A stretch of 63,628 nucleotides of DNA, the filler included, from an uncultured Myxococcia bacterium (GTDB lineage: Bacteria > CAZTWC01), in assembly GCA_964617105.1 (NCBI GenBank). It is 27 parts of 27 records of this genome, joined end to end, with 100 filler letters (N's around TTAATTAATTAA, not from the genome) between each part and the next. Parts side by side here need not be neighbours in the genome. Positions count along the whole stretch, not along the records: positions 17,722 to 20,105 come from CAZTWC010000435.1; 26 more parts are not named here. One strand, given 5' to 3'. How positions within the stretch are numbered: the first letter of the stretch is position 1; each line of letters starts with the position of its first letter. Below are positions 1 to 63,628 of the stretch, piece by piece. The position numbers and the translations under genes were made by a program. The notes beneath the pieces were generated by a model, which was not told the origin of the DNA, did no database searches, and saw nothing but the letters and a program-made list of their open reading frames with translations.

Positions 1-91
1 CATGGGACACTCCTTGCAAAAGTGTAAAGATATAAAAGTTCGTCTCGAAAATGTTACGTTTAGAGAACCGAATTTTCCTGTTAAATCATAC

Positions 92-1258
92 TTAACCGGG
101 AAGTTCTGTCCCCTGGTTAATGATTCTCAAATACTCTGTATAACTGAAAACCCGATTGCGTTTCCGGGAGGTCATCTCATGCACAACCCCAAGTTCTTCC
201 AAATTCTTCAGCGATTTGTTGACTGTAGCAGGAGTGATGCCTAATCGCTCCACCAGCCGGTTTGAATCGGTGATGGGATGCTCCAACAGGGCGTGATAAA
301 CCAACAATGTAGAAGTAGATGCCCGCCCCAGGCTCTCTATTCTTTCGCGATCTTTATTGGTAAGATCAACAAGTTGCTTGGCAGTGTCCGCTGCCTGATT
401 AGCGGTAACAGTAACCGCCTCGGCAAAAAACTTGAGCCAGGCTTCCCAATCTCCAGATAGACGAACCTCATTGAGCAAATGGTAATAATATTGCCGGTAA
501 ATCTTAAAATAGAGGCTTAAATAGAGCATGGGCAGCCGAACTATTTTTTGCTCACATAAAAGTAAAGTGATGAGTAAGCGTCCCAAACGACCGTTGCCAT
601 CTAAAAATGGATGGATAGTTTCAAATTGCACATGGGCCAATGCCGCTTTAAGTAATGCTGGTGTGGCTTTGGGCTGGTCGTGTAAAAAAAGTTCCAAATC
701 ACCCATGCATCCCATCACATGGTTGGCCGGTGGTGGAACATAGGCTGCGTTACCCGGTCTGGTGCCGCCAATCCAATTTTGGGTTCGGCGAAATTCACCA
801 GGTGTCTGGTTAGCACCGCGTCCTTTGCAGAGTAATATACTATGCATTTCTTTTATCAAGCGCAGCGAGAGGGGAAATCCTTCATTCAACCGTTTTAATC
901 CATGGTTCATTGCTGCTACATAATTGCTGACTTCTCGAACATCGTCTAATGGCACACCTGGTTCCATATCCAGTTCAAAAAGAAGGAGGTCGGAAAGTGA
1001 TGACTGGGTACCCTCAATCATTGATGAGAGAACCGCCTCCTTACGCACGTACATGTAAAGGAATAACGAGATATCCGGTAAAAAACTCGATATGCTGTCC
1101 AACCTCCCGAGTGAAAGTAAAGCCTGATCAAATTTGCTGTGTAATTCTGAAGTCAACTTAATGGGCGGCTGTGGTGGTAACGGGAAAGGGACAAAGGCAC
1201 GGACTTCCTCTCCTTTGGTTGAAATAGTAATATATTGTCCCTGGAGATCTCGCTTCAT
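92..1258 (-). CDS. Fic family protein (Fic_N + Fic + C-terminal HTH)
   Basis: HPFLDGNGRLGR Fic motif; SSMIEG inhibitory motif; C-terminal HTH ending RKRNRVFSY. Confidence 0.92.
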   Translation of the reverse strand: MKRDLQGQYITISTKGEEVRAFVPFPLPPQPPIKLTSELHSKFDQALLSLGRLDSISSFLPDISLFLYMYVRKEAVLSSMIEGTQSSLSDLLLFELDMEPGVPLDDVREVSNYVAAMNHGLKRLNEGFPLSLRLIKEMHSILLCKGRGANQTPGEFRRTQNWIGGTRPGNAAYVPPPANHVMGCMGDLELFLHDQPKATPALLKAALAHVQFETIHPFLDGNGRLGRLLITLLLCEQKIVRLPMLYLSLYFKIYRQYYYHLLNEVRLSGDWEAWLKFFAEAVTVTANQAADTAKQLVDLTNKDRERIESLGRASTSTLLVYHALLEHPITDSNRLVERLGITPATVNKSLKNLEELGVVHEMTSRKRNRVFSYTEYLRIINQGTELPG

Positions 1259-1466
1259 TGTTCAATATTATCCTAAAATTAGAGTTGGTGTTATTTTAAC
1301 TTATTATCATATCCTAAAATAACTCAAAATAACGAGGGTGTCAAGTAATTTGGTAATGTAGAAAATTTTCCGGTTTTATTTTATCAATCATCCTGAAATC
1401 CACACCAGCAAAGCCCCACATGCACCTACATGGATTCCATGGACATCCCACCCCCACATTCAGGGG

Positions 1467-1654
1467 TGACCAACCACTGACCAACCGATCTGGGGCGATC
1501 TGCCCTCGCAAGTCTTTGATTTTACTGGGGTTTAATGGTGGAGGCGGAGGCCGAAGGTCACCCCTTTAGGGGCGGGAGTCGAACCCGCTGCCTTATGGTT
1601 TTTTGCTAGTGATTACGCCCACTTAGTTTTTGGCTGACCAACGGGTGACCAACC
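1467..1654. mobile_element. Integrative-element att site: tmRNA-like 3' fragment core with integrase arm-type repeats and an IHF site
   Basis: TGGTGGAGGCGG...CGGGAGTCGAACCCGC (1536-1588) is the reverse complement of a tmRNA-type 3' end; TGACCAAC(C) occurs at 1467, 1478, 1635 and 1646; minus-strand AATCAAAGACTTG (1509-1521) matches the IHF consensus WATCAANNNNTTR. Confidence 0.7.
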
Positions 1655-1746
1655 TGGGATTGGATGGGGCGGTCACAGTTGTTTTTCGAAGTCTGGAATC
1701 GAGGAAACCGTTGCTGCGAGAGGGCGAGCAATCATTTTGAATCATC

Positions 1747-2502
1747 TCAACCCTCCTTCACCCAAACTCTCTTGCCATCGATAACGATACCGAGTTTGAC
1801 AACATCCTTGATGCCTCGATCCAGTAACTCCTGGGCATATTGCTTTTCATCGATCTGCTCCAGGGCACTTTCTAGAGTCTGCTCTACAGTATCACCATGA
1901 TAATCATCAATGGTCTTTAACTCTATTATTATCCCTTTTTTGCTTTTATCTTTAGGGATGACCATTACATCGTATCGGCCATAACCACTTTCCCGGTTGG
2001 AATCCACCTGATATTCACTCTGCAACCCAACCAACATCCCCAGGATGAAAGCCTGATATACTCTCTCCGGCTCAGCCCCGCCGGTATCGTGATAGGAGAG
2101 CATGGATACTACAAACTCCTGCAAAAGACGGGAGAACCTCTTTATCTCACCTGAAACCAAAGCTTGTAATAACTGCTGTTGCCTCTGGCTGCCAACTACT
2201 GTGTTCAGCCACCTGGTTATTATCGAACGATAGAATTTATCAACTTCCTGATTGGGAATAGCCAGCCCATAATTATCTCCCGTTTTTTTAACTACTTTTA
2301 AATAACCGCTAAACAATAATAAATTCCAAACCGCCTCATCATAAGCACCAAGTTCATTAAGAGCTATATTTTCGTCTAACGGCTTTTCTATCTCCTGGCC
2401 ATTTAATAAATAGCCGATCTCTTCTTTTAAATATTCTCCCCCTTTAACAACTAAATCCCTGATAAGTTCGTTAGCACTGGTGTTGATCCAATAGGTCTGA
2501 AA
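1747..2502 (-). CDS. AAA-ATPase-like / PD-(D/E)XK nuclease protein, C-terminal part (5' truncated)
   Basis: PYWINTSAN, LAIPNQEV, SNRESGYGRYD, IIELK, ALEQI..KQY motifs. Confidence 0.88.
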   Translation of the reverse strand, partial: FQTYWINTSANELIRDLVVKGGEYLKEEIGYLLNGQEIEKPLDENIALNELGAYDEAVWNLLLFSGYLKVVKKTGDNYGLAIPNQEVDKFYRSIITRWLNTVVGSQRQQQLLQALVSGEIKRFSRLLQEFVVSMLSYHDTGGAEPERVYQAFILGMLVGLQSEYQVDSNRESGYGRYDVMVIPKDKSKKGIIIELKTIDDYHGDTVEQTLESALEQIDEKQYAQELLDRGIKDVVKLGIVIDGKRVWVKEG

Positions 2503-2602
2503 NNNNNNNNNNNNNNNNNNNNNNNNNNNNNNNNNNNNNNNNNNNNTTAATTAATTAANNNNNNNNNNNNNNNNNNNNNNNNNNNNNNNNNNNNNNNNNN
2601 NN
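2503..2602. other. Artificial contig linker N44-TTAATTAATTAA-N44 (first of 26; last at 61515-61614)
   Basis: Identical 100-nt spacer with stops in all six frames recurs every 2.0-2.5 kb; contig lengths decrease monotonically. Confidence 0.99.
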
Positions 2603-2847
2603 CCCCCAATGGGTATCATGCTTTTTGCTGTTCAGGAGGGGGAGGAGGTATGGCTCTGCCGGAATATGTTGATAGGAGAATGGAGGCCGGTAAGATCAAA
2701 ATAGAGCAGATCAGACAAACCGGCGTCCCGGTTGTGGCCACCGCTTGCTTTAATTGCAAAGACACTATCTACGATCTATCCTATCTCTACAAGTTGGATA
2801 TAGAGGTGAAAAATATCTGTGAATTAGTAGCAGGAGCTATGAAATAG
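2603..2847 (+). CDS. CCG-domain Fe-S oxidoreductase (DsrK/HdrD-like), C-terminal fragment
   Basis: FCCSGGGG...VVATACFNCK CCG-domain motifs in frame from the contig edge. Confidence 0.8.
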
Positions 2848-2852
2848 AACAC

Positions 2853-3506
2853 CTACAAATAAAACGGTAGGCCCGCCAGACGGCAGGCGCCCCGATGGTA
2901 CCCTTCCGGAAAAAGGGTATGCATCTCCTCAAAGGATATTCCATTGTGGTTGCAGGTCTCGTGGATAGTGGGTATTTTATGATTTTCCTGATAAAAGTCG
3001 CGCAGAAAAAAGATAATGTCCCAATGACGTCCGTTTAACTTATTTGTTTGATTGCCTCTCATCAAGTTTACAAAACATTCATCCCAGTTATTAAAATCAC
3101 TTAAAAAACCCATGGGAGTCAATTTGTACCTGGTTTTTACATCAGGTGTCTTCTCGTAGGAGCAAAGGCCAAAGTTGGCAGCATACATGGCTTGATAGTT
3201 AATGCCGGCGATTTTACAGGCTCCCCGGTGATAACCAGCCGGAAAAAGCCTTTTAAATTCATCGATTTTCAACCCATTTTCGTCGCAGGCGATGATAACC
3301 ACCTTAATGGTTTTATGGTTAAAATAGTTGTCGCGAAGATAATTGATGAAGTCCCAATGCTGCTGGGTAAGTTGGCTTTCAATACCCAGTTTTTCAGCCA
3401 TCCCCTGGGCGAAATTTTGGTTCCAGTCCTCCAGGTTTTCCAAGTAACCGTACTGATCCAAAGGATATTTTTTCCCATTAAAAAGGGCAAAACTGTCACT
3501 TTCCAT
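2853..3506 (-). CDS. Tandem two-domain DsrC/TusE-family sulfur-relay-like protein
   Basis: Two copies of GxL...W...HW..I.xLR..Y...LFP.GYHRGAC(K/R)xAG; lacks the terminal Cys. Confidence 0.85.
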   Translation of the reverse strand: MESDSFALFNGKKYPLDQYGYLENLEDWNQNFAQGMAEKLGIESQLTQQHWDFINYLRDNYFNHKTIKVVIIACDENGLKIDEFKRLFPAGYHRGACKIAGINYQAMYAANFGLCSYEKTPDVKTRYKLTPMGFLSDFNNWDECFVNLMRGNQTNKLNGRHWDIIFFLRDFYQENHKIPTIHETCNHNGISFEEMHTLFPEGYHRGACRLAGLPFYL

Positions 3507-3619
3507 TTACAATATCTTTCAGGCCTTGGCTTTGGCGCTACCGTGATTATTATTGTAATTTTTCCTAATTAATAATATCATTCCAGGCTGAAAATGTCTA
3601 TAAAGTCTATAATAGAGGA

Positions 3620-4243
3620 GTGCCACACTTTATGAGTTTACGTAGATATTCTACCGGACAGGCGGCCAAATTGCTCTCAGTAACACCGGATACAGTTTTA
3701 AAAATGATCAAAAAAGGGGTTCTGGAAGCATCCAAAACACCTGGCGGACATTTTCGTATCAAAGAGGATGATCTGAAGCAATATATGGCTGGCACCGATC
3801 TGTCCAGTCCGGACCAGGAAACCAGTCCAGTAGTTTATTGTTGGCAATATATGGCTGACAATGGCCCGGTTGTCGATACCTGCAAAAAGTGTATTGTCTT
3901 TAAGGTCAAAGCGGCCAAGTGTTTTGAACTGGCTGCCTTGGGTGAGAAGATAGGCCATCGGAAATGTTTTTGCCAAAATGAATGCCGCAAGTGCCCCTAT
4001 TTTTTAATGGTCAAATCGAACAGGAAGCAGATACTGGTCATATCGCGGAATAGGATGTTGGAAGAAAGTTTGTCGGGAGGAGTTTCAACTCAAGATATAG
4101 ATCTTTATTTCGCCCGCGACTCCAAGCAAAGTCTGCTGAAATGTCAAGAGATAAAACCGTGTAGAGTCCTGGTAGATATTGATGAGATTGAAGATATTTA
4201 TCATAAGCGCCATCAAATAAAAGATATACTCTCCAGCAAATAA
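3620..4243 (+). CDS. Excisionase/MerR-like HTH regulator with Cys-rich middle domain and degenerate receiver-like C-terminus
   Basis: YSTGQAAKLLSV...KTPGGHFRI HTH_17; CWQY..C..C...CF...CFC...C..CPY cluster. Confidence 0.75.
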   Translation: MPHFMSLRRYSTGQAAKLLSVTPDTVLKMIKKGVLEASKTPGGHFRIKEDDLKQYMAGTDLSSPDQETSPVVYCWQYMADNGPVVDTCKKCIVFKVKAAKCFELAALGEKIGHRKCFCQNECRKCPYFLMVKSNRKQILVISRNRMLEESLSGGVSTQDIDLYFARDSKQSLLKCQEIKPCRVLVDIDEIEDIYHKRHQIKDILSSK

Positions 4244-4429
4244 CCAACTCACAACAGCATCCAACCAACAATTTATCCATAGAATTCTGACTCCAGATCG
4301 GAGTTAATGACCAATTTCGCCGGAATGATAGCCACCATTTAGCCAGGGCCATCCAGGCAACACCATCGGGGAACCCCCGAAAACAAAGCCATAAAAATCT
4401 ACCAAAGCCAATGTTTTCTGGAATAAGTG

Positions 4430-4458
4430 TTGACATGACGCCCACAATGGCGTAATCT
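4430..4458 (+). promoter_or_regulatory. Putative sigma70 promoter for the dsrC-like/dsrM-like genes
   Basis: TTGACA-17 nt-TAATCT. Confidence 0.5.
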
Positions 4459-4564
4459 GTACGCGGAAAAGCAATAAAACGAGAGGCATGGCGATAAAAT
4501 CAATAATATCGATAATGCCGACAGGTTGTAATCCTCATAACACAATACAGAAAAGGAGAGGGAA

Positions 4565-4891
4565 ATGGTAAATCAACCGCACAAATCTGAAGTTAACACT
4601 GATAACGATGGATTTTTGGCTGATGTGGATAACTGGAGCCGAGAAGTGGCTGAGTTTTTGGCCAAAGTCAACAATATCGGCGATCCTGAGTTGGGTCTTT
4701 CTGACCAGCATTGGAAAGTGATCCAGTTTGTCCACGATTACTATCAGCAGCATAATCGGGGGCCGGCTATTGTCACAATAGGCAAGGCACTTGGTATAAA
4801 ATCGGCAACAATATGCGATCTGTTTCCATGTGGAGTGGCCAGGGGAGCATACAGGTTGGCTGGTCTGCCCCGACCGCCCGGATGCCTATAA
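4565..4891 (+). CDS. TusE/DsrC/DsvC family sulfur relay protein
   Basis: DNDGFL...W...HWKVIQFVHDYY...LFPCG..RGAYRLAGLPRPPGCL; AGGAGAGG RBS. Confidence 0.9.
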   Translation: MVNQPHKSEVNTDNDGFLADVDNWSREVAEFLAKVNNIGDPELGLSDQHWKVIQFVHDYYQQHNRGPAIVTIGKALGIKSATICDLFPCGVARGAYRLAGLPRPPGCL

Positions 4892-4959
4892 AAAGATGGT
4901 TGTACAAATATTGGCAAATACTTGAAAAACTAAAACTTTTCACTAGTTAGAAGGAGGAA

Positions 4960-5053
4960 ATGATGAAATTTATGCAATTTTTAGTAGGAGGAGTTCTCCC
5001 TTATATAACTGTTATGGTTTTTATTGGCGGTCTGATTTATCAATTGAGACAAT
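4960..5053 (+). CDS. DsrM/NarI-like membrane cytochrome b, N-terminal fragment
   Basis: Not in the ORF track; AAGGAGG RBS then MMKFMQFLVGGVLPYITVMVFIGGLIYQLRQ, a typical NarI/DsrM first helix. Confidence 0.7.
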
Positions 5054-5153
5054 NNNNNNNNNNNNNNNNNNNNNNNNNNNNNNNNNNNNNNNNNNNNTTA
5101 ATTAATTAANNNNNNNNNNNNNNNNNNNNNNNNNNNNNNNNNNNNNNNNNNNN

Positions 5154-5549
5154 TCTTTGGAATTTAAGAAAAAAATGGCCAAAAAACAGGGCCGGAGCAA
5201 AAAAATTGCCAAGATCAGAAACAAATATTCCCGTCGAGGACCAGCCAAGGTGAAAACCAAAAAGAAGACCGTGCCCAATTTGGGAAAACGGGGACCGGCT
5301 ATCAAAGAGGTGGCTCTGGCTGAGGAACCTCTGGTTGAAAAGATTGATATGGTGGATATAAAATTGGTTACGTTAGAAGAGGAGGAGGGGAGGAAATGGT
5401 ATAAAAAATGGTGGGTATGGACTATTGCCGGCTCGGTGTTGGTAACCGGAGGAACTACCATCTATTTGTTGAGCGGTTCCGATTCAGGATCAAATGTACA
5501 GGCCACTTTTAATTGGAATACCGGGACAACGATTCCTGCTACCCCGTAA
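5154..5549 (+). CDS. Membrane-anchored protein, C-terminal fragment (PEGA/TPR-type tail)
   Basis: KWYKKWWVWTIAG followed by a TM helix, a tail common in myxobacterial-type proteins. Confidence 0.6.
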   Translation, partial: SLEFKKKMAKKQGRSKKIAKIRNKYSRRGPAKVKTKKKTVPNLGKRGPAIKEVALAEEPLVEKIDMVDIKLVTLEEEEGRKWYKKWWVWTIAGSVLVTGGTTIYLLSGSDSGSNVQATFNWNTGTTIPATP

Positions 5550-5634
5550 CCGATAATACTAATCAGGCTATTAACTGTTCAGGGGGTTTATTTTTAACCT
5601 GTTATCCTGTCTAATATCTTAAAAGGTGAATTAA

Positions 5635-7320
5635 ATGAGTTTTAATGTAAAGTATATCGATACTATTCAAAACAAACGATTACTTTGGTTACCAAGAGTA
5701 ATGTTGCCACTGCTTTTTCTAGTTATGCTCTTTGCCTGTTCTGGTGACAATATAAGTGTCTCATTTAATATCGACACCCCCATTGATCGCAGTGATGCTC
5801 TGGCGGGGGTAACCACCATGAAAATCCTGGCCATAGAACAGCCTGGAAACCGGTTGATATCATCGACCGAAGTGCCCCTGATGAATGGATCTGTTTCTAT
5901 GAATAATTCCCTGTCCAGTTCATCTTCAGCCCGCACCGAATACCTGATCCAGGGAATAGCGCCAGGTGAAAACAACCAACCTGTGATAAAGGTGCAGGGT
6001 TCTTCCGGCCACCTGAATCTACACAGCCTTAAAGGCGGTAAAATACCACTTTTGATTGCACCGGTTGAGGATGTATTTGCTACCACAGACTTTCTTAAAA
6101 ACCAGCAATCGGTTCTGCTTAATCCCCGGGCGGGACAGATAACAGTCACTTTGAAAGATGGTCGCGTACTTATTGCCGGCGGTTTCTCCCTGGATGAATC
6201 TAACAAGATGACAGTACACCGGGATGCCTATCTTTATGACCCTAAAACCGGTGTTTTCAGCGATGATGTCTATTACGAAGCGCCCCAAACCAAAAGTAAA
6301 AGTAAGGGTATGTTTAGCCCCAGAGCCTTTGCCAGCGCTGTTTTACTGGAAAAAAGCAACAAAGTTTTAATCACTGGCGGTTTCTATGTCAAGAACGATC
6401 AGTTGGAATCTTTGATGACTCTGGAGGTTTTCGACCCGGCGCTCAACCTGTTTACCAGCCTCTATGTTATGGGTAATCAGCGGGCTTTTCACAAGACGGT
6501 TTACGATAAAAACTATGGCCGGGCTTTTATAGTGGGTGGTATATCCTTTCGGGACGGCCGCCCGGTTTACCTGGATTCTATTGATATCTTTAATGAAAAT
6601 AATTATCAAGTAATCCCCAACGCCAGCGGATTAAAGATAGGAAAAAGGGCTTTTCATGATGTGGCTGTGCTAAAGGCTAACAATTTACCTACCCAACTGA
6701 TCATCTCCGGTGGGTTCAACGATACCCTGAAGGTTCTGGATACTATTAAGGCGATTGACATCAGCCGTGACGGTCCAGAAATGATGGTAGATCCGCCCAA
6801 GATGAGCGTTCCCAGATTCGGACACACCTCAACTGCAATGAGTAATGGTCTTTTAGCCATTGTTGGCGGGTTTAAAGCCGGAACTCCTGGGGCCGATCCT
6901 TCCAAGTTGGCCGGCGCCAATCCCACCAAAAAGATTGATCTATACAACCCCTTCTTAAACCAGGGCAATGGCGGTGATTTTGTCAAAATCGGTGTTCCAA
7001 CCCTGTCTGTAGCCAGGGCTTTTCACAGCGCTGTCATGCTGGGCAATGACCGTATAGCTATTCTAGGCGGTGCCGATCACAATAAAGTACCGGTGGGTAC
7101 AATAGAGTTGCTGACGGTCAACAGCGATAACAACCTGGTGATAAATCAATGGGTTAAACAAACAAACCCCCAGATTGAACCTCGTTATTATCTGGCAGCC
7201 ACCTTTATGCAAACCAGGATGGTATTGATTACTGGCGGTTTTGGTGCTGCCAATGCCAATGCCCCCAATGCGGTTACTACGGCAGAACTTTTTAATCCCC
7301 CCGCCAATAAAAAATATTAG
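5635..7320 (+). CDS. Kelch-repeat (beta-propeller) lipoprotein
   Basis: LFAC lipobox; repeated R.FH....L....VLI.GG...E.FDP blades. Confidence 0.88.
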   Translation: MSFNVKYIDTIQNKRLLWLPRVMLPLLFLVMLFACSGDNISVSFNIDTPIDRSDALAGVTTMKILAIEQPGNRLISSTEVPLMNGSVSMNNSLSSSSSARTEYLIQGIAPGENNQPVIKVQGSSGHLNLHSLKGGKIPLLIAPVEDVFATTDFLKNQQSVLLNPRAGQITVTLKDGRVLIAGGFSLDESNKMTVHRDAYLYDPKTGVFSDDVYYEAPQTKSKSKGMFSPRAFASAVLLEKSNKVLITGGFYVKNDQLESLMTLEVFDPALNLFTSLYVMGNQRAFHKTVYDKNYGRAFIVGGISFRDGRPVYLDSIDIFNENNYQVIPNASGLKIGKRAFHDVAVLKANNLPTQLIISGGFNDTLKVLDTIKAIDISRDGPEMMVDPPKMSVPRFGHTSTAMSNGLLAIVGGFKAGTPGADPSKLAGANPTKKIDLYNPFLNQGNGGDFVKIGVPTLSVARAFHSAVMLGNDRIAILGGADHNKVPVGTIELLTVNSDNNLVINQWVKQTNPQIEPRYYLAATFMQTRMVLITGGFGAANANAPNAVTTAELFNPPANKKY

Positions 7321-7337
7321 GATCATCGGAGCAACAG

Positions 7338-7599
7338 TTGCCACGTTTTTCCATCATCCTTTCTCTTGCGCTCTTAGTTTTTTTGTTCTTTTTTTCGCCA
7401 CTGGTCCAGGCCAGTTTTGGCGGCAAACAACCCCTGGCCATCTACAAAGACAAAATCTACGGCTCTGCTACCATCCTGGGGCAGACTCTGATGATCCCCA
7501 AACATATCCAGCAAAATGCCAACACTGAACTTTTAAATCAATCCAGCGCTGAGTTAAAAATAGGGCAAACTCCGGTGGATGCCAAGATAAAAAAGGCCT
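7338..7599 (+). CDS. Secreted hypothetical protein, N-terminal fragment
   Basis: Signal peptide ending VQA; runs into the linker. Confidence 0.45.
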
Positions 7600-7700
7600 N
7601 NNNNNNNNNNNNNNNNNNNNNNNNNNNNNNNNNNNNNNNNNNNTTAATTAATTAANNNNNNNNNNNNNNNNNNNNNNNNNNNNNNNNNNNNNNNNNNNNA

Positions 7701-8801
7701 GTTTTTGACTATTATATCACTTTTACCGGTAACCAGGAAGATACCGGTAAGTTCGGCAATATGGTTTCTGAAAAAAAGCTTTTGCGTTGTTGGGATTTCT
7801 CTTTACCCGAGTCGGCAGATCAGGTGCTCTTTTCTGGGTTTGCCCGGCGTTTTATCAATGCTTATATTCCTGTTTTTGATCAAAATACAAAAATGGAAAT
7901 TGATCTGGGTAAGTACATTGAGTCCGATATCGAACCGGAGGCAAATGAACCAAAAACCTTGAATGATATTGCCTGTGAAAATCGATTCTTAGATATCGAT
8001 GGAAAAACCTGGAAAGGGGTCAGTGCTCTGATTACCCTGAAAGGTGATGTGGATAATCTCGGTCAATTATTTCAACAGGGTTTAGGTGATTTGACCTTTG
8101 CCAAAATGGCCTCATTTTCCCGGCAGGTAAACGCTTTTTTTGCTATCTATCTTCCCTGGCTTTGTCAATCTGAGAGCAAGTTTGGTAATACCTATACTGT
8201 TTTTGCCGGTGGAGATGATTTTTTTCTGATTGGCCCCTGGTTATCGCAAATAAAATTGGCCTCTCGTCTAAAAGATGATTTTGGCCGTTATGTGGCCAAA
8301 AATCCAGATATCCATTTTTCGGCAGGGCTAAGCATGACCAGACCTGGTATGCCAATTCCAAGTCTGGCAATGATGGCCGAAAACGCCCTTGAGGGTTCAA
8401 AGAATTACAACCCCAAACAGGTTAAACCTGAACCGAAGAACGCTGTTACCTGTTTTAATCGATCGATGTTTTGGGAGGAGTATGATCTATTGCTTGAGAG
8501 AGAGGGGAAATTAGATGAACTGGTAAAAGAGTTGAATCTTAGTACTGGCTATGTTTACAGTTTGCTCAATCTGATTGATATGGCCGAAAAAGTAAGTGAC
8601 AATCCTCAAAACGCTATTTGGCGATCGTATTTTGTTTATCGAACCAGGCGAATGTTGGAGAGATGCCGAGAATTGAACGAAGAAAAACAAAAAAAAATGA
8701 TGCAGCAATTAGCCGATGAGATTGTTTCTATGGGCATTGATAATCACGGTAAAAATTATCGAGTGGCACTATTTACCCATTTGTATCAGCAACGAAAATG
8801 A
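7701..8801 (+). CDS. cas10: Type III-A CRISPR Cas10/Csm1, C-terminal part
   Basis: LKGDVDNLG and YTVFAGGDDFFLIGPW palm motifs; followed by csm2 and csm3. Confidence 0.95.
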   Translation, partial: VFDYYITFTGNQEDTGKFGNMVSEKKLLRCWDFSLPESADQVLFSGFARRFINAYIPVFDQNTKMEIDLGKYIESDIEPEANEPKTLNDIACENRFLDIDGKTWKGVSALITLKGDVDNLGQLFQQGLGDLTFAKMASFSRQVNAFFAIYLPWLCQSESKFGNTYTVFAGGDDFFLIGPWLSQIKLASRLKDDFGRYVAKNPDIHFSAGLSMTRPGMPIPSLAMMAENALEGSKNYNPKQVKPEPKNAVTCFNRSMFWEEYDLLLEREGKLDELVKELNLSTGYVYSLLNLIDMAEKVSDNPQNAIWRSYFVYRTRRMLERCRELNEEKQKKMMQQLADEIVSMGIDNHGKNYRVALFTHLYQQRK

Positions 8802-8855
8802 GTTTGTAATAAATATATCGACAATTTTTAATTCGTTTTGAAAAAGGAGAAGATC

Positions 8856-9302
8856 ATGCAGAGTTATTATTCACCAAAGGGTGGCAAAAGAGATTACCAC
8901 AAGAGTGGAGGATTATCGGAAAACCTGGATACAGGGAAAATTAATTTATCAAAAATTGATGCTGATTTATTCAGTAAGGTTGCCAAACAGACTGCTGATA
9001 CTATTGGATCTGGAAGAAATACCAATAAACCATCACAATTGCGAAAATTTTATGATGAAATTGTCATGTGGGATACCAAATGTGAGGGCAAACCGAAAGA
9101 GTTCAGTCAATATTTGCCTTTTATCCGCATGATCAATGCCAAGGTGGCCTATGCACGGGGAAGAAAACTGGTAGATGATAACTATGTAAAACTGATTGAG
9201 CATTGTTTGCTCCAGGTGATAGATCAAAAAACCATGCGTAATTTCAAGATATTTATGGAGGCGTTTATGGGTTTTTACAAAGCGGTGAGACCAAAAGATT
9301 AG
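8856..9302 (+). CDS. csm2: Type III-A small subunit Csm2
   Basis: SQLRKFYDE, AKVAYARGR, FMEAFMGFYK; AAGGAG RBS before ATG 8856. Confidence 0.93.
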   Translation: MQSYYSPKGGKRDYHKSGGLSENLDTGKINLSKIDADLFSKVAKQTADTIGSGRNTNKPSQLRKFYDEIVMWDTKCEGKPKEFSQYLPFIRMINAKVAYARGRKLVDDNYVKLIEHCLLQVIDQKTMRNFKIFMEAFMGFYKAVRPKD

Positions 9303-9390
9303 TAATGGTTTAGCCATTAGATCGGATATTTCCATTTGGAAACCAAAGAACAGGTACTAATAAATTCCCATTTTAAAAGAGGATAGAATT

Positions 9391-10092
9391 ATGAAACTAA
9401 GAGAAATTAAAAAAATTACCGGCAAAATAGAACTACTTACCGGATTACATATTGGTGGAGGTAATACAGAGATGCACATAGGTGGCACCGATAACCCGGT
9501 GATCAAAAATCCAATTACTCTTGAACCATATATTCCTGGATCCAGTATCAAGGGCAAAATGCGAAGTTTGCTCGAATGGCATATTGGCGTGGTGGATTTA
9601 ACTGGAGGCAAACCAATCAGTTTTGCAGATATTGGCAAGATATCTGAGCCAAAGATGAAAGAAGCGGCAATAGTAATCTTAAAACTCTTTGGTGGTGCGC
9701 CTGACAGCAAAACAGATGATAAACTGGTAGAAGAGATTGGTCCCAGTCGCCTGGCATTTTGGGATTGTAGTCTCGATCCGGATTGGGTTAAGGAGATGGG
9801 AGATCGCAATCTGCTTTTGACCGAGGTCAAAATGGAGAACAGCATTGACCGGATCAGGGGCACGGCAGAAAATCCACGTAATACCGAACGGGTACCGGCC
9901 GAAGCAAAATTTATTTTTAAATTGTCAATGCGGGTGCACGATGAGGAAGATCTATCTGAATTATTGATTACAGGTTTAAGACTGTTGGAACTAACCGGCC
10001 TGGGTGGTTCTGGTTCACGCGGCTATGGCAAGATCAAACTGGAGTTGGATGATAATAACCTTCAGCAAGCTCTTGCAGAGATATCTATATAA
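9391..10092 (+). CDS. csm3: Type III-A RAMP Csm3 (Cas7)
   Basis: TGLHIGG, IGGTDNPVIK, PYIPGSSIKGKMRSLLE, GGSGSRGYG. Confidence 0.96.
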   Translation: MKLREIKKITGKIELLTGLHIGGGNTEMHIGGTDNPVIKNPITLEPYIPGSSIKGKMRSLLEWHIGVVDLTGGKPISFADIGKISEPKMKEAAIVILKLFGGAPDSKTDDKLVEEIGPSRLAFWDCSLDPDWVKEMGDRNLLLTEVKMENSIDRIRGTAENPRNTERVPAEAKFIFKLSMRVHDEEDLSELLITGLRLLELTGLGGSGSRGYGKIKLELDDNNLQQALAEISI

Positions 10093-10231
10093 CCTTACAA
10101 TATAACCACCGCAGGGAATAAAAAAAATGAANNNNNNNNNNNNNNNNNNNNNNNNNNNNNNNNNNNNNNNNNNNNTTAATTAATTAANNNNNNNNNNNNN
10201 NNNNNNNNNNNNNNNNNNNNNNNNNNNNNNN

Positions 10232-11787
10232 TGCAACTGTTGGCTGGTAAATATAGTGTTGCCCTGGAAACCATAACTCTCCAACCAACTCTGCCGCCCC
10301 TCACGTATGGTAAAGGTCACCTCACCCCTGGTTCCATTTTGTAAAACAATTAACTTTGCCTCCCCTACCTGGGCATCCAAAAACCCGCGGCTATAGTAGA
10401 AATCCTGCAATTCATCAGAAACCTGCTGAAAGTATTTCTCTACATATATTTGCCAGGGTTTTAAAGAGAGATATTGGTAATATTTACGGCTAAATTTATC
10501 CCGGCCGCCGGCCAGGCCTAAATCTTCCAGCCCATCTTTATCCAATTGCTGCAGAATAGAGTCCTGGTAATAGAACTCCTCCAGCCGCTCCTTTGCTCTC
10601 TCCATCAAATAGCGGGAGAGCAAAATACGATTTCCCTTAAACCGGATAGATCTAAGTTTCATTTGCCGCCCCTCCTCCACCAGGAAAGTAACCCGCCGCT
10701 GCCTTCTCTTTTTATCCTGTATGAATCCAATAGAGATCTTCACCCCCCAAAAACCGTAACGCTGGTAAAACAGATGTAGTTTATCTCTAATCCTTTCCAA
10801 AGAATAACGGTCCAGCCGCTTATCTTTCAGAGCATCTTTAATAACCTTTAATAATAAAGATTTGGACATTTTGGCATTACCGCTCAGATCGATTTTATAA
10901 CGATAACCGGCATCCACAGAGATTTGCAGTTTTATCCCCTTCCCCAGGGTTATCCTCTCGCTTTTAATGGGATTTACCTTTACGGTTAGGTAGCCAGCGT
11001 AAAGATAATATTTTTCCAGGTTCTCCAGCCGCTCTTCAATGCTTTCCTTGTCAAAAATATCTCCCTCATTGACCTCCAGCCACTCCCTGAGGCGCCAGTG
11101 GGTAACCCCGATATCTCCTTTAAATACTATCTTGCCAATTTTAACAGGTTCTCCTTCCTGAATATGCAAATACAAGACAACCTGATCTTTAGAATGGGAG
11201 AAGCGGGTATTAACGGTTATCTTGGCATTTGGTAATCCTTTGCGTTGATATAGAGAGATAATTGCAGCGACTTTTTTATTGAGTTGGTCCTGAAAATACT
11301 CATCTCCGGCCTTTAGGTCCAATAACCTGGTGATTCTGGAGGTCTTTAGACTATCATTGTCGATAATATTTATTTCCTGAATAATAGTAACCGGTTGAAG
11401 ACGAAACTTTAGTTTGATCCCCCCTTTATAACCATCTTGAATATAAACCTTAACATCAGCGATTTTACCCATCCGAAAAAAGATGGATATAGCACTCTTT
11501 AGGTTGCGGTAAAAAAGGGGCTGGTTATACAAATGTTTTTTTAATAACTCGACCACCTCGGAGGGAATAGCAATGGAAGAATCTATCTCAATACCACGGA
11601 CAATGCGTCCCTGGTAAATATGACTCTTGCCCCTTTGACTCTGCTCCTGCTCTGAACCGGCCTTATCAGTCAGGGCCAGAGTTGACAAATCACTGGATGG
11701 AGCCTGACCTGCGCCCTGCCCTTTTGCTGACCGGCCGGATAAAACCAGCAGCATCAAAAATGTAAAGATGATTATGGTATTTTTCAT
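10232..11787 (-). CDS. BamA/TamA-family POTRA-repeat outer membrane protein, N-terminal part
   Basis: Signal peptide; repeated Y...G(F/Y)...V.....EG....I.F.GN POTRA units; downstream of a TamB-like gene. Confidence 0.85.
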
Positions 11788-11802
11788 ATCGCGGTATATA
11801 GT

Positions 11803-12640
11803 TTAATACTCCCACCTGAACTTCAAGTCCGCCCCCAGGCCTCCGCCTCCTGTCTTGTTGTTGATGTTTTTCCAATCTGAGTTTAGTGAGGTAAACTCAT
11901 TGATTTGATATTCCAACTGCAAACTCTGCTCTTTGGAGTCCTGTAAAGAAGAAAAATAATAAAAATCGAGCCCTGGCACCATGCTCCACTTAATCCCTAC
12001 TTGAGGAACAAAAGTTCCAGTCTCCTCTGAAAAGGTTCGATTCCAAAGAATTCGGGAGCGGGGGATAGGCAAAATCTGCTTGGAGTCGATACCCGACAGT
12101 TTAGAGAGCATCCCCAGGCTGTTTTGATCAAATAAAGAATCCTGGTTGCCGGTCTCTTCCATGTTTTTTTTAGTCATTCCCAAAGTTAACAGCATCAAAA
12201 TATCCGCTTTGGAAACCAGGCTGTCATCAGCACTGTAGTCGATAATATATTTGTCCGGATAACCGTTTATGGAGATATTTACCCGGTATTTCTTTTCGTT
12301 CAAAGCATCTTCCACTTCGGTAAAAGCCTGAATATTAAAGTAAGGATAAATTTTGTACCGCTCTTTAAACTCAAAAAAGGCGGAATCTATATGGTAATTA
12401 TGGTCCGCCAGCCTTAACTCCCCCTCCAGCACATTTATATTGCCCATTATTCCGGTCTGCAGGTTAGTTCCGGTGATAATAAAATCTCCCACCATCTCTA
12501 TATCAGCCATGTTATTGAGAATTTTAAAGTTGTCATCAGCCCGTAACTGCAAGTTTAAATTCAATATCTCTTTTTTTCGGGCAAAAACCTTCTTTTTCTG
12601 CTGCTCCTTAAGAAATCTCATTAAAAGAGATACTAGTTCC
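11803..12640 (-). CDS. TamB (DUF490) domain protein, C-terminal part
   Basis: DILMLLTLG, QLEYQINE, GLGADLKFRWEY C-terminus. Confidence 0.85.
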
Positions 12641-12740
12641 NNNNNNNNNNNNNNNNNNNNNNNNNNNNNNNNNNNNNNNNNNNNTTAATTAATTAANNNN
12701 NNNNNNNNNNNNNNNNNNNNNNNNNNNNNNNNNNNNNNNN

Positions 12741-12863
12741 GACTTTAAACTGGCTGTTGTCTCCAATGATAACGACAGAATTTTGGGAGATGTTCATGTT
12801 GAATTGGGCATCAAGCCACTGAGGGCAATGGAGATGATCTATATGACCGTCTATTTGAAGTGA
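12741..12863 (+). CDS. Contractile tail sheath protein, C-terminal fragment
   Basis: Not in the ORF track; DFKLAVVSNDNDRILGDVHVELGIKPLRAMEMIYMTVYLK* resembles sheath C-termini. Confidence 0.7.
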   Translation, partial: DFKLAVVSNDNDRILGDVHVELGIKPLRAMEMIYMTVYLK

Positions 12864-12936
12864 AGTAGGGGCTGGTCTTACGTTATGCCTGCCCGAATTT
12901 TTACTATTACATCATTATTTAAGAAGGAGAGATGCA

Positions 12937-13758
12937 ATGGAAGTTAGATCCAGAATCGATGAAAGAGAAACAGTATGTGACAACCCGGGAACCTGTGACT
13001 GCAGTCCGGAGTATGAACCTGGAAATGGAACCAGGGGCGAACCTGGAGCCAATATCGGAGAAACTATTGTCAAAGGTATCGAAAAGTCGTTCCAAAGAGT
13101 TGACCTGGCCGGAATTTTTGGCTCCTGGATTGAACTATTGGGTGTTCTGCCCCGGCATATCAGCAGTAAGTGGCATTTGCTATCGGAGAACCATTTTCGG
13201 AGGAACGAAAGATGCCTGGAGTGGGCGATCTATGCTTTGGAAAAGAGGCTGGTGCCGGCCAATTTTTTGGGCAAACACATCTGCCGCTGCTTGTCCGCTA
13301 TGCAAGGGAAGCCTTCATCAATCGCCGATTTTAGGGTGATAGAGGTTGGAGATTTTTTAGAGGAAAAGGGCCTTGGCAAAGAGCAGATCCCTCATATCTG
13401 GGGAGAGTTCGGCAAACAACTCAAGGAACTCTATGTGGAGCGCTATGGCGAAGAACCGCAAAGAACCGGCGAGTCCAACGGCTCGGTGTTTTTCTACACT
13501 ACCAGGGATTTGGATCTTTTTGAAGAGACTTTTCAGAGGCTCGATTTGGCTGATGTGCCGGTAAATTCCACATCATCCACACCTGCTGCTGCCGCATCAT
13601 CACCGACCCCAGCGTCTCCAGTGTCGCCGATGTCAACTGTGTCACCAGTATCGCAAGTGTCTCCGGTGTCCACGGTGTCCCCGGCTACTCCGGTAACTCA
13701 CGTAAATCAGGTAAGTCAGGTAAACCTGGCTGACCAGCCGGTTGAGGTTGCTGAATAA
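12937..13758 (+). CDS. Hypothetical protein with antirepressor-like region and Ser/Pro/Val low-complexity tail
   Basis: AAGGAG RBS; FGKQLKELYVERYGEEP...VFFYT..DLDLF; SPV-type triplet repeats. Confidence 0.6.
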   Translation: MEVRSRIDERETVCDNPGTCDCSPEYEPGNGTRGEPGANIGETIVKGIEKSFQRVDLAGIFGSWIELLGVLPRHISSKWHLLSENHFRRNERCLEWAIYALEKRLVPANFLGKHICRCLSAMQGKPSSIADFRVIEVGDFLEEKGLGKEQIPHIWGEFGKQLKELYVERYGEEPQRTGESNGSVFFYTTRDLDLFEETFQRLDLADVPVNSTSSTPAAAASSPTPASPVSPMSTVSPVSQVSPVSTVSPATPVTHVNQVSQVNLADQPVEVAE

Positions 13759-13849
13759 AGTAGTAATGGGTAACAGATGATGGCATGGCTAAAGGGTAAT
13801 GTCTAATTGTTGCTGTCAACTGACCGGGTTGTCCGGGAGGAGGTTCTAA

Positions 13850-14326
13850 ATGGCTCTGGAAGGTTACATATCCGGATATTCTGGCGAGGAGATATCGCTT
13901 CTGGTGGATGGAATCAAAATCATGAGCCTGCAGGACCTCTCCTGGAAAACATCGCAGAAAAAGACACCCATCCGCGGGGCCGGTTTTAGAAAAGCCCACG
14001 GGATGGGACGGGGCCCCAAGGAGTATGACCTCGACTTTGAGGTGAAGGAGTTGAACCAGGCAGTGATATCAGAACCGATCAACTCTCCCCGCAGTAACCA
14101 GATGCAACTCAAAGTTTTCAAGATTGGCGATGTGGAGTTCAAAGATCTGCTTGATATCAAAAATGCCACCATCTTGATCGTGTATCCCACCAAGAACAAC
14201 CTGCAGAAGATTATTCGGTTTTTGGGGTTTGAGTTTACCGATGTGGAGGGCGGTTTTTCTCTGGATGACGAGGCCATGACCAGGAAAATGTCGGGCGTGG
14301 CTCTGGACGCGGAGGGATTGATTTAG
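13850..14326 (+). CDS. Tail tube protein
   Basis: Size and position; GYSGEEISL..DG, IRGAG....GMGRG. Confidence 0.75.
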   Translation: MALEGYISGYSGEEISLLVDGIKIMSLQDLSWKTSQKKTPIRGAGFRKAHGMGRGPKEYDLDFEVKELNQAVISEPINSPRSNQMQLKVFKIGDVEFKDLLDIKNATILIVYPTKNNLQKIIRFLGFEFTDVEGGFSLDDEAMTRKMSGVALDAEGLI

Positions 14327-14409
14327 AGCAAATTGGTTTTGATTGAGTTGAGTAAAGGCACACTTTTTTTATCATCATAGTCAATAAATTTATAGAGTTT
14401 ATGTGAATC

Positions 14410-14745
14410 ATGAATCAAGAGGTTTTCAAAATGAAAGAGATACTGGCAAAAATCCGCAAGGACAACCCGGGCAAAGAGTTATTCCAAATAATCATACCCG
14501 GCCAAGAGGATGAACTGTTTGTTGCCCGCAGTTGTAACTGGACTGAATACAAAAATTTTATCGGCTCGGTAAAGGACGAGGCTTCTGCCAACGAACTTTT
14601 GGTGCAAAAATTTCTGGTCTATCCCCAGGTGGATTACGAGAAATTCAGCCTCGAGTGGTCGCCAGGTTTAATAGTCACCCTGGCCCAGCAGATCCAGAAG
14701 GGTCTGGGTTTTGTCGGCGATGGTGCTTCGATTAGAAATTTATAA
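14410..14745 (+). CDS. Tail assembly chaperone (gpG-like)
   Basis: Lies between tube and tape measure; ends at slippery heptamer A AAT TTA. Confidence 0.75.
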   Translation: MNQEVFKMKEILAKIRKDNPGKELFQIIIPGQEDELFVARSCNWTEYKNFIGSVKDEASANELLVQKFLVYPQVDYEKFSLEWSPGLIVTLAQQIQKGLGFVGDGASIRNL

Positions 14746-14936
14746 AAGCGGCCCGCAGGGAAATAAAACAAGACTGGTATCAGCAGATGCGGGCCGTGAT
14801 TTGTCAGAGATTTCAGGCTTACAGGTTTGAGGATGTGGACAGATTAACAATGAGCCAACTTATGGAGCATTATTCAGCGGCAATGTGGCTGTCAGAGGAA
14901 GAGGCTAAGGCAGTTAAAAGGGGTCAGAAAAGTTAA
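14736..14936 (+). CDS. -1 frameshift extension of the tail chaperone (gpGT-like)
   Basis: Open -1 frame KFIKAARREIKQDWYQQ...DVDRLTMSQLMEHYSAAMWL...GQKS* starting at the heptamer. Confidence 0.75.
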   Translation, partial: KFIKAARREIKQDWYQQMRAVICQRFQAYRFEDVDRLTMSQLMEHYSAAMWLSEEEAKAVKRGQKS

Positions 14937-14990
14937 CGCAAAAAAATAATCGAGGATAAATCTAACCAATAACGGACAGATAACGAAAAA

Positions 14991-15137
14991 ATGGCAGGCG
15001 GAATATCACATACAATCGGTGTTTTAGTCAAGGGCAACAACCTCTTGACTTCGGCACTTACCAAGGCGGAGAACTCGCTTACTTCGTTCAGAAGGACAGC
15101 TGAGAGAGTATCTGCCCGGGTAAACCGCCTGACCATG
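14991..15137 (+). CDS. Tape measure protein, N-terminal fragment
   Basis: Position after the chaperones; helical Ala/Leu/Thr-rich start. Confidence 0.65.
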
Positions 15138-15237
15138 NNNNNNNNNNNNNNNNNNNNNNNNNNNNNNNNNNNNNNNNNNNNTTAATTAATTAANNNNNNN
15201 NNNNNNNNNNNNNNNNNNNNNNNNNNNNNNNNNNNNN

Positions 15238-15738
15238 CAGTTTGGCGCTCCAGCCTTCACTTGATTCCAGGGCAATGATTGGTTTGGCATATTGCCAGCC
15301 CATGGCTATTTCGCTTAAAGTGCCACTGCCGCCATTAATAGCGATAAGGCAGTCGGCGGTCTGGGTGATAATACAGTTGCGGGCGTACCCCATGCCGGTG
15401 CAAATGGCTACATCCACAAATGAATTGGCCCGACTATTATCCGCCTGGGGTAAAATACCTATGCAGACCGGGCCCGGATTGCTTTGTAACTCGATCTCTC
15501 CCTTTTCACCCATTTTCCTGGCTTTTTTTAGCCCTTTGCAGGCCGCCTCCATCACGCCTCCCATCCCGCCGCAGACCAGAGAACAACCTTGCAGGGCAAT
15601 TAAATAGCCAATCTCCTCAGCCTGGGCGTAAACCACCTCATTCACAGAACTACCGCCAATAATGCCGATCAATTTTTGCATATACTTCTCTTTTTGAATT
15701 TTTATCCATTTGCCATAACCTGTTACCTTTTCAATCAC
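15238..15738 (-). CDS. TIGR00725 / LOG-family Rossmann-fold protein (3' truncated)
   Basis: [38 protein letters not shown]. Confidence 0.9.
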
Positions 15739-16882
15739 AGATGACTTTTTTGATTTTAGATAAAAATCCCTCTTCTTTTACATCTTCGCCGCTGATATCT
15801 GCAAAGGAGCGTAGTATCTCCTCCTGTTTGTGACTGATTTTATTGGGGATAACCACTTTTATTAGCGCCACCAGATCCCCTTTACCATAACCGTTTAAAA
15901 TTGGAGCACCTTCACCCCTCATCGTTATACGGTCGCCAGGTTGAGTACCAGAAGGTATTTTTATATCTAATTCACCGTCCAGAGTGGGCATGGTAAAATT
16001 GTAACCCAAAGTAGCCTGGACAAAGGAGATGGGGATTTCGCAATAGATATCATCGCCCCGACGGACAAAAAAATCGTGGGCCTCCACGGTTATATTGACA
16101 AACAGATCGCCTGCAGGTCCGCCATTGCTCCCTTCCTCCCCTTCACCTCTAAGTTTCATTCTGATACCATCGTCAACCCCGGCCGGGATTTTGACATTTA
16201 ATTTTCTTTCATTGATCACTTTCCCCCGTCCCTGGCAGGCGCTGCACTTATCTTTGATAACCTGACCTTCGCCTCCACAGGAGGGACAACTGGTGGAGAT
16301 TATAAACATACCGCTTCCGTGGGCTACTTGTCCCCGGCCGTTGCAGGTAGAACAGGTGATGGGACGGGTTCCTTTTTTGGCTCCACTGCCGTTACACTGT
16401 TGGCATATCTGAAAACTACGAACCGGCAAATCGGTATCGGTGCCGAATATGGCGTCTTTGAACTTCAGTTGCAGGTCGGTTTGCAGGTTTCTTCCCCGGC
16501 GGGGCCGGTTGCCGCCCTGGCCTCTGGAGGTTCTGAATCCATTGAATAAATCGTTGCCGCCAAAAATGTCCCCACCAAAAAAGTCGCTGAAAAGATCGCC
16601 AAAATTGCTAAAAATATCTTCAATGCCGCTAAAACCTGGACTGAAGCCCCTGCCGTTGATTCCAGCATGACCAAATTGGTCGTAAACCTGCCTCTTTTCC
16701 TGGTTGCTCAGTACTTCATAAGCCTCAGCAGCCTCTTTGAATTTATTTTCAGCGGTCGTATCGTTCGGGTTACGGTCCGGATGGTATTTGAGAGCCATCT
16801 TTCGGTAAGCATTCTTAATATCTTTTTCAGAGGCGGTTTTATTTACGCCCAGTACTTGGTAAAAATCTTGTTTATCAGTCAT
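15731..16882 (-). CDS. dnaJ: Chaperone DnaJ
   Basis: HPD J-domain, G/F region, four CxxCxGxG repeats. Confidence 0.97.
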
Positions 16883-16970
16883 GTTTTTAATTAACGTTTA
16901 AGGGTTATGGAGCATGTGCGTGTGCGAGTGAAGGCCTGGAGGAACCAACGTAGAATGGCAGAGAAAGAGT

Positions 16971-17390
16971 CTACAGTCTCCAATATTTATTGGTGATAAT
17001 ACTTTCATAGTCTATACTGTCAGAGCCGAAACTTTTAATCTCCTGGTCTTCGAGAATAAAAGTGGCATGCACGCCAACTTTTCTGGAGAAGAGAAGTTGC
17101 CTTCTTTTCTCGTCAGTGCTTATCACCAAAATAGTGGCCATAGCATTATCATCTTCTGTTTTTGCTTTGAGATTGGCATGGCAAATGGGGCAGAGGAAAT
17201 CCCATATGTCCCCTTTTTGCAACTTGATCTCATCGGCAATATAATAATTATAATCGCCCGGATCAGGACTCAGCAATATCAGACATTTGGTTTCTTCTTT
17301 TTGAATACAGAAAATTATTTTCTGCGAAGGGTTCAAGGTGGCATTGCAATGTGGACAGTGGTACTTAAATTGCATTGATATCTCCTCCAA
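16971..17390 (-). CDS. Zn-finger-like hypothetical protein
   Basis: CPHC and CPICH motifs. Confidence 0.65.
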   Translation of the reverse strand: MEEISMQFKYHCPHCNATLNPSQKIIFCIQKEETKCLILLSPDPGDYNYYIADEIKLQKGDIWDFLCPICHANLKAKTEDDNAMATILVISTDEKRRQLLFSRKVGVHATFILEDQEIKSFGSDSIDYESIITNKYWRL

Positions 17391-17430
17391 TATAAAAGCA
17401 AAAAATATGTAGAATTTCCCTTAGTGACTA

Positions 17431-17621
17431 CTATTCACCGGCGGCGATCAGAATATTTTTTTCCTCTAAATCCAAATTCAAACTCAAGTTTAGTTCTGCC
17501 TGCGGAAAAACCCATTTGATATATTTGGGCATTAGCAGGGACACATGACGGCTATTTTTAAAACGGCTCAGCACCATTTCGGCTTCTGGATCGTTTTGGT
17601 TCAGGTGGTATTTGTCTATGT
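17431..17621 (-). CDS. Hypothetical protein, C-terminal fragment
   Basis: Open frame from the contig edge ending ...KNILIAAGE*. Confidence 0.45.
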
Positions 17622-17888
17622 NNNNNNNNNNNNNNNNNNNNNNNNNNNNNNNNNNNNNNNNNNNNTTAATTAATTAANNNNNNNNNNNNNNNNNNNNNNN
17701 NNNNNNNNNNNNNNNNNNNNNTCTCTGCTAAGAGTCTCTGTTTCTCTGTTTTTGGCTTACCGGGTGGTTAACAGGGTTGTTAACCGTTTTGAAAATGGGC
17801 ATTTGAGCGACCGGGCGGTTAACAAAAATAACTATTAACCATCGGAGAAGGGGTTGTTATTGTTGGGGGTTTTGCAGGTGGCGATGTT

Positions 17889-18134
17889 TTATTTAGCATG
17901 GTTGTCGGTTTCGGTTTCTTCTCTGGGAGCGATATCAGCCATGGCAACTGTTTTACCCTCTCTCGATGCTTTGAGGGCCACCCGGATGTTATTGATCTGT
18001 AAATCGGAAAGTTTGCCCAGATTGGCTACCACTCTGTGGGCCGGAACACCATCGTCACGCCGGTAACTCTCTACCAGTTGCGCATATCGGTAGGTTTTAC
18101 CATTTTGTTTTTTGGTGGAGACTCTCAGGTGCAT
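17889..18134 (-). pseudogene. IS1634-family transposase N-terminal remnant
   Basis: MHLRVSTKKQNGKTYRYAQLVESYRR..G.P.HRVVANLGKL; stops at 81 aa. Confidence 0.75.
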
Positions 18135-18261
18135 GGTTTTGAATCAATTCCCGGAATAGATTTGGCCGACACTGTCTGCCAAATTTGTGGATAGGTTAGA
18201 TAAAACTGACGATACAGTATCCAATAACCTAAAAGTGTCAGGCTCGTATTTACTGTCCGAC

Positions 18262-18582
18262 TCACCTTGTAACTTTGGCATTGGCATCTTTCAGTTTTTC
18301 CACCAGCCACAGGTTGATCAGTGTTTCTACCGAGACGCCCTGGCTTTCAGCATAATTTCTTAAGGGAAAAATCAAGTCTTTTGCCAGGGGAAAATAAGTT
18401 TTGATTGTTTTAATATCCATCTCGACATCTACATCTTCAAGGTGCTCTTCATGATCAGCCAGACTCTGACTATCCCAAAATTCGTCAAAGGCCTCCATAG
18501 ACTCAAAATTGTCAGGCAAGGTATCAGTTGCCTTTTTGTGAACCGTTTCCTTTGCCTTTTTTGCTGGTTTACTTTTTGCCAT
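18262..18582 (-). CDS. BrnA/CopG-type antitoxin
   Basis: EFWDSQSLAD...GVSVETLINLWL; overlaps the brnT-like gene. Confidence 0.85.
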   Translation of the reverse strand: MAKSKPAKKAKETVHKKATDTLPDNFESMEAFDEFWDSQSLADHEEHLEDVDVEMDIKTIKTYFPLAKDLIFPLRNYAESQGVSVETLINLWLVEKLKDANAKVTR

Positions 18583-18859
18583 AACTTTTCAACTCCTTTT
18601 TATCCATGTCCCTGGCACTAATAATAAGGGCCTGACTAGATTTTTTTAGGATGAAAAAAACTCTTAAAAACCGTCCCGCCTCTGTTTGCCCAAGGGCGGC
18701 ATAGACATCTTCACCTTTAATATTACCCTTTTTTAACTTTCTTATTTTTGGCTGATTCTGGTTATTGAAAAACTCCTCAACTTCAACAGCACTGACGTGG
18801 TGTTTGTGTTCTAACTTCTCAACAATATAGTCAAACCAAATAATCCCCTTTATTATCAA
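18569..18859 (-). CDS. BrnT-family ribonuclease toxin
   Basis: KLEHKHHVS..EVEE, ALGQTEAGR, IISARDM..KE. Confidence 0.9.
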   Translation of the reverse strand: MIIKGIIWFDYIVEKLEHKHHVSAVEVEEFFNNQNQPKIRKLKKGNIKGEDVYAALGQTEAGRFLRVFFILKKSSQALIISARDMDKKELKSYGKK

Positions 18860-20105
18860 TATACCATATCCTTCCTTGATTTTCGAATTATAAACTCAAC
18901 TCGTCTCTCCATCACGCTGGATAACCGCAGACCTGTTTCCCGAATTATAACCATTGAGAGATTATTTTCAATGCATCGGTCTGAGAAAAAAGGGAAATAT
19001 TTTTGGTAAAAACCGACTCGCTTGCCCAGCTGTTTTCTCGGTTTGATAAATCTAAAGCCAAATTGGCGGTTCATAAACATTGCCTGTGGTCCGTAAAACT
19101 CGAAAAAGCAGCCCACCTTGAAGAAAAGTAAGTGTTGATAAAATGAGCGAAGAAAGTGTTGGTATTGGGAGTATAGATTGGCAAAGGGCGGCATTTTTGT
19201 TGACCCAAGTCTCAATTTGATCTTTGTTCCAGAAAAATCAAAGAAGCAGTGGAGGAATTGGTAATTTTCAAACAGATGTTTTTTTAATTTATGAGAATTA
19301 GCGTGTTTAAAATGGCCCAAATAGGAGTTCAAAGTGTCTCTCAGTTTGTTGACTATCGACTCATCATTGATAATCATTGTCATCTGGCCAAGGGGCTTTA
19401 TCAAATCTTTTTCAAATTGGTCGAGTTTGCTCTTCAGGTTGTTCACCACCCGGTTGCGCACCAGAGTATATTGAGGCCTGGTCATATATCCAAGAAAATC
19501 AATGCCGCCTTTTACAGGCACTATTCGACATTTGTTCATATTCAGCGATAACTGCAGTCTATTTTCCAGAAATTTGTCCGCCTCAATTAAGCATTCTTGG
19601 AGTCTGCTTCGACTTTGATGCAAAATCAAGACATCATCCACATATCTCATGTAGAATCTGCATTTGAGACTATGTTTTGCAAACTGGTCGAATTCGTTCA
19701 TATAGAGATTGGCATAGAACTGGCTGGTCAAATTGCCAATGGGCAGACCGGTTTTATTTTGGCGGCCAAAGAGTGTTTTGTGGGCCGGGATGGTGTTCCA
19801 CAGGGCGGGATCATCTTTGAAAATATAGTTTTGGCAGCAGTCATGGAAAATCACCTCCCTGGTAAGCCACAACAAGAATTCATCCTTTAATTTACCAGCC
19901 ACCAGATTGTAAAGAATCTCTTTGCTGATATTCATAAAAAAACCGCTGATATCCAGGGCCAGATAGTAGGCATTGGCTCTGCGGTTTTCAGTCACCTTCA
20001 TCATAAACTTCTGCAGCCTTTTCACGGCCAGATGAGTTCCTTTATTTTTGCGGCAGGAATAGGAGTCATAGATAAATTTTGGCTCCCAGATTTTTTCGTA
20101 TTGCT
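18856..20105 (-). CDS. DGR-class reverse transcriptase with C-terminal MutS domain I-like extension (5' truncated)
   Basis: DSYSCRKNKGTH, LDISGFF, GLPIGNLTSQ, RYVDD, GIDFLGY, NSYLGH; C-terminal LLFFKVGCFFEFYGPQA. Confidence 0.88.
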
Positions 20106-20205
20106 NNNNNNNNNNNNNNNNNNNNNNNNNNNNNNNNNNNNNNNNNNNNTTAATTAATTAANNNNNNNNNNNNNNNNNNNNNNNNNNNNNNNNNNNNNNN
20201 NNNNN

Positions 20206-20671
20206 GAGTTTTCGGGATTTCTTGTGGATGGCCGGATATCTCAATGGCCTGGCTTGGTTCTATCTGAAAAAAAATGCTGGAAAAATCTTCATTCCTTTCT
20301 CCCCGCCCCTGCCGGAAGAGAAAGAGGATAAATTCGAACAGGAACTGACTCAATTGTTGGCGTTAAAACGGCAAGGTATGCTTGATTTAGAAGTGCCCGA
20401 TAATGAGTTTGATGAACTAACCATCAGGATGGGGAGGCTTTTTCTAACCTCACTGGCCAGTAATAGAACGCCCGATGAAATTATTGAAGGTTTGCAGGAA
20501 GATGCGGAAATGCGCGAAGAGGTAATCGAACTTTTACTTTCAGAAACAAATGTGCCTGTTTCTTATCAGGCACAACGAGCCTTTTTGCTGAAATTGCTGT
20601 CAGGAGATGAGGACTTCAAATCTCTTTTAAACAAGCAGACATCCAAAAAAGGATTTCCATACAACCTATAG
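20206..20671 (+). CDS. Hypothetical protein, C-terminal part
   Basis: Open frame from the contig edge; stop followed by the RBS of the next gene. Confidence 0.65.
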
Positions 20672-20683
20672 GAGAAAAGAGCA

Positions 20684-21253
20684 ATGGCACTTGAAACCAG
20701 CGCTAGCGCAACCTTTTTAGAAAGCGGGATGGGTACCATAAATGGTATCAAGGGAATTGGCCTCTCTTCCAGCACAACTCTACAGGTGCCAATTTCCATC
20801 AGCGGTGGGCTGCTTACTGCCAGCGGTGTTATAATAGGGACTCCTTTGGCAATAATAGGTGTTCACTATCTGGTTAAAAAAATTTGGGGGGAAAAAAATA
20901 TCAAAGGCGGCAAAGGTTTTTCTTCCACCAACAACAAACTGCTCCTCTCTATGGGGGTGGCGTCAACCCTGATGGTGTCAGTGGGCACAGCCATGCTACC
21001 CAGGACGCAAACTATAATGCTCGTTCATGTTATCGCTGGTTATACCTGTATTATTCTCTCTTTTATCCATATCTACCAGTATAGAAAAGTGATCAAAGCC
21101 CAGACAAAAAAATTCTGGCAGTTTTTATCGGCTCCAAAAACTGCGGCAAAATCCAACTCAAAGCCCAGGGTCAGGGTTAAAACTAAATCCAAACCTAAAG
21201 CAGTTACTAAGCCACCATTGCAGGTTATTAGCGCCCTCCCGCAAAAAGCCTGA
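20684..21253 (+). CDS. Small membrane protein with Gly-rich N-terminus, His-bearing TM helices and Lys-rich tail (possible Mad2-like)
   Basis: AGGAG RBS; about three hydrophobic segments; VHVIAG...IHIYQYR. Confidence 0.6.
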   Translation: MALETSASATFLESGMGTINGIKGIGLSSSTTLQVPISISGGLLTASGVIIGTPLAIIGVHYLVKKIWGEKNIKGGKGFSSTNNKLLLSMGVASTLMVSVGTAMLPRTQTIMLVHVIAGYTCIILSFIHIYQYRKVIKAQTKKFWQFLSAPKTAAKSNSKPRVRVKTKSKPKAVTKPPLQVISALPQKA

Positions 21254-21266
21254 AAAAAGGTATTTC

Positions 21267-22052
21267 ATGCCCTCCCACTTCAACACAATTAAATTTGACT
21301 CATCATCCCCTCCGGTAGATATCAATGGGCTGTATTATTTATTATTTCACTATGCCAATGATGAAGAACTGATTGAACTGGCCAAAACACTTAAGTGTAA
21401 GGAGAGTTCGCCCAATGGTGAGACTCGACCAGGTGAAGAGCCAAGGGAAGATTATGTCTGGCGTATTGTGAAAGCCCTTTATGCCCGTTATCAAACCCCT
21501 CTGGGGTATATCTTTAAAAATCCTACTCTTGACCAGATGTGCGACAAAATCGCCAAAAAGATGAAATTGCGGGACCTCCAGGGGGCTGGTTGGCAGAAAT
21601 TACACTGCCTGGTCACCACTATTTTTGAGAAAATCCTCCAGGCTATGCCCAGGGAGGAGCGGGAGCAACTGTTGACTAAATTGTGGAACAGTATGAGCAC
21701 CAGCACCAAAGACAAATTGAACCGGGAGTTAAAGATTGCCGATTTGTCTGCTTTTATCCACTCCAACGAAATTTTGATTGCCCATACCGTTGGGCTCCAT
21801 ATGGCCCGGGAGATGGCCATTTTCACCGCCAGTGCACTGTTGAGGGTCAGTCTTGGCACCGGTCTGGCCTTGACCGCCTCCACCATTCTCTCCAGAGGGG
21901 CTACACTGGTGCTGGGGCCGGTTGGGTGGGCGCTTATGGCTGTATCAGTAAATGATTTATTGAGCACCAATTTCAAACGGCTTGTCCCGGCTTTGCTAAT
22001 TGTCCATATTGTATGGGTGCAGAACGCAGAAGGTCCACCTTATGCACCATAG
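21267..22052 (+). CDS. YaaW-like protein
   Basis: IFEKILQAM..EER..L, LGPVGWAL, FKRLVPALL pattern. Confidence 0.6.
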   Translation: MPSHFNTIKFDSSSPPVDINGLYYLLFHYANDEELIELAKTLKCKESSPNGETRPGEEPREDYVWRIVKALYARYQTPLGYIFKNPTLDQMCDKIAKKMKLRDLQGAGWQKLHCLVTTIFEKILQAMPREEREQLLTKLWNSMSTSTKDKLNRELKIADLSAFIHSNEILIAHTVGLHMAREMAIFTASALLRVSLGTGLALTASTILSRGATLVLGPVGWALMAVSVNDLLSTNFKRLVPALLIVHIVWVQNAEGPPYAP

Positions 22053-22474
22053 GAGGACCTGGCTGGAATATTTGCATAATTACATAAAAATTACCTGAAA
22101 TTTGAATGGGCTCTGTGCAACACTCGCTCTTCGGGGCCATTAAAAATTTGGTCATGGGGGGGGAAAGAGGGTAGTTTGCCACCACTAGAAGAATTGTTCA
22201 ATAGTTGCCACAACTGTCCAAACACGTTCAGCCAATACTCTTGTCTAAGCACCTAATTGCCAAATCCCAATACCTCTACCATAAGTCGCAACTACAATAA
22301 TATCAAGAGATTGTGGCTACCCCTGCTCATCATGCCGACACTTGGCATGGTTCTTGTTGAAATGCCAGTGCATGATCAACACCCCCATCAGCAAAAGAGG
22401 AAGATAATCATGACCAACCTGACGGCTCAAACAATTCAGTCAAAAAAGAAGATGTAGAGGATCTGGATATGCTC

Positions 22475-22562
22475 GACAATACTGCATCAGCCAAATTCTA
22501 CTACACATGGGCAATGCTTATAGCCAGAATTTATGAAGTCCTGCCGCTAATCTGTCCCCATT
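22475..22562 (+). pseudogene. IS91-family transposase C-terminal remnant
   Basis: Translates to TWAMLIARIYEVLPLICPH; no upstream catalytic part in frame. Confidence 0.65.
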
Positions 22563-22662
22563 NNNNNNNNNNNNNNNNNNNNNNNNNNNNNNNNNNNNNN
22601 NNNNNNTTAATTAATTAANNNNNNNNNNNNNNNNNNNNNNNNNNNNNNNNNNNNNNNNNNNN

Positions 22663-22948
22663 AAGGGTAGTAATACCACAGAGCCAAAGTCAGAAGAGCG
22701 GAGAGCAATTCCACCAACATGTAGCGGGGAGAAAATTTATGGCCGCAGGAGTGACACTTGCCCCGCAAGATCAAATAACTAAGGATCGGGATGTTGTGGT
22801 AAAATGGTATGAGGGTTTTGCAAGCATTACAACGGGACCGGGGTTTGACCAGGGATTCGCCTTTTGGTAGTCGCAGGATGCATACATTTAAAAAACTGCC
22901 CACACTGGCCCCGATGAAAAAAACAATAGTTTTTAATAATAGATCCAT
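22663..22948 (-). CDS. pilD: Prepilin peptidase, N-terminal part
   Basis: [30 protein letters not shown]. Confidence 0.93.
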
Positions 22949-22958
22949 AGATAGTTAC

Positions 22959-23004
22959 CATAATGCGCTGTAAAACCCCTGCCTTCAGGCATGGGGAGTG
23001 TCAA
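22959..23004 (+). mobile_element. 46-bp IS200/IS605-derived miniature element
   Basis: TTAC immediately 5'; CCCCTGCC-TTCA-GGCATGGGG hairpin; ends TCAA. Confidence 0.7.
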
Positions 23005-23054
23005 CATTATTCCTGCCAACCAACCGCCTGGGTGAATGCCGGGTTGAGTAGTTT

Positions 23055-24716
23055 TTAGATACGCCGCCCTGGTCTCAGGCAGTATAATAACAATACCACA
23101 GTAAATAAAATACTTAAATATGCGAACCAATCTCCCAAAAGGCTATAGACTGTAGTTGAATTTAATAACTTAACCTCCTCCAACAGGGCATCTCTTTGGT
23201 GGCCGGGGCTTTTAGCATAAATTCGCCCCAAAGGATCGATAAAAGCACTGATCCCGGTATTTACCGCCCTGACCATATACAATCGTTGCTCGATAGTTCT
23301 AAAAGTTGCCACGGCCAAGTGTAAATAGGGTTCACTGGTGTCACCAAACCAGGCGTCATTGGTGATATTCACCAACAGGTTAGGCTTTTGGGTACTGGAA
23401 AGGTTATATCTATTTACATAAGCGGGCAAAATATCCTCATAACAGATAATAATTCCCAATTTGGCTTTATCGAAAAGAAAGAGTTGCGGATCATCACCGC
23501 GGTTGAAACCGCCCAGGAAACCGAACCATTTATTCAATTTTTTAACTAAAAAAGGAAAATGGTGTACCAGGGGAATATACTCACCAAAAATCAGCAGAAA
23601 GTTTTTGTCGTAACGACCCTTTATCATCCCTTTGGAGTCTATTAAAAAGGCCGAATTGTAAACTTGATAATTACGAAGGTGCTCTTTCTGCTGGCTAAAT
23701 TGTTTATAGGAGAGCGCGCCGAATATCAGAGGAGCGGTAAATCCACGTTGAGGAGCTATGGCATCCAGCCGTCTCAAGGGGATTTTCTTTTCCTCTTTCA
23801 GGGTTGCTCCCAGGGGAATTTTAGATGGGAACAGATGGTCCTTCCCGGGTTGCAAGCGTCGATCTATAGAGTATTCGTAGGATGATTCGGGCCAGATGAC
23901 CAGTTGAGCCCCGTTATTTTCCAGTTTTTTACTCATCTGGTAGTGGATATACATATTTTCCTGCCGATCTTTTTTTCCTTCCTGGATTCCAATATTACTT
24001 TGAACGACCCCAACTTTCAGCCTGTTTGTCTCGGTTTGAATACGGTTTTTCCATTGTACCATCCTTACCTGTCCATAAATCAAAGTTGTCGTCAGAATAA
24101 CCACCGGGAAAATCAATTGATTGAGGTATAGTTTGCCGGGATTATTTTTTTGGGCCAGATAGGTGTCCGCCAGCCGAAAAATGGTGAAATTGGACAGCAC
24201 AATTAGGAAAGAGATACCGCATACACTTGTGATATCCGCTAGTTGGGCTATGGTATAAAAAAGATACTGGCTAGCCCCTATTTGCCAGGGAAATATTTGT
24301 GGTGATAAAAATTCTATTGCCACAAAGGTAAGAGGATATATACCAATAGCCAGGCGATTAAATCTTTGGCTCAACCAATGGGCCAGGCATATCCAGATCC
24401 CAAAGGGGAGAGAGTGGGCCAGGCAAAAAAGGATAAAAATAGGAAGCGCCGCTGCGACATGAAGGTGTCCGTGGTTTAGCAGCAGGTAAATCAGCCAATA
24501 GAAACCACCGGCGTTTATTACAATGCCACCAATCCAGCCATAACAGAAGATGGCTTTCCAGTTGGCGCCCCGGCAGGCAAAAAACAGCGGAACCAGGGCC
24601 ACCCAGGCCAAAAAATAGAGATCCGCCGGGGGAAAACTGAGAAAAATCAGCAGCCCGGATAAAAAACTTAGCAACAGTTTATTGCTCTGCAACATGAAGG
24701 GAGAAAACTTTCTCAA
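23055..24716 (-). CDS. lnt: Apolipoprotein N-acyltransferase
   Basis: VVQSNI, WPES, YDK..L..FGEY, ICYED, NITNDAWF, RAVNTGIS. Confidence 0.95.
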   Translation of the reverse strand: MRKFSPFMLQSNKLLLSFLSGLLIFLSFPPADLYFLAWVALVPLFFACRGANWKAIFCYGWIGGIVINAGGFYWLIYLLLNHGHLHVAAALPIFILFCLAHSLPFGIWICLAHWLSQRFNRLAIGIYPLTFVAIEFLSPQIFPWQIGASQYLFYTIAQLADITSVCGISFLIVLSNFTIFRLADTYLAQKNNPGKLYLNQLIFPVVILTTTLIYGQVRMVQWKNRIQTETNRLKVGVVQSNIGIQEGKKDRQENMYIHYQMSKKLENNGAQLVIWPESSYEYSIDRRLQPGKDHLFPSKIPLGATLKEEKKIPLRRLDAIAPQRGFTAPLIFGALSYKQFSQQKEHLRNYQVYNSAFLIDSKGMIKGRYDKNFLLIFGEYIPLVHHFPFLVKKLNKWFGFLGGFNRGDDPQLFLFDKAKLGIIICYEDILPAYVNRYNLSSTQKPNLLVNITNDAWFGDTSEPYLHLAVATFRTIEQRLYMVRAVNTGISAFIDPLGRIYAKSPGHQRDALLEEVKLLNSTTVYSLLGDWFAYLSILFTVVLLLYCLRPGRRI

Positions 24717-24746
24717 GGAAACCGCACTTCATATTTACCAACGATG

Positions 24747-25005
24747 TTATCGTTGGTTTTTTCTGGGGGAGAAGCGTTGTTTTTTTTGTTGTTGTGTTCT
24801 TGGACTATAAATGGTACGCCGATATTTTCCCAGCCAAAAATAGAGGCTGGTGCAGGCGATAAAAATAATGATACCGATAAATTGAGAGGTGGAGATAGGG
24901 CCAATATATTCACGGTCGGAATCTCCACGGAAAAATTCGGTAATAAATCTGAAGGCGCTGTAAATCCAGAAGTACAAGATAATTAATTCACCATCAAAAC
25001 GTTTC
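24747..25005 (-). CDS. lgt: Prolipoprotein diacylglyceryl transferase, C-terminal fragment
   Basis: YSAFRFITEFFRGD...STSQ; upstream of lnt. Confidence 0.85.
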
Positions 25006-25105
25006 NNNNNNNNNNNNNNNNNNNNNNNNNNNNNNNNNNNNNNNNNNNNTTAATTAATTAANNNNNNNNNNNNNNNNNNNNNNNNNNNNNNNNNNNNNNN
25101 NNNNN

Positions 25106-27227
25106 TTGGCCATGTTGTGGAGAGATACCTCCAAGAGTCCTTTAGCCTCGTCTGGTTTCAAATCTACACTCGATTCAAATAGATGACGTAATATCGTTTT
25201 CGCTTCATCTCTGTGGTGAAAAGATAACCTTGGCCGAATCAGAGTGGCCAATGATGTTTCTGCCCGATAGGCAATCATTTTTATGGTATCCATTATTTGC
25301 TTGCGTTTTTCCACCAACTTTGTGATCCGTTCATTTTCCGGTAACTCAACGATCTTCACATACCGCTTCGTCTCTTTTCGACGTTTCTTCAACTCCTCTG
25401 CTTCATGCTGCCGGAATTCTATTTCCTCTTTAAGTTCACTCTTTTTCCGCTCATATTCCCGGACCTTCCGTCCTTCAATATCAGAAAGCGTCAAGGCCCC
25501 AAATTTAGCATGCAAATTATTGAGTTTAGACACCACACTTTTCACCTGTTTATCAAGTTCACGATAAAACGGATTCACCACTCGAGCAGTCTCATCTAAC
25601 TCTTCTACGCCATACTCTAATACTTTATCTATTCCAAAATGTTGCCTCATATATTTAAAGAAGTTCTCCTGAGACCAGCGAGAAAACAGTGCCGATGCCA
25701 AAAGCCGTGATTCTGAACCATACTCCGTGCTCACCATTGACGTCTGTTTGCCACTTTTTGTCAGTTTACGAATTTCTCGAACCCATATTTTACCGCTCTC
25801 TAAATACTTTCCCCGTTCCGCTAATTCCATCTCCACATGCTCGCCATTGGGCATTGTCACCTCTTCCTTGATAAATTCCTTTTCCGGCCAGTTCTCCTTG
25901 GCATATTTTGTATAGGTAATGCAGGATATTCGCTTCTCCCACATCTTCGACATAAATTCCGGACTATATCCTTCTCGGTCGAATATCAGCACAAAACGAT
26001 GCAAATATCGATTGCATTTCAATGCCCGCTCTGATGGCTGATTGGGAACATCGGCCAGCAATTTGGGCACTATTTCGTTGCGTAACATCGCTATTAAGCC
26101 ACCGGTCTGTGCAGTGCTCACCAAAAAAAACGGACTACCAATAGCGTTATTGATCCAATAGTCTACCATACCTCGGAGACATAACCGTTGGCGGGCTACG
26201 TAACGACGGGGCAATTTTGCCTTTTTGCCGTTATATACCCGAACATGACCATCCACATATAAAAATCCAGCCAGTTCGCTGGTCTCCTTTAGCCACTGGG
26301 ATGTCAAACCGTGCTGCCATCTTTTCACTGAACCTTCGGCCAATATATCTACCTTACGCCGTAATGTCTTGGCTTCTGGTATCCGATCAAGGCCAACTAC
26401 CTTGCCCAACTCTCCTGGACATAAACTCTTCACCTGTTCTATTGACCGGATTCGAAGCAACACCAAACTGGCAAAAATCACTAACAGGCTTAAAAGACCG
26501 TAATAACCTTTCGGGATATCAAAATATTTTTGGGAATTAGACAAAAGACCATTGGCTATTAAGGCCGGTAAAGCGAATAAAACTCCCCCGCATTGAACAT
26601 CACACACATGCTCGAATTGACTCGCCGCCTCTTTTAATTCTCCCAATGACGCCGCCACGCGCTCCAACTCCCGCGTTGCTCCACGACCCATATGGGCTGC
26701 GACATCCTCCCGCATCCGCTCGCTTTTATCTTTTTTGATGATTAAGTCATCTTGGTTGGCTTTTTTTTTGAGGAAGGGGAGGGACGATGCAATTTGCCGC
26801 TACTGATGGCCTTGCGGATTGTGTCGGCTTTTACCCCTATTTCCTTCTCGATCTCACCCGGCGTCTTACCATGGGCCAACAGTTCCTGGGCCTTTCCCAA
26901 TACTTCCGGCACTAATACCCGGGGGTTACGCTTCCAGGTTTTGATGAAAAACGCTCCCGGACCATGGTCCCGGTATTTTTTTACCCAACGTTTCATGTTG
27001 ATCGGATTAAAGCCAAAGGCCTTATTTATCTCTGCCTGAGTTGCTACTCCCATTACGTGAAGTTGGGCCATAAACATTCGGAAAGAATCTTCATCGTTTT
27101 CTTGATGAAAAAATAATGGCATTTGACCATTGAAATACCATACCTGACCATCTTTTTTCATATATCCCACATTGGAATTTATTAAGGTAATTTCTGGCGG
27201 GAATATTGGTAGAGACATTTGTGGCAT
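25106..27227 (-). mobile_element. IS element: HTH orfA (26742-27227) plus DDE transposase orfB (25106-26715), joined by a -1 slippery A9G
   Basis: YVDGHVRVY, FDREGYS, RWSQENFFKY motifs; the -1 frame at A AAA AAG reads into orfB. Confidence 0.85.
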
Positions 27228-27527
27228 CTTTGTTTACCTCCTTGAATCCAGGTGCTTTTTCAAATCCTATCAATTCCAGGATAACAAACAAGTAATTTTT
27301 TAGAACATACTGTTATTATAACCTTTTAAACACTGCATGGCATAATGGCCGACTTAAGAGGTCAGGTGGTCTGAGTTTATTAAATGCCATGTGGGATTTA
27401 ATAAAAGTTTTAGTTTGTGGTTTGGCCNNNNNNNNNNNNNNNNNNNNNNNNNNNNNNNNNNNNNNNNNNNNTTAATTAATTAANNNNNNNNNNNNNNNNN
27501 NNNNNNNNNNNNNNNNNNNNNNNNNNN

Positions 27528-28823
27528 ATCCCGAACCAGAACGATGGCATTGGATTTTACATGCTTGGCCACTTTCCAGGCAAACTGTAGATCTTTCATC
27601 TCTTTGGGGGAGGGTTTTCGTCCTGAGGCTTGCTCCCATTGCTCAACCGGAGTAAACTCCTGGTCAACCTCCTGGGCCAGCATACCACCTTTGATATAGC
27701 GGTATTCCAAATTTAACCTGTTGGATATATTGGGCTTATGGTTCAGGTTAGGCATTTTCAGGATTCTTCTCTTTTTCTTTTTTCGTAACTTTTCCAGGGC
27801 TTCCGGGGTATAGTCTGGGGCAATAATTACCTCCAGAAAAATGGGGTGAAGTTGTTTGGCCAACTCAATATCCACCGGCCGGTTTACAGCGACAATGCCT
27901 CCAAAAGCACTAACTTTGTCCCCCTCCAGGGCTCGTTCAAAGGCGCTCGTAACTCCATCTTTCGATACGGCTACTCCACAGGGGTTGGCATGTTTGACAA
28001 TAACAGCAGCGGGGCGTTCAAACTCAGCCAGCAGATTTATCGCCCCTTCAGCATCGGTAAAATTGTTGAAGGAGAGTTTTTTGCCCACTAATTTTTCCGC
28101 CTGCAACAAACTGTTTGAGGCATTCTGGCCGCTAATACTGTAGATGGCAGCCTTTTGGTGAGGATTTTCACCGTAACGTAGTTCCATCTCCCTGGAAAGT
28201 TGGATAGAGATATCGCCTGGCAATTCCCCTTCCTCTTTATCCTCCCGAAAATAGGCATCAATGGCAGCGTCATATTGATTGGTGGAGTTAAAAACCTGTC
28301 CGGCCAGCCGTTTTCGGGTCTGTAAGGTGACAGCACCGTCATTTTCTTCTAACTCGGCCAGGATATTACTATATTCACCCGGGTTACAGACCACGGTTAC
28401 AAATTTGAAGTTTTTTGCCGCCGCTCGCAGAAGAGTGGGTCCGCCGATATCAATATTTTCGATAATTTCCTCTTCCGGAGCGCCGCTATCTTTTACTTTT
28501 TGAAAAGGATATAGATTTACCACCACCAGATCGATGGGCTCGATATTCAATTTTCCTAATATTTCTCGGTCCTGCTGATGGTCACGCCTAAAAAGAATTC
28601 CGGAATGGATAACCGGATGCAGAGTCTTTACCCGGCCGTCAAGAATTTCTGGAAAAGAGGTGACCGAGGATATATCTTCCACCTCTATCCCCTTTTGGCG
28701 TAAATAGTTGGCGGTATTGCCTGTGGAGATTATTTGGATATCATGTTTTATCAGTCCAGCAGCCAACTGATCTAAACCAGTTTTATCGTATACACTTAAT
28801 AGCGCCCGATGGATCTTTTCCAT
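27528..28823 (-). CDS. purH: Bifunctional AICAR transformylase / IMP cyclohydrolase (3' truncated)
   Basis: [38 protein letters not shown]. Confidence 0.97.
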
Positions 28824-28847
28824 TTTTATTACTCCTTCGTTCTTTAT

Positions 28848-29258
28848 CTATTCATCGTCATCCATCTCTTTCAATTTGTGTAGCCCGGTTGACTCGTATT
28901 GGCGTATTCTCTCCCTGGTCAAGTTTAACATTTTGCCTATGTCATCCAGGGTCATTCCACCCTTGTCCGCCAAATCTAGAGCACAAGTTTCCGGCATTTC
29001 CCAAATTTCCAGGTCTGGGAAATTTATTTTAATCGATCCGGTGTTGGGATTAACATCCAGGTAGAGATTATATTTGCAACTTACATATAGGCAAGGTCTG
29101 GGACCATTTACACATTCGCCCCTGGTTTTGGGCTGGCTCGCCTTAAAGCGTTCCACGTCCTTCATGGGCTTTTGTTCTTCACGGATCCGTTGCATATCTC
29201 TTTGGTTTATGGTTTTCGCCCTACGCCTTCCGTCAATGGTGACGCTTTTTCTTTTCAT
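28848..29258 (-). CDS. Stand-alone sigma-70 region 4 HTH protein with Cys motif
   Basis: [39 protein letters not shown]. Confidence 0.85.
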
Positions 29259-29370
29259 ATCAAGACTCCTTCGGGCACAGGTTCGATTATCATTTCCAAA
29301 TTATTAAACCAATTTTACAACGGATAATAAACCCTTACTATATCAAATCAATCTTTTTGCATCCAGCTAT

Positions 29371-29836
29371 TTATTCTGCCTTTTGAGCCACCTTATCAAC
29401 TTGCTTTAAAAATTCCTGAACCAGGTCACTGGCATACAATTTATCTAAACGGTTGGATAGATCAGCCGCCCCCTGGCTGTCACCAGTATTGTAAATTTGG
29501 TGCAATTCAGAAAAATATTTGTTCAAGGTGTCAAAAAAAGCAGCCCGTTTATCCTTATTTTCTATATCTGCGGGATAGTACTCCCCGGATTTTTTCAAAG
29601 ATATTACATTACTTTCAAGAGCAGCCTCCAACATCATCAGGTTTTCGTAAATATAGTTTCGTATAGCAGGATTAGTCCTCATCATCAGTATCCGGGGGAT
29701 CCTGGCCAGAGTTGCCAGAAACAGATCTTGCATTTTAGTTTCTTCCACTTTTCCCTCTTGGAATAAGGCCCCTTCTACCACACAGGAGGTTATACTGGCT
29801 TTCCCCTCTTCCAGGCAATAATAGTAGTGTCCCAAT
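29371..29836 (-). CDS. Hypothetical protein, C-terminal part
   Basis: Open frame from the contig edge. Confidence 0.55.
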
Positions 29837-29936
29837 NNNNNNNNNNNNNNNNNNNNNNNNNNNNNNNNNNNNNNNNNNNNTTAATTAATTAANNNNNNNN
29901 NNNNNNNNNNNNNNNNNNNNNNNNNNNNNNNNNNNN

Positions 29937-31304
29937 AATGGAGCAAAGAAAGATTGCCAAACCAATAACCAGGGAATCTGTAAAAAAGGGAAACAGAGTT
30001 GTAGCAAATTTGGGCAATGGAGTAGTTGCCAGAGCCTGGTTCAACCCTCCAAAGAAATTTGTGACGGATTGGATAACAACTGTGACGGAAATACCGATGA
30101 GGCCCTGTACCTTAATAACACCGATGACTGCAACAAAGTTGGTGTGTGCAGCAAACTGAATTACAAAAACTGTGATAATGGCTGGGTATGCGATTATAGC
30201 GAAGTAATTGGATATGAGGCTAAGGAGAGCCTGTGCGATGGGCTGGACAACGACTGCGACGGAAATATTGATGAAGAACTGGTATCCAACTCCACCCAGG
30301 GGTGTAACTCAGAGGGAGTGTGCTCCTTAATACAGCAAAAAACCTGCAAAGGCGATAGCGGCTGGATATGCGATTATAACGGAGTGACCGGATTTGAGGA
30401 GCAGGAAAGCCTGTGTGATGGGCTGGACAACGACTGTGACGGAAATACCGATGAAGATTTAAATAATTGTCCGGTTTTTGCATTAATTGAAGCTGGCGCC
30501 TATGATATGGGCAGCCCAACCGGTGAACTGGGTCGAAAACCAGAAGAGGTACTGCACCAGGTGACCTTTACCCGATCATTTTTAATACAGACCACTGAGG
30601 TCACCCAGGGACAATTTGAAAAGGTGATGAATTACAATCCCAGTTATTTTGCTGCTGGTGGCGATAATTACCCGGTAGAAAAGGTTAGTTGGTTTGACGC
30701 CATTGCCTATACGGTTAAAGTATCACAACAGATGGGCCTGGCCCCCTGTTTTACCATCAGCAATATAGAGTGTGAAGATGGCTTGATGGCCGGAAGTGAT
30801 CTGGAGGGATGTTACAATTCAACCCAAAAAGGGATTAAAAAAGCCCTGGTGTCGCTCAATGGTGTTAATCATCTGCAAGATTGTCCTGGCTATCGACTGC
30901 CCACCGAAGCGGAGTGGGAATACGCCGGTCGGGCAAAAACCATTGCTGCATTTTATAGCGGAGACATCACTTATTCAGGTTGCAGTGACGACAACCTGAA
31001 TAACCTGGGCTGGTACTGTGGTAATTCCGATAATAAGACCCAACCGGTTAAGCAAAAACTCCCCAATAACTGGAATCTCTTTGATATGAGCGGCAATGTG
31101 TTAGAGTGGGTGTGGGACTGGTATGGAGATTATTGGGGAAATGTTATTGATCCAACCGGGGCAACCAGCGGCATTTACCGGATCTCCAGAGGAGGCAGTT
31201 TCAGGGACACGGCTGAAAATTGCCGCCTGGCGTTCCGCAACAGTTTTTTACCTGCGGCCCGTAAATATTTCCAGGGCTTCAGGGTGGTGAGAACATATCC
31301 ATGA
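29937..31304 (+). CDS. Cys-rich repeat protein with C-terminal FGE-sulfatase (CLec-fold) domain (5' truncated)
   Basis: Three CDGLDN(N/D)CDG repeats; TEVTQ, PVEKVSW, RLPTEAEWEYA, DMSGNVLEW, RGGSF, GFRVV. Confidence 0.92.
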   Translation, partial: NGAKKDCQTNNQGICKKGKQSCSKFGQWSSCQSLVQPSKEICDGLDNNCDGNTDEALYLNNTDDCNKVGVCSKLNYKNCDNGWVCDYSEVIGYEAKESLCDGLDNDCDGNIDEELVSNSTQGCNSEGVCSLIQQKTCKGDSGWICDYNGVTGFEEQESLCDGLDNDCDGNTDEDLNNCPVFALIEAGAYDMGSPTGELGRKPEEVLHQVTFTRSFLIQTTEVTQGQFEKVMNYNPSYFAAGGDNYPVEKVSWFDAIAYTVKVSQQMGLAPCFTISNIECEDGLMAGSDLEGCYNSTQKGIKKALVSLNGVNHLQDCPGYRLPTEAEWEYAGRAKTIAAFYSGDITYSGCSDDNLNNLGWYCGNSDNKTQPVKQKLPNNWNLFDMSGNVLEWVWDWYGDYWGNVIDPTGATSGIYRISRGGSFRDTAENCRLAFRNSFLPAARKYFQGFRVVRTYP

Positions 31305-32235
31305 ATATTATCCTGGGCGCTGGTGTTTCCGGACTGAGTTGCGCCTATCATTTAAAAAAATTTAACCTGCCCTGCCAGTTGCTGGAAAAAGCCGAGCAGG
31401 CGGGAGGACTGTGCCGCAGTTATCAACGTGAGGGTTTTACCTTTGATATTACCGGTCACTGGCTCCATTTGAAAAACCCTTACACCCAGAAGTTGCTGGA
31501 ACAACTGCTGCCAGGTCTGGCGGTTATTAGGCGCCGGGCCATGGTCAGAACCCAGGGGATTTATACCGATTATCCATACCAAATTAATACTCACGGTTTA
31601 CCACCCGCCACTATTGTGGAATGCCTGGAAGGCTTTATCAAGGCTGAATTTGACCGGAGCATAAAACCGGACAAAAAGGCGGCTAACTTTGCCCATTGGA
31701 TCAATATCCATTTGGGTGAGGGGTTTGCCAAAAATTTTATGCTCCCCTATAACCGTAAGTTGTGGACCAGGGACCCAGAACAACTTGATCCCTCCTGGTG
31801 CCGGAAATATGTTCCAATACCCACCATTCGCCAGGTGTTGGCCGGGGCTTTTGGTATTCAAGAGGATAAAATCGGGTACAATGCCACCTTCCGGTACCCG
31901 GTTAAAGGCGGCTGCGGAACCCTGGTTGAATCGCTGCAGACCCAACTTGACCCGGGGCAAGTTAAATGCGGGGTTGAGATAAAACACATTGATCCTGCCG
32001 CCAAGCAGGTTTATACGTCTAAAGGAAATTATAAATACCAAAAACTAATCAGCACCCTGCCACTCCCGGTTCTGGCCCATCTACTCCCCTGGCCTAAAAA
32101 TCTGATAAAATATTTTAAGCGGTTGCAATGGTCCAAAGTTTTCTATATAAATTTAGGCGTCCGGGAGGGCAAGCCGCCTACCCAGGGGCCGGGACCTTTT
32201 CATTGGATCTATTTTCCCGAACCCCAATACCAATT
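31301..32235 (+). CDS. FAD-dependent oxidoreductase (protoporphyrinogen oxidase / UDP-galactopyranose mutase-like; 3' truncated)
   Basis: ILGAGVSGL, GGLCRS, FDITGH, PYNRKLW, FRYP..GG. Confidence 0.85.
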
Positions 32236-32335
32236 NNNNNNNNNNNNNNNNNNNNNNNNNNNNNNNNNNNNNNNNNNNNTTAATTAATTAANNNNNNNNN
32301 NNNNNNNNNNNNNNNNNNNNNNNNNNNNNNNNNNN

Positions 32336-33241
32336 GATTTGATTGGTGAGATTTTGTTCTGGAAAAATATCATCCGGAGCAGCCTCGACATCTTTTAGCA
32401 ACGTGACAAACAACTCCTGCTGCTGATGTTGAACTCCATAAAATTTAGCGTAATAGACCTTGGCCAGCAGCATTTTACCTTTAGTAATCTCAAGGGCTTT
32501 TTCAAAATGTTCTTTTGCCTTTTTGGGAACGCCGCCAAGATATTTTGGCCGGGCTTGATAAATCCCAAAGAACAGGTGGGGACCGCCGTAGTAATAGTTT
32601 TCGTCCATCTCCAGCACTTTTTCCATGATGGCTACCACCTTTGGTAATTGGGAGATTGCCTGGGGTGAAGTGAGGTTTAGATTGATCCAGTTGGCCCAAT
32701 TATAGGCAAGCCAAAAGAGATATGGTACGCTTTCATCAGTAAATAGATTTAAATAATTTTTCATATCCTCAACCCGGCCTGATTTGAGCAGATCTACAAA
32801 GGGATTGGAGTTGTCAAAACAGCGCAGAGCGTAATTTTTGGCGCGCAGATAAAATTTAGCCGCCCGCTGGTTAATTTTTTCCGCATCTTCCAGCCGATCC
32901 TCCAGTTTGGCGGTTTCAGCTTTGGTTTCCAGAAAACCCAGGGCATAGCCGCCATAGGCCTGTGACGCCAATAACAGCAGGTCGGAGTTGTCCGGGTCTC
33001 CCTTTATAAGTGCATCTATCAGTTTCAGGTTGGAGGCCAGGGCATGTTCTGCCAAAGGTAGATCATCTTCTTCGTAAAAAGCCCCCATGCCATCTTTGAG
33101 AATTTCTCCGGTGGTTCTTACGGCGATAGTTTTGATACTACAACCCGCCGCCAGGCAGAATAATAGAATATTTAGCCAGTAAATAAAAAACCGATTTTTA
33201 ACCTTTAGCGCAAGTTGGATTGGGGAGATCTCTGGTTGCAA
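32336..33241 (-). CDS. TRAP-T transporter TatT-family lipoprotein (3' truncated)
   Basis: AGC lipobox; EDDL.LAE.AL.SNLK; LGG...KAKEHFEKAL. Confidence 0.85.
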
Positions 33242-33482
33242 GTTTGTCTTCCTTTCTAAGCCGTATAAATAGTAATATTAAAAATATAACCGGAATACCT
33301 GCTAATTAGCAAGAATAAAATAGTGTATTCAGAAAACTAATCTCAGAGACCAGGGCAGCCGTTTTTTTTATAACTTCAGCTTGAAATATAATAACAGAAG
33401 GAATAACATAGTTTTTCGTTCATCAGGGTGTTGGTTTAGCCTGCCCGAAGAACTACCTAAATGATTCTCCACAGGAGGTTTT

Positions 33483-34313
33483 ATGGCTCGCTGTTTTGCT
33501 GTGAGATGTAATAATTCTCAATTTTTGCCTTGTTGCCTGAAAATTATGGACGATCTGATTAACCAGCCGCCAGTGGATCATTATGACAGTTTTGGCGTGG
33601 GCTACTATCAGGATCATACCGTATTTTTGAGGAAAAAACCTAGCGGAGATCCTTTGACTTGCTTCAACAACAGTACCTCTGATATTAAATCAGAGTGCCT
33701 TATGGGGCGTATCTTGTCTGGAACAGTGGGTCATTTCCAAGATGAGAATACCCAACCTTTTAAATTCAGGCATTGGCTGTTTTCCCATACCGGCACCATT
33801 CAGAACTTTTCCGATTACCATAAACTGATTTTCAATAGCCTGCCGGAACATTTGCAGAGAAATATCAAAGGAAATACCGACAGTGAGTTAATTTTCCATA
33901 CTTTTTTAGCCCGGATATTCAAACAAATTAATATGGAAGATCACAGCCCAGACCCATCTCTGGTAGCTAATATCCTCAATGATACTATTGAGTATATCCA
34001 TGAAATTACAGGTAAAAATGACAAATCGATTCTTAATCTTACGGTTTGTAATGGAAGAATGATAGCAGCTTCAAGGCATGGAGGCGCTCTTTTTTATTCT
34101 TTTGTGGAGGGGATAGAACGGTGTGATATATGTAACGTTGATGCCACGGCTGAACAGAAACCCAGTACTTTGGCCATGGCCCATAAGGCTTTCAGGGCAG
34201 TGCTTCTGGCTTCTGACGTTAGTTCCAGTCTCTCCCAATGGATTGAAGTACCGCAAAATTCAATTATTATCATAGATCGAAATCTGAAGGTGGATATATT
34301 CCCAGAAAATTGA
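33483..34313 (+). CDS. Class II glutamine amidotransferase-like (EgtC/YafJ) protein
   Basis: NTQPFKF, HTGTI, GNTDSE motifs; starts MAR rather than MCR. Confidence 0.8.
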   Translation: MARCFAVRCNNSQFLPCCLKIMDDLINQPPVDHYDSFGVGYYQDHTVFLRKKPSGDPLTCFNNSTSDIKSECLMGRILSGTVGHFQDENTQPFKFRHWLFSHTGTIQNFSDYHKLIFNSLPEHLQRNIKGNTDSELIFHTFLARIFKQINMEDHSPDPSLVANILNDTIEYIHEITGKNDKSILNLTVCNGRMIAASRHGGALFYSFVEGIERCDICNVDATAEQKPSTLAMAHKAFRAVLLASDVSSSLSQWIEVPQNSIIIIDRNLKVDIFPEN

Positions 34314-34342
34314 TATCACCTTTTCTGTCCAACCCCGGTTCC

Positions 34343-34624
34343 ATGAGAAATATCTATTTTTTCCACTTATTGGTATCCTTAATCGCTATTTTGTTGAGCC
34401 TGTTTTTTATTCAGGGGTGCAAGGAAGATAACCGGAAAACTAACCATTCCTCGGCGAATGATTCAGCCCACAGTGGAGACGGTGACAACGGGTTAGCCAG
34501 GGCAGATTTTACCCCTATAACTATTACTCGTGACTCCAAAGATCTTTTGTTCACCTTTTTGGATCAGAGCGGTTCTTTTAAAACCGTTGATAGTATTGAT
34601 AAAATTTCAGCTAAATCCCGGCAC
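34343..34624 (+). CDS. Lipoprotein, N-terminal fragment
   Basis: Hydrophobic signal ending IQGC. Confidence 0.55.
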
Positions 34625-34769
34625 NNNNNNNNNNNNNNNNNNNNNNNNNNNNNNNNNNNNNNNNNNNNTTAATTAATTAANNNNNNNNNNNNNNNNNNNN
34701 NNNNNNNNNNNNNNNNNNNNNNNNTATCTACTCATATGAATAGATAGTATCATATATGTATAGATTATG

Positions 34770-35452
34770 TCAAGCAGTTGTTTGCCCCCGTAAAGAGCCA
34801 AACAGCATAATAGCCGCCCTGGTGGGCAAAAAGGAGTTGCCATCTTTAATTAACAGGCCCCAATCATATAGAAAATCTTTATGAGGCTGGTCTGGATCAA
34901 AACCTGCATTTAAGGTGTGAAATCGGTTCCTATACCATTTCAGGCTGCCAGAGTCAAAAGCCTCCTCAATTGCACTCTCTCAAAGGGCTGACTGTCCCAC
35001 CTGTCAGTAGTAGCATCCCTTAACATCCTTTCAATATCCTGCATTTGGGCTTTGTAGTCGCCGCCACCTTTTCTGATAAAGGTGCGTCTAATATCTCCAT
35101 CAAGATAAACAGGTTTACGAGAGCGGGAATTTTCGGAAATGTAAAAGGCAAGTATAGTACTATTGTCGGTAATTACCCTTTGTTCTTCGATCTGCACATC
35201 GTGGTTTATTTTTTTGTCAGCATGAAGGACAGAGAGAAAATCGTTTTGGACTTTGTCAGGCCGCTCAACACCATTGACTTTAAACTCTTCACCTTGCTGA
35301 GAAATACCAAAGATGATCCAGCCGCCATGGGTATTGGCAAAAGCAGACACCGTCTCAAAGGCAGATTTAGGAACAGCCGCTTTAGCCGATTTAAACTCCA
35401 CATCATTCCATTCACCGGCTTTTAGGAGAGATTTGAGTTCTGTCAGGTTCAT
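34770..35452 (-). pseudogene. AlbA_2 (Schlafen-like) domain protein, frameshifted and truncated
   Basis: EWNDVEFK, ETVSAFANT.GG; homologous-looking sequence continues in another frame after about 34970 (LKWYRNRF...TRAAIMLFG) and then stops. Confidence 0.75.
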
Positions 35453-35589
35453 GGTGTCCAGTGTTCGTTGCCAAGTTAGTTTGGATGCATTTTACCCTCT
35501 TGTCTTTATCTGCTGGGGGAGAATTCACAGCAGGCAGACCAGGGTGTTTTTTACAAGGTATCAATTATAGATTTTTACGTCAATGAGAT

Positions 35590-35680
35590 TTAGCGGACAG
35601 GGGTGTCGAACCAACACATCATGGTGTTTTTTGCTGTAATATTAGCCGTTAAGTCTATGTCAACAAGAGAGTGACAAGAA
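35590..35680. mobile_element. Degenerate att site (tRNA 3' remnant plus arm repeats)
   Basis: TAGCGGACAGGGGTGTCGAACC, then ATGGTGTTTTTTG, then ACAAGA twice 11 nt apart. Confidence 0.45.
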
Positions 35681-36045
35681 ATATGATGGGCTTTAAATGG
35701 GAGTCTCTATCACAAGTTTAATAATTCATGATCAACAAAGTTACTGCCTGATTAGATGTTCTGATAATTATTATTATTTTCCTTATTTGTCACAAAAATA
35801 ATTGACCACTGTTTTTATCTTTGATAGTGTCGTTATGTGGTTTTTTTCACCCCTCTGAGATAGGCGTAATTTGACATCGTTTTTACTCCAATTTACAGAA
35901 AAAATCCAATTATGAATTTATTTGGACGGATACCGTCCAATTTAAATACCATTTTTCGTACATATCCGTCCAGTGAAAATGATCGTTTTTTGTGGACGGG
36001 GTTGGTTTTCCCCAATCAACCTTCTGAAAGTTTATTTAGGTTCCA

Positions 36046-36581
36046 ATGGAAAAAGATCAAAATCAATCACTAGAAATTGTTCCCCAGGAAATAATTGAAA
36101 ATAAAATCAACTAATTCGAGGTCAGAAGGTGATGCTGGACAGTGATCTGGCAGCGATGTATGAAGTGGAAACCAAAGTATTAGTGCAGGCTGTAAAACGA
36201 AATATCAACCGTTTCCCAAATGATTTTATGTTTCAACTTTCTACAGAAGAATTCAAATATTTGAAGTCACAAATTGTGACCTCAAAGGGGCGTGGTGGTC
36301 GCAGACTACCACCATATGTCTTTTCAGAACTTGGAGTTGCCATGCTTTCATCAGTTTTAAGAAGCGAAAGAGCCATTCAAGTCAATATCGCCATAATGCG
36401 GACATTTGTCAAAATGCGCCAGTTACTCGCCGAACACGCTGAAATATGGCGAAAGATAGAAACAATAGAGAAAACCGTGAATTTCCAAGGTATGCAATTG
36501 AGCACTTTGATTCAGGAAGTGAACAAATTGCTGCCAGGGAGGTCGGTTGATCCGAAAGAGATAAAAGGGTTTAGGGATTAA
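36046..36581 (+). pseudogene. ORF6N (KilA-like) DNA-binding protein with a 1-nt frameshift near codon 21
   Basis: MEKDQ...IIENKI in one frame; QLIRGQKVMLDSDLA..Y.VETK...QAVKRN..RFP.DFMFQL in the next. Confidence 0.8.
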
Positions 36582-36653
36582 TATTGCCCAAAAAGTCTAA
36601 TAAAACTATTATATTAAATAATAATGAATGGTTACCATAAAAGGAAGTCTATT

Positions 36654-37001
36654 ATGAAAATCAAAACTACCTTGCTAATATCTTTAGCATTCATTTTAAT
36701 CACTATTAGCGTTTCTCATGCCAAAAAAGAGACCCTGGTGGTGATGGACTTAAAGCCAATTGGTGTTAGCCAGAACAATGCGCTGATTTTGACTGAGCGG
36801 GTGCGGGCGGCGATAAGTAAGACCAAAAAGTATATCCTTGTCAGCAGGGAGGAGATGGAGAACATTGCCAAAGAGCAACGTTTTCAGGTGTCGGATAAGT
36901 GCGATTCCACCAGTTGTTATGCTGAAATTGGTGGGGCGTTGGGGGCCAAGAAGATGGTTGCTGGCAGTGTTGGTAAAATCGGTGATACTTACACATTAAC
37001 A
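36654..37001 (+). CDS. Secreted CsgG/DUF2380-like N-terminal domain protein (PEGA-family paralogue), fragment
   Basis: Signal peptide; EQRFQVSDKCDSTSCYAEIGGALGAKKMVAGSVGKIG. Confidence 0.8.
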
Positions 37002-37187
37002 NNNNNNNNNNNNNNNNNNNNNNNNNNNNNNNNNNNNNNNNNNNNTTAATTAATTAANNNNNNNNNNNNNNNNNNNNNNNNNNNNNNNNNNNNNNNNNNN
37101 NCTTATTTAAGCAATTGATTTTTCACATGAAAACACTATTCTTTTCAACACCCTTAGATAGAAAAAATAGCCGGCAACCGGGAGACT

Positions 37188-38510
37188 TTGGCTGCTATTG
37201 TTTACCCTTTTCATGCCGATTTTGGCGCTGGTTTTCTCAAGAGCATTTCTGCTCCCCAGGAGTTGTTGGATACCGTTAATTTTCACCCCTGGCCTGAAAA
37301 AAGTGATTCAAAATATGTGCGGGCAGTGGCGCTGGCAGATCTAGTGTTAAGTGGCGTGGGTTTTACCCTGGAGAAAAAATATAGGCAATTTCCCAAAAAA
37401 GGATTGGCAATAGTAAAAGAGGTGAACATTGATGTAAAAATTTTGCCCGACATTTTGACCAATCTAAATACTATTATGGCTAAAAAATATGGGGTAATCA
37501 CCTCCATGGTCAAAGGGCACGACCAGAAATTATCCCAGTTGCAACTGTATACCGAACAGTTGATCAAAAGCCTGGAAAGGGAGGTGGACAAGGAGAAAAA
37601 GATAACTGCTAAAAATCAGGAAGTTCCCCTGGCAAACCTGCTGAAATTTGATAATGATCAGGAGAAGAAAAACGCCCTGTACCGCTGGTCGAACCCCAAG
37701 ATATTTACCGAATTTTTAGAAACTACCCTGAGGTGCTTTAAGAACCCCCTTACGCTCCAGCGATTGAGCGCCATTGTAAAGCAGAATCCAGTGGTTTTTT
37801 ATTATCTGTGCAAGTTTTCTCCTGAGATTTACAAAAATACCCTGGCACGGGGAGAGAGCCTGAATTATTTTTTGCAAAAGTTGAGCCTGAAGCATTTAAA
37901 AATTTATTTAACCTGCTTTGATGAGGTGGAGAAAATTGACCAGATCAAACCGGAGATGTTTCAATATATCAACCGTTACTTTTTTTCAACTCTGACCATA
38001 GCGGAGTCTTCAGTTCTATTGGCCCGGGAGATTAAAGATGCCCGGGTGAAGCCAGAGTTTGCCCGGACAGTGGCTCTGCTACACAACATAGGTGAATATG
38101 CCATTTTGACCCATCTCTCGGAACAGGGAGAAACCAGTATAAAAAGAGTGGACAACCTCCTCTGGACCTGGGAAAAGAAACTGAGCGCCGAACTGTTGAG
38201 AATGGAATTCGGCCGGCAATTGGCAGAGATTACATCCTTTAGAGATGCCCCCAACTTATTGACATCTTACGGTTATTATCCCTTGATCCTCTATTCCGCC
38301 CGGATTATATACGCTATTTTAAAAGGCAAACTGAACAAGGAAGAGACCCTGATCGCCTTAAAGGCTTTAGAGGGAAGTCCCTTGAATATTAACATCATTT
38401 CCAACATCGCCAACAAGATTAAAAATAAGGTGGCGGGTTTTACCACTCCCTTGCACAGTCTATCCTCTGGCGCCGCTAAAGTGAGCGTAACTTTTATAAA
38501 ACCTGAGTAA
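37188..38510 (+). CDS. HDOD-domain-like protein
   Basis: LSAIVKQNP, TVALLHNIGEYAIL. Confidence 0.65.
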   Translation: MAAIVYPFHADFGAGFLKSISAPQELLDTVNFHPWPEKSDSKYVRAVALADLVLSGVGFTLEKKYRQFPKKGLAIVKEVNIDVKILPDILTNLNTIMAKKYGVITSMVKGHDQKLSQLQLYTEQLIKSLEREVDKEKKITAKNQEVPLANLLKFDNDQEKKNALYRWSNPKIFTEFLETTLRCFKNPLTLQRLSAIVKQNPVVFYYLCKFSPEIYKNTLARGESLNYFLQKLSLKHLKIYLTCFDEVEKIDQIKPEMFQYINRYFFSTLTIAESSVLLAREIKDARVKPEFARTVALLHNIGEYAILTHLSEQGETSIKRVDNLLWTWEKKLSAELLRMEFGRQLAEITSFRDAPNLLTSYGYYPLILYSARIIYAILKGKLNKEETLIALKALEGSPLNINIISNIANKIKNKVAGFTTPLHSLSSGAAKVSVTFIKPE

Positions 38511-38637
38511 TGTCCGTCCGGAAACTGTACTGTACCTATCCAAAACCCTACTCCAGACTGGACTTTTTCTGTTTTTTATTCTAAAAAAGAAGTGTTCTTT
38601 TCAATTTTGAGATCGATTATAAAATTGAGGTTGTAGA

Positions 38638-39343
38638 ATGAAAAACCGAATAGTTCCTTTGGGCCGGGGGTTACTTACCTTAGGTTTAGGGTGTATAAAC
38701 ACGATTTTTTGGTTTATCCCTATCCTCTTTGTTGGGGCAATAAAAAAATGTTTGCCCCTTGGAAATATGAGAGGTAAGTGCAATATGGTTTTACAAAAAC
38801 TATGTGCACTTTGGGCCTCTACCAACAAGTTAAATATCGATTTGTTGTTAAAAATCAACCTGGAATTAGTGATACCAGAGGGGCTGAGCATAAATCGCTG
38901 GTATTTGGTAATCTGCAATCATCAGTCCTGGGTGGATATTTTGATGCTTCAATATACCCTTAACACCCGGATACCCTATCTGTGCTTTTTTTTAAAAAAA
39001 GAGTTGCGCTGGATCCCAGTTCTTAATATCGCCTGGTGGCTTTTGGATTATCCTTATATGACCCGTTATTCCAAAAATTTTTTAGCCAAGCACCCCAATT
39101 TGAAGGGCAAAGACCTGGAAATAACCAAAAAAGCCTGCCGCCGGTTACATCATAACCCGGTAGCCATAATGAACTTTGTGGAGGGTACCCGCTTTAGACA
39201 AAAAAAGCATAAAAAACAAAAATCACCCTACCGCCACCTGCTGCTCCCCAAAGCGGGCGGTATCGCTTTTGTGCTAGGAGCCATGAAAGAGCGGCTCCAT
39301 TCAATTATTGATGTCACTATTGCCTATCCTGAAGGCAGCAAGG
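38638..39343 (+). CDS. YihG-like acyltransferase (3' truncated)
   Basis: NHQSWVDI, FFLKKEL, NFVEGTRF, LLLPKAGG. Confidence 0.92.
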
Positions 39344-39480
39344 NNNNNNNNNNNNNNNNNNNNNNNNNNNNNNNNNNNNNNNNNNNNTTAATTAATTAAN
39401 NNNNNNNNNNNNNNNNNNNNNNNNNNNNNNNNNNNNNNNNNNNATTTGAGTACCTGCCTGGGCGGCAGCCTGTTGGTTTC

Positions 39481-41100
39481 TTACTTGCCAAATTCACCAT
39501 CTGGATGCATGGCCGGGGTCTCGCCAAATTTGGGAGTATAGGTGCCATATGCCGGTGGCTTCATTTTGTCGGTAATATAGATGGGTACATCAGCGTGATC
39601 GTACCACTTCGCATTGGGATCATCAGATTTTGTCCCGGTTTTTTCATCGCCGCTCTGAAAACGGAACAGCACCATGTCGGTGCCCTCTTTTAGAGAGTTT
39701 TTGTCTAATGAGATATGACCGGATACTTTTTGTCCTGGCTCTATCTCAGTGTCATCCAGGGTGACTGATCCAGCGAAATACTTGAAATCTTTGGGATTCT
39801 GACCCGCCTTGTAGAACGCCTCACCTTTGGGGGCATTTTTATCCTTGGAAAAGGCCTTGTGTAAACCCTCTTTGTTGTAGTGGGAGATCTCCAAAAACCT
39901 GACCATGGCTTTTTTGGCGCAGGTGTTTTGCAGATTAAACTCGATTTCACAACCGTTCTCATCACACTTTTCTCTTTTGTCTTTCACATATACCCGGGCC
40001 ACCTGGGAACACTTGTGATCAGTCTGGATCCACAGGGCGTGGGAGGTTTTGGCAGTTTGGCCGTTAGAGCCGGTAACTGTCAGAGTGACCACCCGCCGGA
40101 CATTGTCATCTTGCAACTCTTTTTCCAAAGCATCCTGATCTTCAAACTTGTAGGTGTGCTCCACGTGCAGATCCTGGGTGATTTTGGTCTGGCCATCGCC
40201 AAAATTCCAATGGCATTGGGTGATAGTCACCCCTTTGACCCGGGAGGGCTCGGCTAAAAACATATACTTGGGTTTCATGGTCATCACATCGTGGTGAAAC
40301 TGAAAACCTGCTGCCAGTTTCTCTTTTTTCTGTTTCATGGCATCGCAGTCACCTCTGACCTCCACCTGAAAACGGCGGGTAATGGGTACCCCGGTTTCTG
40401 AGTAAACCCAGGCTACCACGGTGTATTTTCCCGGTTTTTTAACTCCGCCAAACTCCGCCACCCGGCCCGAGTTGTAGTAGCGCTGCCCATCGTGGGGATT
40501 GGTCCAACTCCAGGCGTACTCTAGTTTTTGTCCCTTCTCATCAGTGGCATCCATCTCGATGATGGTGGAATCGTTGAGGCAGATAGAGGGCTTCCACACC
40601 TTTACATCGTTTAGTTTCACTGTTTGGGGCGGCAGTTTGGCCGCCATTTCTTGGGGAAGGGGTTTTCCCGCCATGATCAACTGCTGCATTTTAGTTACAT
40701 CAATTTCACCTGGACCAGTACCTCCTTTGGAAGGATCTATTTTTTTTGTAACCATAATCTCAGTGTAATCATCACTGCTGTTCCCCTCCTGGTTGGTGAC
40801 TATCACCTTGATTTTGTATTTGCCCGTGGTATCTGGGGCCTGCCACACGATTTTTTTGCCAGTGCCTTTAATAATCCCGCTGTCAGCCTTCCACTTATAG
40901 GTGTATTTTCCCGGCTGGGCCGCACTGGAGATGGCTTTGACCTCCAGGGGATTGTTGCTTCCTGGCATCACCTGGTACCTCTCCTGAAAGATTTCTACTT
41001 TAAACTGCTCCTCTTCTTCTCCCGGCATGGTCAGAAAGATCATCAATCCCAGGAAAATTACTACTACCACCCCGAGCGCGATTTTGGTGTTTTTACTCAT
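39481..41100 (-). CDS. Membrane-anchored PKD/Ig-like domain protein
   Basis: N-terminal TM; YTYKW...W.AP..G.Y and WNFGDG..HTY motifs; GGAGG RBS. Confidence 0.8.
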   Translation of the reverse strand: MSKNTKIALGVVVVIFLGLMIFLTMPGEEEEQFKVEIFQERYQVMPGSNNPLEVKAISSAAQPGKYTYKWKADSGIIKGTGKKIVWQAPDTTGKYKIKVIVTNQEGNSSDDYTEIMVTKKIDPSKGGTGPGEIDVTKMQQLIMAGKPLPQEMAAKLPPQTVKLNDVKVWKPSICLNDSTIIEMDATDEKGQKLEYAWSWTNPHDGQRYYNSGRVAEFGGVKKPGKYTVVAWVYSETGVPITRRFQVEVRGDCDAMKQKKEKLAAGFQFHHDVMTMKPKYMFLAEPSRVKGVTITQCHWNFGDGQTKITQDLHVEHTYKFEDQDALEKELQDDNVRRVVTLTVTGSNGQTAKTSHALWIQTDHKCSQVARVYVKDKREKCDENGCEIEFNLQNTCAKKAMVRFLEISHYNKEGLHKAFSKDKNAPKGEAFYKAGQNPKDFKYFAGSVTLDDTEIEPGQKVSGHISLDKNSLKEGTDMVLFRFQSGDEKTGTKSDDPNAKWYDHADVPIYITDKMKPPAYGTYTPKFGETPAMHPDGEFGK

Positions 41101-41330
41101 TTTTACCTCCAGAAAATGTTAATAATACAGATACAATATTTAAATACCTAAAAGTCTGTTGAGCACTTCTTAAATGTTGTTGCCAATGACCGATTGATTG
41201 GCAAAACTATTTCCCTAATTTAAAAGACTATATATTATTGACTTTAATTGCAAAAAATGCAATAAAAAAATTTACTAAATATGCAAATAATGCAGCGGTA
41301 AATATGATACCAACAATAAAGGAGAAAATA

Positions 41331-41650
41331 ATGCCACGGATTCACATTATTATATGGATCTCTTTTCTGTCTTTAATATTTTTTTCTGCCTGCCAGGGCC
41401 CAAAAGATTCCGGAGCACCACCAATTGCAAAAAATGGGGCGCTAGACCTCTCTCAGTACAATTTTGAGCAAGATGGCCCCCTGGAGTTAAAAGGGGAGTG
41501 GAAGTTCAAGTGGCTGGAGGATAAATCTGAGTTTGCCTATCCTGATTACAACGATTCTAACTGGGATTTGATTAAAACCCCTGGTTATTGGAACCAAAAA
41601 GTAAAAACCGGCCAGGGGTACGGCTGGTACAGATTAAAAGTGAAATTGCC
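41331..41650 (+). CDS. Lipoprotein/sensor with galactose-binding-like N-terminal domain, fragment
   Basis: A.NG.LDLS...LKGEWKF.W...PGYW...GYGWYRL. Confidence 0.7.
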
Positions 41651-41752
41651 NNNNNNNNNNNNNNNNNNNNNNNNNNNNNNNNNNNNNNNNNNNNTTAATT
41701 AATTAANNNNNNNNNNNNNNNNNNNNNNNNNNNNNNNNNNNNNNNNNNNNAA

Positions 41753-41863
41753 AGCCGGTTGACAATTTTGCTGGTTACTCATGAAAAGTGGATTGCCGAC
41801 CGGGCGGATCGGGTTTTACGTTTGCAGGACGGCCAAATAATAGAAGCAGGTGACAGTCCATGA
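41753..41863 (+). CDS. ABC transporter ATP-binding protein, C-terminal fragment
   Basis: LLVTHE..IADRADRVLRLQDG H-loop. Confidence 0.8.
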   Translation, partial: SRLTILLVTHEKWIADRADRVLRLQDGQIIEAGDSP

Positions 41864-43161
41864 ATTGCGGTGTTTATAGCAGCAAAAGGAAAATAATCTA
41901 CCTCAGTTTTAAAGATTTGCCCCGTAATATAAAAATATTGGCTCTCTCTTCCCTGGGTGTCGCAGTGGGTATAGCCTGCTTTATCTATTTTTTAGCCTTG
42001 GGTGCCAGAGTAACCGAGAGCCTGCTGGACAAAGCTATCAAATTGCCTCGCGGCGCCATCCGGGTGATGCCGGGATCAGTGAAATTGGGTATTCTCAACC
42101 TCAAACAACCGTCGTTGCTGGGCGGAGTTGCCCTGGATGATGAGGCAGTAGCCCGGATAACCGCTGTTGATGGAGTGGATGCCGCCCATCCAATATTGAA
42201 TCTGGATGTGCCCCTGTTGGCTCGGGGCAATGTTTTCGGCCATAGAATGCGCACCGATCTGGTGGCTACTGGTGTGCCAGGTGCCCTGGTGGCAGAGCAT
42301 ATTTCCGGTCAAACGGGGTTTGACTGCCAGGGTTCCTATCTGCCAGTGGTGGTTTCTCCGCAACTCTTAGAGATGTACAACCAGAATTTTGCCCAGGCCA
42401 ACAAGTTGCCGGGATTAACCGAACAAGCGGTAAGCGGCTTTAGTTTCGAACTCCAGGTGGGCCGCTCCCATTTAGCCAAAACTCGCGGCGCTCCTTTGAA
42501 TAGAAAGGTGAAGATTCTGGGCTTTTCCCCCTTTGCCGTGCCCATGGGGGTAACTATGCCCCTGGAGTGTGTTCGCAAATTAAACCAACACTTTGGCAAA
42601 CCGGGCGATTCTTACAGTTCCATTATTGTAATCAGCAACTCTTCCTCCAGGCTTCAGCAGGTGATGGTTGCCATTGAAAAAATGGGTTTCAGTATCCTTC
42701 AGAAGAGCAAGTCTATGGCTGCCAATGCTGCGGTGGCAGTAACGGTGATAACTGGATTGCTGAGCCTGGTAGGGGTGGTTATTATGGCTTTGGCAGTGAT
42801 ATCTATTACATTAATATTTTATCTGCTGGTAAAAGAGCGGCGCAAAGAGTTTGCGGTGATGCGGGCGCTGGGAGCCAGCCGCAATCAAGTGAAAATCTAT
42901 ATTATGACCCAGGCTTTGACGGTGGGCACTTTAGCGGCCCTGGCCGGTATTATTTTATCTCTGCTGATGATGACTGTCACTGAACAGGCGGCCCCTTTTC
43001 TGCTCGATTTCCTCCCCTTTGAGGCAGATAACCTTTTCCAGGTCAAACCGGTCCATATCTTGGCCGCCCTGAGTCTATCAATCTTTTTTACCGCCCTGGG
43101 AGCCTACTTTCCTTCCCGCCGGGCCGCCAATCTGGATCCGGCTGAAGCTTTGGTGGACTAG
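41860..43161 (+). CDS. MacB/FtsX-family ABC permease
   Basis: VKERRKEFAVMRALGAS, PSRRAANLDPAEAL. Confidence 0.9.
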   Translation: MNCGVYSSKRKIIYLSFKDLPRNIKILALSSLGVAVGIACFIYFLALGARVTESLLDKAIKLPRGAIRVMPGSVKLGILNLKQPSLLGGVALDDEAVARITAVDGVDAAHPILNLDVPLLARGNVFGHRMRTDLVATGVPGALVAEHISGQTGFDCQGSYLPVVVSPQLLEMYNQNFAQANKLPGLTEQAVSGFSFELQVGRSHLAKTRGAPLNRKVKILGFSPFAVPMGVTMPLECVRKLNQHFGKPGDSYSSIIVISNSSSRLQQVMVAIEKMGFSILQKSKSMAANAAVAVTVITGLLSLVGVVIMALAVISITLIFYLLVKERRKEFAVMRALGASRNQVKIYIMTQALTVGTLAALAGIILSLLMMTVTEQAAPFLLDFLPFEADNLFQVKPVHILAALSLSIFFTALGAYFPSRRAANLDPAEALVD

Positions 43162-43260
43162 GAGGAGTCCTGCCCTAAAATGCCGTAAAAAACGCATTTA
43201 CATTCCAAAAAATACGGGTATAATATACTAAAGCGCACAATTTTTCTCTGGAGCAGTAAT

Positions 43261-43949
43261 ATGATACCAAGAACTTTAAACCTGCAAAAATTTAAGCAAT
43301 CGTTTTTTTTATTTGGCCCTAGACAAGTAGGAAAAACATTTCTAATTAAATATACTCTAACTCCCAATATCTTTATCAATCTTTTGCGGCAAGAAGAATA
43401 TTGGCGATATTGTAAGAATCCATCCTTGCTGGCAAAAGAGGCGGAGATTCTAAAAGGGAAAAAATCTTTAATCGTTATTGATGAAATACAGCGCTTACCT
43501 GAAATGTTAAATGAAGTTCATTATCTTATGGAAAATAGTGAATTCCAATTTGTTTTGACCGGCTCAAGTGCCAGAAAACTAAGGAAAACAGGAGTCAATT
43601 TGCTGGGAGGGCGTGCAATTACGTTATTTTTGCACCCATTGTCCGGTGAAGAGTTAGGAGAAGGTTTCAATCTAAATGAAGTTCTATGTTTTGGCTCAAT
43701 TCCCAATATAATTCTTCAAAATAAAGAACAAGATAAAAAAAGACTTTTAAAGAGTTACGTAGAAACCTATTTGAAAGAGGAGATTATGCAGGAGGCAATA
43801 ACCCGGAACATTCCAGCCTTTGCAAAATTTTTAGAATTATCTGCTTTTGAAAATGGTAGGCTTTTAAATTTTAATAATTTGGCCAGAGAGGTTGGAATAC
43901 ACTCAAAAACCATTAAAGGATATTTTAATATTTTGGTGGATACCCTAAT
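43261..43949 (+). CDS. AAA_14 ATPase (DUF4143-type), 3' truncated
   Basis: GPRQVGKT, IDEIQ, LTGSSARKL, LGGRA. Confidence 0.9.
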
Positions 43950-44338
43950 NNNNNNNNNNNNNNNNNNNNNNNNNNNNNNNNNNNNNNNNNNNNTTAATTA
44001 ATTAANNNNNNNNNNNNNNNNNNNNNNNNNNNNNNNNNNNNNNNNNNNNTACAGCCCTTATGCCATCAAATACTTCCGAGAGATAATCCGCAATTATAAT
44101 AAGTGACAACTCAAAGTTACATTAAGTGTAAACTCTAATATACAGTTGTAACCAGGCTCCACAATCTCTTCACTCCTTTAGAATATTTTTCAAATGACAT
44201 TTAAGCCCCAGTGCCTGACTCCCGGCCCAATGTGATACCTGGACACTGACAAATAACGTTTAATGGCACAGTTATTGCAACTAACTTATTTGCCAAAGAT
44301 AATTTTATCTAAATGCTATAACTTTTTGGAGGTTAAAA

Positions 44339-46223
44339 ATGAAACTCAGCAAGAATCTATTATTACTTTTAATGTGTATGTTGGTATCTTTGATGCTATA
44401 CAACTGCGGCACTAATGTGGGAAAAAAAAGTGGTGATGGTGATACAACTTCTGGGCAAGAAACTGACGGTAAAGACTATGACAGCACCGGTGCTGAAGCC
44501 GCATCCTTTAATCCGCCCAACCTGACCTCTGATGTTGACTATGACTCACGGTTTAAAAACCTGGGCGACCTGGGCTTTGGAGAGGAGATAACGGGTGAAT
44601 TTCCCCAGGGCGAAGAGTATCTGGCCTTTCAATTTGACAGCGAGGATGAAACCTATTTAGACTTTATTCTCACTAAACTGGAAGAAAACTCCAATTTGCT
44701 TCCTGCCCTGGTCATCTATGGTCCCCAAAACGATATCGGCGCCTGGGGCACTCCTATTGCGGCCAAAATGGCTGACCCTAAAAAAGATTCTGACTCGGTT
44801 CGAGTGGAAGATTTTCCGATTAACACTCCAGGCAATTACATGGTTATGTTAACGGCCCTGGAAAAAGAAGTAGAAAAAGAAGACTCCACTGATAATGCCA
44901 AACAACCGCTTAAATTAAAAAAATCCTGGAAATTTAAACTGCTTTTAAACTGCAGCGGCAAATGCCGGAGGCCAAAGCCCTATTGCCCCAAGTTCTCCTG
45001 TAATAAAATTTGCCTGTATGGCTTTAAAAGTGATGATATGGGCTGCCGGCTCTGCCAGTGTGAAGAAAAGGTGGAATGTAAACCCGATGATAAAGAGTGC
45101 CAGGAGAATTGTATTTGCCCAGATATCTCTGCTCCAATCTGCGGAGATGATAATAAAACCTATCCTAATAAGTGCATTGCCGGCTGCTATGAGGTAAAAA
45201 TATCTCACGAAGGTGAATGTAAAACTGTAGAGTGTGCAGATGATAAAGATTGCCGCCAAAATGAACAATGCCAAAAAGGCCACTGCCAGTATTATAATCC
45301 AAACTGTGTGTGCACCAAAGAATACCGGCCGGTATGCGGTAAAGACGGACAAACTTATGGCAATGAATGCCTGGCGAAATGCGCCGAAGTTGAAACTGGC
45401 TATCCTGGAAAATGCAAAGAGAATGATAGATGTAGCGACCAGACCTGCCCACCCCTCCAATGCCCAACCGGCATGGCTTCCATGTTGGCTGACGGTGAAT
45501 GCTGTCCGGTTTGCGTGCCCAGGTCTTGCGTATGTCCCAAACTGTGGGAACCAGTCTGTGGTGTGGACGGCAACACCTACCCCAACAAATGTGAGGCAGA
45601 ATGCAAACACATTAAGGTGGCAGCTCCTGGTCCCTGTAAGCCCGATTGCAGCCAGGTAAAATGTCCAGTCACGGAGTGCAAACCGGAAGAGAAAGAGGTG
45701 ATGGAAGATAATGGCTGCTGCCGTAAATGTATCCCCTCAACTGAGAATTGTATCTGCCCGATGATTTATGCCCCGGTTTGTGGCGTTGACAACCAGAGTT
45801 ACGAAAATGAGTGCCAGGCCAAATGCAAGGGTGTTCAAGTGGCTTATAAAGGCAAGTGCGGCCAGGATAGTTGCAAAAATGTGGTGTGCAAAGAAATACA
45901 ATGCCCAGCAGGCCAAAAATCTGTTATTCCCGCAGGGAAATGTTGTCCTGTCTGCCTGGCAGACCAAGCCTGTAATTGCCCCAGAACCTGGGATCCGGTA
46001 TGCGGTGTAGACGGCCGGACATACAGCAATGAGTGTGAGGCTAAATGCCAGGGAATTAAAGTCAGTTATCATGGTAAATGCAAGCCCGACTGCACCCGGG
46101 TTAATTGCCTTCCGGTTAGATGCGAACCAGGTCAGGTTCATGAAATCCCTGAGGGTGACTGTTGCGAAATCTGTATATCAGATCAAAAACCTTGCGCCTG
46201 TCCTTTATATTACAAACCGGTTT
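44339..46223 (+). CDS. Lipoprotein with Kazal-type inhibitor repeats alternating with antistasin/VWC-like Cys modules (3' truncated)
   Basis: Five complete C...PVCG.D..TY.N.C.A.C Kazal units plus the start of a sixth; CCP.C modules. Confidence 0.9.
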
Positions 46224-46323
46224 NNNNNNNNNNNNNNNNNNNNNNNNNNNNNNNNNNNNNNNNNNNNTTAATTAATTAANNNNNNNNNNNNNNNNNNNNN
46301 NNNNNNNNNNNNNNNNNNNNNNN

Positions 46324-47197
46324 AAAAGGCCGGCAGGGGATATTGAAAGTGCATACCCGGAAAAGTCCTTTGGAAGAAAATGTTGATTTATCCATAATTG
46401 CCAGGGGCACTCCAGGCTTCACCGGCGCTGACCTGGAAAACCTGGTGAATGAGGCGGCTCTGCTGGCGGCTAGATTTGGTAAAGATAAGATCGAAAATGA
46501 TGACTTTGAATTAGCCAAAGATAAGGTGTTGATGGGATCAGAACGGAAAAGCATGATTATCTCTGATGAGGAGAAAAAAACTACGGCCTACCACGAGGCC
46601 GGCCATACTTTGGTAGCCAAACTTTTGCCAGGCACCGATCCTATCCACAAAGTCACCATCATTCCCCGGGGAATGGCTCTGGGACTTACTCAACAACTTC
46701 CCACCGAGGACAAATACACGGTTTCCAAAGAGATGTGCCTGAAAAATATCCAAATATTAATGGGTGGACGGGTAGCCGAAGAGATCATTTTCAATCAGAA
46801 AACCTCGGGTGCGGGCAACGACCTGGAGCGAGCCACTGGACTGGCAAGAAAAATGGTTTGTGAATGGGGTATGAGCAATAAACTTGGTCCTTTGCGCTTT
46901 GGCAAGAAAGATGAGCAGGTATTTTTAGGGCGGGATTACGGACAGATTAGAGAATACAGCGAAAAAACCGCTATGGATATCGATATAGAGATTAAAGATA
47001 TGATTGACACTGCATATCGGGAAACCAAAGCCTTACTGCTGGACAATCTTCACCTGCTTAAAAATCTGGGTGATCAACTGCTGGAGCGGGAAACTCTGAA
47101 TGGCGTTCAAATAGAGGCCCTGTTTAAAAAGAGTACTCTCGACCAGGTGGAAACAAAGGAGTTTCCTGATGACGTCGGCCCAGACCAGGAAATTTAA
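46324..47197 (+). CDS. ftsH: ATP-dependent Zn metalloprotease FtsH, C-terminal part
   Basis: [31 protein letters not shown]. Confidence 0.97.
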
Positions 47198-47203
47198 GAA
47201 AAA

Positions 47204-48451
47204 ATGACCACCTATCAGATTCGCAGACTATCTCCGCTCCGGGCGGAAGATCTGGCAGGGGATATCGCGGATTGTGGTGTTGATCAAAAAGTAGTACCCT
47301 ATCTGGCCGAAAAATGTCACAGTTTGCTCTTTCGGGTATGGGATGTTCCACCGCATGTAGCCAACATCCTCAAGCAACAGATGCTCTCATTGGGAGGAGA
47401 AGCCTGTGTCCATCGTGATACCATAACCTGCCAGTATGAAAAAGCCCACCTGCTGTTGGCCGGAACTGAAAGGCACTTTAAAGACCTCTGCCAGAGACTG
47501 CCGGCCCAATACTTTCATCTAAAGGAGTTGGCTCGGGAACTGGAACAGCAATTGGAGATAACTAACCATCCCTTTGAGCCCAGAAAAATTGGCATTCGAC
47601 AGCTTTTACCTCATGGGTCGCCGCTGATCATGGGAATTCTCAATGTGACCCCCGACTCTTTTTCTGATGGGGGCAACTACCTGTTCGTTGACAAAGCGGT
47701 AGAATATGCTTTAAAGATGGCGGCAGAGGGAGCCGATATTATCGATGTGGGTGGAGAATCAACCAGGCCCGGAGCCAAATCGGTATCAGAAGATGAGGAG
47801 TTGAAAAGAGTTATTCCGGTTATAGATGCCTTACGAAAGCAATCTGATATCCCTATTTCCATTGATACATACAAATCTAAGGTTGCGGGTAGGGCAATTG
47901 AAGCTGGCGCCGATATGATTAATGATATTAGCGCCTTGAGATTCGATAGTTCTATGGCCAAAAAGGCGGCTGAAAAAAAAGTGCCTCTCTGCCTGATGCA
48001 CAGCCTGGAAAATCCAGCCACCATGCAAAATAAAATTCATTACTCACACTTGATTCAAGATATTTACCGATATTTTATGGAGCGTATAGAATACGCCCTT
48101 CAACAGGGAGTGGCTTTTAATTCTCTAATTATCGACCCAGGTATAGGTTTTGGCAAAACCGTAGATCACAATCTGGAAATTATCCGTCGTCTGGAGGAGT
48201 TCAACTCTTTGGGACTGCCGATTTTGCTAGGTACTTCCAGGAAGAGTTTTATCGGTCAGACCTTAGGCTGCCGGGACCCGGCCTCTTCTGCCCGTCTTAT
48301 GGGAACAGCCGCAACCCTGGCAGTAGCGGTACAAAACGGGGCCAATATTTTGCGGGTTCATGATGTTAAGGAAGCCAAATGGGTGGTTGATATGAGTTAT
48401 GCGATCTACCGCCGCCAAAACTCTGGTACCAGCAACACCAGGATGGTGTAG
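47204..48451 (+). CDS. folP: Dihydropteroate synthase with N-terminal extension
   Basis: MGILNVTPDSFSDGG, GGESTRPG, DPGIGFGK, SRKS, RVHDV. Confidence 0.96.
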   Translation: MTTYQIRRLSPLRAEDLAGDIADCGVDQKVVPYLAEKCHSLLFRVWDVPPHVANILKQQMLSLGGEACVHRDTITCQYEKAHLLLAGTERHFKDLCQRLPAQYFHLKELARELEQQLEITNHPFEPRKIGIRQLLPHGSPLIMGILNVTPDSFSDGGNYLFVDKAVEYALKMAAEGADIIDVGGESTRPGAKSVSEDEELKRVIPVIDALRKQSDIPISIDTYKSKVAGRAIEAGADMINDISALRFDSSMAKKAAEKKVPLCLMHSLENPATMQNKIHYSHLIQDIYRYFMERIEYALQQGVAFNSLIIDPGIGFGKTVDHNLEIIRRLEEFNSLGLPILLGTSRKSFIGQTLGCRDPASSARLMGTAATLAVAVQNGANILRVHDVKEAKWVVDMSYAIYRRQNSGTSNTRMV

Positions 48452-48669
48452 ATCTCCAACCTGCCTAAAAGCATNNNNNNNNNNNNNNNNNNNNNNNNNN
48501 NNNNNNNNNNNNNNNNNNTTAATTAATTAANNNNNNNNNNNNNNNNNNNNNNNNNNNNNNNNNNNNNNNNNNNNACCAACCTTTAAGTGGCTAATATGTT
48601 TCGCGAATTTATGTTTGCGAAACTTGAGTTAGAATTCATTCTAAATTAAACTCCTAAGCAAATAATTTC

Positions 48670-49536
48670 TTAGAACTCCATCTTCCAGGAAAAACCGCCT
48701 GGTGCCAGCACCAGGTTAAATTTTTTATCATTGTCGTTGTCTGGCCAATCCGGAATATTCTTGTGCTTCGCTAATTGACCAAAAGGGTTAGCCGGGGTAG
48801 TGGCAAAATAGTAAATAGCACCTGCCAGTGTCGCACCAGCCAAACCAAAACTGGTAATGGAATAGATTCGGTATTTGGAGGCACTATCTGCTAAAGAATC
48901 TCTCTCATTACGATACTCAATCCCTTCCGCGTTGGTAGAGGCGGCCTGAAATAACTTGTCTTGTTCATCTGCCTCATTTTTTTTCTGGCCAGAGAGATAA
49001 AAAAGATATCCGCCTCCACCGGCCAGGGCGGCGGTGGCAACACTAAAAACAGCCCCCCAGCCGTGGTGAAATAATTTATCTTCTCTATACCTACTCAACA
49101 GAGGTGACTCCTTTAAATTGACTTTGAGATACTCTGTCTGGCCTGGTTTTATCTCCAGACTAAATTTCTGAGTCAGATAACCTCTGCTGGAGGCTTTGAA
49201 CTGATATTTTTTCCCTGCTAACAGTTTTAGTGGCTTATATTTCAGTTGGCACTCTTTGCTTGTGCCATGATAATCAGAAACTGATTTACACTCTTTCTCT
49301 CTTTTCAGTAATTTATCCTCTAAATAGATTTGGGCCTGCTTAGGTCTCACTTTGTTGATTATTACCTGACCATACTTTGACTTAAAATCGTATTTATAGG
49401 TGGAAGCATTACCCAAAACAACCTTGACTGTTTCTTCAATAGGATGAAATTCATTGAGTAATATTTTTAAATTATGTTCGCCTTCTTTAAGGCCCACCGA
49501 CAGGGGAGTTTGGTATTTCATTTTTTTACCATTTAT
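48670..49536 (-). CDS. PEGA-domain protein, C-terminal part with two TM helices
   Basis: TPL..GL..GEH PEGA repeat; hydrophobic C-terminal helices; begins at the internal scaffold gap. Confidence 0.75.
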   Translation of the reverse strand: MNGKKMKYQTPLSVGLKEGEHNLKILLNEFHPIEETVKVVLGNASTYKYDFKSKYGQVIINKVRPKQAQIYLEDKLLKREKECKSVSDYHGTSKECQLKYKPLKLLAGKKYQFKASSRGYLTQKFSLEIKPGQTEYLKVNLKESPLLSRYREDKLFHHGWGAVFSVATAALAGGGGYLFYLSGQKKNEADEQDKLFQAASTNAEGIEYRNERDSLADSASKYRIYSITSFGLAGATLAGAIYYFATTPANPFGQLAKHKNIPDWPDNDNDKKFNLVLAPGGFSWKMEF

Positions 49537-49653
49537 NNNNNNNNNNATTAGATGGACTTGAAGTTTTTGAGGGCGGTTGGTATCTTGATTCTACATACTG
49601 GAAAAATGGAGAAAAGCATGGAATAGAAAAATCGTATAGATCAGAATACCCAC

Positions 49654-50717
49654 CTACTCCATCTGATCAAAAATTTTTAAGATTAATAAATTAAATCTAG
49701 TATAAATATTGTTTAAAGTAAAATCGAGAATCTCTTTTTGGCCAAATTTCAAAGCCACCTTTTTCTCTTGGGAAATAAAATCATCTTTTTCAACCTTGAC
49801 AGCATATTCTCCTGGCAAAAAGATCAGTTCCACCGGAGTTTTTCCCAACTCTCTTTCACCAACTATAACTTTTGCCTGATCAGGAGTTGACGTAACAGTT
49901 AAGTAGGCTGCCTGATGCAACTTAAACCTTTTGGGTTCAAAAGAAGAGGCAGTAATGTTGAGTTTTTGCTCTAAGGAAAAATAGGATCTTTTTACTATTT
50001 TTATGGTGTGAGTGCCTGTATGGACTTTGGGTATTATCAATGGCGTCTCGCCCTTATATTCGCCATCCAAATATACCCTGGCCTCGGCTGGCTCACTGAT
50101 GATATTCAAACTAGCAGTCAAGTGCTCCAACTCCAGAGTGAACTTGTTATACTTCATCGCCTTGATCTCAATCTTTTTCCGCAAGGCATAATTACCTTTT
50201 ACAGCCTCAACAATATATTCACCTTCATAAAGATCATTCACAGTGACTGGCGATATTCCATCCTGCTCCACGCCATTGATAGTCACTTTTGCCCCTGCCG
50301 GCACAGTCTTAATATAAAGGCTCCCCACACCCTTGCTCACATCCCGTTTCAATTTGCTGAAATCCTCTTTGTAGACTCCAGGCATGATAGACGGAGCACC
50401 TGCACCGCCAATGGGGGCAGTCACCACTCCCATCAACTCGGCACCCGCCTGGTCAACATAGGGCAAAAACTTGTCTATTTCGCCAGAGAAGTCTTTGTTT
50501 ACTGTCCTCACATCCTTTACCTTGGCAATATCTATTAATTTTAACGTCAGGGTAAAGGTCTTGCCGATTTTACCTACACTGCCGGCTACCATCTTTTTGG
50601 CTCCCAGGGCGCCGCCAATCTCAGCATAGCAACTGGTGGAGTCGCACTGATCCGAGACCTGGAATCGCTGCTCCTTGGCAATGTTTTCCATCTCCTCCCG
50701 GCTCACCAGAATAAATT
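49654..50717 (-). CDS. CsgG/DUF2380-like plus PEGA-repeat protein (partial)
   Basis: Same N-domain as 36654; three PEGA repeats (S.P..A.V..DG...G.TP). Confidence 0.85.
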
Positions 50718-50817
50718 NNNNNNNNNNNNNNNNNNNNNNNNNNNNNNNNNNNNNNNNNNNNTTAATTAATTAANNNNNNNNNNNNNNNNNNNNNNNNNNN
50801 NNNNNNNNNNNNNNNNN

Positions 50818-51971
50818 GCTTTTAGAGCAGGCAACAATCCTGCCATAAAGCCGGTTATCACAACACCTATGCCTACCCGCAAGAGCATGTCGAAGCCTAT
50901 GTGAACCAGTTTTCCGGTTGGGGTGAAAGGCAACATTGTTTTGACCAGGGAGGTGACCAGGTCACTGCCGACAAAGGCCAGAACAATCCCCAGAATACCA
51001 CCCATGAGACACAGGAGAAGAGTTTCACCAAGAACAATTCTAAACACATCCAGGTTGGAGGCTCCCACCGCTTTCATCACCCCTATTTGCGGCGTTCGTT
51101 CCATAACAGACATTAAGATGGTGTTGATGATACCCATGATGGCCACCACCAGTGCAACCAGAGATACAGAAGTCGTAAGGGCTCGAGCGTTTTCTAGCAG
51201 ACCGATGATGGCGTTCCGGGCCGCCTTCATGCCAATGACTTGAGCCTCTCCCATGGTTGGGTCAGCGTTAAGGTCTGCTTCGTATTTGTCTACCCGCATG
51301 ACTGCAGATTCATTTAACACAATACCAACACCTGTTACTTTGCCTTCCAGTTTGTAGGTTTCCTGCAACCACTTCAGGGGTACAAGGACAGTTCCATCAG
51401 TTTGATTACCAATCCGGTTCAATATTCCGACTACCTTGATTACTCTTTTTTCAAAGGGGATACTTGGATCAGGTACCAAGATTTCATCACCAACGTGGCG
51501 CTGTTCAAACTCAGCCGCCTCGTAACCGAGGATGGCCTCGTTGGTATTCGGTGCAGAAAACCACCCCCCCTCCCTAAAAGTGAAATTGGTGACTTTGTAG
51601 GCATCTTCCACACCCATGTAAAAAGAGGAGGTACCCTCTTCCAAGTTGAAAAAAGGCTGGATGAGTTGCCTGGAGACCTGTTTGACCCTCTTGTCCCTGG
51701 CCAATCTGTCGGCAATACTCTGGCGGATGTAGCGCAGGCCGGATCCGCCCTTGAGCAGGAGAGTGGCCGCCTCGTAAGGGCATCCCTTGGCCGTAACCAA
51801 GACATGGTACCCGATCCTGTTAACATTTTCACTCAGGGCTTGTTCATAACCTGCATTAAAACCCTGCAGGGAAACGAGCAGGGCCACGGCAATGGCCACA
51901 CCGCCGGCGGTAAGGATTGTCCTGGCCCGGTTCCTCAATAGACTTTTCAAACCGATTTTTAAAAATTCCAC
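50818..51971 (-). CDS. MacB/FtsX-family ABC permease (3' truncated)
   Basis: RTILT..GVAI, NTILMSVMERT..IGVMKAVGA. Confidence 0.92.
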
Positions 51972-51973
51972 AA

Positions 51974-52429
51974 CTATTTCTCCACGATACGGACACTTTT
52001 GCCAATGATCATAACCGATTCACCGCTGACACTAACTTTGCCATGGGCAAAGGCGATATGGCCGATGTTTTTGCCCGGAGGGATATTGAAACCATTTTGT
52101 TTTAAATCAATGTCAATATTTGATGCACCCTCTCCAAGGGAGAAAAAGCAGCCAGCCGAGGGGCACACGGAGGCTATAATCCCTTTTACTGTAACATTTT
52201 TGTTATCAAATTCACCAGGGTTGCGCACAATATTTGCAATGGAAGTCAAATTTACAGTGTCCTTGATCCCGGCACCATAGTCAGTGTAACGCATGATTGG
52301 TGTTTGTTTCTTCGGGTCATCCTTTTTACATCCTCCGAGTGCCATCCCGAGGATAAAGGTGAAACCCAGCAAAAACAAGATAGCCAGGCGCAGATAGAAT
52401 CCAATGTTGGTCGAATGGTTTTTGGTCAT
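51974..52429 (-). CDS. OB-fold lipoprotein (DUF4920-like)
   Basis: GGC lipobox; VKGIIASVCPSAGCF. Confidence 0.7.
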   Translation of the reverse strand: MTKNHSTNIGFYLRLAILFLLGFTFILGMALGGCKKDDPKKQTPIMRYTDYGAGIKDTVNLTSIANIVRNPGEFDNKNVTVKGIIASVCPSAGCFFSLGEGASNIDIDLKQNGFNIPPGKNIGHIAFAHGKVSVSGESVMIIGKSVRIVEK

Positions 52430-52925
52430 GGTTTTTTTGCTCCTTTTTTCATTATAACTGCTTGAATTTTCGTAAATATATTACCGTTTTTATCCTTTTG
52501 CCAAAATAGATCGAAGAGGATCAGGCTTTTCATTATCCCCCTTAGGGTAGCCCTGAAATCGTGAAGGGCAACTTTGGATGCTCCAGGAGGTTTGATAGAG
52601 TCAACTTTATCTTCTTTCCGTTTCTTTCCCAGTTTTTGGTATCCTTGGTGATAATAAAAATCAGCCAGGGTCAATCCCTTGAACTGGTTAGTAAAATCAG
52701 GGGACATGAATTTGTTTCTTTCTGGGTTGGACAGTTTCTGAAAGTAAAAATTCTTGATTTTCCCTGACAAATCCGCTGCCACAATCAATTGCATCCCACC
52801 ATACTTCCCCTTTTGATTTACCCCAAATACGTATCCAATCACTTTTTTACCCTTGAGTATTTCGTAGTATGCATAGGGAATATCCATGGCTTCGTAAACT
52901 GGATCTAATGGGTTATCAAGGCGTC
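52426..52925 (-). CDS. FMN-binding-domain-like protein, C-terminal part
   Basis: GKYGGMQLIVA....GKI, FTNQFKG. Confidence 0.65.
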
Positions 52926-53064
52926 NNNNNNNNNNNNNNNNNNNNNNNNNNNNNNNNNNNNNNNNNNNNTTAATTAATTAANNNNNNNNNNNNNNNNNNN
53001 NNNNNNNNNNNNNNNNNNNNNNNNNTCTAAAAGGCAAGTCAGATGCTATGGGAGGGACCCGGCC

Positions 53065-53871
53065 ATGACCGCGACCTATCCAATATCTAAAATAAACTAT
53101 ATGGCCCCAGTGGTTGAAATGGAGATGGGCGGTAAAATTTTTACCGAAGTTTCCCATGTTGAGATCACTGCGAATCGCTCGGAACCAGCAGCACTGTGTT
53201 TGCTGTGTCTTCCCTCTGCTTCCAATGGTGCTGCCAAAAAAGTGTTCCAATCCGGTGGAGAGATAACTGTCCGGTGGGGCTATGAAGGTCACTCTCTTGA
53301 ACAGATTTTTACCGGATTTATCCGGGAGATTTGGCAACAGGGTAATGAAAACATCATTGAGGCTATCGATAGGGCGGCGTTGCTATTTGACACCCGTGTA
53401 ACCAGGGCTTTCCAATTTGAGACACCGACCACCATTATGCAGTCATTACTGCAGACAGCAAAAGTGGATGAATACGAGTTAGAGCAAATTGACAAGCCAT
53501 TAAACAGGTTGCCATTGGTGAACAATACCATTGCCGAAGCCATTTACTACATCAATCGCCGCATCGGGTTGGGACATGATTTTTGGTTTAGCCCTGATGG
53601 CAAATTTCACTGGCATGCCAGTGACAAGGCCGAGCACTGCGGTTATCGGCTTGAGTATGGCAAAAATATCCTGGTTTTTAAACTAGGTGACAACGGCAAC
53701 ATAGAGATAACCACCGTGGGGTTGCCTGTTTTTCATAGTCAATTGATTGATGTTGACCTGGATGGTCTCGACGGTGAAGCAATTACCTATTTCATTAATA
53801 ATATACGTCACACCTTTGGCCCCGGGAACAGGGGCTCCAGGAGTAGTTTGTGGTTAACAAGGATTTATTAG
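53065..53871 (+). CDS. Baseplate hub protein (GpD/gp27-like)
   Basis: ITVRWGYEG....IFTGFI, IEAID, IRHTF...G.RSSL; precedes a spike gene. Confidence 0.75.
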   Translation: MTATYPISKINYMAPVVEMEMGGKIFTEVSHVEITANRSEPAALCLLCLPSASNGAAKKVFQSGGEITVRWGYEGHSLEQIFTGFIREIWQQGNENIIEAIDRAALLFDTRVTRAFQFETPTTIMQSLLQTAKVDEYELEQIDKPLNRLPLVNNTIAEAIYYINRRIGLGHDFWFSPDGKFHWHASDKAEHCGYRLEYGKNILVFKLGDNGNIEITTVGLPVFHSQLIDVDLDGLDGEAITYFINNIRHTFGPGNRGSRSSLWLTRIY

Positions 53872-53918
53872 TATGGATGCCNNNNNNNNNNCCAGGACCA
53901 GTTTGTGGTTAAACCGGG

Positions 53919-55103
53919 TTGTCTAAAAAGTTGCCTAATATGGATAAGAGTTTGACAAAAGCACTAAAAACACTGGTTGAGCAGATAAAGCCTGATCTGC
54001 GGGCGCACATGCGGCTGTCCCTTCTGGGTAAGGTGGTGGCGGTTAATGAAGATGACTACCGGGTGGATGTGGTTGTGGGTGATATTAGGGGAGTGGATGA
54101 AACAGGTGATATTGGTGGAGTTGCCAGTGACGACAGCAAAAAACCAGATACCAATACTCTGGACTTACCCAATCTGCCTGTCAGCAGCCTCTTTGCCCAG
54201 GATGGGTATGGTATTTGGGCACTGCCAGAGGTTGGTGCAGAGGTGACAGTCTCTTTTTACGAGGGGGATGTAACCAGACCCTATGTGGAGGCACCGGTAT
54301 TCTACAACAATCGGGCACCGGAAGGATTTAGGGAAGGATGTTTCAAGACCGGCACTATAGCCATAGTGGGCAAACAGGGCCAGAAACTTATCCTAAAACC
54401 GGATTCATCCGAGGTGGTGGTTATGGCCGATAGTATCAAAACCATCATCACTGGCAGCAAACAGTCAACAGTCACAGGAGACTCACAGGAGAAGATATCA
54501 GGAACACTGAAAAGCACTGTTGGAAAAGACTGTGAAATAAAGGTTGAAGGAGCGCAACTAAGTGAAAGTAAAAAGTATTTCAAAACAGTAAAAGGTTTGT
54601 CACAGGAGCAGTACAACAGCAGGAGAGTGAAGATAAAGGGCGAAGAAGAACACACTTGCCTGGGAAACAGCAATTTGACTGTGGGAGGTAACCTGAGCCA
54701 CAAGGTGCTGGGCACCACCCAGACCGCAACGGTAGGCCCCAAACAGGAAATAGTTGGCGGCAACTATAGCCTGGTTGTGGCAAATGGCCCCACGCCTCAA
54801 CCCAATGCCTGGTCAGTTGATGCGGCCATGGGAAATATCTCAATAAACACCATGGCCGGGCAAATCAAAATAGGTGGTAAGAGTGCTATATCGCCGGCTG
54901 TTCTGGGCACTGAACTTGTCGCTAGTTTACAGACCCTTATCCAAATTTTTAATAGCAATGCAACGGCCATTACCGGACCCTGCTCGATGGGATCACCGGC
55001 CCAACTATCACCTGCAGTTGTATCGGCCCTGAGTTCCTGGGCAGGTTCTCTGGCGAACATATTGTCACAGTGCGTAATGCTGAAAAAATTGCCGGTAGGT
55101 TAA
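53919..55103 (+). CDS. Baseplate spike protein (GpV/gp5-like: OB fold plus beta-helix)
   Basis: GKVVAV, WALPEVGAEVTVSFYEGD..RPYV; repeated V.G beta-helix; PAVLG.EL. Confidence 0.82.
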   Translation: MSKKLPNMDKSLTKALKTLVEQIKPDLRAHMRLSLLGKVVAVNEDDYRVDVVVGDIRGVDETGDIGGVASDDSKKPDTNTLDLPNLPVSSLFAQDGYGIWALPEVGAEVTVSFYEGDVTRPYVEAPVFYNNRAPEGFREGCFKTGTIAIVGKQGQKLILKPDSSEVVVMADSIKTIITGSKQSTVTGDSQEKISGTLKSTVGKDCEIKVEGAQLSESKKYFKTVKGLSQEQYNSRRVKIKGEEEHTCLGNSNLTVGGNLSHKVLGTTQTATVGPKQEIVGGNYSLVVANGPTPQPNAWSVDAAMGNISINTMAGQIKIGGKSAISPAVLGTELVASLQTLIQIFNSNATAITGPCSMGSPAQLSPAVVSALSSWAGSLANILSQCVMLKKLPVG

Positions 55104-55231
55104 GCACAGAAAACAAAAAGCAGAAAGTAGANNNNNNNNNNNNNNNNNNNNNNNNNNNNNNNNNNNNNNNNNNNNTTAATTAATTAANNNNNNNNNNNNN
55201 NNNNNNNNNNNNNNNNNNNNNNNNNNNNNNN

Positions 55232-55681
55232 AAAACCTTTATTAGAGTAAAAATAATGGAATACGATTTAGTTTCCCAAGATGAGATTGAAGAATTTCAC
55301 TCTCGTTGGAAAAATATTGCCGATCAGGTGCAAGTTACCGGTATTCACAGTTGGAGCGGCGCTATAAATGACTTGAATATCACTGATGAAACTTCATCTA
55401 ACCGCTATCCCTGTGGTCTTCTCTGGTATATGATGGCTGTAAACAGTAACGGCAAGGTCTCTGTCTGTAATGTGGATTGGGATTACTCAGGCGTAATTGG
55501 CGACATCCACTCCAGTTCCCTTCATAAAATCTGGAATAATCCCACAATGCGTAAAATCCGCTGTTCGCATCTAGAATCCAAATGGGACTTTGTTCCGGTA
55601 TGTGATAAGTGCGTGNNNNNNNNNNGGGTCAGTGTTGGTGATATGACTGGTTTTTTTAAAAATCGGAATGAGTTTTATTAA
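55232..55681 (+). CDS. Radical SAM SPASM domain, C-terminal fragment
   Basis: PC..LW..M.V..NG.VSVC..D...IG...L..IWN...C.KC. Confidence 0.85.
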   Translation, partial: KTFIRVKIMEYDLVSQDEIEEFHSRWKNIADQVQVTGIHSWSGAINDLNITDETSSNRYPCGLLWYMMAVNSNGKVSVCNVDWDYSGVIGDIHSSSLHKIWNNPTMRKIRCSHLESKWDFVPVCDKCVXXXXVSVGDMTGFFKNRNEFY

Positions 55682-55710
55682 AATATTATCAAAAGAGTAA
55701 AGAGATTGTT

Positions 55711-56763
55711 ATGAATTTTTTAACCCCTTTTAAAACCAATAATCGATCGGCAACCTATATTATTGCCGAGGCTGGTGTTCATCATGGCTGCGATCTTGAA
55801 AACGCTAAAAAATTGATCCAGGCCGCGGCTGAATCCGGCGCTGACGCCATAAAGTTCCAGACCTACAAATCCGGTGACCTGGTAACTAAATGGGCTCCAA
55901 AATACTGGCTGGAGGATGATGATTCAAATCAGGAGACCCAATTCGATTATTTTGCCCGGAGAGATAAGTTTAATTTAAACGAATACCAACTACTTAATCA
56001 GTATTCTAAAGAATGTGGAATAGTCTTTATTTCCACCCCTTTTGACAACCGTTCTGTCCAATGGCTGGAGCAATTGGATGTCCCCTTTTGGAAAATAGCA
56101 TCTGCTGATATTGATAATTTTCCCCTGCTGGAAATGGTTTCCGCCACTTGCAAACCAATTCTGCTCTCCACTGGCGCTTCTTACTTTGATGAGATCAACA
56201 AAACCCTTGAATTTTTAAAGCAGTTAAAGGTGAAAAATATTGCTTTGCTTCACTGCAATCTCTCCTATCCAACTCCCGATGAACAGGCCAATTTGAGCCG
56301 GATAGTCAAATTAAAAAAGCGGTTCCCCAATTTGTTGATTGGATATTCTGACCATACAGTACCTGACCGCCAGGTCACCATACCCACAGCAGCGGTGGCT
56401 TTGGGAGCCGAAATTGTTGAAAAACACTTTACCCTGGACCGGACTATTCCAAAAGATGACCACTATCATTCAATTGATCCGGTTCTTTTAAACACCATGG
56501 TTGAGCAAATAAGCACGGTAGAAAAAGCCACTTCAAATTATGTTGAGATTACCGAATCAGAACTGCCGGCCCGCAAGAATGCCCGCCGTAGTCTGGTGGC
56601 TTCCAGACAAATACTTAATGGTGAGCGGTTAACACCCAAAATGATGGTCCCCAAACGGCCGGGCGGTGGTATCTCACCTTCCCAATTAAACAGGTTAATT
56701 GGGAAAAAAGTTTTGCATACCATTGAGATCGATGAGCAACTTACCTGGGACTCTGTTGAATAA
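55711..56763 (+). CDS. NeuB/SpsE-family nonulosonic acid synthase
   Basis: IIAEAGVHH, AIKFQT, STPFD, KIASAD, GYSDHT, EKHFT, SAF domain. Confidence 0.93.
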   Translation: MNFLTPFKTNNRSATYIIAEAGVHHGCDLENAKKLIQAAAESGADAIKFQTYKSGDLVTKWAPKYWLEDDDSNQETQFDYFARRDKFNLNEYQLLNQYSKECGIVFISTPFDNRSVQWLEQLDVPFWKIASADIDNFPLLEMVSATCKPILLSTGASYFDEINKTLEFLKQLKVKNIALLHCNLSYPTPDEQANLSRIVKLKKRFPNLLIGYSDHTVPDRQVTIPTAAVALGAEIVEKHFTLDRTIPKDDHYHSIDPVLLNTMVEQISTVEKATSNYVEITESELPARKNARRSLVASRQILNGERLTPKMMVPKRPGGGISPSQLNRLIGKKVLHTIEIDEQLTWDSVE

Positions 56764-56775
56764 GGATTGTAAACT

Positions 56776-57268
56776 ATGGATGTCAGTATTGTTATTCCTA
56801 CATTTAACTATGATAAATATGTCGCCCGGGCTATTAGAAGTTGCCTTGAGCAGTCATTTCCAAAACAAAATTATGAAATTATTGTGGTTAACGACAGCAG
56901 TAGAGATTCTACCAAATATATTTTAGAGTCCTATGGTCATTGGATCAAAGTTATTGAACATCAAGATAATATGGGGTTGCCATTCTCTAGAAACCAGGGT
57001 ATTCGAAAGGCCCGGGGTAAATTTATTGTAAATCTGGATGCTGACGATTATCTGCACCGGGACTTTATCAATTTCTGCTATCTCTACCTTACCTTTAATA
57101 AAGTTGATGCAGTGGCTTCCGATTATTATCTGGTTGAAGATAATGAACTTATAATAAAAAGAATCAATGTTAATGAAGAACCAATCGCCTGCGGAATAAT
57201 GTTTCGCAAAGGACATATGCTGGATGTGGGATTGTATGATCCGGAATTAAAAATCGGTGAAGATATCG
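56776..57268 (+). CDS. Glycosyltransferase family 2 (3' truncated)
   Basis: VSIVIPTFN, VVNDSS.D, LDADD. Confidence 0.92.
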
Positions 57269-57370
57269 NNNNNNNNNNNNNNNNNNNNNNNNNNNNNNNN
57301 NNNNNNNNNNNNTTAATTAATTAANNNNNNNNNNNNNNNNNNNNNNNNNNNNNNNNNNNNNNNNNNNNTA

Positions 57371-58228
57371 CTGCATCAGTTTAGTAATACCTATGTTCTT
57401 GACAATGGCGATTGTGATGATAATAATCCTCACATCAGTTTCCAGTGCGGGTATAAAAACGATCTGCAGGCACTGGCATTTAAACTTGCCATTGATATGA
57501 ACTATAAGTTTTACCGGCAGAGGCACTATCTGATCCCTGAAAGTGACAAAATCCGTCTCTATGACAGTATCGACAACTACCTGTCAGTGAGTTATCTACC
57601 GGCTGTTACCGAAATCGTTGTTGCAATAGCCGATCACATGAATGTTAATTTGACCGAAGCGCAAATCGACGCTCTCCTGTCAGATATGCTGAAAAGTCCA
57701 AAATTGGCCGGGTTATTAGGTTGGTCAATTTTCCTTAAAGGAAAAGGACCGGAGATGTGTGGGCAGAAAAATTTAGGTGGCTTTATGAGCAGAGGTAACA
57801 AAGCCCATTTGAATGGAGTGATCGGTCAATTGGGATCTTTCTCCGGACCGGGGAATGTTCTTTCGTTTACCAAAGGCCTTAGAGGTGTGTTAGGTGGTTT
57901 AAAATCGAAATTTGGCAATGGATGCGGCTTGGCCTTTTTGGGAGATGAAGGTGGACGAGCGAATAAGGAGGGGAAACACTTTCAGGGGATGGGGCCTAAA
58001 AGTGATTTAAATTTTTATCCGAAATGTAACCGGGATTGTGATAAATTGATTGCTGATCATGCAGAATGGGCTGTAGGCTACGGATTTGAACGAGTTGGTA
58101 CAGGTGTTGCGACAATTTGGGAGAATACCGGACAAAATGCAATTGAAAACTATAAGAGCAACTTCAAACCTGGCCAACAAGATGGAGAAAAGGGATTTTA
58201 TGACCATGCCAAAGAGTATAAGAGATGA
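57371..58228 (+). CDS. Secreted-type protein with DCDD metal-binding motif and uncharacterised Gly-rich C-terminal domain (5' truncated)
   Basis: Frame open from the contig edge: YVLDNGDCDDNNPHI continues into the 57497 ORF. Confidence 0.6.
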   Translation: MHQFSNTYVLDNGDCDDNNPHISFQCGYKNDLQALAFKLAIDMNYKFYRQRHYLIPESDKIRLYDSIDNYLSVSYLPAVTEIVVAIADHMNVNLTEAQIDALLSDMLKSPKLAGLLGWSIFLKGKGPEMCGQKNLGGFMSRGNKAHLNGVIGQLGSFSGPGNVLSFTKGLRGVLGGLKSKFGNGCGLAFLGDEGGRANKEGKHFQGMGPKSDLNFYPKCNRDCDKLIADHAEWAVGYGFERVGTGVATIWENTGQNAIENYKSNFKPGQQDGEKGFYDHAKEYKR

Positions 58229-58532
58229 TCTGTAATCAAATGACCGGGAACATTGACCCTACACCGATTGATAACAGCTTATCCGGGTTGGAATTTTACG
58301 GCATCTCAGGTATGAGTGTACAACCAGCAGGTAAAAGTTGGCTAAAACAATGCCTGGATAGACATGGTAAACAGAATCAAAATTCCAGTTGTCAACCCAG
58401 ATCTATAGCCTCCCATCTGGACAAAGAAATGGCAAGGTTGATGAAACGGCTTTCAAATATGTGTAGCAATTTTTAGGTAGTAGGACAGTGAAGTAAAATA
58501 TTAAAATTACTAAAAAAAAATAGGTAACAAAT

Positions 58533-58928
58533 ATGAATAAAATTACAACAAATTTTCAACCTGGTAAAAGAGGTAACTTTTCATTTCTGATTACTATTGG
58601 ACTATCTGTTATGGTAATCAGTTTTTTATTCAGTTGCAGCGGCATTAGTAATCATTCTTATAAAAAGTGTAATCAAGAGCGTGCTCTATTGCAAAAGCAA
58701 AATAAGGATTGGGAAAAAAAGTATTCAATATTGAAGCAAAAACTGGTTAAGTGGGAAAAAGATTATCAAGAAATCGCAAATAAAGTAAATCAACAAACAA
58801 AACAAATAGACCAACAAGCAAAACAAATAGACCAACGAGCAAAACAGTTTGACTTACAAACAAAACAGATAGAATCCCTGTTAAAATGGAAACAGGAATA
58901 TGAAAAAAAGCAAAAAGAGGGGAGATGA
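58533..58928 (+). CDS. Coiled-coil lipoprotein
   Basis: LFSC lipobox; QQ(T/A)KQID heptads. Confidence 0.65.
   Translation: MNKITTNFQPGKRGNFSFLITIGLSVMVISFLFSCSGISNHSYKKCNQERALLQKQNKDWEKKYSILKQKLVKWEKDYQEIANKVNQQTKQIDQQAKQIDQRAKQFDLQTKQIESLLKWKQEYEKKQKEGR
58791..58874 (+). repeat. Four imperfect 21-bp tandem repeats
   Basis: CAACAAACAAAACAAATAGAC-type unit x4. Confidence 0.85.
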
Positions 58929-58939
58929 CATTAAACCCA

Positions 58940-59042
58940 TGCCATCCCTTTAAGGGAAAGGCCGGACTTGAACCGGCACTTTATGGCTTTTTTGTCAATG
59001 ATTTTAAGTAGATAGGTTTTGGGCGATCGACAAGTGATCGAC
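58940..59042. mobile_element. att site: tRNA(Leu-like) 3' fragment plus arm repeats
   Basis: TGCC[13 nt]AAAGGCCGGACTTGAACCGGCAC is the reverse complement of an acceptor strand plus T arm; GATCGAC at 59025 and 59036. Confidence 0.6.
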
Positions 59043-59622
59043 CGGAGGGAAATGTGAGGATTTTAGGTGGGAATGGGAATGTGACATCGTGATGCCCGAA
59101 AACTACATCCAAATTGAAATGAGCCAATCGACATGTCCAGGATCCCAAGAGTAATCAATAGTTGCTTCACCCCATCCAATCTTGACTAGTTTAGCGATTT
59201 GCATTCCTTCCCAGGCGGTGGTTCCCTGGTTGCGGCCATTTAGATGGGGTGATAAATTATCTATACCCCTAAAATGACAAACCTGCCTTCGCGGCATGAA
59301 CCTGGTTAATTCGTCACGAGTTAATACTTTTTGCTGACTTTGACGTTAAACGGGCCTCGTCATCAGATTATACAAATTTATTACCATTAGTTNNNNNNNN
59401 NNNNNNNNNNNNNNNNNNNNNNNNNNNNNNNNNNNNTTAATTAATTAANNNNNNNNNNNNNNNNNNNNNNNNNNNNNNNNNNNNNNNNNNNNGGTAAAAT
59501 ATATTTTGCCTATCTACAACTATTGATTACTCTTGGGATCCTGGACAAGTCGATTGGCTCTTTATATTATCATGAAACTTTTTAACTTTTTTTTCACCTC
59601 CTGGCACTATTACGATTTTTTT

Positions 59623-60000
59623 TTACCATGATTTCAGAATAGGATACTTTTCTCCTCCTTTTGTAATTATTATCAGTTCTTGTCTATGGGAGCCCTTCCA
59701 TAATAGATGAGGAATATTGTCAATAAAAACATCCTGTGATTCCGGTGCAAAAAAATCCATGATGGAACGACCAACCAATTCATTTTCAGTTAGTCCCAAT
59801 GCCTGAACCGCCGACGGATTAACCTGCATGATAATACCCAGCCTGTCCAATATGAAAATGAACTCCGCTGAACAATCAAAAAAGGATTTTAGTTCCAGAT
59901 AGGTGGTCTCAAGTTGTTCCTTTTGTTGGGCCAACCTGCCCGTGTATTCATCGTTTTTCCTTTCCTGCCGCTTGATATAAAAATAAAACAAGATAATCAA
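59623..60000 (-). pseudogene. PAS-domain sensor fragment
   Basis: IFILD..G.I..VN....LG....ELVG PAS motif; no kinase part and no clear start. Confidence 0.55.
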
Positions 60001-60203
60001 CGGTATAGTAGGAAAAAACCAATAAACAGGCTAAAATTACTATCAGAAAACTAGTAATATAGAATTTTGTTTTCCCATTTTTATACTTCATCATTCAATC
60101 CTAATTCTATTAAAAATTGCTTTAATTGTATCATGTTCAATGTAGCCTGATGAAATAAATTGGTAGTTTCCTTTCAATATACGCAAAATAGGCGTATATA
60201 ATC

Positions 60204-60725
60204 TCAATGACCTTTCTTGTGCTGAACCCCGCCCCCGACAACCTCCCCGCAACCATACATTTTTGCCCCATAATAGGGATTGGCAATCTTCTTCCCCTTC
60301 TGCAGCCACGATCCCTCTGTCATGGAACAGTACACAACCGCAATACCAGCGGGTTTTGACATGGTGGCCCACATGGCCATGGGTTTTGACAGGTCCTTCA
60401 ACGCCTCTCGCATGGCTTTGATGTCTTTGGCTTTTGCCAATTTCCGGGCCGCTTTTTTCAGTTTCATGGGCACATGCTTGTAGCGACTTGCATGTTTGCC
60501 TTTTACTTTCCCGGGCTGGAGTTTCCCGGCCAGTTTGGTGATTTTGCCGGCAGCTTTTGCCACGCCTGCTGTCGAATCCCCGGAAAGGGCTTTGTGTATG
60601 GCAAGATACTCGTTCAGGATGGGTCTCATTCCTTTGTCAAAAGTCTTGGTGCCCCCATGGGCCGCATTGAAGCCGGTCAGGGTGAAAAGAATGATAACTA
60701 CGTAAAAGATAGGTGTATTTTTCAT
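60204..60725 (-). CDS. DUF3347-like periplasmic heavy-metal efflux accessory protein
   Basis: YL.I.KAL..D, YCSM...SWLQ....IANPYYG.KM..CG. Confidence 0.85.
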   Translation of the reverse strand: MKNTPIFYVVIILFTLTGFNAAHGGTKTFDKGMRPILNEYLAIHKALSGDSTAGVAKAAGKITKLAGKLQPGKVKGKHASRYKHVPMKLKKAARKLAKAKDIKAMREALKDLSKPMAMWATMSKPAGIAVVYCSMTEGSWLQKGKKIANPYYGAKMYGCGEVVGGGVQHKKGH

Positions 60726-60803
60726 TTTTGTTCTCCTTATTCAATAGGAATGTTCAGGCAATAAATTCAATAAAACAATTATGATAAAAGGCATTTAATG
60801 GCC

Positions 60804-61514
60804 TTATCCCTTTACTGGTGCGGATTTTTCTTTATAACTCCACCTTTTCCAAACCAGGTAGATGGCCGGTAAAATGACCAGGGTCAAAATCGTGGAAGAT
60901 ATAAGCCCGCCAACCATGGGGGAGGCGATGCGCTTCATCACCCTTACCCCGGTTTCATCGCCGAACATCACGGGCAGCAACCCGATGGTGGTGGTGGCCA
61001 CGGTCATGAGTTTGGGCCGCACCCGGTCCACAGCCCCCTCAACGATAACCCCTTTGAGGTCTGCTACGGTCAAGAGCCTTCCCTCGGCCTTCCAACGGTT
61101 GAAAGTCTCGTCCAAATAGACTAGCATCACCACCCCGGTCTCGGCAGCTAAACCAGCCAGGGCAATGAATCCTACGGCCACGGCCACAGAGAGGTTGTAC
61201 CCGCTGAAAAACATCAGCCACACCCCGCCCACCAGGGCAAAGGGCAAAGTCCCCATGACAATGAGGCTCTCGGTGATGTTCCGAAAATGGACGAACAACA
61301 GCAGGAAAATAATGGCCAAAGTCAGGGGAACCACGATGCTGAGTCTTTTTTGGGCACGCTCCATGTACTCGAACTGGCCTGACCAGACAATGGAGACCCC
61401 GGAAGGCAGTTTCACCTGGTCCGAGACCAGTTTTTTGGCTTTTTTCACGTACCCGCCAACATCCGATGTCTTCAAGTCCACGAATATCCAGGCTGTACGC
61501 CTGGCGTTTTCACT
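60804..61514 (-). CDS. cusA: CusA/CzcA heavy-metal RND efflux pump, C-terminal part
   Basis: WSGQFEYMERA, GFIALAGLAAETGVVM, RVRPKLMT, MKRIASPMVGG. Confidence 0.93.
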   Translation of the reverse strand, partial: SENARRTAWIFVDLKTSDVGGYVKKAKKLVSDQVKLPSGVSIVWSGQFEYMERAQKRLSIVVPLTLAIIFLLLFVHFRNITESLIVMGTLPFALVGGVWLMFFSGYNLSVAVAVGFIALAGLAAETGVVMLVYLDETFNRWKAEGRLLTVADLKGVIVEGAVDRVRPKLMTVATTTIGLLPVMFGDETGVRVMKRIASPMVGGLISSTILTLVILPAIYLVWKRWSYKEKSAPVKG

Positions 61515-61614
61515 NNNNNNNNNNNNNNNNNNNNNNNNNNNNNNNNNNNNNNNNNNNNTTAATTAATTAANNNNNNNNNNNNNNNNNNNNNNNNNNNNNN
61601 NNNNNNNNNNNNNN

Positions 61615-62840
61615 GCATCGCACTGATCCGCCGTTCCAGGTAAACAAGCCCATCCGCACACACCGTCTTTGAGCACGGCGCCGGCGGGACACTCAGTAGC
61701 CGCAGCATAAGGCGGTTTACAGATAGCGCCCACACCGGGAACCGGCTGGCAAACTTCACCACGTTTTTTACAATTGCCTTCTGGTTTGTCAAAATTATCC
61801 AGTATGCAGTCTAACATGCAGAATCCGCCTGTGGGGGACAAGTCACCCACTTCTAGGCAAGAGAGGCCAGTGAATTTAGCGCACTGATTTTCCTCGTTTG
61901 CATTACAGGTGATACCGCAGATACCGGTTTCGGTATTGCACACTGCGCCGGCTGGGCAGTTGTCTGCGCCGGTGACCGGATCTAGTTTACAGGCAGTGTT
62001 GCAGATGGCGCCAACACCGGGAACCGGCTGGCAAACTTCGCCTTTAGTGGTGCAGTCGCCGGCAGGATTGTCAGCACTGGGTACGCACTTGGAGATACAG
62101 AATCCACCTTTGGGGGAGAGGTGATGACCTATACAGGAAAAATCATCTTCACAGTCCACATCATTTTTAGTGGGATCACAGAGTTTGTAGGGCAGGCAAA
62201 GTCCGGTTTCTTCGATACAAAGCGTACCGCTCGGGCAGTCACTGGCGCCAGTAGTCGAATCAGTAATAACACATGGTGCCTTACAGATACCGATTTCATT
62301 GCCATCGGCATCCTGTTGGGACATTGTCTGGCAGATGAAGCCTAGTTCAGCATTACATCCAGCCTCTTTAGGGGTGGGCTTGGTGGGGTCGCACTTAGGG
62401 AAGCAGAGATCGCCGCCAGGAGTGTCTTCAACCAGAATACCACTGGGACATCTTTCTTTTTCCTCTTCACCCTCTTCTGGTTTTGGAGGGGCCACAGCGT
62501 TACAGACACCGACTTTTTTGTCAGCGCCTGGTAGACAGAGGCCAAAGGTGTAGGCTTTTACATCATTGCCCTCTGAATCTTTGCTGGTTGATTCATACAT
62601 ACAATCTGCCGGACCTTTTAAAAGATCGCACTGGTCGCCCAGTTTTCTGATTGCTAGACATTTACCATTGGTGATCTTATCGTCACAATAAGAGCCTTCT
62701 GCGCAGGATGTAGGACAATTAGTTTGCTCACCAAAAATTTTCTTTTCCTCTTTCCAGTCCAACTGTTCTCCGCATCCTACTAAAAACCACATTAGTAAGA
62801 GCGATAGAGCAAAAGACAAGGTAAATAGTTTTTTCTTCAT
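61615..62840 (-). CDS. Cys-rich repeat lipoprotein (3' truncated)
   Basis: LVGC lipobox; GEVCQPVPGVGAIC occurs twice; repeated CP.G..C units. Confidence 0.85.
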
Positions 62841-63053
62841 GCGTTTTCCTCCTTTGTTTGCGACATGATGACTAACTTTAAGTGTAAATTAAAAACGAAA
62901 AACATAAACTAAAATAGCATTTTTACCATTTATAAAATCGGTCTATTTTAACTAGCTAACTATAATCAAATTTATAATTTTTCACAAGAAAAAATTACAC
63001 TAATTAACCAAATTTTATTATTTGCCTGAATTGATTTCATTAGAAAAGAGAGC

Positions 63054-63081
63054 TTGACTTAAGTGACGGCAAAGATATACT
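63054..63081 (+). promoter_or_regulatory. Putative sigma70 promoter of rnpB
   Basis: TTGACT-16 nt-TATACT. Confidence 0.45.
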
Positions 63082-63136
63082 TTTTATACTTAGTTGTAGA
63101 CCGGGAATCGGAAGGTGGTTTTTGGGCTGCAACTAC

Positions 63137-63562
63137 TTGGGCTGAAGAGGTTCAGGTGATCGCCAGATATGGCAGTTTTATAACGGCAATATCTGGAGGA
63201 AAGTCCGGGCTCCAGAGGGCAGGGTGCTGGATAATTTCCAGTCAGGGCAACTTGAAGGAAAGTGCCACAGAAAACAGACTACCCTGGCCGCTAAAAGGTA
63301 AAACCGAGTTTTACCTCGGCGGCATTGGGAAAAGGTGAAAAGGTGCGGTAAGAGCGCACCGGGCCGGCGGCGACGTTGGTTGCATGGTAAACCCCATCCG
63401 GAGCAAGACCGAGTAGAAACCTGAAGGAGTAGCCCGCTTCAAGGGTTTGGGTAAGGTCGCTTGAAAAAGGGAGTAATCTTTTTTCTAGATAAATGATCAC
63501 CAAGGGGTTCATCCAAAGTGAGTTCCAAGACAGAACCCGGCTTATTAACCTCTTTAGCCCAA
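63137..63562 (+). ncRNA. rnpB: RNase P RNA, bacterial type A
   Basis: GAGGAAAGTCCGGGCTC, GAAAGTGCCACAGAAA, GGTAAACCCC, ACAGAACCCGGCTTA; P1 helix TTGGGCTGAAGAGGTT / AACCTCTTTAGCCCAA. Confidence 0.97.
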
Positions 63563-63628
63563 TAACCCATATGGAATTGAATTTTTGGGGAGGTAATAAT
63601 GAATAAAATAAATTTTAGGGTGTTTGTA

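Follow-up and report, generated by a model that had tools for sequence, protein, structure and literature searches.

A diversity-generating retroelement reverse transcriptase fused to a MutS domain I-like module in an uncultured Myxococcia bacterium

A truncated gene in the genome assembly of an uncultured Myxococcia bacterium (GCA_964617105.1) raised the question whether a single protein combines the reverse transcriptase (RT) of a diversity-generating retroelement (DGR) with a MutS-like domain and, if so, what role that domain might play. The window, i.e., the whole stretch of DNA that was analysed (63,628 nucleotides), consisted of short contigs placed in series, with the RT-bearing contig at positions 17722-20105. 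A sequence-only reading had proposed such a fusion from the motifs GLPIGNLTSQ, YVDD, NSYLGH, LLFFKVGCFFEFYGPQA, and VGF. All five fell in the same uninterrupted minus-strand frame, a result that greatly exceeds what chance would give, and the proposal was supported by the searches and structure predictions reported here. Overall, an explanation that combines a DGR RT with a fused MutS domain I was considered likely, with a shielding role put forward only tentatively.

One open frame joins a reverse transcriptase and a MutS domain I

The following features were assigned:

17722-20105, RT-bearing contig
18856-18858, minus strand, stop codon of the RT::MutS_I gene
18859-20103, minus strand, truncated DGR RT::MutS_I gene; stop-free frame of 415 codons, corresponding to residues 93-507
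18892-19173, minus strand, MutS domain I-like module (Pfam MutS_I, PF01624), last domain of the protein
19009-19017, minus strand, VGF, read from the sequence
19081-19131, minus strand, LLFFKVGCFFEFYGPQA, MutS domain I motif, read from the sequence
19099-19107, minus strand, Phe-Phe-Glu (F425-F426-E427 in full-length numbering), counterpart of the MutS Phe-x-Glu
19312-19329, minus strand, thumb-region motif NSYLGH, read from the sequence
19486-20091, minus strand, RT fingers and palm (Pfam RVT_1; E 4.1e-20, 72.8 bits against a cut-off of 29.6; fragment residues 5-206)
19633-19644, minus strand, catalytic YVDD (RT motif 5), read from the sequence
19720-19749, minus strand, RT motif 4, GLPIGNLTSQ, of the [IVL]GxxxSQ form
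20106-20205, no strand, artificial linker N44-TTAATTAATTAA-N44, site where the RT gene is cut

Base 20105 is the final base ahead of the linker, and truncation of the RT gene was due to this contig break rather than to mutation. The 5' side had been correctly described as missing, as a result of the break in the assembly; the frame, however, starts in phase at 20103 and not at 20105. A public protein record of 507 amino acids (P0002) represents the full-length protein, and the 415-residue translation was 100% identical to it over its whole length. Together with the single frame, this match confirmed that both domains reside in one protein. The 507-residue frame was unbroken and has kept every catalytic and MutS-I hallmark residue. 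Contigs assembled from the sequencing run covered the RT stretch at a depth of approximately 3-5 and reached 337 nt beyond 20105, thus supplying the remaining part of the RT gene; they ended 61 nt short of the start codon and no TR was found in them. Positions 18859-20103 very probably represent the 3' four-fifths of a DGR RT gene that runs unbroken into a MutS domain I. Directly downstream of the gene, a BrnT/BrnA toxin-antitoxin pair and a transposase fragment were observed.

The tail, with a length of approximately 105 residues, matched Pfam MutS_I above its cut-off (E 1.2e-6, 29.1 bits against 20.6; fragment residues 311-404, profile positions 4-102 of 113) and scored 31.9 bits in a scan of the whole genome. 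When the family profile was searched against the PDB, Taq MutS (2.9e-13), E. coli MutS (~2e-9), and MSH6 (1.7e-6) were recovered, in each case through domain I only. When the C-terminal 109 residues were modelled with AF2 (pLDDT 92.4), the best Foldseek match of the model was chain 1ewq_A of Taq MutS (E 1.3e-6, TM 0.80), and the best 40 of the 49 matches at E <= 0.001 were all MutS, MSH6, or MSH3 chains. By Pfam, profile search, and predicted fold, the tail is a genuine MutS domain I, as had been anticipated from its motifs.

Comparison with domain I of MutS (Taq, 1ewq; E. coli, 1e3m) and MSH6 showed a common fold (TM 0.75-0.83) and common landmarks (Q-Y, G-x-F-x-E, G-[FI]-P, and E-R), at an identity of 13-20% in structural alignments. 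In contrast to these proteins, domain I occurs alone here: the protein ends approximately 11 residues past it and is therefore a carrier of the first domain of MutS rather than a MutS protein. Connector, core, clamp, and ATPase (MutS_V) domains were absent, and the MutS_V matches of the genome were situated on other contigs.

In the family profile alignment, the F-F-E of the tail was aligned with F39-Y40-E41 of Taq MutS, in agreement with the earlier statement that F-x-E is retained. Its first Phe (F425) was Phe in 96 and Tyr in 21 of 120 relatives, while its Glu (E427) was conserved in 113 of these, with Gln in six and Asp in one. Other hallmarks were similarly conserved in the same 120 sequences (Q405 in 120, Y406 in 118, G423 in 120, G456 in 118, and R492 in 119). 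Conservation in these 120 relatives indicates purifying selection on the MutS hallmarks of the tail.

The class of the RT was assessed by motif, sequence, and fold. An [IVL]GxxxSQ form of motif 4 is a mark of DGR RTs, consistent with the alignment of GLPIGNLTSQ with GIPIGSLTSQ of the DGR RT 8ub7_A. Within motif 4, G211, G215, N216, S219, and Q220 were invariant among 83 relatives, as were the catalytic residues Y246, D248, and D249; residues S352, Y353, and H356 of NSYLGH showed at least 90% conservation. Among solved structures, 8ub7_A was the closest in a sequence search (E 1.1e-34), with worse scores for a group II intron RT (E 1.4e-13) and a retron RT (E 2.3e-3), the two groups whose proximity would have spoken against the original assignment. 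A fold search likewise placed 8ub7_A first (E 7.8e-22, TM 0.87 on target, vs. E 1.2e-15 for GsI-IIC). The predicted model of the full-length protein had a pLDDT of 91.9 and a pTM of 0.85.

Classification tools gave the RT no DGR name, which leaves room for an enzyme of the group II intron, retron, or defence (UG/DRT) type that carries a MutS-like tail. The best NCBIfam match was the group II intron RT/maturase TIGR04416 (E 7.6e-30), and PADLOC returned generic RT/UG matches, including RT_UG17 at 98 bits. All NCBIfam scores were, however, well under their cut-offs (104.2 vs. 300 bits for TIGR04416; 57 vs. 200 and 41 vs. 235 bits for further matches). Rfam, applied at gathering score, identified no family, group II intron RNA included, on the RT contig or at the locus of a paralog in the same genome. 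The score below cut-off, together with the lack of intron RNA around the open reading frame, argues against a group II intron RT/maturase. With a DGR RT as the best solved match by both sequence and fold, and with TR/VR pairs and Avd in relatives (see below), assignment to a class other than DGR RTs was largely refuted and is considered highly improbable.

The fusion and its DGR context are conserved in relatives

Fusion of the tail to the RT is the rule in this family. By hand count, PF00078 and PF01624 were both present in 108 of the 120 best homologues, and in metagenomic loci with a tail the latter lay inside an RT open frame of at least 450 amino acids in 37 of 61 cases. The family comprised 303 representatives at E <= 1e-10 (approximately 300 clusters at 50% identity). 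Free-standing versions of the module were represented by 105 short proteins. In addition, the family profile matched giant anti-restriction-type proteins with two to four MutS_I repeats, which also contain DarA, ArdC, and methylase-helicase anti-restriction parts.

Repeat pairs typical of DGRs, defined as those in which 80% or more of the differences fall on adenines of one of the two copies, were detected in 23 of the 61 tail-bearing metagenomic loci; examples of the adenine share of TR/VR differences included 13/13, 17/17, 18/18, and 25/26. When loci with a frame of at least 450 amino acids and at least 700 nt of upstream sequence were considered, 19 of 25 contained an adenine-type pair. Complete relatives showed the cassette order target (Lcl_C) - bAvd - TR - RT::MutS_I, often followed by a second target, with the variable repeat (VR) within the Lcl_C/C-type-lectin-like end of the target. 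In relatives with a repeat pair, the TR was located at, or overlapped, the start of the RT. The gene between VR and TR was bAvd-like and, in locus L094, scored 43.9 bits for PF22296 (cut-off 40).

Outside this family, a single-protein search of genome contigs yielded 80 distant DGR RT loci with 32-39% identity, mostly in Patescibacteria-type MAGs. The tail was missing from these 80 RTs, whose matches spanned residues ~10-16 to ~365-411, and no fused relatives were recovered in this search. In 40 genomes related at domain level only, no homologue was found except for one RT of another kind (28% identity). To our knowledge, the majority of DGR RTs carry no MutS-like domain.

The DGR RT of Bordetella phage BPP-1, whose complex with Avd and RNA has been solved (bRT-Avd-RNA; PDB 8ub7, 8ubc-8ubf), has the same form of motif 4 and a YxDD. 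Its complex includes Avd, for which RT::MutS_I relatives use a bAvd-like partner. Unlike the present protein, to which its identity is 27-29%, the BPP-1 RT (328 amino acids) ends after the thumb and has no MutS-like domain.

The novelty that the sequence-only reading had implied was too high, because the fusion was already described in 2018. According to Wu et al. (2018; Nucleic Acids Res 46:11, PMC5758913), three related DGR RTs contain a MutS_I motif in a C-terminal extension, with a similarity that those authors termed 'weak.' The present gene is a further example of this DGR RT architecture with a MutS domain I-like post-thumb extension. It differs from the 'weak' cases in that the Pfam cut-off was passed, the MutS-I fold was predicted with confidence, and a family of approximately 300 clusters could be delineated. 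The same paper (PMC5758913) describes MSL, a separate small DGR gene that encodes 112-283 amino acids and belongs to Architecture D; a more recent preprint reports that Msl proteins accompany Bacteroides DGRs (bioRxiv 10.1101/2024.11.15.621889). MSL proteins and the RT::MutS_I family share MutS homology and a domain I-like module associated with DGRs that retain Avd, whereas MSL is free-standing and the module is here the C-terminal domain of the RT, in one frame, where it would act in the manner of an MSL. Taken alone, the window contributes little more than a further truncated case; the value lies in the family-level picture of a robust fusion with a retained Avd and hundreds of clusters.

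TR, VR, and Avd in the source genome

The genome that harbors the truncated gene encodes a full-length paralog with 73% identity to RT::MutS_I (contig 219 of G000). Directly upstream of the RT of this paralog, at 63-173 of the contig, a TR-like segment was found that corresponds to an Lcl_C end rich in Asn codons. A genome-wide search revealed no site that matched this TR at 80% or more of its non-A positions, and no cognate VR was found for either RT::MutS_I copy in the 489-contig assembly. For the copy at 18859-20103, neither Avd nor TR was found in the assembly, from which its upstream DNA is absent.

Self-comparison of the genome with a word size of 14 returned 11 repeat pairs in which at least 75% of the differences were A- or T-specific. 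No convincing TR/VR pair emerged from this comparison. Those on contig 128 were rejected as members of a multicopy intergenic repeat. The remaining nine were 51-99 nt long with five to seven differences, and none was on an RT contig. Contig 176:4423-4515, considered as VR of the paralog, resembled the TR by 61%, but only 15 of 36 differences were at adenines; it was therefore interpreted as a paralogous Lcl_C end. With three family Avds as queries, the sole match was a fragment of 40 residues on contig 167, and a bAvd of the family subtype was not found in the assembly. A partial bAvd on contig 476 was rejected as partner since it is of a different subtype, and a partial Lcl_C on contig 117 was rejected as broken target gene since it is internal to its contig. 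Other broken DGR pieces were also present in this genome.

These results bear on the possibility that the copy at 18859-20103 is an orphan or decaying DGR remnant that diversifies nothing. Such an interpretation would fit the failure, despite a genome completeness rated at 96.5%, to find a TR, matching Avd, or cognate VR of this copy, as well as the toxin-antitoxin pair and transposase fragment next to the gene and the broken DGR pieces elsewhere. With an assembly of 489 contigs and a depth of approximately 3-5 for the run contigs on this stretch, however, absence of repeats is to be expected. In addition, the gene was interrupted by a contig break and not by mutation, and its intact frame has kept all catalytic and MutS-I hallmarks. 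We therefore regard a remnant as unlikely, though still deserving consideration.

Possible roles of the tail

In DGRs, the RT copies the template RNA with misincorporation opposite adenines, after which the cDNA replaces the VR. A tail tethered to the RT could then encounter the retrohoming intermediate, a cDNA:VR heteroduplex dense in mismatches, on whose mispaired or unstacked bases the conserved Phe might stack. Because the ATPase and the repair-signalling parts of MutS are absent, the tail would occupy mismatch sites and trigger no repair, and new mutations might thereby be shielded from host MutS-MutL. Binding of mispaired retrohoming intermediates, with shielding from host MutS, is tentatively put forward as the likeliest role, although our confidence in it is low.

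This shielding role was counted as plausible on four grounds. The host encodes canonical MutS and MutL. According to a study on Bacteroides, deletion of mutS increased DGR mutagenesis 5- to 10-fold and MutS clears most DGR events (bioRxiv 10.1101/2024.11.15.621889). A MutS_I domain was found in 0 of 40 small genomes with tail-less DGR RTs, a contrast that is drawn from a single group, whose genomes are of unknown completeness, and in which kinship is a confounder. Finally, giant proteins with MutS_I repeats exist. In recent engineering work, DGRs were made to work in E. coli by disabling repair.

Other observations point away from shielding. Tyr replaces the Phe in 21 of 120 relatives and Gln replaces the Glu in six, most DGR RTs are tail-less, and the constitutively active Bacteroides element 'Bov' lies outside the three elements that are listed as encoding Msl (bioRxiv 10.1101/2024.11.15.621889). 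Moreover, MutS domain I has a weak affinity for DNA when the clamp domains are missing.

A use of the tail for other purposes has to be weighed, first of all as a general nucleic-acid-binding or structural module in which the MutS-I fold is reused, with no part in mismatch recognition or repair evasion. The module might hold template RNA, cDNA, or a structured site near the VR, in analogy to the post-thumb DNA-binding domain of group II intron RTs. Its post-thumb position and the occurrence of Tyr at F425 are in line with this explanation, and retention of Avd in the family suggests that the tail supplements an already functional core. The confidence of the predicted full-length model would also suit a fixed, integrated domain. 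A pure scaffold would, however, have no need for the pattern that is most strictly conserved, which is that of the mismatch site, G-x-[FY]-x-E (G423 and E427). Moreover, the free-standing forms, i.e., the 105 short proteins and the MSL class of Wu et al. (PMC5758913), indicate that the module is workable outside the RT fold. A purely structural module is accordingly viewed as a serious but doubtful explanation.

A role during cDNA synthesis is still less probable and, in our assessment, improbable in itself. The tail would, in this case, hold on to mispairs at adenines that emerge from the active site within the newly formed RNA:cDNA hybrid, either to aid extension past misincorporations or to keep mutated cDNA paired. 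Covalent tethering to the polymerase, conservation of F-x-E, and the design of a DGR RT that makes mispairs at template adenines, as seen in the TR/VR patterns of the family, are compatible with such a function. Tail-less enzymes, including the 328-residue solved DGR RT and the 80 distant RTs, nevertheless imply that extension does not generally require the tail, and the known contacts of MutS domain I are with DNA duplexes.

A natural RT with a built-in mismatch-recognition domain provides a direct handle on the survival of DGR mutations under host mismatch repair. The tail, conserved at the residues that contact mismatches in MutS, is also a candidate part for improved DGR-based directed evolution. 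A more specific proposal, which we rate as possible but doubtful, is that the tail acts in cis as an anti-repair shield. It would accompany the cDNA to the target, cap the dense mismatches of the cDNA:VR heteroduplex with no repair signal, and so block the host MutS-MutL, by which most retrohoming events would otherwise be reverted. Isolated MutS-I modules would then serve mobile DNA in general as a means to counter repair. The latter generalization was prompted by the giant anti-restriction proteins with their two to four copies of the domain. At the putative mismatch site, the Asp that precedes the Phe in MutS is replaced by Cys in the tail, whereas relatives have Cys, Arg, Ser, or Lys at this position.

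Reverse transcriptase gene fragment and its two domains

The window proved to be a chain of approximately 26 contigs, mostly of about 2–2.5 kb, rather than continuous DNA, with linkers of the form N44-TTAATTAATTAA-N44 and three further N10 gaps (49537, 53882, 55616). Since the contigs are joined by linkers, adjacent stretches are not genome neighbours. The gene fragment studied, encoding a diversity-generating retroelement (DGR) reverse transcriptase (RT) with a C-terminal MutS domain I-like tail (RT::MutS_I), sits on 17722-20105, which corresponds to contig 435 (2,384 bases) of a 4.07-Mb genome bin (489 contigs; 96.5% complete, 3.35% contaminated). All motifs quoted in the sequence-only reading were located in its frame, of which a 389-codon ORF from GTG at 20025 is the inner portion only.

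RT::MutS_I frame and the motifs named in the sequence-only reading, all present
18859-20103, minus strand: RT::MutS_I open frame, 415 codons, stop-free, running off the contig end
19720-19749, minus strand: GLPIGNLTSQ
19633-19644, minus strand: YVDD
19312-19329, minus strand: NSYLGH
19081-19131, minus strand: LLFFKVGCFFEFYGPQA
19009-19017, minus strand: VGF

Pfam searches matched RVT_1 to frame residues 5-206 (E 4.1e-20, 72.8 bits, cut-off 29.6) and MutS_I to residues 311-404 (E 1.2e-6, 29.1 bits, cut-off 20.6; profile positions 4-102 of 113). The 5' cut of the gene noted earlier was borne out and is an assembly break; an identical full-length protein of 507 aa is on record in a public collection (P0002; 100% identity across all 415 window residues). 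Contigs from two marine metagenome runs, with a depth of only about 3-5 over the RT stretch, extended 337 nt past position 20105 and then ended, by arithmetic 61 nt upstream of the RT start codon.

A profile built from seven tails for structure searches matched MutS of Thermus aquaticus (2.9e-13) and E. coli (approximately 2e-9), MSH6 (1.7e-6), and MSH3 (approximately 8e-4), and every match to MutS/MSH structures was confined to domain I. The family sequence F-Q-V-G-c-F-Y-E-F aligned on L-F-Q-V-G-D-F-Y-E-C of T. aquaticus MutS, so that F425-F426-E427 of the window protein (full-length numbering) pair with F39-Y40-E41. For the C-terminal 109 residues, an AlphaFold model based on 29 tails (the window copy, a paralog from the same genome, and 27 metagenomic loci) had a mean pLDDT of 92.4. 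Foldseek returned 49 PDB matches for this model at E ≤ 0.001; among the matches listed (40 of 49), all were MutS, MSH6, or MSH3 chains, with 1ewq_A as the best (E 1.3e-6, TM 0.80 on query). Profile search and structure prediction, both used as checks on the proposed MutS-like tail, returned MutS domain I and together identify the tail as a real copy of this domain. The protein terminates about 11 residues beyond domain I and is therefore without the MutS connector, core, clamp, and ATPase domains.

For the RT sequence, the top match among solved structures was the Bordetella phage enzyme 8ub7_A (E 1.1e-34; PDB title 'Diversity-generating retroelement (DGR) ribonucleoprotein reverse transcriptase'), followed by a group II intron RT (1.4e-13), Cas6-RT-Cas1 (1.8e-7), and a retron RT (2.3e-3). 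An AlphaFold model of the whole protein, based on 83 relatives (mean pLDDT 91.9, pTM 0.85), also gave 8ub7_A as top Foldseek match (E 7.8e-22, TM 0.87 on target, 29% identity), with GsI-IIC next (E 1.2e-15). The earlier assignment as a DGR-type RT thus held, the DGR enzyme outscoring group II intron and retron RTs by sequence and GsI-IIC by fold, and both lines of evidence identify the RT half as a DGR enzyme. No NCBIfam model scored above its cut-off (group II intron RT 104 bits vs. 300, Drt3a 57 vs. 200, retron RT 41 vs. 235), PADLOC gave only generic RT and UG-type matches, and Rfam gave no match on the RT contig or the paralog locus.

Conservation and retroelement context of relatives

A protein search with RT::MutS_I gave 3,095 matches with E ≤ 0.001 (from 4,211 candidates), a total that takes in DGR RTs without the tail. 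Among the best 120 of these (41-100% identity; hand counts), PF00078 and PF01624 were both precomputed in 108, the target-protein domain Lcl_C (PF07603) additionally in 18, and a domain of the accessory protein bAvd in one. The Lcl_C signal reflects gene calls that read through the template repeat (TR) into the RT; in the two such proteins inspected (P0025 and P0052), the N-termini were Asn-rich and resembled the end of Lcl_C. In an alignment of the best 120 relatives, the most conserved tail positions were MutS-I landmarks.

Most conserved tail positions among the best 120 relatives
Q405: 120/120
Y406: 118/120
F420: 113/120
G423: 120/120
F425: F 96/120, Y 21/120
E427: E 113/120, Q 6/120, D 1/120
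G456: 118/120
R492: 119/120

When 1.84 billion cluster representatives were searched exhaustively with a profile, 303 proteins reached E ≤ 1e-10; at E ≤ 0.001 there were 7,392, a figure that takes in canonical MutS. The MutS_I domain was C-terminal in the best 150 matches, whose lengths were very varied and many of which are evidently 5'-cut fragments like the window copy. Short proteins with tail homology (53-244 aa) numbered 105, fragments and free-standing MutS-like (MSL-type) genes being counted together.

A metagenome scan seeded with the most conserved peptide of the tail gave 61 loci. In 37 of these, the tail was part of an open frame 450 aa or more in length and was thus fused to the RT; the remaining 24 comprised frames truncated at contig ends, frames of lesser length, perhaps frameshifted or free-standing, and L093, where a transposase insertion splits the RT. 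Repeat pairs of 95-148 nt, with at least 80% of the differences at adenines of one copy, occurred in 23 of the 61 loci (adenine differences in examples: 13/13, 10/10 and 17/17, 18/18, 25/26, 24/24), and in 19 of the 25 frames that were 450 aa or longer and preceded by 700 nt or more of DNA. The adenine-bearing copy, the TR, was at or overlapped the start of the RT in 22 of the 23 loci, the exception being L128, whose repeat pair goes with a second RT gene, located further on in the same contig. Where gene lists were inspected, the order was target gene with a 3' variable repeat (VR), a gene of approximately 117-136 aa, TR, and RT::MutS_I, in some loci followed downstream by a second target gene and a second VR. 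Targets tested in L094, L098, and L127 were Lcl_C proteins (86-130 bits). The small gene of L094 was bAvd-like (43.9 bits, cut-off 40); the tail thus supplements Avd rather than substituting for it. Judged by these gene and repeat arrangements, the RT::MutS_I family works as DGRs. In L093 (4362-8090), the RT::MutS_I gene is interrupted by a 613-aa transposase-like gene (5418-7256); the upstream TR/VR pair is still intact, with 17/18 differences at A.

In an earlier survey, C-terminal extensions are reported for about 20% of DGR RTs, with a weak resemblance to MutS_I in three related RTs, and a free-standing MSL accessory class for 16/372 DGRs, always with avd (Wu et al. 2018, PMC5758913). MSL/PF01624 is also named among DGR accessory proteins in two later overviews, a review (2021, PMC8632793) and a survey (2023, PMC10053308). 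The window gene can accordingly be classified by homology as a truncated member of a known, fairly large kind, and the structural reading of a DGR RT with a MutS_I tail, as originally observed, is supported by sequence, fold, and conservation in relatives.

Possible role of the tail

Retention under selection of mismatch-site residues, without the clamp, ATP-hydrolysis, and signalling parts of MutS, fits a non-signalling recognition module. Such a tail would recognise bases that are mispaired or unstacked but would not set off repair. A mismatch-dense cDNA:VR heteroduplex is the presumed intermediate of DGR retrohoming, and the tail could shield it; we put this role forward tentatively.

The source genome encodes a MutL as well as a canonical MutS, whose domain I (147 bits) is on contig 101 and MutS_V on contig 404. 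A MutS_I domain at E ≤ 0.001 was found in 0/40 small genomes with tail-less DGR RTs (0.4-1.4 Mb; G041-G080, loci L001-L063), which are of one kind, not independent, and of completeness not established; canonical MutS with domain I was thus not found there. The tail profile also matched giant proteins (P0291, P0341, P0348; 1,329-2,410 aa) with 2-4 MutS_I repeats, whose partner domains were DarA_C, ArdC-N, or N6-methylase with SNF2/helicase. DarA_C, ArdC-N, and methylase with SNF2-helicase are parts typically seen in the anti-restriction proteins of mobile DNA, which suggests that isolated MutS-I modules occur in proteins of this type. Host MutS/MutL, the 0/40 contrast, and the giant repeat proteins fit a shielding role as circumstantial evidence. 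Against it, most DGR RTs are, to our knowledge, without such a domain.

Deletion of mutS in Bacteroides increased the mutated fraction of VR 5- to 10-fold, the effect being all-or-nothing (bioRxiv 10.1101/2024.11.15.621889), and DGR installation in E. coli involved deleting mutS or adding dominant-negative MutL (PMC12875486; bioRxiv 10.64898/2026.07.21.739853). Also against shielding, Bordetella phage retrohoming did not require mutS, according to Wu et al. (2018, PMC5758913), and a constitutively active Bacteroides element falls outside the list with Msl, the free-standing MutS-like accessory (bioRxiv 10.1101/2024.11.15.621889). Beside shielding of the heteroduplex, the retained domain might have a general nucleic-acid-binding or targeting role, which we consider nearly as likely, or help extension past adenine mispairs, which appears improbable. 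Full-text literature searches on DGRs and MutS_I, covering few subscription journals, yielded no experimental test of a fused or free MutS-I module.

Retroelement parts and neighbouring genes in the source genome

The paralog is a full-length RT::MutS_I on contig 219 (1-1666; locus L083), 73% identical in protein and DNA. Directly upstream of its RT, bases 63-173 encode an Asn-rich (Asn-codon-rich) Lcl_C-end peptide whose stop codon immediately precedes the RT; this stretch is TR-like, looking as a TR would be expected to look. No site in the 489-contig assembly matched it at 80% or more of non-A positions as a cognate VR, and the nearest look-alike, on contig 176, was rejected because its differences fell at all four bases. 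A genome-wide screen for adenine-biased repeat pairs gave only short pairs and a multicopy intergenic repeat. The latter, partly palindromic and approximately 120 nt long (contig 128:1169-1293 and more than 20 other contigs; copies 77-95% identical), mimics adenine-biased pairs in a naive TR/VR screen and was discarded.

No Avd of the family's subtype was found in the assembly. Nine Lcl_C matches above the family cut-off, on seven contigs, represent possible past or present targets. One Lcl_C-domain protein gene (contig 101:9180-11001) lies approximately 1.1 kb upstream of the canonical mutS, which may be coincidence. Contig 121 (7500-10032) carries, in this order, HRDC, bAvd, and an N-terminal fragment (186 residues) of another DGR RT, the last beside TR-like sequence. 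On contig 167 (1-280), an Avd N-terminus continues into a TR-like Asn-rich frame, and on contig 484 (64-1420) an HRDC-like ORF and an ORF resembling, by eye, an IS200-type transposase adjoin a TR-like frame. Element breakage or chimeric assembly may account for these pieces. That no TR, VR, or Avd was seen for the window copy might suggest an orphan; low depth and fragmentation make this absence uninformative, and we regard an orphan as unlikely.

Immediately after the RT, a BrnT-type toxin gene (18569-18859, minus strand; Pfam BrnT_toxin 40.4 bits, cut-off 34.5) starts on the RT stop codon and is followed by a CopG/BrnA-like antitoxin candidate (18262-18582, minus strand; scores below cut-offs); the two would form a type II toxin-antitoxin module (18262-18859, minus strand). 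To visual inspection, an 81-codon ORF (17889-18134, minus strand) is similar to the N-terminal part of the transposase-like ORF (613 aa) of L093, a pattern that we take to be of the IS1634 type; no family search supported a transposase identity. Elsewhere in the window, a full-length bacterial class A RNase P RNA was detected at 63143-63560 (plus strand, 291 bits).
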